Positions 1 through 33,836 of a DNA stretch of 33,836 bases are shown one piece after another. The position numbers and the translations under genes were made by a program. This DNA is from a virus: the UHGV virus genome UHGV-0391018; one strand, 5' to 3'. The notes beneath the pieces are model-generated. The model ran no database searches, was not told where the DNA came from, and was given only the letters and a program-made list of their open reading frames with translations. Positions within the stretch are counted from its first letter, which is position 1, and each line of letters begins with the position of its first letter.

Positions 1-28
1 GAACAAACGTTCGTATAATATCGGTGAG

Positions 29-436
29 GTGAAGGTTATGATTTATGATGATGAGTCAGCAGAAAAGCTTTTTTTAGAGGCCAAAAGCGTTTATGAGGAT
101 AGGGGCATGTTGAAATGGTTGACAGGATTCTTTTTATCCGATCACACTGCAGCAATGCAAAAAGATGTTGCTGAACGATCACGAGTCAATGAACAAAAGC
201 CACAGATGTACTCTCACGAAATACAACACGTTCTAGAGCATGCTCGCTTAAAAAGACGCCCTGTCGCAATTCAGCTAGAACAGCTAGATATGGAAGGTAA
301 ATATTTAGATGATGTGGTAGGTATGATAAAAGGCTATGACGATTTAGGAATCTACATTGATGATCAAAAAGTAGATTACGATGAAATACGACATGTAGAG
401 TTGTACGACTGGCACAAATGGAGTGAGCTGAAATGA
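29..436 (+). CDS. YolD-like protein of the UmuD-analogous family. The likely true start is the ATG at 38.
   Basis: It has an N-terminal DRGMLKW motif and a C-terminal pattern ...AIQLEQLDMEGKYLDDVVGMIKGYDDLGIYIDDQ... typical of YolD-like proteins. An RBS GGTGAGGTGAAGG precedes the ATG at 38 and a TATAAT lies at 14-19. The upstream partner, a Y-family polymerase, would lie outside the window. Confidence 0.5.
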   Translation: MKVMIYDDESAEKLFLEAKSVYEDRGMLKWLTGFFLSDHTAAMQKDVAERSRVNEQKPQMYSHEIQHVLEHARLKRRPVAIQLEQLDMEGKYLDDVVGMIKGYDDLGIYIDDQKVDYDEIRHVELYDWHKWSELK

Positions 437-645
437 ACCCTATTTTGCTCTACGAACAAGGCTACATACCTTTTTCTACATTACAAGACTTATTGTGGGA
501 TTTCGGACCAAATAGCATTTTTGAGGTCGGAGAAAAATGTTTTGAGTTTTACTGTATGAAAGCAAACGCCTTTCACAATGACGATTTTTATATTCTTAGA
601 TATGGGAGTGGTTTAAATGATGAGCATGAGTGGTTTAGTGACTAG
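433..645 (+). CDS. Hypothetical small protein (70 aa).
   Basis: It has a GGAGTGAG RBS and an ATGA overlap with the upstream gene. No family was recognised. Confidence 0.35.
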   Translation: MNPILLYEQGYIPFSTLQDLLWDFGPNSIFEVGEKCFEFYCMKANAFHNDDFYILRYGSGLNDEHEWFSD

Positions 646-880
646 TATTAAAATATTAAAGCTTTCAGAACGCCCCCTTGTCTATTTTAAGCTGAATAAT
701 CAGTCATGTCTTATTGCCTCACACTCACTATCTTTTTTGGCAGATGTTGAGAACGGAATGCGAGTCGTAGTTGCTGGCGAGTACAATAGTAGGAAACAGT
801 TCGTGGTGAAGAAATATGCGGTGATTGGCAAGACTCGGATCATGATGGAAATTACTAACAACATCATAGGCAAATTTTAA
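617..880 (+). CDS. Hypothetical protein (87 aa).
   Basis: It has a GGGAGTGG RBS. No family was recognised. Confidence 0.35.
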   Translation: MMSMSGLVTSIKILKLSERPLVYFKLNNQSCLIASHSLSFLADVENGMRVVVAGEYNSRKQFVVKKYAVIGKTRIMMEITNNIIGKF

Positions 881-961
881 TCTCAATTAAACATCTGTTC
901 GCTTTAAAACTCCCGTTGACATAGTTATAATTTTTTTAATTAGAATTTTAAATGGGGTGAG

Positions 962-1873
962 TTGTTGGCTTCGTGGCAAGATATTTTATTAGAAATTCAA
1001 AACACGCAGTTTCCTAATCAAGAAGATCCATTAGATTTAACCATAAAAAAATACATTAATTTACTTGAGGATTATACAAAGCGCAATGTAATACTTTATT
1101 ACTCAGCTTTTAACGAAAAGCCTTACGCTCAAAATCTTTCTATTAATGATTCTGATATGGAAGGTTTTATGAATGCAGTACACTTGATGGATCGTTCAAA
1201 AGGACTTGATCTGATTTTGCATACACCAGGTGGGGATCCCCATGCAACAGAATCCATTGTGAAATATTTGCGTGCAATGTTCAAAAATGATATTAGAGTG
1301 ATCGTCCCCCATATGGCTATGTCCGCTGGTACAATGATAGCTTGTTCTGCAAAAGAAATCGTTATGGGTCATCAGTCTAGTCTAGGACCTATTGACCCTC
1401 AGTTTCCAGGCGGGATCCCAGCTTATAATGTTAAGTCAGAATTTGAAGAAGCAAAAGAGGATTTACAAAATAATCCCAACACAGCTCAATACTGGGCTAT
1501 CAAATTGCAACAATATCCTGCAGCATTCATGAAGTCGGCAATTGATGCAATTGAACTATCTAATATTTTGATCGAAGAATGGCTATCTACTAATATGTTT
1601 GACCCGTCTGAAAAAGAAAAAGTTGATCGAATTGTGAATTTTTTAAATGAACATGAAAATTCGAAAACACACAGCAGACACTTTGATATTGAAACATGCA
1701 AGAGGATCGGACTCAAAATATTGCAATTAGAAGATGATAATACATTACAAGATTATGTTCTATCGGTCCATCACTCTGCCATCATTGCATTGCAGTCTTC
1801 AGCGATAGAGAAAATGATTAGATCTGTTAGCAAAGCATTTGTATCCCTTTCTCCTGAAAATATGGTAAACTAA
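962..1873 (+). CDS. S49/SDH-family (ClpP/SppA-fold) serine peptidase.
   Basis: The motifs LILHTPGGDPHATE and VPHMAMSAGTMIA resemble the SppA/SDH signature, an xxSPGG oxyanion region followed by a nucleophile-Ser segment. It has a TTG start with a GGGGTGAG RBS and an upstream TTGACA. Confidence 0.55.
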   Translation: MLASWQDILLEIQNTQFPNQEDPLDLTIKKYINLLEDYTKRNVILYYSAFNEKPYAQNLSINDSDMEGFMNAVHLMDRSKGLDLILHTPGGDPHATESIVKYLRAMFKNDIRVIVPHMAMSAGTMIACSAKEIVMGHQSSLGPIDPQFPGGIPAYNVKSEFEEAKEDLQNNPNTAQYWAIKLQQYPAAFMKSAIDAIELSNILIEEWLSTNMFDPSEKEKVDRIVNFLNEHENSKTHSRHFDIETCKRIGLKILQLEDDNTLQDYVLSVHHSAIIALQSSAIEKMIRSVSKAFVSLSPENMVN

Positions 1874-1885
1874 CTATGAAAGAGG

Positions 1886-2074
1886 TTGATTATTATGAAG
1901 ACAATTACCACACAAGAAATCATGTCACTTTACAAAAAAGCTAATGCCAACCCCAATCAAAAGGCTGTGCGACAATCCATTAATATTGGTACTTTAGCCA
2001 ATACGCTAGCTAATCATTCAATTAATTCTCACGCTACGTTAAATAAAGGCGGAGCTTTATTCAGACAACGTTAA
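1886..2074 (+). CDS. Hypothetical small protein (62 aa).
   Basis: It has an AAAGAGG RBS 7 nt upstream of the ATG. Confidence 0.3.
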   Translation: MIIMKTITTQEIMSLYKKANANPNQKAVRQSINIGTLANTLANHSINSHATLNKGGALFRQR

Positions 2075-2122
2075 ATATTTAACTAATACCTTCTTTGAAA
2101 AAGAATATTTCTAGACTTACGT

Positions 2123-2152
2123 ACCTTCTCTAAAAGAGGAGGTATTTTTTAT
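2123..2152 (+). terminator. Intrinsic terminator ending the + strand block.
   Basis: ACCTTCTCT-aaa-AGAGGAGGT forms a 9-bp stem and is followed by ATTTTTTAT. Confidence 0.55.
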
Positions 2153-2223
2153 GTACCCCGCAGGCCTCGAACCCGCATCTTCCGATATGAACCGGAGTAT
2201 TCTACCAATTGAACTAAGGGTAC
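2152..2223 (-). tRNA. tRNA-like gene (72 nt) with a non-canonical anticodon arm. It may be a pseudo-tRNA or a recombination-junction hybrid. The anticodon loop region reads UUCAUAU (CAU).
   Basis: The reverse complement folds as follows. Acceptor: GTACCCT/GGGGTAC. D-arm: GTTC-AATTGGTA-GAAT. T-arm: GCGGG-TTCGAGG-CCTGC. Discriminator: A. The anticodon stem has only 3-4 pairs (TCCG/CGGA with an 8-nt loop, or a bulged A). There is no encoded CCA. A possible promoter TTGTAA..TAATAAT lies upstream on the minus strand. Confidence 0.4.
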
Positions 2224-2270
2224 TTTAAATGAGTATTATTATTTTTTAAACGTGTTACAATAAAGAAATA

Positions 2271-2324
2271 GAACGTCAGATCTTCCCCACAGTCCACTTC
2301 CCCAAGTAACTGTATCTGACGTTC
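2271..2324. repeat. Perfect 11-bp inverted repeat GAACGTCAGAT / ATCTGACGTTC flanking a 32-bp spacer that contains the direct repeat CTTCCCCA x2. It is a candidate prophage-end attachment site or regulatory site.
   Basis: It was seen directly in the sequence. It lies between the tRNA-like gene and the lysin terminator and is followed by CCTTTTTTTAT. Confidence 0.35.
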
Positions 2325-2416
2325 CCTTTTTTTATGGGCGAGTGACTTCCCAATAGAGTAGATGTTACCTAGAAACCGATTTCTTTGCAAATGATACACT
2401 CATGTTTCTAAGTTCC

Positions 2417-2450
2417 ACAAAAAAACAACCAGCTCGCACACGACTGGTTG
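2417..2450 (-). terminator. Intrinsic terminator downstream of the endolysin gene.
   Basis: CAACCAG-loop-CTGGTTG forms a 7-bp stem, followed on the minus strand by TTTTTTTG. Confidence 0.6.
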
Positions 2451-2544
2451 CTATCAAGATGAAACTTAGTTATGAAAGAAAAAGTAAGCTATGGTAACTT
2501 ACAATTTTACTATAACTCTTTAATCATTTAATTACAATCGTTTT

Positions 2545-3858
2545 TTAACATGTTAATTGTTGACCCAAGTAAATCAAATTTGGATTCGAAATACCATTTT
2601 TTTGAGCCAATGCCTGATATGTCGTACCGAGTTTAGCTGCAATATCTGATAGAGTTTCACCATAGTTTACAGTGTATATTCGACTAATTGACGCTGTTCC
2701 GCTAACCTTCAGTTGTTGACCAATATAAATGTAATTCGGATTAGCTAGTCCGTTTAGGCTCGCTAACGCTTGATATGTTGTCCCATACTTAGTAGCAATA
2801 CCTGATAGAGTCTCACCCGAACGAACAATATGTGTCGATGTAGTAGTGCTTGGCGTTTGAGTGGTCGTTTGCAAGATTTCAACATCCTTGCGATTGATCC
2901 AGCTCATGATGCCATCGAGCAATACTTTCGTTCCGCTTACTTCCTTAACGGTGTAACTATTGCCTTTGACCCATTGAGGGATCGCTTGGCCGGTTGACCA
3001 AGTAGAAGCAGAGAAGTTCACTTTAACTTTGAATCCAGCTTTGATGTCATTCTTAGGCGTTTCGTTCGCTTGCTGACCTTGATCAATCGCAGGCGTTTCA
3101 GTATCAGGCTTCACAGTAACTTTGCCGTCATCGTCTTTGATAGCTCCGTTATAGCCGTTATCTGTAATACCTGTCAAATCAATATTACCGTCCAAGCCAC
3201 CAGCGACATACGTAGATGTAAACTGATAGATTGCTACGCCTTCCATGCTCGGAAAAACACTCCAGACAGGTTTTGGCGTTACATTGTAATTCGGATAGGC
3301 AGCCATCCACAACGAGTTAGGGAACTCCGCTAGAATTTGCTGATAGTTCACATACTGAAGCGTGAATGGTTTATACGAATAATACATCGGAGTGTAACCG
3401 GCTTGTTTAATTCGCCGCATGCCATACAAAATGGTTTCTGTATTGGCTTGTTTGTTGCTTGAAGCACCATGTTCAAAGTCAAGCGCTACGATTGACCCTT
3501 TCGGCGTTTGAATCTTAGGCAAAAAGTAATCCATTGTTGTTTTTGCAATACTCATACTTCCCCACGTGTCATACCAAATATAGGTATGCGCTCGTTTGCC
3601 TTGTGCGATCGTCGATGCTACTTGACTAGAATAAGTCCACTGATTGTACAAACCACCAGCATTGTATCCACCGATTTGACTAATCGAAAATTTATCCGAG
3701 CCATACCCAAATTTCCCTTGTGCTCCTTGATATACAGCCCAGTCAACGCCTTGATCCCCTTTCGCCGCTTGTACTGTACTTGGAAAAATTGGCAACAAAA
3801 AAAGAGCTACAATAGCTCCTACAATAATTTTCTTTTTCATGTATTCTCTCCTATTCAT
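2545..3858 (-). CDS. Endolysin: N-terminal Sec-type signal peptide, a GH25-like muramidase domain, a Thr/Ser linker and two C-terminal LysM repeats.
   Basis: [28 protein letters not shown] is a signal peptide with an AxA-like cleavage site. There are two repeats of the form ...YTV/[28 protein letters not shown]...NPNxIYxGQQL. It sits immediately downstream of the holin. Confidence 0.8.
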
Positions 3859-4066
3859 CTGCTGAAAACATCTTGTATGTTCGATTTGATACCCCCAAAA
3901 CGGTTCCCAAAAAAGTGCCTAGCGCTGTGATAATGATTACCGTGATATCGGTGTACTTCCAATTAACCGCCTTTCCTACCACACCAACAAATGTCGCCAG
4001 CGCAGGAATGGCAATTGCGGCCACCCATTTCAAAATTTCAAACGTCTTATTTTGCATTATTCTCAC
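3851..4066 (-). CDS. Holin (71 aa, two TM segments; phi-LC3/small class II-like).
   Basis: It has two hydrophobic helices and a charged C-terminus. It overlaps the lysin start, and this position is conserved in lysis cassettes. Confidence 0.65.
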
Positions 4067-4419
4067 CCCCTCAAAAATTTAAGCAATTCCAGTACGAATG
4101 CAAATACAACGCCAGCACCACCACCAATTCCCAAGATTAGTTTCCATATGTTAGTCTTATCAATCATACGTAGTTCGTGCTTATGCTCCTCTTCTTCTTT
4201 GTTACGATTTAGGACCTCTCTCAAAATTTCAGCGTTTTGTTCCGATTGGCGCGTATTTTGTTCTCGCAAAAATCTATTTGATTCATCCACACGAGCAAGC
4301 CCTTCGTTCATTGATTTTTGCATTTCTATTGAAAGGTCATTTAAGCGACTGATTTCTTTGTCGTGTTGCTTAAGCTTATCTTCGTGCTGTTTTACCTGAG
4401 CTTCAAGTTCCATTCCCAC
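4063..4419 (-). CDS. xhlA: XhlA-family protein (coiled-coil N-terminus plus a C-terminal TM segment), a lysis-associated membrane protein.
   Basis: The N-terminal coiled coil EAQVKQHEDKLKQHDKEISRLN... is followed by the C-terminal TM stretch ILGIGGGAGVVFAFVLELLKFL. It has the position and architecture of PBSX XhlA upstream of the holin. Confidence 0.6.
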   Translation of the reverse strand: MGMELEAQVKQHEDKLKQHDKEISRLNDLSIEMQKSMNEGLARVDESNRFLREQNTRQSEQNAEILREVLNRNKEEEEHKHELRMIDKTNIWKLILGIGGGAGVVFAFVLELLKFLRG

Positions 4420-4440
4420 ATGACTTCCCCTTCCTCTCTC

Positions 4441-4470
4441 AATATAAAAAGCACACCCGAAAGTGTGCTT
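4441..4470 (-). terminator. Intrinsic terminator between the tail operon and the lysis cassette.
   Basis: AAGCACAC-CCGAAA-GTGTGCTT forms an 8-bp stem, followed on the minus strand by TTTTTATATTG. Confidence 0.55.
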
Positions 4471-4488
4471 AACTAAAAGTTTCTCTAT

Positions 4489-6294
4489 TTAAGGCGCTAA
4501 CATAATTGATCCACTAAATGCTAGATACTCATCTGCTTCCAATGCAGAGATTGTCCTAAAATTACCGCCATTAGAAGAAATTAAAAATCTTTTTGCGTAT
4601 GGAGCCTTATCAGATATCGCTAATATATTCCCAGCATTGTTTAGAGGTACTTTTCCTCCTAAATCAGGGACAAATAAATCTGTTAATGCAGCTTGTGCCG
4701 TCTTCACTGTGACTGTTCCATTCACAATTAATATCGGTCCACGTCTCATGAATGATATTTGCCCACTACGCATAAAAGCTGCTGAAAATACATTGCTGGT
4801 AGCAATTTCATTTTCACGGGCATCTAACACTTCTTTTACTCGTAAAGCTGACATAATCTTTGTATTTTCAACTCCAGCTAACGCTTCCTCACTTGATGCC
4901 ACGGCATTTCCGCCAGAACCTAGCGTCGAAATCACATCTGCTACACGTAAAGGAGTCATTATTTTATCATTTGATTTCCCGTCAAGTGCTTCTTCTTTTG
5001 TAGCAATATTTTCTCCATGATAGGCCGCTATCATGTATTCAAAATGTTCATTAGCAGATAGCTCAATAGTGACATCAAGACACAGATAATCAATATTCAC
5101 TGTTGAATAGTTTGGACTAATCGTGGGCTCACTGTTGCTTAAAACAGAGATTTTTCCGCCATTAATCAATTTCTTCCAGTTAGTATCGGTACTTTCTATA
5201 GTCTGACCAATTCTGGTAACTTCGTTTGCTGCGGTAGAATCACTAACCGTCCATGTTCCATTCCAATTACGATGAGTAAGTTTATTAATACCGCCACCAG
5301 AGCCATAACCGTAAACATTTGAAGTGAAATCAGTTATTAAACTTTCTAATACTTCTACTTTTTGAGAATCAGTAGTCGCTCCACGAATAGTAAAGAACTT
5401 CTCACCCAAAAGTGATTTAAAGAAACCAAGAATATCACAATCATATTTGAGTTGTTTCATATAATTAGCAGCGACATCTCTAGCAGAGTAAAGACTTCCG
5501 TCCAAAGAAGATAAGTTGTTCAATTGTTCTTCTGTCAATGGTGTCCAACTCACATTCGTTGGTGATAATAAAGTTGTGTAACCTACTGACGAAACCTTAA
5601 CAAACTCACTTTTTGCATCCAGTCTAAAAGTTATTTCAGCTTTTTCTTTCCCAATTACTTGGTAGATCACGTTTGCGGAACTTTCTTCTTTATTGAAACT
5701 CTCTTCTTTTGTCCAGAAGTTCCCGTTCTCAAAATCCGTTAAGTCTTGATCAATTTTATTGCGTAAATCATTTATTTGAACCTCCAGTTCAGAGATTCTC
5801 CCTTGAGCTTCAGTGAAGTTACGATTCATTTCGTCAATAGCTTGATTTTGAAGTTCATTTAATTCAGCTACTAGTTTATTGTATTCAGTGATTATCGTTT
5901 CTGCTTCTGGGGCATCAATATCAGCATTACCATCTACATAGATTTCAAAACCTGCTGTACTGTCTCGTTTGCCATCTTTAACGATAGAAAAATACGCTTG
6001 TTCATACTTCCCGGCAACAGCAAAAGCCATGTTAGGAAAAGTATAATCAAACGTACCTTTTTTCAACCCTTCAGGTGTACTACTTATGTTATTTGAGTCA
6101 AAAACTTTAGTTTGCCTATTATATGTTGTTCCTTCAAAGGTTATATCATAACCAGTAAGGTCAGCGACTTCATCTCTCCTAGTCAAATTAACAGTGACAG
6201 TTTGTAAACGATCATCGCCAACGCGTCCATAAACAATTGCAGGCATGATTGGATCTTTAGACAGGTCAAGATTAAGTATTTTATTACTCATCAA
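4489..6294 (-). CDS. Receptor-binding protein, tail fiber or upper baseplate protein (601 aa), with a central coiled coil.
   Basis: It is the last gene of the tail module, after Tal. It has a BppU-like N-terminus and a heptad-repeat segment (...ITEYNKLVAELNELQNQAIDEMNRNF...ISELEVQINDLRNKIDQ). Confidence 0.55.
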   Translation of the reverse strand: MMSNKILNLDLSKDPIMPAIVYGRVGDDRLQTVTVNLTRRDEVADLTGYDITFEGTTYNRQTKVFDSNNISSTPEGLKKGTFDYTFPNMAFAVAGKYEQAYFSIVKDGKRDSTAGFEIYVDGNADIDAPEAETIITEYNKLVAELNELQNQAIDEMNRNFTEAQGRISELEVQINDLRNKIDQDLTDFENGNFWTKEESFNKEESSANVIYQVIGKEKAEITFRLDAKSEFVKVSSVGYTTLLSPTNVSWTPLTEEQLNNLSSLDGSLYSARDVAANYMKQLKYDCDILGFFKSLLGEKFFTIRGATTDSQKVEVLESLITDFTSNVYGYGSGGGINKLTHRNWNGTWTVSDSTAANEVTRIGQTIESTDTNWKKLINGGKISVLSNSEPTISPNYSTVNIDYLCLDVTIELSANEHFEYMIAAYHGENIATKEEALDGKSNDKIMTPLRVADVISTLGSGGNAVASSEEALAGVENTKIMSALRVKEVLDARENEIATSNVFSAAFMRSGQISFMRRGPILIVNGTVTVKTAQAALTDLFVPDLGGKVPLNNAGNILAISDKAPYAKRFLISSNGGNFRTISALEADEYLAFSGSIMLAP

Positions 6295-8512
6295 AATCCC
6301 CCTTAGTCTTTAGGATGCGTTCGATCTTCGACAAACGCTCTTCTTGTTTTTCAATAATTTCAATTAATTGTTTATTCGTCATTGTGTTCAACATTATCTG
6401 CTTATTCATATCAAGCCTTAAATAATTGTCTTTCTCACTTTTAACGGCTAAAAATGGCGAAAATTGAGCAATTAACCCCAGTTCTCGCTTAGTATTTGGC
6501 TGTCTATTTGGATCATCACTCTGGTAATTTTGTTTTCGATTAAACTCAACAAAATTTAGCTTTTTGGTTTCCGCAATTGCATCTATAGTCGACTGTTCAA
6601 TATTTTCCTTAAGCCGGATATCCGAACTATTTAGAATAGAATATCCATGCATATCAATATTGGAGTGAAAATCAACTTTAGTATTTGGATTTATTCGCAT
6701 ACTTTGATCTATTAAAGAATCGATTATTCTACGCCTGTTCACATCCAAGTCTGCATAAAGAGTCATCGGTTGGTAAATCCCTACAAGCCCTTGTTGTCCA
6801 TCTATAACAACAGATGCCTCATGAGCAGAACCGTCCCAATGGCTTATCCATAACTCATGCCCTGGGTATGCAGAAATAGTAGCATTAATTTTCCCTGATT
6901 CATATTTAGTTCTATTAAACGATGCTGTAACATCACTATTACTCCCATAAAGCCTCAACCCGTTAACATCATATGAAGTGATTAGTTCATTATCAATATA
7001 GTTTTTTAAAGTTCCTGATCGTAATATTGTTTTCCATGTTCCCGATGTGGAGGTTATTTCTCCTCCATCGATAGTACTCCCTTTTATAGATACTCCGATA
7101 ATATTTATCGCTTGCAATGTTCCCGTTGTAATAAGATCCGCCACAATTGCTCCGTTATTCGTCATAGCTAGTCCATACGTGCCATTATAACCCGTAGAAC
7201 TAAAACCTAATCCCCCAGCATTCCAACGCCATATTTTCTTCGCAGTATTAATATCCATCGTGTCCATGATTAAGATTTCTTGTGGATCAGCTAAAGAAGG
7301 ATATATCACAACATGACCTTTCCCAGGATTTTTGATAATATCCGATGCCTCTTGTTGAGCTTTTTCTAACCAATCAACTTTGTCATTTATTTTTTCTACA
7401 TCCGGCTGAGCATCATTCAACACTTTAGAAAAATCAGTTCTAGCATCGCCTAACTCAACCGACTCATACTGATCGAGTGCAACGTTCCAGACTGTTTTAA
7501 CAATTTGTGCCGACGTATTGATTTCTAATTCATTGAAAGCTACTGTTACCCAATCACAGAGATCAATCGTTTCGAGGTTTTTAAGTTGGTCATCCATAAC
7601 AGAACTAGCAAGATCAACGTAGCTCGCTTTGATAGAAACTTTTGGAATCCCAACATTATTATTCTTGATATACGCTTTGATCAGATTTCTTAAGGTGTCT
7701 ACATCTTTTGGCTCTTTATCACTGAAATCAACCATTTGTATGCGTCTTTGCGTGTAGTTTTCCACGTATTCGCTATCTAAATAGGTTTCGGGTAACGTGA
7801 TTATTTTCTCGTCATCACCATTACCGACTTTCGCCCACCCGTAAACAGAGGTGTAGGTATTCTCTATTGATTCTTCTTGAGTAATATCTGTTAGATTTTT
7901 CCCGTAGGCAATAATTACATTTTTTTCTATCCCTGCTTGAGCCATGAGTCTTACTTGATTATTGTTGAAAACATATTCCCCTCCAAAATTATCAAGTATC
8001 GATCCTCGAACCCCGCCTAAAACTTCTTGAGCATTCTTAAATTTAGATGGGTCCGAAAAATCAATAGATGCTTTAGTAGCTACGTCACTAAAGAAAGTAA
8101 AATCTCCTTTGGGCTCCATTTGACTTTTAAGTTGGTTTAATGCTGTTTGAGCAGGAATATTCTCAGATAGCGGTCCAATTTTAAAAATTGATCTTAAAAG
8201 CTGGTATCTAAAGTGTTCACAGTATACCGTCACTATTCCATTAATCGGTTTGGTAATTTCTGCAATCTCAAGTCGTTGACTTTGCGCTTGTATAGTCGGA
8301 CCTGCATCAGCAACTACCCATCTTCCGACCTTCAACTCTTTGAACAATGGTGCATTAACAGGATATTTGAAAGTCAGCTCATACATCCCGTTTTTTTCTC
8401 TGGTAACTAAAGGATTGATCGCATCACTTAACGGTCCGATACCTAACGAGGACCAATTATTATTTTTTTTATCATGTAAAATAATTGTACTCATACGGCT
8501 AGGTTCCTCCAT
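6284..8512 (-). CDS. Tail-associated lysin / Tal (prophage tail endopeptidase family) with a C-terminal intramolecular-chaperone (peptidase S74-like) domain.
   Basis: It follows Dit. The C-terminal motif ...NSSDIRLKENIEQ... resembles the autocleaving chaperone domain of tailspikes and endosialidases. Its size is typical for siphovirus Tal. Confidence 0.7.
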   Translation of the reverse strand: MEEPSRMSTIILHDKKNNNWSSLGIGPLSDAINPLVTREKNGMYELTFKYPVNAPLFKELKVGRWVVADAGPTIQAQSQRLEIAEITKPINGIVTVYCEHFRYQLLRSIFKIGPLSENIPAQTALNQLKSQMEPKGDFTFFSDVATKASIDFSDPSKFKNAQEVLGGVRGSILDNFGGEYVFNNNQVRLMAQAGIEKNVIIAYGKNLTDITQEESIENTYTSVYGWAKVGNGDDEKIITLPETYLDSEYVENYTQRRIQMVDFSDKEPKDVDTLRNLIKAYIKNNNVGIPKVSIKASYVDLASSVMDDQLKNLETIDLCDWVTVAFNELEINTSAQIVKTVWNVALDQYESVELGDARTDFSKVLNDAQPDVEKINDKVDWLEKAQQEASDIIKNPGKGHVVIYPSLADPQEILIMDTMDINTAKKIWRWNAGGLGFSSTGYNGTYGLAMTNNGAIVADLITTGTLQAINIIGVSIKGSTIDGGEITSTSGTWKTILRSGTLKNYIDNELITSYDVNGLRLYGSNSDVTASFNRTKYESGKINATISAYPGHELWISHWDGSAHEASVVIDGQQGLVGIYQPMTLYADLDVNRRRIIDSLIDQSMRINPNTKVDFHSNIDMHGYSILNSSDIRLKENIEQSTIDAIAETKKLNFVEFNRKQNYQSDDPNRQPNTKRELGLIAQFSPFLAVKSEKDNYLRLDMNKQIMLNTMTNKQLIEIIEKQEERLSKIERILKTKGDFDE

Positions 8513-9237
8513 CTAGGCTTAATCTTGAACTGATTAATATTAGTAAACGAGATTTCATTTTTTCCTGGTTGCAAGATAATCGGATTGTAACCATCAGTAT
8601 TTAAGAAACAATACTTAGACACATTTACACCACCTGTCTTATAAGCAATACCATTTTCGCAATCCATTGTAATAATGCCGGTACCTGCTTCTTTTGCTAT
8701 CCGAAACAGCTGTCCGTTGATATAGACGTTGCTATCAGCAGTAGCGGTGGTTTTATTGAAAGATATGATAGGTAAACTCGTAAAAATTTCTGGATTTGTT
8801 ATCGACTGGCCGCTAAGAATCTCTCGTTCATCTTCACCGTCCATGCGAAATACAAACGGTTGGCACTTAAATGTAAAATCTATGTCTAACCAATCCCGTT
8901 TTAAGTCTTTTCCTGACGTTCCGCTATATCCCAAGACTTTGTAAAAGTACTCATTGTATTCACTGAATAATAGTGGGGTATATTTGCGAGATAAATAGAG
9001 CCACCCTGCTATATTTCTTAACTGGGCGGCGATAGTCTTATTTTGTGCTTTATATATCCTAACTGGAAATGTTTTTTCTACATCCTTATATTTCCCTCGG
9101 TCAAAAATTATATCTGAACTTCTGCCATCAACTTCTAAAAAATCTAACGATGTTTCTGGGATCACAAAGTCCATTTCATTTCTAATTCGCATTCTAAACT
9201 CGTTTGACCGTCTACCGCGAAATTGAAAATAAGGCAA
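8491..9237 (-). CDS. Distal tail protein (Dit).
   Basis: It is about 250 aa and sits immediately downstream of the TMP, the conserved siphovirus position. Confidence 0.6.
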   Translation of the reverse strand: MPYFQFRGRRSNEFRMRIRNEMDFVIPETSLDFLEVDGRSSDIIFDRGKYKDVEKTFPVRIYKAQNKTIAAQLRNIAGWLYLSRKYTPLLFSEYNEYFYKVLGYSGTSGKDLKRDWLDIDFTFKCQPFVFRMDGEDEREILSGQSITNPEIFTSLPIISFNKTTATADSNVYINGQLFRIAKEAGTGIITMDCENGIAYKTGGVNVSKYCFLNTDGYNPIILQPGKNEISFTNINQFKIKPRWRNLAV

Positions 9238-9251
9238 TTGAGTGAATTCTA

Positions 9252-12242
9252 TTATAATCGCCCCCTTGATTGTCTTTCTGTCAATTTAGCTAGTTTAAGC
9301 GAGGTATCTTCGATAGCTTGCTCACTAGATAAATCAGCATATTCAATATTGAAATTGAAGTTCGGTGCATATGACTTCGATTCGCTTGAGTTGTTAATAA
9401 TTTGCCCTCCTGCGCTTACTAGACCCATTCTTCCCGATCCTAAAGCTATCTCTGGAGTGATTTTATCTAATAATCCAGATGATAAAGCTTCCATTGTTCT
9501 GAATGCTTTATCTGAATCGGCCTCAATACCAGCTGCGATTCCTTGAGGAATGTATCGACCGATTTCATCTCTCATTACTCTAGACGGAGAATGGATATTA
9601 AGAGCATCAGCGATTGTATCCTTAATGCCATTCCCTATATCTGCAATAGTATTCCATAGGCTTTGTAAGCCGCTTGTAACACCGTTTATTAGCCCGCTAA
9701 TAATATTCTGACCAATAGAATAGAGATCAATATTTCCCAAATTGCTAAAATAGCTTTGAACTTTGCTTACTGCATCAGAAACCCCTCGAGTTAGATTATT
9801 CCAAGCGTTTTGCGCTCCGCTTACCAATCCATTGATGATACTTAAAACAGATGACTTTAAGGATTGCCACATGTTAGAAGCCGTTGACTTGATCCCGTTC
9901 CATAAATTCGACATGAAATTTTTAAACGAGTTCCACGTATTTTGAAGCCCGCTGACTAATCCAGAAACGATACTAGAAACGTTGGCTTTTAGTGCATTCC
10001 AGATCGAGCTTGCTGCCGATTTGATCGCATTCCAGATGTTCGTAACAACTGACTTCAAATTGTTAAACTGAGCTGTGACATACCCAACGATTGTAGAAAC
10101 CACACCCGAAAAGTAGGTTTTTATACCATTCCAGATCATGGACGCCGCCGCTTTGATGTTATCCCAAATTTGAGAAAGGTGTGATCCCATGCTTGAAAAG
10201 TCACCTGTAATTAAATCGGTAAGAATCAAAACAGGTGCGAGAATGACGTTTTTGATCAATTCCCACGCACCTTGAGCAACCATTTGGATACCTTGCCAGA
10301 TCATACTTAAGCCAGAAGAGACGCTGTTCCAGACATTCATAAAGGCATCAATGAACGGCTGAATGATTCCCATAATCGTCGTTTTGAATAGTTCCCACAT
10401 GACAGAAGCTGTTGTCGTGATATTGGTCCATAGTGTAGTAAAGAATTCTACTATGCTTGTCCACGCATTTTTTATGCTTTCAACAGCCGAACCGGCGGCA
10501 AGTTTTATTCCTTCCCATATTCCCGCAAACCATTCACCAACGCCCGTCCAAGCGGCAACGATCGCATTCTTTGCAGTCACGAATGCTTGTTTGATGGCTT
10601 CCCAGATCGCAATGACGGCATTTCTAAAGCCTTCGTTTGTCTTCCAAAGATACAAGACTCCGGCAACTACTGCAGCAATAGCTGTTCCAATCAATACGAG
10701 TGGGCCACCTGCAGCCGCGGCAAGTGCCGAAAAGCCTGCTTTCAAAAGAGTCAAAGCTCCAGCTGCCGACTTAATCATACTAATCGCTGTTACTAAACCT
10801 TTTACCGCTGTAACAACAGTTGTGATCGTAGCGATTACGGAAGAGATGGTTTTGAATGCCAAAAAGCCAGCTACTGCTCCTGCAAGAACAGCACCCAGTG
10901 TATTAAAGACTTCCTTATTTTTATTGACCCAATCTGTTGCTTTCTGCAATGCCGGGACAACCTCATTCATAATGGCTTCTGTGATTTTTCCGCTCACATC
11001 CCAGATAACATCTGCCAATTTTGATAACATCGGCATGATCGTGTTCACGAATCCATCAAGAAGTGGCTTCATGATGTCAAGAGCTAACGGCACGACGTTG
11101 GCCAATAATTCTGAAAGTGCAATAGCCCAACTCGATATGATACCACTAATTTTCACTAGGATCGGCTGTGCTTGTGCGAGCAGGTTTTTAAAACTATCGA
11201 TGAATCCACCGATGCGATCTTTAACGGAATATACAAGGTTACTTATTGATCCTTTGATCCACATCGTTGCCCACTTCATATTTGCAATGATTCCATCGAA
11301 CATCTTCACATTGCTAAAACCGCTTTTCAGTTTCTCGATAGCCGGTAGAATCATATCCATTGATTTTACAATTGAGTTACCAGCATTATTGATCAGTACT
11401 TTCAGTCCATCGATGTGTTGAGCAATAGTTTTACCAGAAACTTTTTGAACCAATTCATCAAATTTTGTAATTATATTTGCCACGTTTTTTGAAATTGAAT
11501 TTTTCAGATTTCCGAATGAAGTAGCGATACCAAGACTATTCTCTTTGGCTAGCTTCGCTAGCATTCCAGTCCCTGTACCTAGCTCAATCAATTTATCTTG
11601 AAACTGATCAAACGTTACATTTCCTTCTTTCAAGGCAGCATAAAGATCGCGCTGGGCAGACTTTCCGGTAAAACCCATCGCCTCTGCAGTCTTCTGTAAT
11701 GCAAGCGGCATCGTTTCTTGAAGTGTTTTCCATGACTCCAAATCCACAGTTCCTGAAGAAAGCATTTGGTTATATTGTTGCATACCACGATTGGCATCTT
11801 CAGTAGATGCGCCACTTGCTAGAAACGCATTATTCAAAGCCAAAACTGTATCAGTTGATTTATCGAGATCACCAGTGATTGACGTTAATTGTTGTGTACT
11901 GGCCACGACATCATCTAACTTAGTCGGCAGACCATCAATTCCATCAGATAGCTTATTAATCGACTTTTTTGAGTCGTCAGCACTGAATCCTAACGCCTTC
12001 ATAACCTTCGGAAACTTTTGCATCGTGTCGAAACGTGACACCGCGTCTCCAACGGAGTTTTTGAGTACATTAAAAGCTGCACTGGCAAGCTTAACAGCTC
12101 CGACAGCAACGGCCATATCTCTAATGCTCTTATTGGCTTTTGTAGATTTCCCCTCTAATTGATCCAAGTTTTTATTCAATCCAGTTACATCTTTACCGTC
12201 TACATTGACAGATATTGATACCGTTCCATCACTCATCGTCAT
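9252..12242 (-). CDS. Tape measure protein (996 aa).
   Basis: It is very long and Ala/Gly/Ser-rich, with repeated W/F-xx-I/L helical motifs and a central hydrophobic glycine zipper. It follows the G/GT chaperones. Confidence 0.85.
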
Positions 12243-12807
12243 CCTCCTCCCTTAACATATTTGGAAGAGCGTACTTACGCTGTAATTCACGCATTCTCCG
12301 CTTTTCTTTTGCATCCATTCCTTTTTGAGGTTCCCAATTTCGAATCTGGATGATGCGTTGCATAATAGAATCGTCTGGTAAACTCTCAAGAAGTGCCTGG
12401 AACTCTTGCCAAGAAAGTTTTCCTTGCTCTGCGAATAGATTTATCCCTATTTGCCTGAACGACGCATAAATGTACTTCGCGTCATAAACGATATCTAAGC
12501 TCTTTTTAGTCGGCTTTGTTGGTAATTCGTTTCCAAGTTCATCAATTTCAGGTTGATTATTTCCTTCGAATAAAATGAACTTGGATCGAATTAACTCCCA
12601 CATGTCCAATTTTTCGGATAAACTTAAATCCGTTTCTCCTACTAATAATTCAATAACCAAGTCAATCTTTTGCTTACTAAACAGCTCTTTGTCTGCTAGA
12701 ACATCAAACACGTCTAGCACATTGTCAAAAGCTAAATCAATTGGATAGGTTTTTTCACAAAAAGAAAAAGAGGTAACAAGCGGATCATTTAACCGCATAA
12801 CTGTCAC
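12229..12807 (-). CDS. Tail assembly chaperone, downstream (-1 frame, 'T') part.
   Basis: It lies in the -1 frame relative to the upstream 129-aa gene and overlaps it by GTGA. This is the conserved G/GT position before the TMP. Confidence 0.5.
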
Positions 12808-13193
12808 CCCTTCTTAATTGCTTTTTTCTTCAAATATTCTTTTTGAACATTAGTCGATTTGCTTTCCTGCTCTTTCTTGAACTCGTCGATATTCTGTGCA
12901 ATCCCACTAGCCAAATCAAAGAATGCGTTAATCCAAGCGATAAGGTCTGGTACTTCTTTGTACAGTTTCTTAAACGCTCCATCACCAAGCATTACGTCAT
13001 AGCCTAAGCCAAGCGCTTCTTTCTTCGACTCAATATCACCATCATCTTCCAATTCATTTAGTTTCTTTTCAACCTCTGCATATTTAACTTCATATTCTTC
13101 AATATGCTCCGCAGAACAATCAAAAAAGAAATCTAATCCTGCTAATGATACAGGGAACCCTGTTCTTTCAACATTAATATTTAATGCTTTCAT
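12804..13193 (-). CDS. Tail assembly chaperone G.
   Basis: It is a small acidic protein between the MTP and the TMP. Confidence 0.55.
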   Translation of the reverse strand: MKALNINVERTGFPVSLAGLDFFFDCSAEHIEEYEVKYAEVEKKLNELEDDGDIESKKEALGLGYDVMLGDGAFKKLYKEVPDLIAWINAFFDLASGIAQNIDEFKKEQESKSTNVQKEYLKKKAIKKG

Positions 13194-13203
13194 ATTCGTC
13201 CTC

Positions 13204-13431
13204 CTATGCTGATGCTGGAGTTATTTTCACAATGGCACTTTCTTTTCCATAGCCAATTTCATTTTTAGCTTGTGCCTTGAATTCATACTCCGATCCGTTT
13301 GTTAATCCACTAATATCACCCGTTTTTGTTGTAACTTCTTTTTCAGAGAATGTAGCCGACCCGGTTCTATACAAAATCTTATAGCCAGTAATATCCGATG
13401 CGCCGGACGGATCAGTAAGTGTGTAGCTCAC
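13204..13431 (-). CDS. FN3/Ig-like domain ORF, most likely expressed as a C-terminal extension of the major tail protein by a -1 frameshift.
   Basis: It has a GTG pseudo-start and no RBS. Its frame is open from the MTP 3' end, and it shows a beta-sandwich-like Ig/FN3 pattern. Confidence 0.6.
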   Translation of the reverse strand: MSYTLTDPSGASDITGYKILYRTGSATFSEKEVTTKTGDISGLTNGSEYEFKAQAKNEIGYGKESAIVKITPASA

Positions 13432-13475
13432 TTTTCCGTCACCGGCTGTTACCTCTATAGTTGGAGCATCGGGTA

Positions 13476-13958
13476 CTATTTTTTTGGTGTAATCTCTGGA
13501 ATTCGGTCAAAAGTAATCGTGCAGCTAAAGTCTTCATATTCTGTAGCATCGCCTGCGCCTGCAATGATATCCGTTAAGGTAGCGCGTCCGATATATGTGT
13601 CGCCGTTTGTCATCACAACTTTATGCCATACTTTACGACCTTCGCCAGTCTTGTATTTCTTTGAAGCAACCAAAGCTTGCGCAGCATCTTCAGGGTCGTA
13701 AAAACCTTCAGGACTATACGCTCCTGCGACCGCCGTTACTGTCGTTTCTGGTGTTCCATCGCCATCGTAAAAACCTGTATCGTCTGTTTGCTCATCGGTA
13801 TCATCGCCAATGGAGCTAATGTACTTGGCTAACCGTAACCATTCTTCACTTTCTGCTGTTGGCGCGGTTTCTTGACCTAGTGTGTATTCAGCTAAGTAAT
13901 GTTCCCGTTTCGCATTCTTGTTACGAGCAAATAATTGTATATTCATTTTTAATAGCAT
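13476..13958 (-). CDS. Major tail protein (160 aa).
   Basis: It sits between the tail completion gene and the chaperones. An A_AAA_AAA slippery heptamer lies at its last codons. Confidence 0.6.
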   Translation of the reverse strand: MLLKMNIQLFARNKNAKREHYLAEYTLGQETAPTAESEEWLRLAKYISSIGDDTDEQTDDTGFYDGDGTPETTVTAVAGAYSPEGFYDPEDAAQALVASKKYKTGEGRKVWHKVVMTNGDTYIGRATLTDIIAGAGDATEYEDFSCTITFDRIPEITPKK

Positions 13959-14356
13959 TATTTTTCCCCCTTGAAGGTTGTTAGTTTTACTTGAAAGTCT
14001 AATAAAAAAACGAACCAGCCTTGTTCATCAGCATCATTGATGAACGGCTTGCTCGATATTGTAAGATTATTGAATTCAAATGAATTATTTGAGCTAGTTA
14101 TTTCTTCTAGTTGTTCTAAATAGTCTGAGATCAACCACAATGCTTGCTCTATCTTGTCACCATCTTTTGACTTCATTGCGATTTCATAATTCAGTTGTTG
14201 GTCCTTGATACCATCATAAAACTCAGTTATTACTTGGCCGCCGGGTAACGGATAAATTACTAGGCTTTCATCCGCGGAAAGGTATCCTTTTCGAATTTTG
14301 ATAGGTAACCCAGCAATTGTATTAATGGAATCTTTAATACGATCAATAAAATCCAT
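13958..14356 (-). CDS. Tail completion / tail terminator-like protein.
   Basis: Assigned from synteny with SPP1-like siphoviruses. Confidence 0.4.
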   Translation of the reverse strand: MDFIDRIKDSINTIAGLPIKIRKGYLSADESLVIYPLPGGQVITEFYDGIKDQQLNYEIAMKSKDGDKIEQALWLISDYLEQLEEITSSNNSFEFNNLTISSKPFINDADEQGWFVFLLDFQVKLTTFKGEK

Positions 14357-14682
14357 CAGTTAACACCAGCTCCTCTCAAAAATGCTCGCTTCCATGATTT
14401 TCCGTGCAGTCCTTTAGCTTTCAAATCCCAACGTGGACCAGTGCCTGGAGTAGAATACTTCTTACCTCTCAGATAAAATTGTCGTTTTGCGTACTTCGTT
14501 TCATACAGAATCACGCTCCCGTCATTTTTTAGATGCGCGCTTGTTCGAAGAGTGTTGCTTTTTCTAGGTACAAATGGATTCATATCAGCCATTGCTTGAT
14601 TTCCCAATGCATACCTTCCCCGTTTCATTGCTTCAGGACTTAATTTTGCACGCACGCCTTTTATATTTACTTCTACACCCAT
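14356..14682 (-). CDS. Head-tail joining / minor capsid-like protein (108 aa).
   Basis: Assigned from synteny. It is a basic protein. Confidence 0.4.
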   Translation of the reverse strand: MGVEVNIKGVRAKLSPEAMKRGRYALGNQAMADMNPFVPRKSNTLRTSAHLKNDGSVILYETKYAKRQFYLRGKKYSTPGTGPRWDLKAKGLHGKSWKRAFLRGAGVN

Positions 14683-15023
14683 TAGACCACCTCTAACTCA
14701 TAGGAGTATAAATCGTCTGTATAAGCTTCAGTAAGTCGGTCAACCTTAGTCACCGTGTGTTCTGTTCCATCATAGATAACTAATGATTGTGCTTTAAAAT
14801 CGAGCATTGGATCGGTCAAACCAGCATAGCAAAAAATCACTGCATTATAGAGTAGTTGCTTGCCGTTCGTTGAAAACGTATATTGGCTTCCGCGATCGAT
14901 GCGACAAAAGGAAATGTTTTTTTCTTCACCGTGCTTAGGCTTGTTCCAGTCACCTTCTCCTAGATACTCTCGATAAATAAATGAATCAACCAAGAACTCT
15001 TTTGGTGGTTTCGGCATTAACAT
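14682..15023 (-). CDS. Head closure / stopper-like protein.
   Basis: Assigned from synteny. Confidence 0.4.
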   Translation of the reverse strand: MLMPKPPKEFLVDSFIYREYLGEGDWNKPKHGEEKNISFCRIDRGSQYTFSTNGKQLLYNAVIFCYAGLTDPMLDFKAQSLVIYDGTEHTVTKVDRLTEAYTDDLYSYELEVV

Positions 15024-15421
15024 GAGTCAACACCTCGATATAGAAGCCCTGTGCCTTCAAGATAGATATAAATGTCCTCGGCCACTAAAGATTTGCTCTC
15101 ATTAGCTCCTGATGAGTTATATCGACTGCCATTTGAAACACTCGTGCGACCAGCTGAGAAAGTCTGCGGTGCTCTATTGATACTCTCAAAAGTAGCTGCC
15201 CCAAGCTCCCCGAAATACTCAATTTGACTACATAGAGCTAATTTGAATTGATCGACTCGAAACGTGACCGGATCTTCATCGATTTTATGCAATTGATAAA
15301 ACCGATTCGTGATATTGTCGATCACTGCAGCGGCTTTTGAGTAAAACTGTTCGAATGTCTTTTCATAATCATCGGTTTTCCCAGTAATTGATTTGAACTC
15401 GTTAAATGTAATATAGCCCAT
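15017..15421 (-). CDS. Head-tail connector (adaptor) protein.
   Basis: It is the first gene after the MCP, the conserved position for this protein. Confidence 0.45.
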   Translation of the reverse strand: MGYITFNEFKSITGKTDDYEKTFEQFYSKAAAVIDNITNRFYQLHKIDEDPVTFRVDQFKLALCSQIEYFGELGAATFESINRAPQTFSAGRTSVSNGSRYNSSGANESKSLVAEDIYIYLEGTGLLYRGVDSC

Positions 15422-15460
15422 GACTTGCCTCCTTCCATAAAAGAAAGGCTAGCCAAAAGA

Positions 15461-15679
15461 CTAGCCTCCACTTGGTTCGGTTACTGTGACTTCACATGTT
15501 GCCGTCTTCCCGTTCACTGTCTTAGCGGTAACTGTAGCAGTCCCCGCAGCAATGGCGGTTACTTTTCCTTGCACTGGCGTGACAGTCGCAATAGCGGTAT
15601 TACTTGAACTATATTGGACTGACTTATCTGAAGCGTCACTAGGCACGACAGTCGCAGATAGTGTTTCGTTTGCCCCCAC
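15461..15679 (-). CDS. Big_2 (bacterial Ig-like) domain, most likely fused to the MCP by a -1 frameshift.
   Basis: It has a GTG pseudo-start. The frame is open back into the MCP 3' end. The sequence ...TVTAKTVNGKTATCEVTV... is a Big_2-like pattern. Confidence 0.65.
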   Translation of the reverse strand: MGANETLSATVVPSDASDKSVQYSSSNTAIATVTPVQGKVTAIAAGTATVTAKTVNGKTATCEVTVTEPSGG

Positions 15680-15723
15680 CGCAAGCGTAGCCGTTGTTTT
15701 ATTTAGGGTTACGCCGGATGGGT

Positions 15724-16584
15724 CTACGCTTTTGGGACGTATGAAACGTAAATTGCTTTCTTAGCATTATCAAATACAATTGCATCGTAGTAATCCAAAC
15801 CTTTGATGGTGTCACGGTATCCGCTTCGGTCTTGAGAAGCTGGAACAGTATCGACGGTACCAAATTTCACGATTGGCGCAATCGCAGTTAGAGGTGTAAT
15901 GATGAAGTTGATTGTATCTTCAATATTGATACCATTGATACGGTTTTTCGATACTTTGAGGATCGGCACACCGCCATCGATCTGAGCTACTGTACGATTG
16001 ATTCCATTAATTTGCATTTGGTTTGTGGAGAAAGTTTTGCTGACTCCTTTCGCATTCTTCAATAGACGATACGTTGCAGCAGAAACAAACATCACGTATC
16101 CACCTGGAACTTCATTATCCGTCATATATTCTTCTGCGGCATCATAGGCAGCTAGGATAGTATCTTCTGTTAATGTTTCAGGTACTTTATTCCCAGCGTT
16201 TTCAAACATTACTTGGACAGCGACTTTGTCCCGATGTGGTACCGTGATCAAGCGCTTGTGTTCTGTCACAACGTTATTGATTGTCAATGCCGCACTTTCC
16301 GATTGATCTAACTGGTCTACGTCATATCCGAACCAATCTTCATGAGTCAGCTTGATGGTTTCTTTTGCGATACTGATTTGGTTGCGAGCATTTTCCCCGT
16401 TTCGGATGTATTCAGTAGCTTCCATAAAACCTGACATTTTATTGATCCGAACCTCATTTGCACCTACGAAATCTGCTGCAGTGATGCTTTTTGCACCTTG
16501 AGTTAGTACATCCCAGACTTGAGAATCCGCGCGAAATTCTTTGTCGATTGTTGCTAAATCTTTACTATCTAATACTAATGCCAT
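15724..16584 (-). CDS. Major capsid protein.
   Basis: It follows the scaffold gene and is about 31 kDa. A CCCAAAA slippery site lies at its 3' end. Confidence 0.7.
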
Positions 16585-16586
16585 AA

Positions 16587-17189
16587 TTATTCACCTAATC
16601 TTTCTTGAATTTTTTGTACGATTGTCTTATCACTGCCTTGACCGCCTCCAGAAGGATTTCCACCAGGGACGATTTCTGGCTTTTCTTTTGTGTTTGGATC
16701 GACTGATTCTTGAAACAAAAATGCTTTACTCTCTTTCAGACCATTCAGTTGCTCGTCTAAGCCTTGCAGTCCATTGTCAGTCACTTTGATCGTGTCGCGA
16801 TCCAACAGACCTAAAACAATACTTTCGTCTAACGCATTCGCTTCTTTCAAAGCAAGCTTAATTGCGAAGTCTTTTTGTTGCTCAGATAACTTAGTTTCCG
16901 ATTCAGATTTGATAGTGTTGAATTTACCTTGGAGATCTGCCAATTGTTGGGTGAGCTCTTCATTACCCTTTGCAGACTCCTTAAGCGAATTAAGTTCGGT
17001 TTGATTAGCTTCAAGCTGTTGGTTCGCGTTATCTCTTTCACTCTGAACAGTGGATAATTGAGTGTTCAGTGACGTAACAGTTTTACCATGCAAAGCCATC
17101 ACCGATTTTGCCGTTTCTTCATCGATACCTAGTTCCAATAAATCTTCTTTCTTCATGTTGTTTCCTCCTAAGTGTTTTTTGAGTGGCAA
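16587..17189 (-). CDS. Scaffolding protein.
   Basis: It is an acidic coiled-coil protein between the morphogenesis protein and the MCP. Confidence 0.65.
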
Positions 17190-17240
17190 CTCCCACTTTG
17201 AGCCGTCTTTTTGAGACTTCCGAGCAGGTCTAATGAAACA

Positions 17241-18398
17241 TTAAAAATCGTCGTACCTAAAATCTTTTAGTAGTGTATTGATAGGCGTGTAAACTTTCTC
17301 GCGTGCATAATTCCGGCTTAAATACTCATTGGAATTAACAAGATCCCGCATAGCAGACTGAGCCGCTCTGACCTTCTGACCCCAAGCTTTCGCGCTATCG
17401 GTTTGCCCAAGTGCCTCAGCAACTGCCTGATTCTTTTTCAATTTAACAATCTGGCGCTCTAATGCTCGTTGCCTTTTGATCAACTCGGCTACTTTAGCAT
17501 TTTCTTTTTCGTCAAACTTAGGCTGATTATTTTCATTTACACCGGGAATATATGGGATATGCAGATGAGCACAATTGACCCCTCTATGACCACTAGCTGT
17601 GCCGTAGTCGGCTTTCCAGTATGGATCATAAATACTACGGTACTCGCTGTCAGACGGTACAGATTCACGAAGATCAACAACGTGACCTTGTATCAATGAA
17701 CATGCTTGTCGAGCTCCCATGTGGCTCGTGACGATTACAGTGTGGACGCCATACTCTGCCATGCGATCCTTACGCAATTTGTCGTAAGTGTTATTTAGAG
17801 TAGATTTCAAAACAGTTCGAGCATATCGTTCTAAGCTCCATGTATGTCCGCCCTTGTCCACAAAAGTCGAGCGGATACCTTTTTGCGCCCATTCCCTAAT
17901 AGTTTTTTCTAACGCTTCCTCAAACGTAAAAAGACCGCTGTTAAAAGCAGCAGTCGTCTTGTTGATTATTTCGTTAAACATTTGAGTGGTCGCAGTGCCG
18001 TAACCAAAGTTCGTGGAGAGCAGCGTTTGATTGACGTAATTGTTTAGCTCGCTCCACACTTGATCGTGGTAGGCTTTCATTATGTTATCAAGATCGTTCG
18101 GCAGTTGGTGCGGATCATAAGGCATCTGCTTGTCAATATCTCGGACGATTTTCTCGCCGGAACTTTCAAACATCCTCGTCACTTCTGATTCCGCGATACC
18201 GGTGATCTGAGAAATGACCTTGATCGCATCCTTATTGAAAAGATGCAGCTCTTGCAGCTTTTCGCGTTGCCAATCAAGTATATTTTCGTGCCCTGTATTC
18301 AGACGCTTTGCAATCAGACGTATCAGTTCGCCTTCTAATGACTGATAGAGATGAGCCATGTTACTAGACCATAAATCTAGTTGATGCGGTGTGATCAT
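17241..18398 (-). CDS. Head morphogenesis protein (SPP1 gp7 / Mu F-like minor capsid protein).
   Basis: It is the conserved gene immediately after the portal. Confidence 0.6.
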   Translation of the reverse strand: MITPHQLDLWSSNMAHLYQSLEGELIRLIAKRLNTGHENILDWQREKLQELHLFNKDAIKVISQITGIAESEVTRMFESSGEKIVRDIDKQMPYDPHQLPNDLDNIMKAYHDQVWSELNNYVNQTLLSTNFGYGTATTQMFNEIINKTTAAFNSGLFTFEEALEKTIREWAQKGIRSTFVDKGGHTWSLERYARTVLKSTLNNTYDKLRKDRMAEYGVHTVIVTSHMGARQACSLIQGHVVDLRESVPSDSEYRSIYDPYWKADYGTASGHRGVNCAHLHIPYIPGVNENNQPKFDEKENAKVAELIKRQRALERQIVKLKKNQAVAEALGQTDSAKAWGQKVRAAQSAMRDLVNSNEYLSRNYAREKVYTPINTLLKDFRYDDF

Positions 18399-18402
18399 GC
18401 TA

Positions 18403-18663
18403 TCACTCCATTTCCTGCCTCAATCGGTTCATTTTCTCTTGAATTTCAGCAGCGAGTTTCGTTCGGTATTTCCCTGGTTTGGTGTTCTGCTGCTTGATTA
18501 AAAGAGAACGGATCTCTTTGTCAGAATAGAAAATAGTCGTTTTGCCCTGACATTTTTCACATTCTGCAAATTCATGAACGATCCCACCTTCTAATTTTTC
18601 GGATTCCCGAACGAGTCGCGTCAACTGACCACACTTTCCACATTGAAATAACTGATCAGACAT
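18403..18663 (-). CDS. Small zinc-ribbon protein.
   Basis: It carries CGKCGQ ... CEKCQG motifs. Confidence 0.4.
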   Translation of the reverse strand: MSDQLFQCGKCGQLTRLVRESEKLEGGIVHEFAECEKCQGKTTIFYSDKEIRSLLIKQQNTKPGKYRTKLAAEIQEKMNRLRQEME

Positions 18664-20162
18664 TATTCATCATCCCCTAGCTGCTGATTCGCAGAGTTAT
18701 TTTCTTGTTCCACATAATCCATTTCAAGAGCTTCGGCTCTGATCTCGTATACGATCTTCTTGGCTTCCTTCTCGGTAACGCCAGTAAGTTTCTGAATCGC
18801 ACTCAACTTCGATGAAAGCCCAGCAGTGACTAATTTGGAATAGTAGTCCGCTTTAGCGTCCTGTGATTGAAATACACCATCATCGAAATCAATATTGACT
18901 CCAAATTCCTCCGACGCAGAAAATAAATCGTAGGCGTCTGCTAATTCAAAAATAGTCGTGATCAGTTCTTTTAGTGCTTCCTCGACGATCAGAACGTTAT
19001 CGGATCGTGTTGAGAACGTCTCAGAGTTCTCGCTAATTATCTCTGTCGCCGTCTTTACCGATTGACCATCAAAACTAAACGTTCCACTAGAAAAGCCTGT
19101 CTGAAGCTCAATGATACGGAGAATAAAGTTAATGCTGTCGATAAACTCAGTCGATCGCAACGATGGCGAAAACTCGTCAATGAACGGCTCATCTGATTTC
19201 AAGCGCTGATAAACTGAGGTCTTGCTGTCAAAGCGTTTGATCGGATTCCCTTTCTCGTCATAACGGACTTTGAAGAAATGATCTGACGCAAGTATTTTTC
19301 GCTTGGCTTCCTCAATCTCCCACATAAACTCATCGTATTTTTCATTGATGTCGATCAACTGCCGCTTAGCATTGTCGATCACACCAAGACTAAGCGGGCT
19401 GTTTAGATCAAGATTGTTTTTTCCAGCCAGCTTAATATAGACGAATAACGGCCGACTGAATCCCTTCATTGCCACCTCATCTTTGAGATTCTTATATTTT
19501 TCAAGTGTGGCCAGCGGAATTTTAACGCCAACTTGATTTTGTTCGTCAGATCGATACAGTTCATTGCGAATGAAATACGTTCCGTTTTCCCACTCATGAA
19601 ATTCTAACAGCGTGTAGTAAACGGTCTTTTGACCCTCGGCTTGCTGGGTCACGGTCGCGATCGCCGCTTCTGAAATATCATTGGTATTCGACTGCAACGG
19701 ATAGAATGTATCAGCGCGGCAATAAGATATTTTTATCTTACCGGTGTTCGTATCGACGTATGGTCGCAATGCCAAACCACCGATCGCATACCCGGCTTCT
19801 AATTCCTCGCCGAAGTTCTTCCGAAATTTGTTGTCAGAAAAAACTTCTTGAAGAAATTTGTCTGCATTGTCATCATCAACAGTGATGTCGCAGCCGTCGT
19901 TAAAGACGAGCTTCGATAATTTCCTAGACACCACTTTAGAAACGTTCAGCGAGTGGAAAGGACGTGTTGCCGATAAGCCCTCGCTATTGATATAAGAGAC
20001 ATCAGGAAATGTATTCTTGTAGATCCTGCGGTTTTCTCGAATCCGGTTAAATTCATTTGAGTTTACGGAAATTTTCGGATGATCCGTAATATCATTTAAA
20101 GTTTGAACGACTCCCACTTTTGCACCTCCAATTCTAAATAAAGTCTTTAATCTTTCGAACAT
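18663..20162 (-). CDS. Portal protein (SPP1 gp6-like).
   Basis: It is about 500 aa and directly follows TerL. Confidence 0.8.
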   Translation of the reverse strand: MFERLKTLFRIGGAKVGVVQTLNDITDHPKISVNSNEFNRIRENRRIYKNTFPDVSYINSEGLSATRPFHSLNVSKVVSRKLSKLVFNDGCDITVDDDNADKFLQEVFSDNKFRKNFGEELEAGYAIGGLALRPYVDTNTGKIKISYCRADTFYPLQSNTNDISEAAIATVTQQAEGQKTVYYTLLEFHEWENGTYFIRNELYRSDEQNQVGVKIPLATLEKYKNLKDEVAMKGFSRPLFVYIKLAGKNNLDLNSPLSLGVIDNAKRQLIDINEKYDEFMWEIEEAKRKILASDHFFKVRYDEKGNPIKRFDSKTSVYQRLKSDEPFIDEFSPSLRSTEFIDSINFILRIIELQTGFSSGTFSFDGQSVKTATEIISENSETFSTRSDNVLIVEEALKELITTIFELADAYDLFSASEEFGVNIDFDDGVFQSQDAKADYYSKLVTAGLSSKLSAIQKLTGVTEKEAKKIVYEIRAEALEMDYVEQENNSANQQLGDDE

Positions 20163-20173
20163 TTCTCCACCTC

Positions 20174-21466
20174 CTAGACGAGATATGTTTTTGTGAAGTA
20201 GTTTCCTGCATATCTCAATGTGTCGAGATAGTGGTTATATTTATCAATAGGTATTCCGTTGTCTTTCCTTACGTACATACCAATCTCTTTAATAGCATTA
20301 TAAAAATCATAGTCATTCTGTCCGGTATACAAAAATAGAACCTCTTTGGTTAAGAGATTCTGTACACGTTCGATTCCTACTTCAATTTTCATTCCATTGC
20401 TGCTGATCTTGTCGCGGCTATTATTATCTGCCGTATCTGTCATAATCCCTAACAGGTGCAACTCTTCTCTTAACGTTTTGCATGCTGGGTCGACAAAAAA
20501 ATAATTGAAATGTGGATAATTCCACTTAATGTAACACCATTCTTTAAACAGTTTGATATCTTTCGCATAGGTGCTCATGGCTTTCACAACGCCTGTATCA
20601 GCCCCGCTGTGGTAATAATTTGCCAATTGATACAAATAGTACTGCCCGCTATCAAACGTCACTAAGCAGAATGTGCAGGTCGTAGCGTCCGATTGCCCGC
20701 TATCAGCAACAAAGAACGTCTCGATAGGTCTTCCTTTAATTGTGTTTGTCATGTGCTTATCAGTATCAAACATCGAATAGATGACACCTTCCGGCATGAC
20801 TCGCTCACCATTCCAGTCTCGCTTAAGTAAATAGTCTGATGTTTCACACTGTTGCTTCCACATCTTCAATCGTTCGCCTGTCAGGATTGGGTTATCAGTT
20901 GGGCGCCAGTGCCTAAAACGATAGGTATTTGTTTTCTCGAATTGATCCAATAACTCAAGGTTTGGATGATTGGGAGCTGGCGGGTTTTGTTCCCCTAAAT
21001 GAAACCGCATCTTACTGGCTAATGTCCTTCTAAACGACTCAGCAATTACCTCTTTGTTAAGCAGGTTGAATTCCAAAAAGGTAACTGTGCCAAAAGACAT
21101 ACCAGTGATACTACCAACGGCGTTTACTTTTCCTCCACCTTTGTAGTAAATCCGCTTTTCATTTCCTGTACCAAAGTTAATCCAAAGATGATCGCCATTT
21201 TCGTCATGTCGGATTTCTGAATTGTTTTTGAATATGTTCATCAAGCCAAAGCCTTCGCCGTCAATAAACATTCGATAAGCTTGCTCTTGGTTATAAGCCA
21301 ATATTAGATGATCTCTGTCTGGCGACTTGGCATAGATACGAGCCATTTTAAATATGTCGCTCATTGTTTTACCTGATCGAATCGTGCCCTCATTTAATTC
21401 GAACTCAATGCCTTCAATGTCAGAACTAATATTTTCTACTTGCTTAGGGCTAAACTTTATCGGCAT
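20174..21466 (-). CDS. terL: Terminase large subunit.
   Basis: It is about 430 aa. Its N-terminal segment ...IRSGKT... is read as a Walker A-like ATPase region. Its position follows TerS. Confidence 0.8.
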   Translation of the reverse strand: MPIKFSPKQVENISSDIEGIEFELNEGTIRSGKTMSDIFKMARIYAKSPDRDHLILAYNQEQAYRMFIDGEGFGLMNIFKNNSEIRHDENGDHLWINFGTGNEKRIYYKGGGKVNAVGSITGMSFGTVTFLEFNLLNKEVIAESFRRTLASKMRFHLGEQNPPAPNHPNLELLDQFEKTNTYRFRHWRPTDNPILTGERLKMWKQQCETSDYLLKRDWNGERVMPEGVIYSMFDTDKHMTNTIKGRPIETFFVADSGQSDATTCTFCLVTFDSGQYYLYQLANYYHSGADTGVVKAMSTYAKDIKLFKEWCYIKWNYPHFNYFFVDPACKTLREELHLLGIMTDTADNNSRDKISSNGMKIEVGIERVQNLLTKEVLFLYTGQNDYDFYNAIKEIGMYVRKDNGIPIDKYNHYLDTLRYAGNYFTKTYLV

Positions 21467-21986
21467 CTATATCACTCTCCACAATAGGCAGATTAACCAA
21501 AGCATCCAGGAGTTCGTTTTGTTGGGCGTTCTCTGACAATTTATTTGCTTTGTCTCGAAGAATGGCTGCCTCTGCTTGAGCTTTTTCGAGCTGTGCTTTT
21601 AACAACGGACTAGCATATTTCAAGAACAAATCAATTGCTTTTAATCTGTTTTCTAAATCCGGGGTATATTCGTATGTCATATCTTTAACGATTTTATTGC
21701 CCTCTAAGTGGTCTATTTGTTTGCTACGGCTAATTATCGTTTTTCCGTCATATATATCCAAAAGACTATTCAATTGTTCTTGTACATCCGTATTTCGCTT
21801 TTCAATGACGGGCGCTACCTTGCTAGCTATATACTCCACGACCTTAACATTTCTTAACAGTCGACTTGCTGTCGCTTCAGCGGTTTTTTTGCTGTACCCA
21901 GCTTTGATGGCGGCTTGAGTTGCATTACCACCATTAATAATATACTCATCCGCAAAAGCTTTTTGTCTTGTGGTTAAGTTTGCCAC
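21450..21986 (-). CDS. terS: Terminase small subunit.
   Basis: The N-terminus MANLTTRQKAFADEYIINGGNATQAAIKAGYS is HTH-like and typical of TerS. It overlaps terL. Confidence 0.75.
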   Translation of the reverse strand: MANLTTRQKAFADEYIINGGNATQAAIKAGYSKKTAEATASRLLRNVKVVEYIASKVAPVIEKRNTDVQEQLNSLLDIYDGKTIISRSKQIDHLEGNKIVKDMTYEYTPDLENRLKAIDLFLKYASPLLKAQLEKAQAEAAILRDKANKLSENAQQNELLDALVNLPIVESDIDADKV

Positions 21987-22004
21987 ATCAACGCCACCAC
22001 CTCT

Positions 22005-22256
22005 CTATATGTATTTGCTGATGTTCTCTTGGGTATGTTCGTCTTTCCAATAACCGTACCCACAATAGACTAGCTTGCAATGATTAATCTCTACTGGCGT
22101 TGCTTCTCTGGTCATTTCGACAATTGAATACTTCGCCTTCATTTGAACAGACATCACTACACGTTTACGTTGTCCTTTCATTGGCTTCGGATATTTATTG
22201 TTTAATGACACATACCAGTAAGTTTTCATTGTTCTCAATTCCTTTTCTTTACCCAA
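22005..22256 (-). CDS. Hypothetical basic protein upstream of terS. The likely ATG start is at 22229, giving ~74 aa.
   Basis: The track start is a TTG. An internal ATG has an AAGGAA RBS. Confidence 0.4.
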   Translation of the reverse strand: MGKEKELRTMKTYWYVSLNNKYPKPMKGQRKRVVMSVQMKAKYSIVEMTREATPVEINHCKLVYCGYGYWKDEHTQENISKYI

Positions 22257-22327
22257 TAAGCATTGCAGTGCTACAATTTAGTCAGACAATCCTTTATAAA
22301 AATTGTTTTTCCAACTTGACCACTGCG

Positions 22328-22358
22328 GAAACTGTGGTCTTTTTTATTGAAAACTCAC
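22328..22358 (+). terminator. Plus-strand terminator-like hairpin, antisense to the late operon.
   Basis: GACCAC-TGCGGAAACT-GTGGTC followed by TTTTTTATT. Confidence 0.4.
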
Positions 22359-22395
22359 AATAACAGTGCTAATATTTTGTTACTTGTTACACGGA

Positions 22396-22430
22396 GGACT
22401 ATTGCGGAAACAGTAGCCCTCTTTTTTGTG
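22396..22430 (+). terminator. Second plus-strand terminator-like hairpin sharing the TGCGGAAAC loop motif.
   Basis: GGACTATTG-CGGAAA-CAGTAGCCC followed by TCTTTTTTGTG. Confidence 0.35.
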
Positions 22431-22432
22431 TT

Positions 22433-22461
22433 CAAAATAAAAAGACCGCCGAAGCGATCTT
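22433..22461 (-). terminator. Strong minus-strand intrinsic terminator with a UUCG tetraloop, ending the structured RNA element.
   Basis: Minus strand: AAGAUCGC-UUCG-GCGGUCUU followed by UUUUUAUUUUG. The G-U pair exists only in the minus-strand RNA, and the plus strand would have a C/A mismatch. Confidence 0.6.
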
Positions 22462-22900
22462 GATTATGTATTAAGCAACCTACATAGCACCGTCATCGTG
22501 CTGATCCTCCACGTACCACTTCTATCCTCGGTTGCATTAATTGACGCGGCCAGATTCGAACCGACCTCATTTCCAACTCTAACAGTCAGACGCATCACCA
22601 ACGATGCTGCACGTCAACTTGGAGGAGCTACCTCCTAGCATGCTGCTTAAGATTGCTTTTTCCCAACAGTAGCCCTGGAAAAAGATTAGTGGTCTGATTG
22701 CCTCACGCTACTGTTCAATCTCTAAGTCACTGGCAAGGAATCAAACCTTGCTCATCGGGAACGAGTCGTCACCTATCTATCCCTCAATAAGCTCCAACAC
22801 CCTACGTTTTTAGCATTGGCTACTTATGCGTTAATCCTTCCGCCACAGTGACATATTCGGCGGCACATGAACTTTAAACGAAATGAAGTTTTTCAACTCC
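22441..22900 (-). ncRNA. Large, highly structured non-coding RNA candidate of the ROOL/GOLLD ornate-RNA class, with an embedded tRNA-like T-arm/acceptor motif.
   Basis: There is no ORF of 60 aa or more on the minus strand across ~840 nt between ArpU and orf74. Many stems are G-U-containing and minus-strand-specific: GGUCGG-UUCGAAU-CUGGCC, GCAUC-GUUGGU-GAUGC, GGAGG-UAGCU-CCUCC, GCAAGG-UUUGAUU-CCUUGC, and GAUUG/AACAGUAGC...GCUACUGUU/CAAUC nested long-range stems. It ends at a UUCG-loop terminator. Confidence 0.5.
22871..22896 (-). promoter_or_regulatory. Candidate sigma-A promoter for the structured RNA: TTGAAA, 15 nt, TAAAGT, with an upstream A-tract.
   Basis: The minus-strand sequence TTGAAAaacttcatttcgtttAAAGTT is preceded by ACACAAAAAAAATAAAAG. 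Confidence 0.25.
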
Positions 22901-23092
22901 ATTCATCTTTTATTTTTTTTGTGTGCCGCCATTAAATCCACCAAGCTAGACGTATATATGTTAAGAGGTATAAGGAGAAACTTCATGCCAATAAAGTTAA
23001 GTTTGAGTCGTCTGCTTGGCGGATTAATCACATTTATTTCACGCTATCATAGTAACACTTTTAATGTACACTCGTGGCGCCACAAACGCGCC

Positions 23093-23605
23093 TTACAACC
23101 AATCAATTACAACATCCACTCCAAAGATAAATACTGATAGCTGTTCAACAGCTTTTTTTATCCACTTCCCTATCGTCCTTCGATCAACAGCGTATTTCGA
23201 AGCAATGTATTCATCAGCAAAACACTTAGGTAGCAAGTACTTCATGTTTAAAATATCATAGGCTCGCTCATCCTCTGCTTTTAGTTCAACTAAAGCCTTA
23301 TCAACATGTTTCATTAATTTTGCTGTTTTCGCCTTATGTTCTAGTAGACTATCTACATCAAAGCGCCAGTCATTCCACATTGAAGCGAAATCCTCTTCGA
23401 CTTGCTCCTCTACTATTTTGCAGTGAGTTTTTAATCTGTAGTAATTCCTCAAGAGCGTCCTTGTATTATGGTATGAATTGGACCTTAGCTCTTTTCGCCT
23501 TTGCTTAGTCGCTTCCACTAACCTAGCAACTACTTTCTCAGCGATCATATCTAGCTGAGATTCTGGCAGTTCATGTACTTGAATTTCCAAATCGTTTCCT
23601 CCCAA
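23093..23605 (-). CDS. arpU: ArpU-family late transcriptional activator.
   Basis: It is about 170 aa and lies immediately upstream of the packaging module. A sigma-70 region 4-like C-terminus is read in ...RRTIGKWIKKAVEQL.... The family is typical of Enterococcus, Listeria and Lactococcus phages. Confidence 0.65.
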   Translation of the reverse strand: MGGNDLEIQVHELPESQLDMIAEKVVARLVEATKQRRKELRSNSYHNTRTLLRNYYRLKTHCKIVEEQVEEDFASMWNDWRFDVDSLLEHKAKTAKLMKHVDKALVELKAEDERAYDILNMKYLLPKCFADEYIASKYAVDRRTIGKWIKKAVEQLSVFIFGVDVVIDWL

Positions 23606-23732
23606 TCAAATTATTCCCCAAAGTATTTGTTATACACATATTAACAGGTTTATCCACAATATATCGTGGGATCTTATTTTCGCATACAATATATTGTGTT
23701 TTACCTATGTGATAGGCGACGTTAGCGGAAAG

Positions 23733-23951
23733 CTAACTTTGTTCTTCAAATAGCTTGTTCATGTCTATTTCGCTAAACTTCTCTTTGATCCTGACCAATA
23801 TCTCAAAACTTGGCTTCCTGAAATCATTCTCCATTTGTCGGTAGTATCCATACGAAAGATTTAAAGTTTCGGCCATTTGACGTTGAGTCAATCCTGATTG
23901 CTGACGAAAACTCTTTAAATATTCCATGTCTACACCTCCTGGTAGAGACAC
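23733..23951 (-). CDS. XRE-family helix-turn-helix protein.
   Basis: The sequence ...SGLTQRQMAETLNLSYGYYRQMEN... forms an HTH. Confidence 0.55.
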   Translation of the reverse strand: MSLPGGVDMEYLKSFRQQSGLTQRQMAETLNLSYGYYRQMENDFRKPSFEILVRIKEKFSEIDMNKLFEEQS

Positions 23952-23955
23952 TCCC

Positions 23956-24336
23956 TTAAGCGTTAGTTACTGGCTTCACTGATAATACTTCGCGATATTC
24001 AGAACTAATACGTTCTTCAGCTTCTTTTTCATCAAGAGCGAATATGTTAATCGATTCTACTGGATTAGATGCTGTCAATATATTCGTAAAAGATACCTTA
24101 TACTGTTTCTCTTCTAAGTAATCGCCCTCATCCATCATGTCACTAACCCAAGATTTATCATCATTATCAAACTGTCCAATGAAGCTATCCTCAGAATCTT
24201 CATTGGGATTGTAAGCACAATATCTGATGGGAACAATTTCCAAACAATCTTCGTGATAGTATTTGTATTCAACTTCCACAATATCTTCAAACTGACGAAA
24301 GGTTTTATCGCAAATCGGACATTTTTTCATTGTCAC
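23956..24336 (-). CDS. Hypothetical protein with an N-terminal zinc-finger motif and an acidic body.
   Basis: It carries CPICDK...YHEDC and is strongly D/E-rich. Confidence 0.4.
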   Translation of the reverse strand: MTMKKCPICDKTFRQFEDIVEVEYKYYHEDCLEIVPIRYCAYNPNEDSEDSFIGQFDNDDKSWVSDMMDEGDYLEEKQYKVSFTNILTASNPVESINIFALDEKEAEERISSEYREVLSVKPVTNA

Positions 24337-24772
24337 CCTCCAAAACCATTATCGTTTCAATGTTTCCAACCGAGTAGCAAGTTGGATAGTATTTATATTT
24401 TTCAAACCAATTGATAATCAAGCTCTCTAGTTCACTTTTATGTTCTTCCAAAACATCATCCAAGTAATCCTCAGCGACATCCCCACATTGGTCATACACA
24501 CCTTCGGCAATTCCCTCTAGAATATCGCCAGCATCAATATCAAGACTTGGGCTAAAACACTGACCAACAGCAAAACTGACAATCTTCACATCTTCCTTGA
24601 ACCAATCACCGAGTATGTCTTCGATTTCTGTATCAGTGTTTCCCTGGTTCCACTGAGATATGACTTTTTTTCCTGCTTCAATAGCCGCTTCTTTTGTTTC
24701 AAAATATTCAGTAGACTTCCAAATATCACAGTCTGCAGACGGGGCGCAAACCCATTCTTTATCATGACTCAT
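24305..24772 (-). CDS. Highly acidic hypothetical early protein (155 aa).
   Basis: It is very rich in D/E and has no recognisable enzymatic motif. Confidence 0.4.
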   Translation of the reverse strand: MSHDKEWVCAPSADCDIWKSTEYFETKEAAIEAGKKVISQWNQGNTDTEIEDILGDWFKEDVKIVSFAVGQCFSPSLDIDAGDILEGIAEGVYDQCGDVAEDYLDDVLEEHKSELESLIINWFEKYKYYPTCYSVGNIETIMVLEGDNEKMSDLR

Positions 24773-24816
24773 AATAATTTCCTCCTTTATCTATGCAATC
24801 GCTTCGGTTAGCGGAT

Positions 24817-24996
24817 CTAATATCCATACCTCATTCTTTTTTCCAAGCGTCTTTTTAATGCTGGTTCTAAATCCTCAATAGTTTCAAACTTAGATTTGAA
24901 CTTTGTAGCCTCACGAAAGATTTGTTCTACAGAATACGGAAAACTGGGAGCCAATGAGATGGCTAATGAATGCATTGTTTGAAGGCTGATTTTCAT
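24817..24996 (-). CDS. Small hypothetical protein (59 aa), translationally coupled to the upstream gene.
   Basis: It has an ATGA overlap with the stop of 24993..25481 and a GAAGAGGTGG RBS. Confidence 0.35.
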   Translation of the reverse strand: MKISLQTMHSLAISLAPSFPYSVEQIFREATKFKSKFETIEDLEPALKRRLEKRMRYGY

Positions 24997-25481
24997 TCCG
25001 CCACCTCTTCAAGCGCTTTAATAGTATCTAGTCCGTATTTCCGCATCCATTGATAAATCGTTCCTTGGGACGCACCAAAATCTCGACTCGCTTTCTTCCA
25101 ACCGCCGCTTTTGTATGACTTTTCCAATTCTTCGGCAGTAGGAACCACTAGCTTTCTAAATTTTGGTAACTGGTGTTTGTGCCTCACATAAGCAAATATC
25201 TTACGATCAATCGTGTATACCTCATGAATCTGAGCTATTGTTTTTCCCTGTCTAATCATTTCAACTATTTTCTTCTCCATCCCTGGACGTTTGTTCAAAT
25301 AGTCCTGATATTTTTCTTTTTTCGATTTTGAGGAGTCGTCTTTGTCATCCGCTAATATGATTTTCATAAGCGTTTTATGCCTATCACTTTTTTCCCTGTC
25401 TAAATACCACTCTGGATCATTGATCAATAATAACAATTCGCTCCACGCCGCTTGTTGTTCTGGTGTTTTACGTCTACTCAT
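24993..25481 (-). CDS. Basic DNA-binding (HTH-containing) early protein.
   Basis: The C-terminal ...ASRDFGASQGTIYQWMRKYG... is an HTH. Confidence 0.4.
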   Translation of the reverse strand: MSRRKTPEQQAAWSELLLLINDPEWYLDREKSDRHKTLMKIILADDKDDSSKSKKEKYQDYLNKRPGMEKKIVEMIRQGKTIAQIHEVYTIDRKIFAYVRHKHQLPKFRKLVVPTAEELEKSYKSGGWKKASRDFGASQGTIYQWMRKYGLDTIKALEEVAE

Positions 25482-25491
25482 TTAACCCCTC

Positions 25492-25965
25492 CTAAAACGT
25501 CAGGTCATCGTCGCCGATGTCAATCGATGAACCACTAAAAGGATTGTTATCTCTACCAAAGTCAGGCACACTATTTTTATTTGATTGATCATAGTTGCCA
25601 TTTGAGTTAGTACTGGCGTTAGTATTCTGACGCTGATCACTCGCACTACGTGATTCAAGCAATTGGAAGTTCTCAGCAACTACTTCTGTTACATAGACAC
25701 GTTGTCCTTGCTGATTTTCATAGCTTCTTGTTTGAATACGGCCAATCACACCTAACAGCGTTCCCTTTTTAGCGTAATTGGCTAACGTCTCTGCTGACTT
25801 CCGCCAAATTACGCAGTTAATAAAGTCTGCATCTCTGTTACCATCTTGATTGGTAAAGTTTCTGTTCACTGCAAGAGTGAATGTTGCTACTCCCGTGCCA
25901 CTCGCTGTGTATCGTAAGTCAGGATCTTTTGTTAATCTCCCGACTAAAACCACATTGTTTATCAT
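25492..25965 (-). CDS. ssb: Single-stranded DNA-binding protein.
   Basis: It has an OB-fold N-terminus, a Q/N/G-rich linker and an acidic C-terminal tail DDDLTF. Confidence 0.9.
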
Positions 25966-26921
25966 CCGTTTTCCTCCTTGTTTAGGTACTCCGCAAGTTT
26001 CCTATCTAGTTCAGCTTGCTTTTCTGGCGATATTTCGACGTTTTTAGGCGGTTCAGCAATGTGTGGGGGTAATTCTTCCACTCTACCTTTAGGCTTGTTG
26101 TAGGCTCTCTCTGGCTTTCTATTCGCTTGTCGAGCCATCACATCATACTTTTCGCGCAGTTTTTTGGCTGAAAGAATGTTGCTACTCCAAAACGAATCTT
26201 TTTGGCACCATTCAATCATTCGTCCAACCTTTCCTATATCTCTTTCATCAAGCTCAACCATTTTTCTAATATCATCCGCCCATGTTTGAAAATTCGGCTT
26301 TTTGATTGGACCGTTGTTATTGATCTTTTTGTATAGATGTTTGGCTAGTTGCAGATAAGGAGAATCATCATCGTAAATTCGCTTGCGAGATTTGCGACTA
26401 TCTTCTTTTATATCTTTCTCTTTATCTATTTCTATATCTATATCTGTTGCGTTAGGTTGCGTTACATCTAACGTTAGACTAACGTTAGAATTCTTCTTTT
26501 TCTCATAATGCCTTTTAGCACGTAGTCTATTTTGTTCCCGTATTTTCTCTAATCCTTCAACATTTTGATGTTTTTCCCAGTTCGTAATCGCTATGCTGCC
26601 ATCTGTATTCAAGTCAATCATGTTAAATCCTTCTAGCGTAGTAAGAGCTAGTCGAACTGTATTTACTGGTTTATCAAATAACGTTGCAAGCATTTCTTCT
26701 GTGTAAGGCATATTTCGCTGTATATAAATCAAGCCATCATCGTTTGTTTTTCCGGCTAATACAAGCAATCGTATCCAAATAACCAAAATGGCATCAGCTT
26801 CAGGAACCGCTTGGATGAGTCGAATCTTCTCATCATCAAACATAGTTGTTTTTAACTTTATCCAACTTATTTCTGCCAAAAGCCTACCCTCCAATGTGAA
26901 GCTTTTTGCGATCCTCATCAT
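25962..26921 (-). CDS. Replisome organizer (phage replication initiation protein) with the origin embedded in the gene.
   Basis: The N-terminal domain resembles phage replisome organizers. An internal iteron cluster lies at 26411..26490. Confidence 0.6.
26411..26490. repeat. Putative phage origin of replication: an AT-rich TATCT tract plus tandem iterons GTTGCGTTAG x2 and the palindromic CTAACGTTAG x2.
   Basis: The direct repeats were seen in the sequence. The location inside the replisome organizer gene is typical of lambdoid and Firmicutes phages. Confidence 0.5.
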
Positions 26922-27525
26922 TGAGTTTCACAAGTATAATCACGTATTTTTCCAAAAACTCCGTAAGACCTATTGTGTGTTGCTCACTGTGATGCCTCCG
27001 ACACAATGCCATAAAACGGTAATCAGAATGGTTGATTTTTCTTCGATTCCGTCCCATTCCTACCGTCTCAACATGTGCTACATCTGCTTGCTCTAAGCAA
27101 ATACAACAGCGACGATATTTCAAACACTGATAAAACCATGCATTTTCTTTAAGAAGATACTCATAGATTTTTGGCAGTGGTACATTATTCGCTAAAACAA
27201 ATTCGATTAAAAAATTGACCCATTGTCGAGCGGTCGACTTCGTTGCATTATGATGCTCGAACCATTCACCCGATATACCCATGTACTCGTATTTAAGATA
27301 TTGCTCAATAAATACTGGTATATCTCCACTCCAATGCGCTATATCTGCAATAAGCGCATGAGATAGCGCATTTTGCTTAGGAGAAATGCCGCGATTGTCT
27401 AACGCTGTGACACCCAAATAATTATCGCCGCCGTTTGCCAACAACCGTAAATACTCTTGATTGAATGCTTCTTCCAGTTCTATCTCTACTGATCTACCGT
27501 TCATAGAGACAACCTTGCCAATCAT
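26884..27525 (-). CDS. Conserved phage replication-module protein with a C-terminal Cys/His cluster (HNH-like / DUF968-like).
   Basis: It carries the cluster ...CCICLEQADVAHVE...NHSDYRFMALCRRHH.... Confidence 0.35.
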   Translation of the reverse strand: MIGKVVSMNGRSVEIELEEAFNQEYLRLLANGGDNYLGVTALDNRGISPKQNALSHALIADIAHWSGDIPVFIEQYLKYEYMGISGEWFEHHNATKSTARQWVNFLIEFVLANNVPLPKIYEYLLKENAWFYQCLKYRRCCICLEQADVAHVETVGMGRNRRKINHSDYRFMALCRRHHSEQHTIGLTEFLEKYVIILVKLNDEDRKKLHIGG

Positions 27526-28502
27526 TGCACCGGCACCACTTTAATGTTGTGATCCACGATATATTGATTTAGATCGTTCATTTGATCAATCGTTCCTGTC
27601 AACTGAAGAACAGCGGTGATCAGTTCTGGCGCAGTCGAAACAGCCTCTTCATTTGTCGCAATCAATTCACCAGTGTTTGGATCATAGAGAGCACCTGAGT
27701 CAGTTTCTTTTGCTTGTTGCATCGCCTGTTCTTCTGCAAGTTTCGCAAGTGCCGCATCATGTTCCTGTTTCGCGATACGTTGTTGCTCTGCTTGCTCATC
27801 ACGAATACGCTTATCCTCAACTGCTTGTTTTATTTTTTCGCGAATGTCTGCAACACTCCAACCTTGCTCAATCAAGTTGGACCAAGCGTATGGATCTAGA
27901 CCAGCAAGTTCTGCATAGTCAGTTACAGTTGCTTTATCTGCCGCAATCCGTTCACGTTCCATAGCGATAATTTTCATTTTATCCTTGATCTCATCAATGA
28001 TTTTCGGACGTACTTCACCTTTTGTGGTAAACGCTGACTTGGCAAGCCAGTTTGAATGAACTTCAACTACATTAGGTTCTACATTGAATAACTCAGCAAG
28101 TTTCTCCATTTCCGCTTGAATCTTTTCTAAGCGAATTGCTTTCTGCTCTTCATCGTACTTTTTGATTCCTTCGCCGATATCATCAGAGATTGTCGTAATT
28201 TTTTCGACGTACCCTTTCATGACGCTTTCAAATTGAGTTAGCGGTTTGGTGAACTCTCGCTTAATCTCTTTTCGTCGATCTTCCATAGCTTTGACGTATT
28301 TGTTTAACTGAGCATGAGCTTCTTTTGCTTCGGGGATATTACTATCCGAAAAGACTTGAGCGCCGTAATGCTCAGTAACTTGATTAATTAACTGATCCAG
28401 TTGGTCTTCATTTTCGATAGTGATCTTTGACGGCGTATAGTTTACCGCAAACTGAATATCTGTTACTGCTAGTCCATTTGTTGTCATTGTCTTTGCCCCC
28501 AA
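27522..28502 (-). CDS. DUF1351-like phage protein that accompanies ERF recombinases.
   Basis: It is ~326 aa, has a coiled-coil/acidic character and lies directly downstream of erf. Confidence 0.45.
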   Translation of the reverse strand: MGAKTMTTNGLAVTDIQFAVNYTPSKITIENEDQLDQLINQVTEHYGAQVFSDSNIPEAKEAHAQLNKYVKAMEDRRKEIKREFTKPLTQFESVMKGYVEKITTISDDIGEGIKKYDEEQKAIRLEKIQAEMEKLAELFNVEPNVVEVHSNWLAKSAFTTKGEVRPKIIDEIKDKMKIIAMERERIAADKATVTDYAELAGLDPYAWSNLIEQGWSVADIREKIKQAVEDKRIRDEQAEQQRIAKQEHDAALAKLAEEQAMQQAKETDSGALYDPNTGELIATNEEAVSTAPELITAVLQLTGTIDQMNDLNQYIVDHNIKVVPVQ

Positions 28503-29227
28503 GGTATATTTTGATTAGTTGGATTTTGTTGCTGATAGTTTTGCTGCTGGCGGTTCGAATCTTGATTTTGGTTTTCCTGTTGTTGACGCTGTAAGTATTG
28601 CTTTTTCCATGACTGTAACTTTTGTAAAGCAATACCGAATTCCGATTCGTTCATATCTTTCAATTCTTTTTCTAACTTAATCTCTGTTTTTAGAGTTCCT
28701 AAGACGTTCACTGAGTTCGCATTTGAGAGGTTTGCTACATGATCAATCAGTTCTTCAATAGCCTGTAACTGCTCTTTGTCAATTACTTTTGGTGGTTGCA
28801 GTGGTTTCTCAGGATCATCACCAGTTGGAATCATAAACAAGCTAGTCAGTGCGTACTTTAATGCTCCTGTTTTCGCTTTGTAGACCGCTTTATCTCCTGA
28901 ATCCTGACCATCACCATAACCGACCATTTTAAACGCTTCTCCGCTGTCTGCATCATTTACAGTGAATTCGATCTCAAGCGTAACTAATTGTTGACTCCCA
29001 TTTCTTGTGGGAATTTGAGTCATGGTCCTACTTAATTCATTTGGGATCATCATCAAATTACGATTAGCCATTTCTTTTCTAACAACATCTTTGATGTCAC
29101 TTTCTAATGCATAGTCGTAATTTTGATGTTTGTTATGTCCATTCTTAGGAATTCTTTCAACGGCTTGCGTAATTTCAACAAGTTTATGCATCAAACCCGA
29201 CTCGACATTCTTTTTTTCTTCTGTCAT
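28484..29227 (-). CDS. erf: ERF-family single-strand annealing protein.
   Basis: It carries the core ...GDKAVYKAKTGALKYALTSLF... and a Q/N-rich C-terminal tail. Confidence 0.7.
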   Translation of the reverse strand: MTEEKKNVESGLMHKLVEITQAVERIPKNGHNKHQNYDYALESDIKDVVRKEMANRNLMMIPNELSRTMTQIPTRNGSQQLVTLEIEFTVNDADSGEAFKMVGYGDGQDSGDKAVYKAKTGALKYALTSLFMIPTGDDPEKPLQPPKVIDKEQLQAIEELIDHVANLSNANSVNVLGTLKTEIKLEKELKDMNESEFGIALQKLQSWKKQYLQRQQQENQNQDSNRQQQNYQQQNPTNQNIPWGQRQ

Positions 29228-29275
29228 GGCTTACCTCCTGTGGTATACTAAAGAAAATAGTTTTTCTTTTGCTCA

Positions 29276-29422
29276 CTAATTGCTTGCCGGCGAAGTGAGC
29301 TTTTTTTGTTCCCAAGCTTTTCTGCGTTCAATATTCTGTTTTGCTAGAATTGTTGACTCGTTATGATGCCACCAACGATCCGCAATGATTTTTCCAATTT
29401 GTAATGCTTCTCTTCTGTTCAT
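29276..29422 (-). CDS. Small hypothetical protein (48 aa).
   Basis: It has an AAAGAGGTGA RBS. It is not in the ORF track because it is shorter than 60 aa. Confidence 0.35.
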   Translation of the reverse strand: MNRREALQIGKIIADRWWHHNESTILAKQNIERRKAWEQKKLTSPASN

Positions 29423-29478
29423 TACTATCTCACCTCTTTCAATTTGATATAATGGTTTAAAAACTGGATGGTGGAATT

Positions 29479-30006
29479 ATGAAATCTTCTGATTGGATTC
29501 AAGTTATTGCTATTTGCCTTACTCTTATTGTGTCTGTCATTTCAATTGTTCAATCGAATAGATCAATTAAATTAACAGAAAAAACTATAGAAGAATCTAA
29601 CAGGCCGTATGTATCTGCATATGTGGATATAATAGATACAACATTTTTTGCAAAGTACTTAGTTTTAAAAAATTTTGGAAATACAATGGCCACTATATCT
29701 AAGCTTACGTTTGAAGGTCTTGAAGAAGACCAAGTAAACAGAAATCGTCAAATGAAATCTTTAGTTGGCGGGTCAATAGCGCCAAACCAGAAATTTTCCA
29801 CTGCGGTTGAACCTGACTTTAGAGGAAACGTAATAGTTCAGATTACTTATTCAGATACTCAGGGGAAAACTTATAAAGATATTTTTCACCTTTACTTTGG
29901 TCAAACTACAGATATGATGTGGCAAAAAGATACTTCAAAAAATCGCTCTGAAGAGGCTAAAGCCATAAATAACGCTGCTCATGCAATAGTAAAAACTCTT
30001 AAATAG
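29479..30006 (+). CDS. Membrane-anchored moron protein (175 aa, one N-terminal TM helix) on the opposite strand. It is a candidate superinfection-exclusion or abortive-infection protein.
   Basis: It is the only + strand gene inside the phage early region. It has its own -10 TATAAT and RBS GGATGGTGG. The N-terminal hydrophobic helix is WIQVIAICLTLIVSVISIV. Confidence 0.55.
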   Translation: MKSSDWIQVIAICLTLIVSVISIVQSNRSIKLTEKTIEESNRPYVSAYVDIIDTTFFAKYLVLKNFGNTMATISKLTFEGLEEDQVNRNRQMKSLVGGSIAPNQKFSTAVEPDFRGNVIVQITYSDTQGKTYKDIFHLYFGQTTDMMWQKDTSKNRSEEAKAINNAAHAIVKTLK

Positions 30007-30007
30007 A

Positions 30008-30124
30008 TCACTTCTTTCTCCTTTTTAATCGCTTAAGTGTCTTATGGTTATCGACCATTATCGGAATTGTTATAACCAATGTTAGTGAAATTGCAACAAT
30101 TAAAATGTAATCTCCAATATTCAT
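30008..30124 (-). CDS. Small hydrophobic peptide (38 aa: TM helix plus a basic C-terminus), translationally coupled to the preceding peptide.
   Basis: The minus-strand junction TAAgATG links it to the upstream peptide. The sequence is MNIGDYILIVAISLTLVITIPIMVDNHKTLKRLKRRKK. Confidence 0.4.
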   Translation of the reverse strand: MNIGDYILIVAISLTLVITIPIMVDNHKTLKRLKRRKK

Positions 30125-30125
30125 C

Positions 30126-30278
30126 TTAGTCAGCCCCCTCGGCTGGCTTTTTCTTTTCCCATCCGATCGCTAGGAGAAAGATACCGATATAGCCGTATGC
30201 TGCCAACATGTTGAAACTCGAAATAATCGGAACAGCTAACATGCACATAATTGTTGTCGCTAGGTTTATTTGCTTCAT
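30126..30278 (-). CDS. Small hydrophobic membrane peptide (50-52 aa).
   Basis: A strong AAGGAG RBS lies 7 nt upstream of the second ATG. The sequence is MKQINLATTIMCMLAVPIISSFNMLAAYGYIGIFLLAIGWEKKKPAEGAD. Confidence 0.45.
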   Translation of the reverse strand: MKQINLATTIMCMLAVPIISSFNMLAAYGYIGIFLLAIGWEKKKPAEGAD

Positions 30279-30293
30279 TGTCATGCTCCTTTT

Positions 30294-30992
30294 CTATGCA
30301 GTTTCTAAATCCAAGCTCATTTGTCGTACTTGCATCTTTGTTGCTGTAGATGGTTCCCAATCATTAATGAAATCTAAGACTGTTTCATAGTGTCTGTTTC
30401 TTAGTTGTGTTCGCGTAGATACACCTGTCACAGCTTTTACACCTGAATTGATATCTTTATGAAGTTTTCCTCGTTGTTCTTGAGTAAGTTTCCCAAATCC
30501 TCTGGCAACTTCCGAAACTCGCTGATTGATTCGACGACTGATATATCCGTAATCGCCAGCGCTGAGTACTGTGTTCTCTTCTAAATCAGCAACACGAGTA
30601 TCTAGTTCATCAACACGCTGATTCGTTTCTTCGCTAGCTTGCAGCGCTAGTAAGACTTGCTCACGAGGTGTAGTAGCTACCTTCGATTGTTGTTTGGTAT
30701 TTTCTTCCATCTGATTGAATCGACTTACATATTTTGCGGTAAACTGAACTCCCTTTGCTCCAGTCAATTTGTTAGATACCAGTTCGCAACCTTGCTTAGT
30801 TAATAAGTAGTTCGGCAAATCCTTATTTTGTTCACTCTTATAAGTAGATTCAATGAAAAATTCGGAAGAGCCAATTTTGGCTTCTCCTAAATATCCAATG
30901 TAAGTTCGGATATCTCGAATCAATTTACTGTGTTCTTTCCCGATCATGTCAGCTACTTCGTTGCTTGTTATTGTTTGTGATAATTGATTCAT
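30294..30992 (-). CDS. Rha-family phage regulatory protein / antirepressor.
   Basis: The N-terminal ...SNEVADMIGKEHSKLIRDIR... resembles the Rha (ORF6N) domain. Its position next to cro is typical. Confidence 0.6.
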   Translation of the reverse strand: MNQLSQTITSNEVADMIGKEHSKLIRDIRTYIGYLGEAKIGSSEFFIESTYKSEQNKDLPNYLLTKQGCELVSNKLTGAKGVQFTAKYVSRFNQMEENTKQQSKVATTPREQVLLALQASEETNQRVDELDTRVADLEENTVLSAGDYGYISRRINQRVSEVARGFGKLTQEQRGKLHKDINSGVKAVTGVSTRTQLRNRHYETVLDFINDWEPSTATKMQVRQMSLDLETA

Positions 30993-31034
30993 TTTATCTC
31001 CTCCTAAACTTATAGATATTCAAGTTTATCTAAA

Positions 31035-31163
31035 TCATCTATCCTGTTTTCTTATCGACTCCAGTTTTATTTGGTAAACAAAGCGCCCGAAATCTTCTGG
31101 TAGCTTAATTTTCGATAAATCCGGAATTACTTTCCCATTAACGTCATAATTAGTAATAATCAT
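31035..31163 (-). CDS. Small hypothetical protein (42 aa).
   Basis: A strong AGGAGGGG RBS precedes it. It is shorter than 60 aa and so is not in the track. Confidence 0.35.
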   Translation of the reverse strand: MIITNYDVNGKVIPDLSKIKLPEDFGRFVYQIKLESIRKQDR

Positions 31164-31203
31164 TTAAGCCCCTCCTGCTTAATATGTTTCTTTTACGATA
31201 CTT

Positions 31204-31419
31204 CTAACTAAAAAAAATTTCTAATACTTTTTCACTAGGTAATTTAAGCACTTTAGAAATAGCTTGAATCTCTAGTCTAGTGAAGTCGCTGCTACCGTTC
31301 TTTTTCTTATAAAATGCGGAACGACTCATACTTACTCCATAGCTTTTTAAAGCAATAAGTAAATCATTTACTTTCATCTTTTGAGCGACCATACTTGCGG
31401 CTAAAAGCTCTTCTCTCAT
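31204..31419 (-). CDS. cro: Cro-like small DNA-binding protein, the first gene of the early lytic operon.
   Basis: It is a 71-aa basic protein divergent from the CI-like repressor, with an AGAGGGGG RBS. Confidence 0.5.
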   Translation of the reverse strand: MREELLAASMVAQKMKVNDLLIALKSYGVSMSRSAFYKKKNGSSDFTRLEIQAISKVLKLPSEKVLEIFFS

Positions 31420-31594
31420 GTTTGTGACCCCCTCTCTTCATGTATCGTTTACGATACTTATATTAGCATTATATTAAATGATCGTCAACACTAAAATATC
31501 GAAAAGTACACTATTTTTGTTTTTTAAAGATATATGTGTTTACAATACGATACACAAATGATAAAATCCTACTATAAAAGGAAGGTGATTAGGA
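31420..31594. promoter_or_regulatory. Genetic switch region with divergent promoters and TACGATAC-type operators.
   Basis: P_R (minus) is TTGACG, 17 nt, TAATAT, with the palindrome GTATCGTTTACGATAC (31442..31457) just downstream. P_RM-like (plus) is TTTACA, 17 nt, TAAAAT, overlapping TGTGTTTACAATACGATACACA (31535..31556). Confidence 0.55.
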
Positions 31595-32191
31595 GTGGGA
31601 AATTTTGATTTAAAAGAACGACGAGAACAATTGAATCTTTCTCAAGAAGAAGTCGCACACGCTATTGGAGTAACTAAGGCGACTGTGAGTAAATGGGAAA
31701 AGGGAGATATTGCAAATATGAAACGGGATAAAATATCTCAACTCTCTAAAGTTTTAAAAGTCAGTCCCTTATCGATTTTAGGTATGGAAGATGTAAGTAG
31801 TGAGAAACGCGTATTAATACCTATTCTTGGGGTTATAAATTGTGGAAATCCAATATTAGCTGAGGAAAACATCGAAGGGTATCAAGAAGAAATTGAAGAA
31901 ACCTTACCTTCAGGAAATCTCTTCTATCTACGAACAAAAGGAGATTCGATGATGCCTACCATTCAGGAAAACAGTAAAGTGTTAATTCGCCAACAACCTT
32001 CAGTAGAGGATGGGGAAATCGCTGCTGTGTTAGTCAATGGTGATACTGAAGCTACTTTAAAACGAATTAAGCATCAAAACGGAATTGTAATGCTGTTGGC
32101 GGACAACTCAAAATATGCGCCAATTATTATTACACCTGAAACACCCGCAAAAATATTAGGCAAAGCCGTTAAAGTAAGCTTTGATCTTTAA
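31595..32191 (+). CDS. CI-like repressor: XRE HTH plus an S24 LexA-type autopeptidase domain.
   Basis: The N-terminal HTH is LSQEEVAHAIGVTKATVSKWEKG. The C-terminal ...KGDSMMPTI... and ...LKRI... supply the Ser/Lys dyad region. Confidence 0.85.
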   Translation: MGNFDLKERREQLNLSQEEVAHAIGVTKATVSKWEKGDIANMKRDKISQLSKVLKVSPLSILGMEDVSSEKRVLIPILGVINCGNPILAEENIEGYQEEIEETLPSGNLFYLRTKGDSMMPTIQENSKVLIRQQPSVEDGEIAAVLVNGDTEATLKRIKHQNGIVMLLADNSKYAPIIITPETPAKILGKAVKVSFDL

Positions 32192-32307
32192 AAAAATACA
32201 GATACTCTCCCCGACCAAAGTTTGAGTATCTGCATTGGATTATGTGAAACCTAGGGTGCAGGTTTCTTTAATGTACCCTATTTTATCAAAAAATAGGAGG
32301 AATTACT

Positions 32308-33756
32308 ATGAAAGCAGCAATTTATGTAAGAGTATCAACCATGGAACAAGCTGAGGAAGGTTATTCACTTGACGAGCAAGTAGATAAACTAAAAAAATAC
32401 TGTGAGATAAAAGGATGGAGTATTTATAAAATCTATAGAGATGGCGGTTTTAGCGGTGCAAACACTGACAGACCTGGTTTATCTGAGATGATCAACGATG
32501 CTAAGTTAAATTCTTTCGATACTGTTTTGGTATATAAATTAGATCGTCTTTCTAGATCCCAAAAGGATACTCTCTATCTAATAGAGGATATCTTAGCAGC
32601 AAACGATATAGCATTTGTGAGCTTGAATGAAAATTTTGATACTAGCACCGCATTTGGGAAAGCTATGATTGGTATACTTGCCGTGTTTGCTCAACTTGAG
32701 CGCGAACAAATAAGAGATCGGTTATTAATGGGGAAAATCGGACGTGCAAAATCTGGAAAAGCTATGGCATGGGGAATTCCTCCTTTTGGTTATGTGCTAC
32801 CAGAATCAAATCGAGAAAAGTATGAAATTGTTCCAGTAGAAGCAGAAATTGTGAAAAAAATATATAACGATTATATTGCAGGAAAACTTGTGGCAAAAAT
32901 CTGCGATGAACTCAATGCAGAGGGACATATTGGAAAAGGAGAACCTTGGGTTCATGCAAATATGAAAAGGACTTTGACTAACCCTGTATATGCTGGATTT
33001 ATTCGTTATAAAGGTGAAGTATTCGAAGCGAACCATGAACCTATTGTCAGTAAAGAAACCTTCGATTTGGTACAAGAACAAATTGAACTAAGGCAAACAA
33101 GAGCTTACCAGAAATTCAATAATCCTCGCCCATTTCAGGCAAAGTATCTTTTATCAGGATTAATTAAGTGTGGCATCTGTGGAGCTCGTTTTGAAATAAT
33201 TCAATACAAGCCAAGAGCCGATGGAAGTAGAATCAGATACTACAAATGTGTATCATATTCTCCCAAGAGTCATGCTCCTTCAATGTGGAAAAATTCAAAT
33301 GGATGTACATCTCCAAAATACTATCTTGATGGCTTAGAACAAGAACTCCTTTCTGAATTGGAGAAACTTAGAGATGATCCAAGCTTAATAAACTCACATG
33401 TTTCAAAAACAAAACAAATCGATGTTAGTGGTCTCAATAAACGATTAAAGACTTTAAATAACCAGTTAAAAAAATTAGTGACTCTTTTCATTGATAATGA
33501 TTTCCCAAAGGACGTTATTGAAAACAAGAAGAAGATAATAATGGACGAAAAAAAGTTAATACTTGAGAAGATAACCGAAGCTGAAAGTATCAAACCAGAA
33601 GTTAGCACAAATGAGGTTATAGATGAGTTAGGGCAAATCAAAGTAAGTATGTTTGATCTAGATTATGAGGAACAAAAGAGGATAGCCAGAAAACTTATAA
33701 AAGAAATTATACTTTATCCCGATAAGATGGAGATTCACTGGGCTTTTGCAATTTAA
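32308..33756 (+). CDS. int: Large serine recombinase (integrase).
   Basis: The N-terminal resolvase catalytic domain is AIYVRVSTMEQ...YKLDRLSRS. It has a recombinase domain and a C-terminal zinc ribbon/coiled coil (CGICG...YYKC). Confidence 0.9.
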   Translation: MKAAIYVRVSTMEQAEEGYSLDEQVDKLKKYCEIKGWSIYKIYRDGGFSGANTDRPGLSEMINDAKLNSFDTVLVYKLDRLSRSQKDTLYLIEDILAANDIAFVSLNENFDTSTAFGKAMIGILAVFAQLEREQIRDRLLMGKIGRAKSGKAMAWGIPPFGYVLPESNREKYEIVPVEAEIVKKIYNDYIAGKLVAKICDELNAEGHIGKGEPWVHANMKRTLTNPVYAGFIRYKGEVFEANHEPIVSKETFDLVQEQIELRQTRAYQKFNNPRPFQAKYLLSGLIKCGICGARFEIIQYKPRADGSRIRYYKCVSYSPKSHAPSMWKNSNGCTSPKYYLDGLEQELLSELEKLRDDPSLINSHVSKTKQIDVSGLNKRLKTLNNQLKKLVTLFIDNDFPKDVIENKKKIIMDEKKLILEKITEAESIKPEVSTNEVIDELGQIKVSMFDLDYEEQKRIARKLIKEIILYPDKMEIHWAFAI

Positions 33757-33836
33757 CAATATTTACTAACGTTGTTCACAATAATAGATAGTTAATATTG
33801 TCGTGAATTTTAATAGTTTGTTCGCTTTACAAACCA

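Follow-up and report, generated by a model that had tools for sequence, protein, structure and literature searches.

A predicted programmed -1 frameshift that would add a fibronectin type III domain to the tail-tube protein of an Enterococcus avium-group prophage

The window, that is the whole stretch of DNA analysed here, comprises 33,836 nucleotides of virus genome UHGV-0391018, and all of its structural genes lie on the minus strand. The gene for the major tail (tail-tube) protein, MTP, occupies positions 13476-13958 in the list of open reading frames, encodes in the zero frame a product of 160 aa (17.7 kDa) and has the 3' end ACA CCA AAA AAA TAG. Pfam gave no match to MTP itself, and its identity was provided by NCBIfam and PHROGs, with matches to NF047353 (tube_lmo2291; 6.8e-45, 152 bits versus a cut-off of 27) and to phrog_820 (major tail protein; 3e-57), respectively. 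MTP shares 40% identity with the Tsh protein of Listeria phage A118, and the tube part of an AF2 model resembles the tube of lambda gpV. The gene order is a tail-terminator-like gene (PF12691), the MTP gene, a chaperone pair and the gene for the tape measure protein (TMP). The zero-frame product is a siphophage tail-tube protein of the A118 Tsh family.

The MTP gene has its two final sense codons in an A_AAA_AAA heptamer (A7) at positions 13479-13485 of the minus strand, which is in phase X_XXY_YYZ and is read as (CC)A_AAA_AAA. The zero-frame UAG stop codon (13476-13478, minus strand) is located immediately 3' of the heptamer, which makes this a 'shifty stop' context. The last upstream stop codon in the -1 frame is TGA at 13507-13509, and this frame is then open from 13506 to 13207, straight through the heptamer. 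The overlap between the two frames (13479-13506, minus strand) is therefore restricted to about 30 nt, and it is the sole region in which a shift can join them; the heptamer lies at its 3' edge. An earlier sequence-only reading of this DNA had described a gene ending CCA AAA AAA UAG with the run of seven A residues at 13479-13485, and a -1 frame open from the heptamer into the listed 13204-13431 ORF. Both descriptions were borne out, and a slip at this site would yield ...TPKK|IVPDAPTIEVTAGDGKVSYTL.... Readthrough of the stop codon in the zero frame was ruled out as a route to a longer product, given that the next stop is only 7 codons on.

The -1-frame extension (13204-13479, minus strand) comprises 91 codons (IVPDAPTIEV...ITPASA) and ends with TAG at 13204-13206. 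The predicted fusion product of 251 aa and 27.2 kDa reads ...IPEITPKK-IVPDAPTIEVTAGDGKVSYTL..., and at its junction IPEITPK(K) is contiguous with KIVPDAPTIEVTAGDGK or IVPDAPTIEVTAGDGK. The sizes of ~17 and ~27 kDa that had been suggested for the two forms agree with the predicted 17.7 and 27.2 kDa. A domain of the fibronectin type III (FN3) family was recognised in the extension by Pfam (fn3; 8e-10, 39.2 bits versus a cut-off of 25), and the closest phage relatives of this domain are C-terminal regions of proteins, the majority recorded as major tail, tail or tail fiber proteins, from phages of Lactobacillus, T5-like phages and others. In the AF2 model of the trans-frame product (mean pLDDT 81), the tube domain is followed by a beta-sandwich at residues 167-246, and comparison of the C-terminal part of the model with FN3 structures gave TM-scores of 0.55-0.78 (normalised to target length). 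The proposed addition of an FN3/Ig-like domain to MTP is thus supported by NF047353 and phrog_820, by the Pfam fn3 match, and by the modelled beta-sandwich and its structural matches.

The best full-length PDB matches of the predicted fusion were lambda gpV entries (8iyk_D, 7t4f_A). Like the predicted fusion, gpV consists of a tube domain and a C-terminal Ig-like domain, but in gpV the Ig-like domain is encoded in frame, is present on every subunit and belongs to Big_2 rather than FN3. In-frame fusions were also found in more distant members of the tube family, namely P0083 (FN3), P0051 (Big_2), P0028, P0036, P0086 and P0108. BLASTP aligned the trans-frame product with in-frame P0083 in one piece through the junction, and the position of the shift site in this alignment corresponds to the inter-domain linker.

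Relatives of the locus were sought in three collections using the FN3 peptide alone, and the search was hence blind to the junction; one additional locus came from a protein look-up. The sources included gut viromes, E. avium-type phage contigs, E. malodoratus ATCC 43197, E. viikkiensis LMG 26075 and metagenomes. The loci collapse to 7 distinct FN3-bearing variants with ~77-98% DNA identity over MTP and FN3, and all seven have kept CCAAAAAAATAG together with FN3 in the -1 frame. The heptamer is invariant despite synonymous divergence that is at or near saturation (pS 0.46-0.78 in MTP and 0.20-0.63 in FN3), though the weight of AAA conservation is limited by the fact that roughly half of all columns with invariant Lys use AAA exclusively in any case. 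The -1 codon that overlaps the UAG is AUA, a rare Ile codon (12% usage), yet it too is invariant in the relatives.

None of the 9 distinct junctions that lack FN3 ends in AAAAAAA-stop. A close relative without FN3 (L002) has the end CCA AAA GTG TGA, followed by terminator-like hairpins. The corresponding E. faecalis locus (L006), also without FN3, ends CCA AAA GTA TAA; next comes a separate Ig-like gene that has a strong ribosome-binding site (RBS) and an ATG start codon. In a further FN3-less locus (L081), an in-phase A7 leads into a different -1 peptide. The possibility that the short -1 peptides of E. faecalis relatives represent a 'split FN3' was considered but is not supported, as Pfam fn3 had no match across the concatenated junction. 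Beyond these loci, no match to the locus was obtained by megablast in a set of 50,697 phage records, and the matches obtained with blastn and tblastn covered the tube domain only (Streptococcus, Bacillus and Enterococcus phages), none of them with this FN3 arrangement.

The FN3 frame includes no stops or indels. In comparisons between lineages (dS 0.24-1.36), dN/dS for FN3 is 0.07-0.15 in the -1 frame and ~0.9-3 in the other two frames. As the ratio is low in that frame only, the -1 frame must be translated and under selection, and neither a pseudogene nor an artefact of sequencing can account for it.

The rarity of A7 as such was dropped as an argument, since the A-rich window includes 29 such sites against 38 +/- 8 expected. 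With 17 A7 sites on the minus strand of the 33.8 kb and 8 in-phase positions available, ~0.004 in-phase A7 would be expected within the 30-nt overlap. The comparative data provide much stronger support than this chance figure.

When RNA was folded from the stop codon onward, a putative stimulatory stem-loop was predicted at 13395-13472 (minus strand), starting 6 nt past the A7. Its outer 7-bp stem, CCGAUGC/GCAUCGG, is formed by 13466-13472 with 13395-13401, and its inner part is a 16-bp interrupted hairpin (13427-13446 with 13402-13419). The minimum free energy (MFE) of the structure in the window is -35.5 kcal/mol (z = -4.2). Five other lineages were folded separately, bringing the total to 6 of the 7 variants, and showed the same architecture with a spacer of 5-6 nt and z-scores from -2.7 to -3.7. 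In the alignment, 92% of cells are paired and most pairs are invariant; the changes that do occur are all one-sided and wobble-compatible, none is double-sided, and shuffle controls were not exceeded. The predicted stem-loop is therefore conserved but unproven by covariation. The CCC at the beginning of its 5' arm is invariant even though no Pro codon is used less here (3% usage). Synonymously variable codons make up 13 of 24 (54%) over the structure versus 31 of 43 (72%) elsewhere, a difference that amounts to a trend only (p = 0.18); the two p values for reduced synonymous variation over the structure, 0.18 and 0.058, both fall short of significance. An Rfam scan of 13200-13700 (E <= 1) returned nothing, and no conserved Shine-Dalgarno (SD)-like stimulator was seen upstream of the site on inspection of the alignment of relatives.

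It is very likely, on these data, that the FN3 domain is produced joined to the tube protein, as a trans-frame (-1) extension. The shift itself is probably ribosomal, and there is good reason to consider the 3' end of the tail-tube gene of this Enterococcus avium-group prophage as a site of programmed -1 frameshifting. Most ribosomes would stop at UAG and release the 160-aa tube protein, while a minority would slip back by one base with two tRNA-Lys on the AAA AAA of A_AAA_AAA. Alternatively, the slip may occur with the last tRNA-Lys in the P site and the slow-to-decode UAG in the A site. In either case, the stable stem-loop 6 nt downstream would aid slippage. The slipped ribosomes would then decode AUA GUA CCC ... 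and add the 91-residue FN3 domain, giving ...ITPKK-IVPDAPTIEV.... The short and long forms would co-assemble in the tail tube, such that a fixed fraction of subunits displays FN3 outward. Judged by analogy to gp17.1* of SPP1 and further Ig-like decorations, FN3 probably makes weak contacts with cell-wall carbohydrate. What is said here of shift efficiency, of the occurrence of both forms in virions and of FN3 function is what we infer from sequence.

The identical ...PKK-IVPD... junction would be obtained if RNA polymerase added one A on the A7/T7 run, giving an A8 mRNA. The shift site is a pure homopolymer, as this explanation would have it, and a poly-A tract before a stop codon is used for slippage in bacteria in the case of the 11 A's in tssM (PMC4256274); polymerase slippage also occurs at the 9 A/T of Thermus dnaX (PMC5009743). 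The heptamer A_AAA_AAA shifts less readily than A_AAA_AAG in E. coli (PMC5009743), which speaks against the ribosomal reading. A site of the A_AAA_AAG type would need the stop codon to be moved, and the sequence of the site hence does not discriminate between slippage by the polymerase and by the ribosome. Against polymerase slippage, the runs documented as efficient have a length of at least 9 (PMC5009743), whereas the run here consists of 7 A's in every relative. Furthermore, the conserved stem-loop at a 6-nt spacing and the stop codon in the A site are features of a ribosomal shift that would be superfluous for polymerase slippage, and sister phages of the tube family reach their Ig-like modules via the non-homopolymeric ribosomal sites C_CCA_AAA and CCC_UAA. 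It is thus unlikely, though less so than the explanations considered below, that the long form is made wholly or partly by polymerase slippage. The stem-loop would in that event act on the polymerase or on mRNA stability, and the Ig-like decoration of the virion would be set by transcriptional recoding.

Production of FN3 as a free protein of 75-91 aa would involve initiation at the GTG at 13429-13431 (minus strand), initiation at a non-canonical AUA, or termination-reinitiation at the MTP stop codon. Public records, from NCBI and other sources, do annotate a separate 'fibronectin type III domain-containing protein' in E. avium, and E. faecalis relatives carry an independent Ig-like gene with its own RBS at the same locus. 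However, the E. avium records place the start of this ORF at four different positions (75, 84, 90 and 91 aa), three of which are non-canonical (ATA, GTA and ATA), one of them being the AUA that shares the final A of the run, as would be expected when no real start exists. The strong RBS and ATG of the E. faecalis ORF in turn indicate what a real start looks like at this position.

In the window, no canonical start codon (ATG, GTG or TTG) was found in the -1 frame before the GTG at 13431, the first codon of the listed 75-aa ORF (13204-13431). No SD sequence precedes this GTG at a usable spacing, the upstream sequence being ggtaacagccggtgacggaaaa with no AGGAGG-like motif, and none was found before any other candidate FN3 start, whereas neighbouring genes carry clear SDs (aggagg or gggagg), e.g. 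aggaggacgaatATG. The GTG is not conserved, as it is replaced by GTA in 5 of the 7 relatives. It corresponds to residue 177, in strand B of the FN3 model, and a protein begun at this codon would lack strand A and a portion of strand B. In addition, the codons between the A7 and the GTG are under the same purifying selection as the rest of FN3. The sequence-only reading had called this GTG a pseudo-start without an RBS, and the lack of an SD, the replacement by GTA and the location inside strand B all uphold that view. A promoter and terminator scan detected neither element between MTP and FN3. For one locus (L001), the 285-nt gap between MTP and the chaperone gene was left without a gene by the gene caller. 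A collection of 15 billion proteins does not include the 251-aa fusion. From its sequence, the FN3 frame is without a start codon of its own, and synthesis of a free FN3 protein is highly improbable.

The weakest explanation, that the arrangement is non-functional and reflects either a homopolymer indel in what is truly an in-frame A8 fusion or the decaying remnant of a fusion, draws on the error-prone nature of homopolymers and on one metagenome contig (L032, coverage 0.9) that reads AAAAAAATTAG and is in frame at the junction, but this contig has a second frame break further on, the exact A7 recurs in independent isolate assemblies (E. malodoratus ATCC 43197 and E. viikkiensis LMG 26075) as well as in numerous contigs from metagenomes and viromes, the exact sequence of MTP was found on 93 contigs and that of FN3 on 526, and a pseudogene is excluded by an FN3 frame free of stops and indels with dN/dS ~0.1 at dS ~1, which leaves this explanation scarcely credible.

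Extension of phage capsid and tail proteins with Ig-like domains by frameshifting is well established (PMC5009743), and recoded Ig-like major tail proteins are known from SPP1, from Listeria phages PSA, A118 and A500, and from Lactobacillus phage A2 (PMC5009743; PMC6316719; PMC8718954). The -1 frameshift favoured here was compared with each of these. In SPP1, a +1 shift at CCC_UAA adds an FN3 domain of ~87 aa to form gp17.1*, with a 3:1 ratio of the two forms, and the extension is non-essential (PMC6316719; PMC8718954; Auzat 2008). The present locus is like SPP1 in outcome, in that an FN3 domain (~87-91 aa) would be added by recoding at the very end of the gene with the stop codon as part of the signal, but it differs in the direction of the shift, which is -1. 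The statement that the arrangement mirrors SPP1 hence holds for the FN3-extended tube protein as an outcome and not for the mechanism, given the +1 shift at CCC_UAA in SPP1 (PMC6316719).

The long form of Tsh in Listeria phages A118, A500 and PSA results from +1 shifting at (AAA) CCC_UGA, with Big_2 as the domain gained (PMC5009743; Zimmer 2003; Dorscht 2009). The tube proteins belong to a homologous family. In both cases an out-of-frame Ig-like domain follows directly after the tube gene, the stop codon lies immediately next to the shift site, and the phage also recodes its capsid gene. However, the Listeria phages use a +1 shift at CCC_UGA and a Big_2 domain, as opposed to a -1 shift at A_AAA_AAA_UAG and an FN3 domain here.

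Lactobacillus phage A2 is described as using -1 shifts in its major head gene as well as its major tail gene to produce Ig-like extensions (PMC5009743; PMC5221750; Garcia 2004; Rodriguez 2005). As far as the -1 direction in both genes and the head heptamer are concerned, A2 is the closest mechanistic twin, though its host and protein families are different. The head heptamer of the A2 group, CCCAAAA (PMC6950654), is identical to the capsid heptamer of the window, where a Big_2 domain lies in the -1 frame of the capsid gene behind C_CCA_AAA. This capsid arrangement agrees with the earlier suggestion that Ig-type additions occur on both the capsid and the tail of one phage. With A_AAA_AAA_UAG as the tail site and -1 as the target frame, the locus is assigned to the -1 sub-type (A2-like) and not to the SPP1/Listeria sub-type.

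A similar site has been proposed in the Enterococcus siphophage phiEf11 of E. faecalis, where a -1 shift on AAAAAAA would occur right before TAG and a stem-loop is found downstream (PMC5221750). Unlike the present case, the phiEf11 site is in the capsid gene and would add an extension of 21 aa only, and its authors term the idea speculative (PMC5221750).

Ig-like tail and capsid decorations made by frameshifting were already known in the early 2000s, and the locus changes no concept; it is very probably a so far unannotated case of such a tail decoration. On this reading, annotation would be corrected for a widespread prophage lineage of the Enterococcus avium group, represented in records by a 160-aa tube protein and an orphan FN3. 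A -1 solution (A_AAA_AAA_UAG) would likewise be added to a tube family in which the Listeria phages provide the textbook examples of +1 shifting.

Five arrangements were observed within the tube family: -1 at A7, -1 at C_CCA_AAA, +1 at CCC_UAA or UGA, an in-frame fusion, and a separate gene. Together they offer a small natural set on which to test a proposal quoted in PMC5009743, in which Ig-like modules are inserted at random and recoding arises later.

In the close FN3-less relative L002, the major tail protein (MTP) of which is 89% identical to that of the window, two terminator-like hairpins are located at 3480-3575, immediately 3' of the MTP stop codon. As these hairpins fill the same space as the fibronectin type III (FN3) domain in the window, FN3 is gained or lost as a module that is cleanly exchanged in the interval from the MTP gene to the chaperone gene. 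An apparent in-frame arrangement was found in L032 (1040-1340), a human-gut contig with a coverage of 0.9, which reads CCAAAAAAATTAG and carries an extra T that places FN3 in frame, together with a second frame break within FN3. The in-frame reading is most likely a read error rather than a natural variant.

The major capsid gene (15724-16584, minus strand), which ends with GTC CCA AAA GCG TAG, is also followed by a domain in the -1 frame, identified as Big_2 (Pfam, 5e-13). This region (15461-15736, minus strand) includes the heptamer C_CCA_AAA at 15736-15730, which is in phase with the capsid gene, and the -1 frame stays open across it. The predicted capsid-Big_2 fusion is 374 aa (40.1 kDa), and the junction is conserved in both L002 and the FN3-bearing relative L001. 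The same heptamer, CCCAAAA, has been reported in the head genes of A2-group Lactobacillus phages (PMC6950654).

FN3-less Enterococcus relatives (L006 1410-1520 and 3450-4003; L047-L051; L081 1960-2503) include short -1-frame tails of 23-26 aa that have one motif in common. In E. faecalis prophages, the tail behind the capsid gene is VAPKVGKLTPTTSGVVIEMEEGA, and that of the tube gene, located behind C_CCA_AAA, is ITPVIGKMTPTKTGVIIEMEKGE. In Enterococcus sp. DIV1537a, the tail of the tube gene is SVAPQVGKLTPTTSGVIVDMKEEDRK, and the heptamer that precedes it is A_AAA_AAA, again in the -1-shift phase. Each of the short tails at the tail locus is followed by a separate Ig-like ORF of 149 or 150 aa, and no fn3 match was found when the short peptide and this ORF were scanned jointly with Pfam. 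The short tail could be a docking tag or part of a split domain.

Two loci with a tube protein of the same family as the window MTP, L052 (1950-2321) and L076 (1915-2275), carry a homologous FN3-like module of ~111-115 aa, with marginal Pfam support for the fn3 assignment (E 0.07). The module is predicted to be entered by opposite shifts, -1 behind ACC CCA AAA TCG TAG in L052 and +1 at TTA CCC TAA in L076.

In the tail chaperone pair, the second gene (Phage_Gp15; 12229-12807, minus strand) lies in the -1 frame relative to the first (DUF6673-like; 12804-13193, minus strand), and the two frames share an overlap of only ~8-10 nt (GAAGGGGTGA; 12804-12816, minus strand). Any G/GT-type shift would have to fall at the G_GGG adjoining the UGA stop. 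Alternatively, Gp15 has a start of its own, at GTG 12807 or ATG 12798.

Public annotation of E. avium genomes treats the FN3 ORF (window 13204-13479) as a protein in its own right and places its N-terminus at four different positions, giving lengths of 75, 84, 90 and 91 aa. The exact tube protein was found in 93 contigs and the 75-aa FN3 ORF in 526. One identical public record of the FN3 ORF is labelled Stenotrophomonas maltophilia, probably due to contamination or mislabelling.

Follow-up and report, generated by a model that had tools for sequence, protein, structure and literature searches.

We propose that the major capsid protein (MCP) gene of the virus genome UHGV-0391018 ends in a programmed -1 ribosomal frameshift, which would yield a minority 374-aa MCP carrying an Ig-like Big_2 domain beside the 286-aa MCP; we put the probability of this reading at about 0.9. 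An earlier reading of the DNA, made from its letters and a list of open reading frames (the sequence-only reading), had already suggested such a fusion. It is now supported by the phase of the slip site, the domain boundaries, 77 related loci and the codon periodicity of the -1 frame, and also by natural in-frame fusions and a 13-nt identity with the sites of phage A2. The case is an unannotated -1 frameshift of an already well-known type. The window, that is, the whole stretch of 33,836 nt that was analysed, contains the following features at this locus.

15724..16584, minus strand: MCP gene, 0 frame (ORF list and PHROG 422)
15730..15736, minus strand: slip site C_CCA_AAA, an X_XXY_YYZ heptamer in phase with the MCP frame, about 2-3 codons before the stop
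15724..15729, minus strand: GCG UAG, the final sense codon and 0-frame stop, which forms most of the spacer and completes the 13-nt cassette CCCAAAAGCGTAG
15675..15722, minus strand: predicted stimulatory hairpin CCCAUCCGGCGUA...UACGCUUGCGGUGGG, 48 nt, -16.4 kcal/mol, 7 nt after the heptamer
15724..15731 with 15683..15690 (spanning 15683..15731), minus strand: 8-bp stem of the sequence-only reading, AAGCGUAG / CUACGCUU, with a 33-nt loop
15461..15736, minus strand: -1 frame after the slip, PK-SVDPSG...EPSGG and stop (-1 translation; codon periodicity)
15488..15715, minus strand: Big_2 (PF02368) Ig-like domain, residues 291-366 of the 374-aa fusion (Pfam)
15677..15679, minus strand: pseudo-start GTG of the listed 72-aa ORF 15461..15679; it encodes residue 303 of the fusion and is not a genuine start

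The capsid gene and the frame behind its stop codon

The MCP (286 aa; predicted mass, 31.6 kDa) matched PHROG 422, 'major head protein', over residues 1-285 (E 1.3e-72). Identity is 61-63% with g34, the major capsid protein of LL-H and mv4 (both Lactobacillus phages), and 92% with the counterpart in the unannotated Enterococcus phage 4995_2 (L003). A scaffolding protein gene (phrog_194) lies on one side of it and a head-tail adaptor gene (phrog_541) on the other, and the gene order of the window runs terminase, portal, minor head, scaffold, MCP, extension, adaptors, tail protein with its extension, chaperone, Gp15 and tape measure. The phage is an A118-like temperate siphophage of enterococci. 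Searches with the MCP returned no Pfam family and no solved relative in the PDB; the lone PDB match was to a designed repeat protein, with no stretch significant alone, and was treated as spurious.

The 3′ end of the MCP ORF reads TAC GTC CCA AAA GCG TAG. According to the sequence-only reading, the last codons GUC CCA AAA GCG UAG contain an in-phase CCCAAAA at 15730..15736, and the -1 frame is open from 15760 into the ORF 15461..15679. Re-reading of the sequence gave the same site and the same frame: a TAA at 15761..15763 is followed by an open -1 frame from 15760 to 15464 and a stop at 15461..15463, and the remaining two frames across the region are closed. Counted from the heptamer, 91 codons of the -1 frame are open, giving a long product of 374 aa with a predicted mass of 40.1 kDa. 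CCCAAAA is no more frequent in the window than expected by chance (5 copies versus 5.07), so that the significance of the heptamer lies in its position and not in its mere occurrence. Across 18 chosen minus-strand ORFs of the window, 26 in-phase X_XXY_YYZ sites (Y = A or T) were found, and just three of them, the MCP site included, lead into a -1 frame that stays open for more than 41 codons. Rfam gave no match at the slip site, the window's only match being a tRNA-like element. The sequence-only reading had also proposed mass spectrometry of virions aimed at the junction peptide; since trypsin cleaves behind the junction lysine (VPK/SV), a tryptic digest would not contain it.

When the fused 374-aa product was searched against Pfam, Big_2 was matched over profile positions 4-79 of 79 with E 6.8e-14 and 52 bits, versus a gathering cut-off of 22.8; the downstream ORF had thus been assigned correctly to this domain. 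Sequence relatives of the extension in the PDB are the Ig-like domains 7quz (6.8e-11), 7z47 (1.3e-10) and 6n1a, and these matches to solved domains indirectly back an Ig-like fold. An AlphaFold single-sequence model of the fusion had a mean pLDDT of 32.7 and was unusable.

The listed 72-aa ORF has a GTG at 15679, and the Big_2 ORF could in principle be a separate gene, started at this GTG or by termination-reinitiation after the MCP stop and encoding a free 72-aa decoration protein. Database records offer some precedent, as the equivalent ORF is annotated alone as a 'tail tip protein' in OQ240254 and as a 'major head protein' or 'Ig domain containing protein' in records of Streptococcus thermophilus phages. 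The Pfam match, however, begins 12 residues upstream of the GTG. As residue 303 of the fusion, the GTG lies inside Big_2, so that a start there would truncate the domain and remove its first strand. The bases preceding it (ACGGCTACGCTTGCG GTG), read by eye, contain no AGGAGG-like or other Shine-Dalgarno sequence, in line with the pseudo-start lacking a ribosome-binding site that the sequence-only reading had described. Among 32 distinct Big_2-type junctions from related loci, moreover, no start codon is conserved within the first 30 codons, and the GTG occurs in 7, with GTA, GTT, ACA or GAA among the codons found there in others. Finally, in the 14 codons that separate the GTG of the window from the 0-frame stop, -1-frame variability by codon position is 0.16/0.06/0.32, the same periodicity as the extension as a whole (see below), which argues that they are translated. 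We consider a separate gene very unlikely.

Conservation of the arrangement and of a downstream hairpin

We collected 103 analysable MCP loci, including the window, by protein-guided scans of bacterial genomes and viral contigs. In 77 of them, CCCAAAA precedes the stop by exactly three codons. Wherever the downstream DNA of these 77 is long enough, the -1 frame runs on for 18 codons or more past the heptamer; two loci end too soon to tell. A -1 Big_2 extension was found in none of the 24 heptamer-less loci, and the heptamer and the -1 Big_2 extension co-occur perfectly over the 103 loci. The heptamer-less loci either have no extension (LL-H, mv4 and others) or encode an in-frame MCP-Big_2 (three Tetragenococcus contigs). 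The extensions at the 77 loci are mostly Big_2; four loci have an extension of about 60 aa that resembles the A118 ORF annotated as HeH/LEM, and several have short ones of 18-33 aa. The heptamer is followed by GCGTAG or GCGTAA in most relatives and rarely by GTGTAG, GCCTAG, GCATAG, GATTAA or GGGTAA. In total, the family provides 46 distinct junction sequences from many species and assemblies.

For the 32 distinct Big_2 junctions, variability at the three codon positions of the -1 frame was 0.13/0.11/0.40; the related sequences are not independent, and the significance of this and the other conservation statistics is therefore overstated. Between the window and 4995_2, the extension differs synonymously at 47 codons and non-synonymously at 15. 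Judging from these codon patterns, the -1 frame of the extension is under purifying selection.

These data bear on a further alternative, in which an ancestral in-frame MCP-Big_2 gene was broken by a 1-nt insertion, or appears broken through a homopolymer sequencing error, and Big_2 is left untranslated. In-frame relatives do exist. The protein P0001 (378 aa) reads ...YVSESPK-SVTPTSVTLNK... in a single frame, exactly the predicted trans-frame junction, and effectively one base separates it from the frameshift arrangement. Against such a broken gene, many species and assemblies share the out-of-frame arrangement (77 loci, 46 distinct junctions), purifying selection persists on the -1 frame with no sign of the relaxation (dN/dS near 1) that would favour this alternative, and the identical arrangement is functional in phage A2. 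A chance disruption is therefore highly improbable. P0001 and the in-frame Tetragenococcus proteins turned up when the fusion was searched against a protein database; most of the named relatives among the hits are annotated simply as a 286-aa 'capsid protein'. The best listed homologues of the MCP-Big_2 fusion are at least 77% identical to it, most of them at least 85%.

The minimum-energy fold of the region downstream of the heptamer is the hairpin at 15675..15722. It makes no use of the 8-bp stem that, according to the sequence-only reading, begins right after the slip site, and the two structures compete for the same 3′ arm. The 8-bp stem itself can be drawn, but its first two bases are the heptamer's last two A's. 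A stem that contains slip-site bases would already be unwound once the ribosome sits on the heptamer. Among 30 relatives, none of the pairs of the 8-bp stem changes on both sides, and two central ones often fail to form: 9-51 is disrupted in 19 sequences and 12-48 in 24. Given this 2-nt overlap and the lack of conservation among the 30 relatives, we rejected it as the conserved element.

A closed hairpin, by contrast, begins 4-9 nt past the heptamer in all 46 distinct junctions, with an average of -20.8 kcal/mol versus -5.5 kcal/mol at 552 random control positions from the same loci. Its position is also kept in front of non-Big_2 extensions, with stems such as CCCCG...CGGGG, CCCCAUC...GAUGGGG, CGCCGG...CCGGCG and CGCCGAC...GUCGGCG. 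RNAalifold found no consensus structure in 30 aligned Big_2-type junctions; by our reading, the outer stem changes register from one sequence to the next. Because of this null result, we relied on a structure set by hand and on the alignment-free hairpin comparison with positional controls described above. The hand-specified structure, 20 pairs derived from one member and applied to an ungapped alignment of 30 Big_2-type junctions, had 78% of its cells paired, versus 35-47% when it was slid by 1-3 columns. Eight pairs vary on both sides (column 24-51, for example, is AU, CG or UG), as expected of compensatory change, although conserved Pro and Gly codons of the domain could account for part of the CCC/GGG complementarity.

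The window's own hairpin is unremarkable when taken alone. Whole-segment folding did not differ significantly from shuffled sequences (z -0.65 and -0.44, the latter for the hairpin), 5.4% of control positions reach -16.4 kcal/mol, and it is among the weakest of the family. In the nearest in-frame fusion, the equivalent hairpin keeps its apical part and loses its GC-rich base, reaching -13.2 kcal/mol versus -21.5 and -24.4 kcal/mol, a comparison confined to one lineage. From these folding and alignment results, the hairpin at 15675..15722 is conserved and is the predicted stimulator of the slip.

The same protein would also result if RNA polymerase dropped one A in the A4 run, and judged from the genome sequence alone, the outcome of such transcriptional slippage equals that of a ribosomal slip; a short homopolymer, AAAA, is indeed present at the site. 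In bacteria, slippage of the polymerase is generally productive only on A/T runs of about 7 or longer. The A4 run is far below this length, and the strict X_XXY_YYZ phase together with a hairpin at a spacing of 4-9 nt are hallmarks of ribosomal -1 frameshifting. In addition, the A2 site is called ribosomal in the titles of the published work (as cited in PMC5009743 and PMC7260188). We see hardly any chance for a transcriptional origin. Taken together, separate initiation or reinitiation, a broken gene and transcriptional slippage are an unlikely set of explanations, and programmed -1 ribosomal frameshifting is the reading that we retain.

Known frameshift systems and the proposed mechanism

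Among the closest known systems is Lactobacillus phage A2, whose orf5 and orf10 have published -1 ribosomal frameshifts (Garcia 2004; Rodriguez 2005; cited in PMC5009743 and PMC7260188). In the A2 genome, orf5 (major head protein) ends in ACC CCA AAA GCG TAA and orf10 (major tail protein) in GCC CCA AAA GCG TAG, and behind both of them the -1 frame encodes PKSV... and a Big_2 domain. The CCCAAAAGCGTAR of the window is identical to the signals that end both A2 genes, and the 13-nt signal CCCAAAAGCGTA(G/A) is common to all three gene ends. The window thus carries a signal identical to one that, according to these citations, has been verified by experiment, despite the different MCP families. The sequence-only reading had called the phenomenon known but still poorly understood; the former holds, whereas the latter does not apply to the recoding signal, since that of A2 has been dissected experimentally.

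The window and A2 gp5A/gp5B share C CCA AAA GCG TAR, the PKSV.P linker, the Big_2 domain and a hairpin a few nucleotides downstream, the predicted onset of which is 9 nt away in the A2 head gene and 7 nt away in the window. They differ in the capsid protein itself: the A2 MCP belongs to phrog_10 and is a 400-aa precursor with an annotated mature peptide and an adjacent head maturation protease, whereas that of the window belongs to phrog_422 and has a separate scaffold gene upstream. A tblastn search with the window's MCP did not match A2. We found no record of a frameshift for this MCP family (PHROG 422), and a literature text search linking CCCAAAA or 'CCA AAA' sites with frameshifting returned nothing relevant.

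A -1 frameshift is also described for Cps of Listeria phages A118 and A500 (PMC5009743). These phages share the gene order of the window, and their MCP, too, gains its extension through a -1 slip close ahead of the stop codon. In contrast to the window, their slip site, as read from the records, is G_GGA_AAC directly before TAA (cps ends GCG GGA AAC TAA), the module in the -1 frame is HeH/LEM-like and not Big_2, and the MCP is unrelated in sequence. A118 tsh ends in CCC TGA, which is of the +1 type. In Brochothrix phage NF5, gp6/gp6.1 combine a homologous Big_2 (about 56% identical) with a -1 shift beside the MCP stop; here, however, the site is A_AAA_AAG followed by TAG (GTA AAA AAG TAG), and the frameshift is already annotated as a joined CDS. 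The MCPs of Lactococcus phage ul36 and S. thermophilus phage 9874 end in ACA AAG TAA, followed in the -1 frame by ...APKSVTLNK... and Big_2, and their Big_2 ORF is unannotated or called separately.

Further examples are T7 and T3 capsid 10A/10B, and SPP1 gp17.1* and Listeria PSA with +1 shifts at CCC_UAA or CCC_UGA (PMC5009743, PMC8718954). As proposed for the window, two forms of a major virion protein arise from one gene by recoding near the stop, and the longer form shows an extra domain. The slip sites and hosts differ, SPP1 and PSA shift in the +1 direction, and T7 adds an extension that is not Ig-like. Tetragenococcus prophages (L016, L068 and L069) and the protein P0002, on the other hand, have the same MCP family (about 80% identical) with Big_2 in the same position; their 371-aa proteins are in-frame, lack the slip site and would carry the domain on every subunit, and their hairpin no longer has its basal GC stem.

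In the proposed mechanism, most ribosomes would read GUC CCA AAA GCG UAG and release the 286-aa, 31.6-kDa MCP. On a fraction of ribosomes, the P-site tRNA-Pro would move from CCA to CCC and the A-site tRNA-Lys from AAA to AAA, one base back, a step promoted by the hairpin 7 nt downstream. As a counter-point, the wobble position of the tRNA-Pro mismatches after this slip (CCA to CCC). The slipped ribosomes would continue with AGC GUA GAC CCA..., adding an 89-residue tail that consists of a short linker and Big_2, and the resulting 40.1-kDa MCP-Ig would co-assemble into the capsid with its domain displayed outside. Slippage in the host, its efficiency, the long form in virions and the role of the domain are what we infer, the last three from A2 and from what is published on phage Ig-like domains in general. 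Such domains are usually proposed to adhere weakly to carbohydrates or surfaces, or to stabilise the capsid.

The cassette as a possible joint, and a second candidate site in the tail gene

The 13-nt C_CCA_AAA_GCG_UAR cassette and its hairpin might also act as a portable recoding joint, at which unrelated capsid and tail genes meet a constant downstream block; we give this idea even odds. If it is true, any gene landing upstream would gain a substoichiometric display domain, be it Big_2, an HeH-like module or a short 26-aa peptide. We scanned viral contigs for CCCAAAAGCGTARNCC, a pattern that required GCGTAR, so that the scan is uninformative about other spacers. Among the matches listed, 84 of 121 end an ORF of at least 90 codons and have 18 or more open -1 codons behind them, and the proteins encoded upstream group into 25 clusters. 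The cassette is found at the end of genes from at least four major-head families of PHROG (422, 544, 10 and 840) and at least two major-tail families (88 and 820). It also ends proteins of about 100-150 aa with extensions of about 70-120 aa, which are probable tail assembly chaperone pairs. Big_2, HeH-like and 26-aa extensions combine variously with the upstream families. Shared ancestry of the PKSV linker may be the reason why GCGTAR is conserved.

Pairwise blastn of three independent pairs of loci placed a boundary at the cassette itself: homology of 92-98% begins at 0 to -3 relative to CCCAAAA and runs 4.6-9 kb downstream, and the MCP gene of about 0.9 kb immediately upstream is unrelated. 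L106 (phrog_544 MCP) and L111 (phrog_422 MCP) are 97% identical from 0 to +7966 and match again upstream of -935; L188 (phrog_840) and L154 are 97.7% identical from -3 to +9067, and L156 and L165 92% from -2 to +4641. L125 (phrog_10) and L165 have only the 260-nt Big_2 module in common. Such a boundary may reflect selection for functional recombinants at a gene end, instead of recombination at a short conserved sequence.

The window shows a smaller exchange of this kind. Outside a patch of about -93 to +59 that surrounds the slip site, it is identical to L025, and this patch (-99..+61, about 15675..15835, some 155 nt) is 100% identical to L029, the flanks of which are just 67-86% identical. 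The exchanged patch covers the slip site and both arms of the hairpin, and its 3′ end coincides with the hairpin foot. Ig-like domains have been viewed as moving between phage genes by recombination (a view quoted in PMC5009743). By its sequence, the mosaic patch fits this view and adds the slip cassette itself as a candidate marker of the joint. Recombination boundaries at the slip site provide a testable example of recoding signals that travel with modules in phage mosaicism.

The MCP lineage forms a natural series, comprising -1 frameshift, candidate +1 frameshift, in-frame fusion and no extension, which is usable for asking why partial occupancy is selected. The comparison also has a bearing on annotation. 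Phage records leave the downstream Ig ORF unannotated or misname it 'tail tip protein', 'intimate attachment protein' or 'major head protein', and a rule that looks for CCCAAAAGCGTAR at the end of a structural gene together with an open -1 frame would recover many long forms.

A second candidate site is found in the tail gene of the window, with the following features.

13476..13958, minus strand: major tail protein (phrog_820), ending CCA AAA AAA TAG (PHROG)
13479..13485, minus strand: A_AAA_AAA in the phase of the tail protein, one of the three sites with more than 41 open -1 codons
[quoted passage not shown]

From the reading frames and the Pfam match, the major tail protein probably carries a second -1 frameshift, which would add the FN3 domain. 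A2 gp10 is likewise a -1-extended tail protein, although it combines the CCCAAAA cassette with Big_2, whereas the tail gene of the window combines A_AAA_AAA with FN3. Like A2, the phage probably decorates both its head (with Big_2) and its tail (with FN3) with substoichiometric Ig-fold domains, a point of relevance to the adhesion of temperate enterococcal phages to cell walls or mucus. Some 32 nt downstream of the A_AAA_AAA, and so beyond the canonical spacing, there is a strong hairpin (z -2.5).

Homology boundaries at the slip site

The sequence surrounding the slip site of the major capsid protein (MCP) gene, the heptamer CCCAAAA, was compared between the window and two related loci, L025 and L029. 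The window and L025 are identical on both flanks but diverge across a patch of ~155 nt, extending from -93 to +59 relative to the heptamer:

about 15675..15835, minus strand: mosaic patch around the slip site, from the comparison with L025 and L029

Over this patch the window matches L029 at 100% identity, compared with only 67–86% in the flanks of L029. The slip site, the end of the MCP coding sequence that specifies the C-terminus, and both arms of the downstream hairpin all fall within the patch, and its end coincides with the hairpin foot.

We also compared viral contigs containing the 13-nt cassette CCCAAAAGCGTARNCC, which comprises the heptamer and the codons GCG TAR (L106–L225). In three pairs (L106 and L111, L188 and L154, and L156 and L165), 92–98% homology over 4.6–9 kb starts at 0 to -3 of CCCAAAA, whereas the ~0.9-kb MCP gene immediately 5′ of this start is unrelated between the pair members (PHROG 544 or 840 versus PHROG 422, the family of the window MCP). 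Further upstream, from about 0.9 kb, similarity resumes at 97% in L106/L111 and at 83% in L188/L154. The sole part shared by L125 and L165 is a 260-nt module encoding the Ig-like domain Big_2.

Cassette-bearing genes and their extensions

Among the L106–L225 matches listed, the cassette lies at the 3′ end of genes from at least four major-head PHROG families and at least two major-tail families, and the modules added after it are Big_2, a HeH-like domain or a 26-residue peptide, variously combined. Some of the genes ending in the cassette are probable tail-chaperone pairs, as exemplified by L121, in which a 106-residue product is followed by a 116-residue extension. The 26-residue -1 extension, PKSVAPKVGKLTPTTSGVVIEMEEGA, takes the place of Big_2 after the MCP in ten loci (L042, L043, L046, L047, L049, L050, L154, L181, L188 and L220). 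In both L188 and L154, the cassette plus ~76 nt occurs a second time about 2.04 kb further downstream, and this copy may lie at the end of the major tail protein gene. In L116, a phrog_820 tail protein bears a peptide similar to the 26-residue extension.

Other MCP relatives are arranged differently. In the Enterococcus diestrammenae type (L010, L052 and L092), the MCP gene ends in ACA CCC TAA AAC CGC CCT AAC and is followed by a HeH-like domain in the +1 frame, with an 8-bp stem, CGCCCUAA/UUAGGGCG, downstream. CCC_UAA is a candidate +1 frameshift site, in the style of SPP1/PSA, within the same MCP family as that of the window. In L002 (OQ240254.1, Latilactobacillus phage TMW 1.706 P2), as well as in L073, L074 and L078–L080, the MCP gene ends in GCG TCA AAA TAA. 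Reading on in the -1 frame adds just ~22 residues (ITAPTLSAAPTADGATITGK) before a stop, and a separate 73-residue ORF with its own ATG, labelled 'tail tip protein', follows. This layout is possibly a decayed or a different extension arrangement.

In Lactococcus and S. thermophilus phages, the homologous Big_2 ORFs located 3′ of MCP genes are annotated inconsistently across public records (H39–H94): the labels used are 'major head protein', 'major tail protein', 'intimate attachment protein' and 'Ig domain containing protein', and some of these ORFs carry no annotation. The named enterococcal relatives found by protein search are mostly the 286-residue 'capsid protein' alone.

A second candidate frameshift in the window

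The major tail protein gene of the window (phrog_820) ends in CCA AAA AAA TAG.

13204..13958, minus strand: major tail protein (phrog_820, 160 aa) with its putative -1 extension
13479..13485, minus strand: heptamer A_AAA_AAA, in phase with the major tail protein frame

From this heptamer the -1 frame has 93 open codons, and a fibronectin type III domain is encoded there (Pfam fn3, E 8.6e-10). The site is probably a second -1 frameshift of the window, which would parallel that of gp10 of Lactobacillus phage A2. The closest strong hairpin lies ~32 nt downstream (z -2.5), a spacing that is not canonical.

Other frame overlaps and a tRNA-like element

12804..13193, minus strand: DUF6673 ORF, 129 aa, 3′ end AAG AAG GGG TGA
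12229..12807, minus strand: Phage_Gp15 ORF, in the -1 frame relative to the DUF6673 ORF
14003..14009, minus strand: heptamer T_TTT_TTA, in phase, 17 codons 5′ of the stop of ORF 13958..14356
2152..2223, minus strand: tRNA-like element (Rfam tRNA, 38.6 bits)

The -1 frame holding the Phage_Gp15 ORF is open only from GAA GGG GTG onward. Either a P-site slip takes place on G_GGG_UGA, or Phage_Gp15 is translated independently from the ATG at 12798, behind GAAGGGG. At T_TTT_TTA, the -1 frame spans 177 codons and extends into the major tail protein gene; its length is probably a mere effect of overlapping this next gene. The tRNA-like element, to which ARAGORN could assign no anticodon, may be a remnant at a prophage attachment site.

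Follow-up and report, generated by a model that had tools for sequence, protein, structure and literature searches.

A proposed portable, modular non-coding RNA cassette with tRNA-derived elements in Enterococcus phages

Architecture of the intergenic locus

The window analyzed here is the whole 33,836-nt sequence of the phage genome UHGV-0391018, whose host is Enterococcus, within the Lactobacillales, in keeping with the original prediction of a Lactobacillales-type prophage. The stretch of interest, at positions 22257-23092, is flanked by an ORF at 23093-23605 on the minus strand and by a small ORF at 22005-22256 on the same strand, the latter being followed by TerS. No conserved ORF was found in 22257-23092, where both strands carry short ORFs only, so that the earlier description of the gap as lacking a credible ORF holds; protein coding through the plus-strand sORF at 22985-23137, which has a good SD, was rejected, as this frame meets a stop after 13 codons in a 91%-identical relative (L006). 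Against dinucleotide shuffles, the fold of the minus strand (-270.5 kcal/mol) has z = -8.25 and that of the plus strand (-216.9 kcal/mol) z = -4.74, and these z-scores, together with the G:U pairs, favor the minus strand, which bears out the predicted heavily structured minus strand with its many helices. The features, listed in Table 1, follow each other on that strand in the order leader hairpins P1 and P2, element A, element B, element C, and terminator, and the forecast of a discrete, structured non-coding locus ending at a terminator is confirmed.

Table 1. Features of the non-coding locus, in the order of the minus strand
Feature	Position	Strand	Basis or observation
Hairpin GGCGC-GUUUGUG-GCGCC, directly after the stop codon of the upstream ORF	23076..23092	-	Identical in 4/4 leader variants
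Putative regulator-binding/promoter block: direct repeats AGTGTAC / AGTGTTAC, then -10-like TATGAT, poor -35	23046..23072	-	Sequence
Leader hairpin P1: AUCCGCCAAGCAGACG pairs with CGUCUAGCUUGGUGGAU around a CU-rich ~55-nt loop	22936..23024	-	MFE and centroid folds
Leader hairpin P2: GGCGGCACA...UGUGCCGCC, inner stem AAUGGAGUU/AACUUCAUU, immediately 5' of A	22859..22930	-	z = -3.4
Element A, 127-nt tRNA-like RNA, predicted to be non-decoding	22726..22852	-	Cloverleaf fold, z = -3.2
A, acceptor GUCACUG/CAGUGAC, 7 bp	within 22726..22852	-	
A, Leu-like D arm GCGG-AAGGAUUAA-CGC	within 22726..22852	-	
A, interior arm 1	22787-22827	-	
A, interior arm 2	22757-22783	-	
A, T arm, 6 bp, GCAAGG-UUUGAUU-CCUUGC	22733-22751	-	
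Spacer hairpin H1 (the nested stem of the original prediction), with one copy of the 12-mer AGGGCUACUGUU	22651..22720	-	Fold, z = -1.5
Hairpin GGAGG-UAGCU-CCUCC, 5' leader of B	22621..22635	-	Kept directly 5' of B-family tRNAs in L008, L011, L015, EH-TP1, and L140
Element B, 76-nt Lys-type tRNA derivative	22541..22616	-	Rfam tRNA 23.9 bits, E = 0.0078, below the gathering cut-off of 29 bits
Element C, hairpin frame GCAACCGAGG...AUGUAGGUUGC with a variable G/A-rich interior	22475..22535	-	z = -3.6 jointly with the terminator
Intrinsic terminator AAGAUCGC-UUCG-GCGGUCUU, then a U tract; 3' cassette boundary	22434..22461	-	Terminator scan
Post-terminator region, two hairpins with GUUUCCGC loops (22394-22421, 22318-22339)	22318..22421	-	Sequence

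The upstream ORF had been taken for ArpU, an assignment that is not confirmed: the protein matches neither TIGR01637 nor Pfam and resembles sigma-70/ECF proteins only weakly (16-18 bits). The same position is held in other loci by a true ArpU (130.6 bits), by RinA, or by Sigma70_r4 proteins, and the ORF is a positional analogue of such late regulators. The first ~70 nt 3' of it are unvarying among the leader variants, and the block of direct repeats, which a consensus promoter scan does not call, may serve for regulator binding and as a promoter; the repeats bound by Ltr regulators lie just beyond the regulator's own gene (PMC3753634). In the leader, P1 carries three substitutions in L006, all of which preserve pairing via G:U or A:U, as is possible on the minus strand only, and an equivalent of P2, whose outer stem covaries and after which a U tract usually comes, is found 5' of A in many unrelated contexts.

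At the 3' end, the UUCG-tetraloop terminator had been placed correctly at ~180 nt before the next gene, and homology with three related loci (L003-L005) breaks there. Of 177 loci, 116 have an equivalent, conserved terminator 3' of C, and the SD of the first packaging-operon ORF usually comes 10-20 nt after it, whereas in the present window 180 nt with two further hairpins lie between the terminator and the next ORF. Hairpins similar to these two are present in L003 and L008, and the region they occupy here may be a DNA-level regulatory site. The predicted 12-mer repeat is present at 22665-22676 and 22409-22420, for which the estimated chance expectation within 836 nt is ~0.02. The nested stem H1, which contains one of the copies, does exist, but it is the weakest of the helices: 16 of 200 shuffles fold equally well, and the hairpin is missing in related loci.

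The tRNA-like and hairpin modules

In element A, the anticodon and variable arms are replaced by two long hairpins, while the features of a tRNA-like fold that can be read from the sequence, namely, an acceptor stacked on a T arm, a D arm, and D-/T-loop elbow partners, appear to be retained. The helix GCAAGG-UUUGAUU-CCUUGC had been predicted as such; that it belongs to a second tRNA-like element, as its T arm, went unrecognized at the time. The element is not called by ARAGORN and has no match to the Rfam tRNA model at E<=10 (22530-22860). It is 85% identical to an unannotated site in the tRNA arrays of the Schiekvirus phages EfV12-phi1 and EFP01, and its arms match nothing in sequenced phages except homologues.

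Members of the A family were found in more than 170 IMG/VR viral loci or contigs and at 10 loci of the genome collection, in 9 named Enterococcus species, one of them a Candidatus; the family spans at least eight species of the genus. It comprises 125 distinct sequences with ~35 unrelated interiors in a near-constant frame, the constancy of which is partly a matter of ascertainment, since the patterns by which most members were retrieved prescribe some of the frame, with acceptor positions 1-4 alone left free, in one scan. When the retrieved loci were searched with a descriptor for acceptors of different sequence, the matches were at noise level only, and a looser scan of the collection found relatives with covarying acceptors. 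Across the 125 sequences, 99.8% of the acceptor cells are paired, only two being mismatched, and covariation is seen at pair 1 (GC:101, AU:16, GU:7) and pair 4 (AU:99, GC:24); 98.4% of the T-stem cells are paired, with two to three Watson-Crick pair types at each of positions 2-5. The ~35 interior clusters all fold into one to three hairpins in which compensatory changes occur and broken pairs are almost nil, e.g., 3/496 and 0/390 cells. A D-loop GG accompanies the canonical U54..A58 T loop, interior clusters being distributed 16 + 17 on the diagonal versus 2 + 1 off it.

None of 93 A sequences is called a tRNA by ARAGORN, and allowing introns yields a single call, a tRNA-Leu with a 27-nt intron; the idea of an intron-containing tRNA was dropped on this count and because relaxing the threshold gives inconsistent identities. 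The same program finds no tmRNA in the window or among the 93 sequences. The base 3' of the acceptor varies (U 145, A 46, G 8, C 1), which disfavors a strict aminoacylation identity. In temperate phages the element is located just upstream of the small-ORF/terS packaging operon, where it follows a regulator of the ArpU, RinA, or sigma-like kind; in virulent phage contigs of 105-155 kb, A, a ~147-nt spacer, and C with the terminator occur together in tRNA arrays. Among annotated phage records, recognizable copies are present in EfV12-phi1, EFP01, and EH-TP1 only, and none is annotated. A search of the literature found no description of the A family, nor was an Rfam family found for it, and it is apparently a large, hitherto undescribed family.

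Element B unites several helices that had been foreseen: the T arm GGUCGG-UUCGAAU-CUGGCC (22548-22566), the D arm GCAU-CGUUGGUG-AUGC (22592-22607), and CGCGUCA paired with UGACGUG are all present, the last forming with the T arm the cloverleaf given in Table 1, and the hairpin GGAGG-UAGCU-CCUCC, likewise predicted, recurs before B in L008 and EH-TP1. One embedded tRNA-like module had been proposed; the module exists, but there are two of them, and A is the more unusual. The acceptor (7 bp), the D stem (4 bp, with G18G19), and the T stem (5 bp, with a UUCGAAU loop) of B are those of a canonical tRNA. Its anticodon stem UCUGA/UUGGA closes a 9-nt loop, CUGUUAGAG, or, in an alternative reading, a 7-nt loop, UGUUAGA, in which position 33 is G and the anticodon is UUA, and neither corresponds to the canonical 7-nt loop with U33. 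ARAGORN makes no call for B in the window; close homologues are called tRNA-Stop(tta), with tca in one lineage. In the alignment of the B family, 98.7% of the cells are paired, as compared with 31-43% in slid controls, with five compensatory pairs, and B scores 80.9 bits with the model of its own family. Canonical tRNA-Lys(UUU) members have the acceptor of B, and the family ranges from these to loops with UUA, UCA, G33, or 8-9 nt; the B of L006 is without half of its anticodon arm, and 62-nt forms are also found among the relatives. The B-family covariance model detects B in only ~22 of 100 sources, by which an obligatory pairing of A with B is rejected; with only about a fifth of the A loci carrying a B-type tRNA, the two need not act jointly. 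A third aberrant tRNA was noticed in this phage at 2152-2223.

The frame of element C is widespread: 107 of the 197 loci have it, with 78 distinct sequences and ~13 interior types among them, and in EH-TP1 it shows a compensatory change (GCAAUC/GAUUGC). Its interpretation as a T-box was discarded: GUGGUAC resembles the T-box core by eye only, there is no Rfam match to a T-box leader at E<=10 (21900-23400), and no alternative, antiterminator pairing was found. Other Rfam families that appear at E<=10 (STnc130, rsmX, Trp leader, RefA1, and others) are terminator-driven or noise, with 13-26 bits against cut-offs of 41-94. A role as antisense regulator of the phage's own genes was set aside as well, given that there is no antisense match of >=13 nt to the phage's own sequence and that the longest one against its sense transcripts, 11-12 nt, is at chance level.

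The cassette model and competing explanations

According to the original prediction, the gap would encode a single ornate RNA of the ROOL/GOLLD kind, for which its size of ~0.6 kb, its position in a prophage of a Lactobacillales host, its very strong folding, and its embedded tRNA-like unit speak, as GOLLD loci often adjoin or contain tRNAs. The covariance-model check suggested along with it gave no match to either family: neither the whole window at the gathering score (cmscan, Rfam 15), nor 21900-23400 at E<=10, nor any of five related loci yielded one. What related prophages display instead is a mosaic of modules exchanged separately: beside a 99%-identical upstream ORF, loci have undergone independent replacement of the A interior, of B, and of the spacers, A being 127, 116, or 88 nt long, and modules are also found apart. 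No conserved long-range helix links the modules, and the long-range pairs of the MFE fold are lost in module-swapped variants. This reading is thus largely refuted, and its remaining probability is negligible. The types of A interior and of C reassort freely, by which a co-evolution of the two was rejected, as was a co-evolution of the A interior with the regulator, given that one regulator adjoins three A-interior types. A different explanation regards the region as the cis-acting leader of the late (packaging) operon, in which the structured RNA, C, and the terminator attenuate read-through into the small ORF, terS, and terL, and the tRNA-like parts are RNase P processing or stabilizing signals and not trans-acting RNAs. 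The short late leader RNA of phage lambda, which ends at tR', is a precedent. All temperate-phage contexts place the cassette between a late regulator and the packaging genes, and in most of these loci the first late ORF comes so soon after the conserved terminator, its SD and ATG lying within 10-20 nt, that no room is left for a separate promoter; a point of action just distal to the regulator gene would also agree with the Ltr regulators (PMC3753634). However, in the tRNA arrays of large virulent phages the A-spacer-C-terminator unit leads no packaging operon, the interiors are hypervariable and yet keep their structure, which a simple processing signal does not need, the distance and the two hairpins beyond the terminator part it from the next ORF in the present window, and an antiterminator alternative to the terminator helix was not found by eye. 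A leader function of this kind is considered unlikely.

It may also be asked whether A and B are decayed genes, i.e., pseudogenes from a phage tRNA cluster, with the modules being non-functional junctions of a mosaic. Both elements fall below curated tRNA thresholds, truncated relatives such as the B of L006 and the 62-nt forms exist, the third aberrant tRNA could be counted to the same category, and phage genomes are mosaic. Pseudogenes would not be expected to keep their pairing as the 125 distinct A sequences do in acceptor and T stem, with compensatory changes; compensatory substitutions also keep the interior helices, D-loop and T-loop types covary, and temperate as well as virulent phages across many Enterococcus species have kept the family, so that decay is quite improbable. 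Still less can be said for functional decoding tRNAs, with B as an ochre suppressor and A as a tRNA-Leu from which an intervening sequence is removed. Such roles are suggested by the names that ARAGORN gives to B homologues, by the Leu-type D arm of A, by one A interior type that starts with CUUAAAAAUAAG, like the anticodon loop of tRNA-Leu(UAA), and by the one intron-mode call. Against them stand the G33 or else the 9-nt loop of B, A interiors that have no common anticodon stem or splice-site structure, and the failure of 92 of 93 A sequences even with introns allowed; the only known introns of bacterial tRNAs are group I introns of >200 nt. Read with the standard code, the phage is densely coding, and frames continue past TAA no more often than expected by chance, on which grounds stop-codon recoding or suppressor use was rejected, and a decoding role for either element is very hard to credit.

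The model favored here is that of a portable non-coding RNA cassette of Enterococcus phages which is expressed and processed as outlined below and is not one giant RNA, and it is given a probability of roughly 0.55. The anatomy of the cassette is well supported. Element A is a frame derived from tRNA-Leu, in which hypervariable structured hairpins have taken the place of the anticodon and variable arms, element B is a derivative of tRNA-Lys with an enlarged and altered anticodon loop, and element C is a framed hairpin; every module combines a constant frame with a swapped interior, and the modules reassort between phages. The presence of the A-spacer-C-terminator unit in virulent phages as well points to its autonomy. 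Transcription of the minus strand would start at a regulator-dependent promoter just 3' of the upstream ORF, at ~23045, and run to the UUCG terminator, giving an RNA of ~0.6 kb. From this, A and B are predicted to be released by RNase P of the host together with the enzymes that mature tRNA 3' ends, as would be expected from the complete acceptor/T-arm stack that both have kept, following which CCA would be added. RNase P cleavage, CCA addition, and stability are the general behavior of tRNA-like substrates, on which this part of the model is premised. Both products would then accumulate as stable, tRNA-shaped RNAs that are unable to decode; the density of standard-code genes is high, and it is the lack of an excess of read-through candidates, together with the ARAGORN result on A, that argues for a non-decoding nature.

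As to function, the conserved tRNA frame could be a handle that is seen by the tRNA-binding machinery, and it is tentatively suggested that A and B are decoys or competitors for host factors which attack or use tRNAs, with anticodon nucleases and toxins that modify the acceptor end as candidate targets; the repeated replacement of the anticodon-side arm would in this case reflect an arms race. A related and equally speculative proposal is that of a natural "scaffold and cargo" RNA system, in which the constant tRNA frame would provide processing, stability, and recognition and the interchangeable arms would be trans-acting effectors. Recombination through the conserved frame would exchange at least 35 arm types among phages, each arm being, e.g., an aptamer-like inhibitor or a decoy directed against a different host defense or a competing phage, and C would be a second scaffold following the same logic, with a conserved frame and a variable interior of its own. 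A conserved, structured, and diversifying RNA class stands unannotated in Enterococcus prophages and in virulent phages of the therapeutic type (Schiekvirus), missed by tRNA finders and Rfam, phage annotation consisting almost entirely of proteins and canonical tRNAs. If the frame is indeed a handle and the arm an effector or decoy, this would amount to an RNA-level route to host takeover or counter-defense, to a natural counterpart of the tRNA scaffold of RNA engineering, and to a reason for phages keeping "broken" tRNAs. The A-family molecules are short (90-140 nt) and open to direct experiment.

Relation to known RNA systems

GOLLD and ROOL RNAs are likewise prophage-borne in Lactobacillales, large, highly structured, and sometimes tRNA-associated; the present locus differs from them in being modular and not one conserved fold, as well as in the covariance-model results. 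The C4 RNA of P1/P7 and the CI RNA of P4 are released from a longer precursor by RNase P and have variable loops that set their specificity, but their hosts are proteobacteria and they are without a full tRNA frame, and the window has neither an Rfam match to C4 nor a complementary target in its own phage. Ordinary phage tRNAs offer a further comparison: some of them are regarded as substitutes for host tRNAs that anticodon nucleases cut, an example reportedly being the tRNA-Tyr of T5 against retron Ec78. Elements A and B share the acceptor, D, and T arms with such tRNAs, B being part of a lineage of phage tRNA-Lys in which the canonical forms have the anticodon UUU; they differ from them in that the anticodon loop of B is non-canonical and its score below curated thresholds, and in that A has no anticodon arm.

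Imitation of the elbow and acceptor of a tRNA by a non-coding RNA is also found in YrlA, the bacterial Y RNA-like molecule bound by Rsr. The 5' and 3' ends of YrlA form the Ro-binding stem, whereas those of A form the acceptor stem, and A has no match in Rfam; a tRNA mimic of the YrlA type has been discussed for a Listeria phage (PMC12282133). Small non-tRNA RNAs co-transcribed with phage tRNA genes have been described in T4 as RNAC and RNAD (species 1 and 2), the role of which is still unknown (PMC3014915). Element A resembles these in sitting inside the tRNA arrays of Schiekvirus phages, a likeness that is positional only, and a full tRNA frame with dozens of interchangeable interiors, as present in the Enterococcus family, is not reported for RNAC or RNAD. 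The engineered "tRNA scaffold" for recombinant RNAs carries an insert in the anticodon stem, with the tRNA frame securing processing and stability. Element A has the same composition, a tRNA frame with a structured insert at the position of the anticodon arm, and differs from the laboratory construct in that its arrangement is natural, diversified, and carried by phages.

Modular anatomy of the locus

The gap holds short ORFs only, of which the sole one with a convincing Shine-Dalgarno sequence lies on the plus strand (22985-23137) and, in a relative with 91% identity, meets a stop after 13 codons. The minus strand folds at -270.5 kcal/mol (z = -8.25 against dinucleotide shuffles) versus -216.9 kcal/mol (z = -4.74) for the plus strand, which bears out the ORF-free, structured locus of the original prediction; its helices were all found in place, its UUCG terminator was called by a terminator scan, and its 12-mer repeat is real. 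The nested stem, here hairpin H1, is present as predicted and is the weakest item on that list, with a z of -1.5 (16 of 200 shuffles fold equally well), and it is missing from related loci. The proposed identity as a single ROOL/GOLLD-type RNA did not survive. Against Rfam 15, cmscan of the whole window at gathering score returned one odd tRNA, at 2152-2223, and neither ROOL nor GOLLD, the interval 21900-23400 gave noise, mostly terminator-driven, even at E ≤ 10, and five related loci had no match; such an RNA was therefore rejected and is scarcely credible here.

Features of the cassette and its surroundings in the window
Feature	Position	Strand	Description
Regulator-like ORF	23093-23605	minus	170 aa
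Invariant block	23046-23072	minus	direct repeats and TATGAT
Gap	22257-23092		between the 170-aa and 83-aa ORFs
Element A	22726-22852	minus	tRNA-like frame with two long hairpins
A acceptor			7 bp GUCACUG/CAGUGAC, then UG
A D arm			GCGG-AAGGAUUAA-CGC, close likeness to type-II tRNA-Leu
A interior			two long hairpins in place of anticodon and variable arms
A T arm			6 bp, 7-nt loop, abutting the acceptor
Hairpin H1	22651-22720	minus	nested hairpin
Element B	22541-22616	minus	Rfam tRNA model matched end to end, 23.9 bits
Element C	22475-22535	minus	hairpin between B and terminator, frame GCAACCGAGG...GUAGGUUGC
UUCG terminator	22434-22461	minus	called by terminator scan
Post-terminator hairpins	22318-22421	minus	two hairpins with GUUUCCGC loops
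83-aa ORF	22005-22256	minus	followed by TerS (PF03592), then TerL (TIGR01547)
Aberrant tRNA	2152-2223	minus	Rfam tRNA model score 38.6 bits

A blastn search against sequenced phages matched 132 nt only (22721-22852, 85% identity). The target, in EfV12-phi1 and EFP01, two virulent Enterococcus phages, is a spot without annotation within their tRNA arrays. Eleven viral contigs share the regulator-like ORF at 98-100% identity; beyond it come ~266 conserved nt and then an unrelated replacement segment of other length, with the tRNA-like unit conserved, replaced or truncated depending on the contig and the terminator conserved. In the related loci L003-L005 homology to the window ends exactly past the terminator, which, together with the segment replacement, indicates that the locus is built as a mosaic of modules, with the terminator as its boundary. 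The A-interior and C types combine freely. An A-spacer-C-terminator unit is also found inside the tRNA arrays of virulent phage contigs of 105-155 kb, which argues that the cassette is an autonomous RNA gene unit and not merely a leader. Phage EH-TP1 (L196, PQ571301) carries A (acceptor GUCGCUG), a canonical tRNA-Lys(UUU), C and the terminator at 1400-2000, where its record annotates nothing, the tRNA-Lys included.

The label "ArpU" for the regulator-like ORF could not be upheld, as neither TIGR01637 nor Pfam yielded a match; the ORF gives weak sigma-70/ECF matches (16-18 bits) and may represent an unclassified late-regulator family in the ArpU/RinA position. The genes upstream of the cassette are late regulators of several families, namely ArpU (TIGR01637, 130.6 bits), RinA (TIGR01636), Sigma70_r4 and the sigma-like ORF of the window, and in one other context the upstream element is a divergent promoter. 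Ltr binding repeats and the late promoter are located just distal to the regulator gene (PMC3753634), a placement that the invariant block appears to fit. At L021, L050 and ~30 further loci a 27-aa hydrophobic ORF (MIPLIISIFALCLNVYMIGFKNGQNKK), which might encode a small membrane peptide, ends just upstream of A. Downstream, the first ORF of the packaging operon has its Shine-Dalgarno sequence and ATG within 10-20 nt after the terminator in most temperate-phage loci; this ORF is homologous to the small ORF of the window, and terS comes next. L003-L005 (~1480-1700) and L006 (1240-1470) have an insertion directly after the cassette terminator, a 52-aa FtsK-gamma-like ORF (MDDELISEARKIAIDFNGG...) that has a terminator of its own. 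The GUUUCCGC loops past the terminator also concern L003 and L008; the L008-type leader upstream of A contains their complement, GCGGAAAC, and the 12-mer AGGGCUACUGUU is common to H1 and the first post-terminator hairpin of the window, matches that could reflect RNA pairing at long range or a protein-binding site present in repeated copies.

Constant frame and variable interior of element A

Pattern scans for the A frame gave at least 120 loci plus 56 more in the viral collection and, in the genome collection, 10 loci from nine named species of Enterococcus, among them a Candidatus. Exact matches outside Enterococcus in the same genome scan, in a Streptosporangiaceae MAG (L190) and a 518-nt "Vibrio olivae" contig (L193), probably reflect coincidence in the first case and contamination in the second. 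Counts refer to distinct sequences, IMG/VR contigs being redundant, and since members were collected by sequence patterns, the constancy of fixed positions is by construction. Among the matches listed, the family comprises at least 93 distinct sequences of 87-140 nt in ~35 unrelated interior clusters, all folding as the frame plus one to three hairpins. In the variants of the locus an identical frame encloses a wholly different interior. Two A elements with differing interiors lie ~110 nt apart in L019, L091, L102 and L123, and the virulent-phage contig L163 has two at separate sites in its tRNA array.

Within clusters, compensatory substitutions occur in the interior helices and the T stem, and broken pairs are almost absent. 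A looser scan with acceptor positions 1-4 left free yielded 125 distinct sequences, with GTCACTG/CAGTGAC in 90, ATCGCTG/CAGCGAT in 13, GTCGCTG/CAGCGAC in nine, ATCACTG/CAGTGAT in three, G:U wobble variants in eight and mismatches in two; the covariation of pairs 1 and 4 is genuine. T-stem positions 2-5 each show two to three Watson-Crick pair types. D loops with GG go with U54..A58 T loops and those without it (AAGUAGAAGA) with GGCAGUG-type loops (by interior cluster, 16 and 17 concordant versus 2 and 1 discordant), a pattern consistent with a tRNA-like elbow; common ancestry within each of two frame lineages is another possible explanation. The base 3' of the acceptor varies among loci. No standard test identifies A as a tRNA: the Rfam tRNA model does not match it even in a 331-nt search, and ARAGORN calls none of the 93 sequences, or one with introns allowed.

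Elements B and C

Element B (E = 0.0078) scores below the Rfam tRNA cut-off of 29 bits, having an enlarged anticodon loop and extra bases in the variable region. ARAGORN does not call the window copy and reports close homologues as tRNA-Stop(tta), or tca in one lineage. Relatives have a common acceptor UUGACGUG/CACGUCAA or a compensatory UUGGCGUG/CACGCCAA, and their anticodon loops include canonical tRNA-Lys(UUU), 8-nt UUUU, AAU or GAU with G33, CGA and truncated arms. Across the family alignment, pairing in the three standard arms reaches 98.7%, as opposed to 31-43% for slid controls, and five pairs are compensatory. The B-family covariance model gives the window copy 80.9 bits and finds B-type genes in only ~22 of 100 A-carrying sources. 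Under the standard code the phage has a high coding density, and its TAA read-through candidates do not exceed chance, so a suppressor role of B is unsupported. An ochre suppressor would join two minus-strand late-gene pairs (17241-18398/16587-17189 and 4489-6294/4063-4419), each in the same frame with TAA and a stop-free spacer between; 3 of 30 ORFs, one TAG case counted, is not above chance. The third aberrant tRNA, near the prophage end, past the final long minus-strand ORF (2545-3858) of the late block, is reported by ARAGORN as "tRNA-???" with a 2-base anticodon, corresponding to a 6-nt anticodon loop around CAU.

Element C forms its own family, with the frame GCAACYGAGG...GUGUAGGUUGC and ~13 G/A-rich interiors in which GUGG and GAGG motifs abound. 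The frame is present in 107 of 197 fetched loci, 5-50 nt past A in 62 of the 107, usually directly upstream of the conserved terminator, and changes in a compensatory manner in EH-TP1 (GCAAUC/GAUUGC). At some loci a second C-like frame (GGAACCUACGG...GGUGUAGGUU) stands in tandem.

Possible role and nearest known systems

The cassette is modular, with covarying tRNA-like frames, a non-canonical anticodon side in A and B, minus-strand polarity, a terminator boundary and a wide distribution in Enterococcus phages. Transcription from ~23045 to 22434 would yield a ~0.6-kb RNA, from which RNase P and tRNA 3'-end enzymes are predicted to excise A and B because both keep the acceptor/T-arm stack, and the two may accumulate as stable non-decoding RNAs. 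We speculate, with a probability of about 0.3, that tRNA-binding factors use the frame as a handle and that the RNAs are decoys or competitors for tRNA-directed host functions, in which case the anticodon-side turnover would reflect conflict. This reading draws on the diversification of the interiors around a constant frame, on the partner B lineage diversifying precisely in the anticodon loop, and on the presence of the cassette in temperate and virulent phages alike; it is weakened by the lack of a known target, by the variable base after the acceptor and by there being no antisense target within the phage.

The main rival, a cis-acting attenuator of the late operon, strikes us as somewhat less probable; the cassette does precede that operon in temperate phages, and its virulent-phage copies sit within tRNA arrays. 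Decayed tRNA pseudogenes are improbable and disfavoured by the pairing statistics. That the elements decode is more doubtful still: B homologues can be called as tRNAs, but the ARAGORN result on A and the chance-level TAA read-through speak against it.

Cassette copies in sequenced phages lack annotation, neither A nor C has an Rfam family, and a search of the literature outside subscription journals, frame sequence included, found no description. In kind, the cassette is a phage tRNA-like non-coding RNA, and it could plausibly prove to be something more. Among its nearest known likenesses are RNAC and RNAD of T4, small RNAs from the T4 tRNA region whose function is unknown (PMC3014915). Ordinary phage tRNA arrays are also near, as are the C4/CI antisense RNAs. 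The latter are matured by RNase P, and the tRNA scaffold used for recombinant RNA is an engineering analogue. What sets the cassette apart from all of these is a tRNA frame that stays constant around dozens of exchangeable arms.
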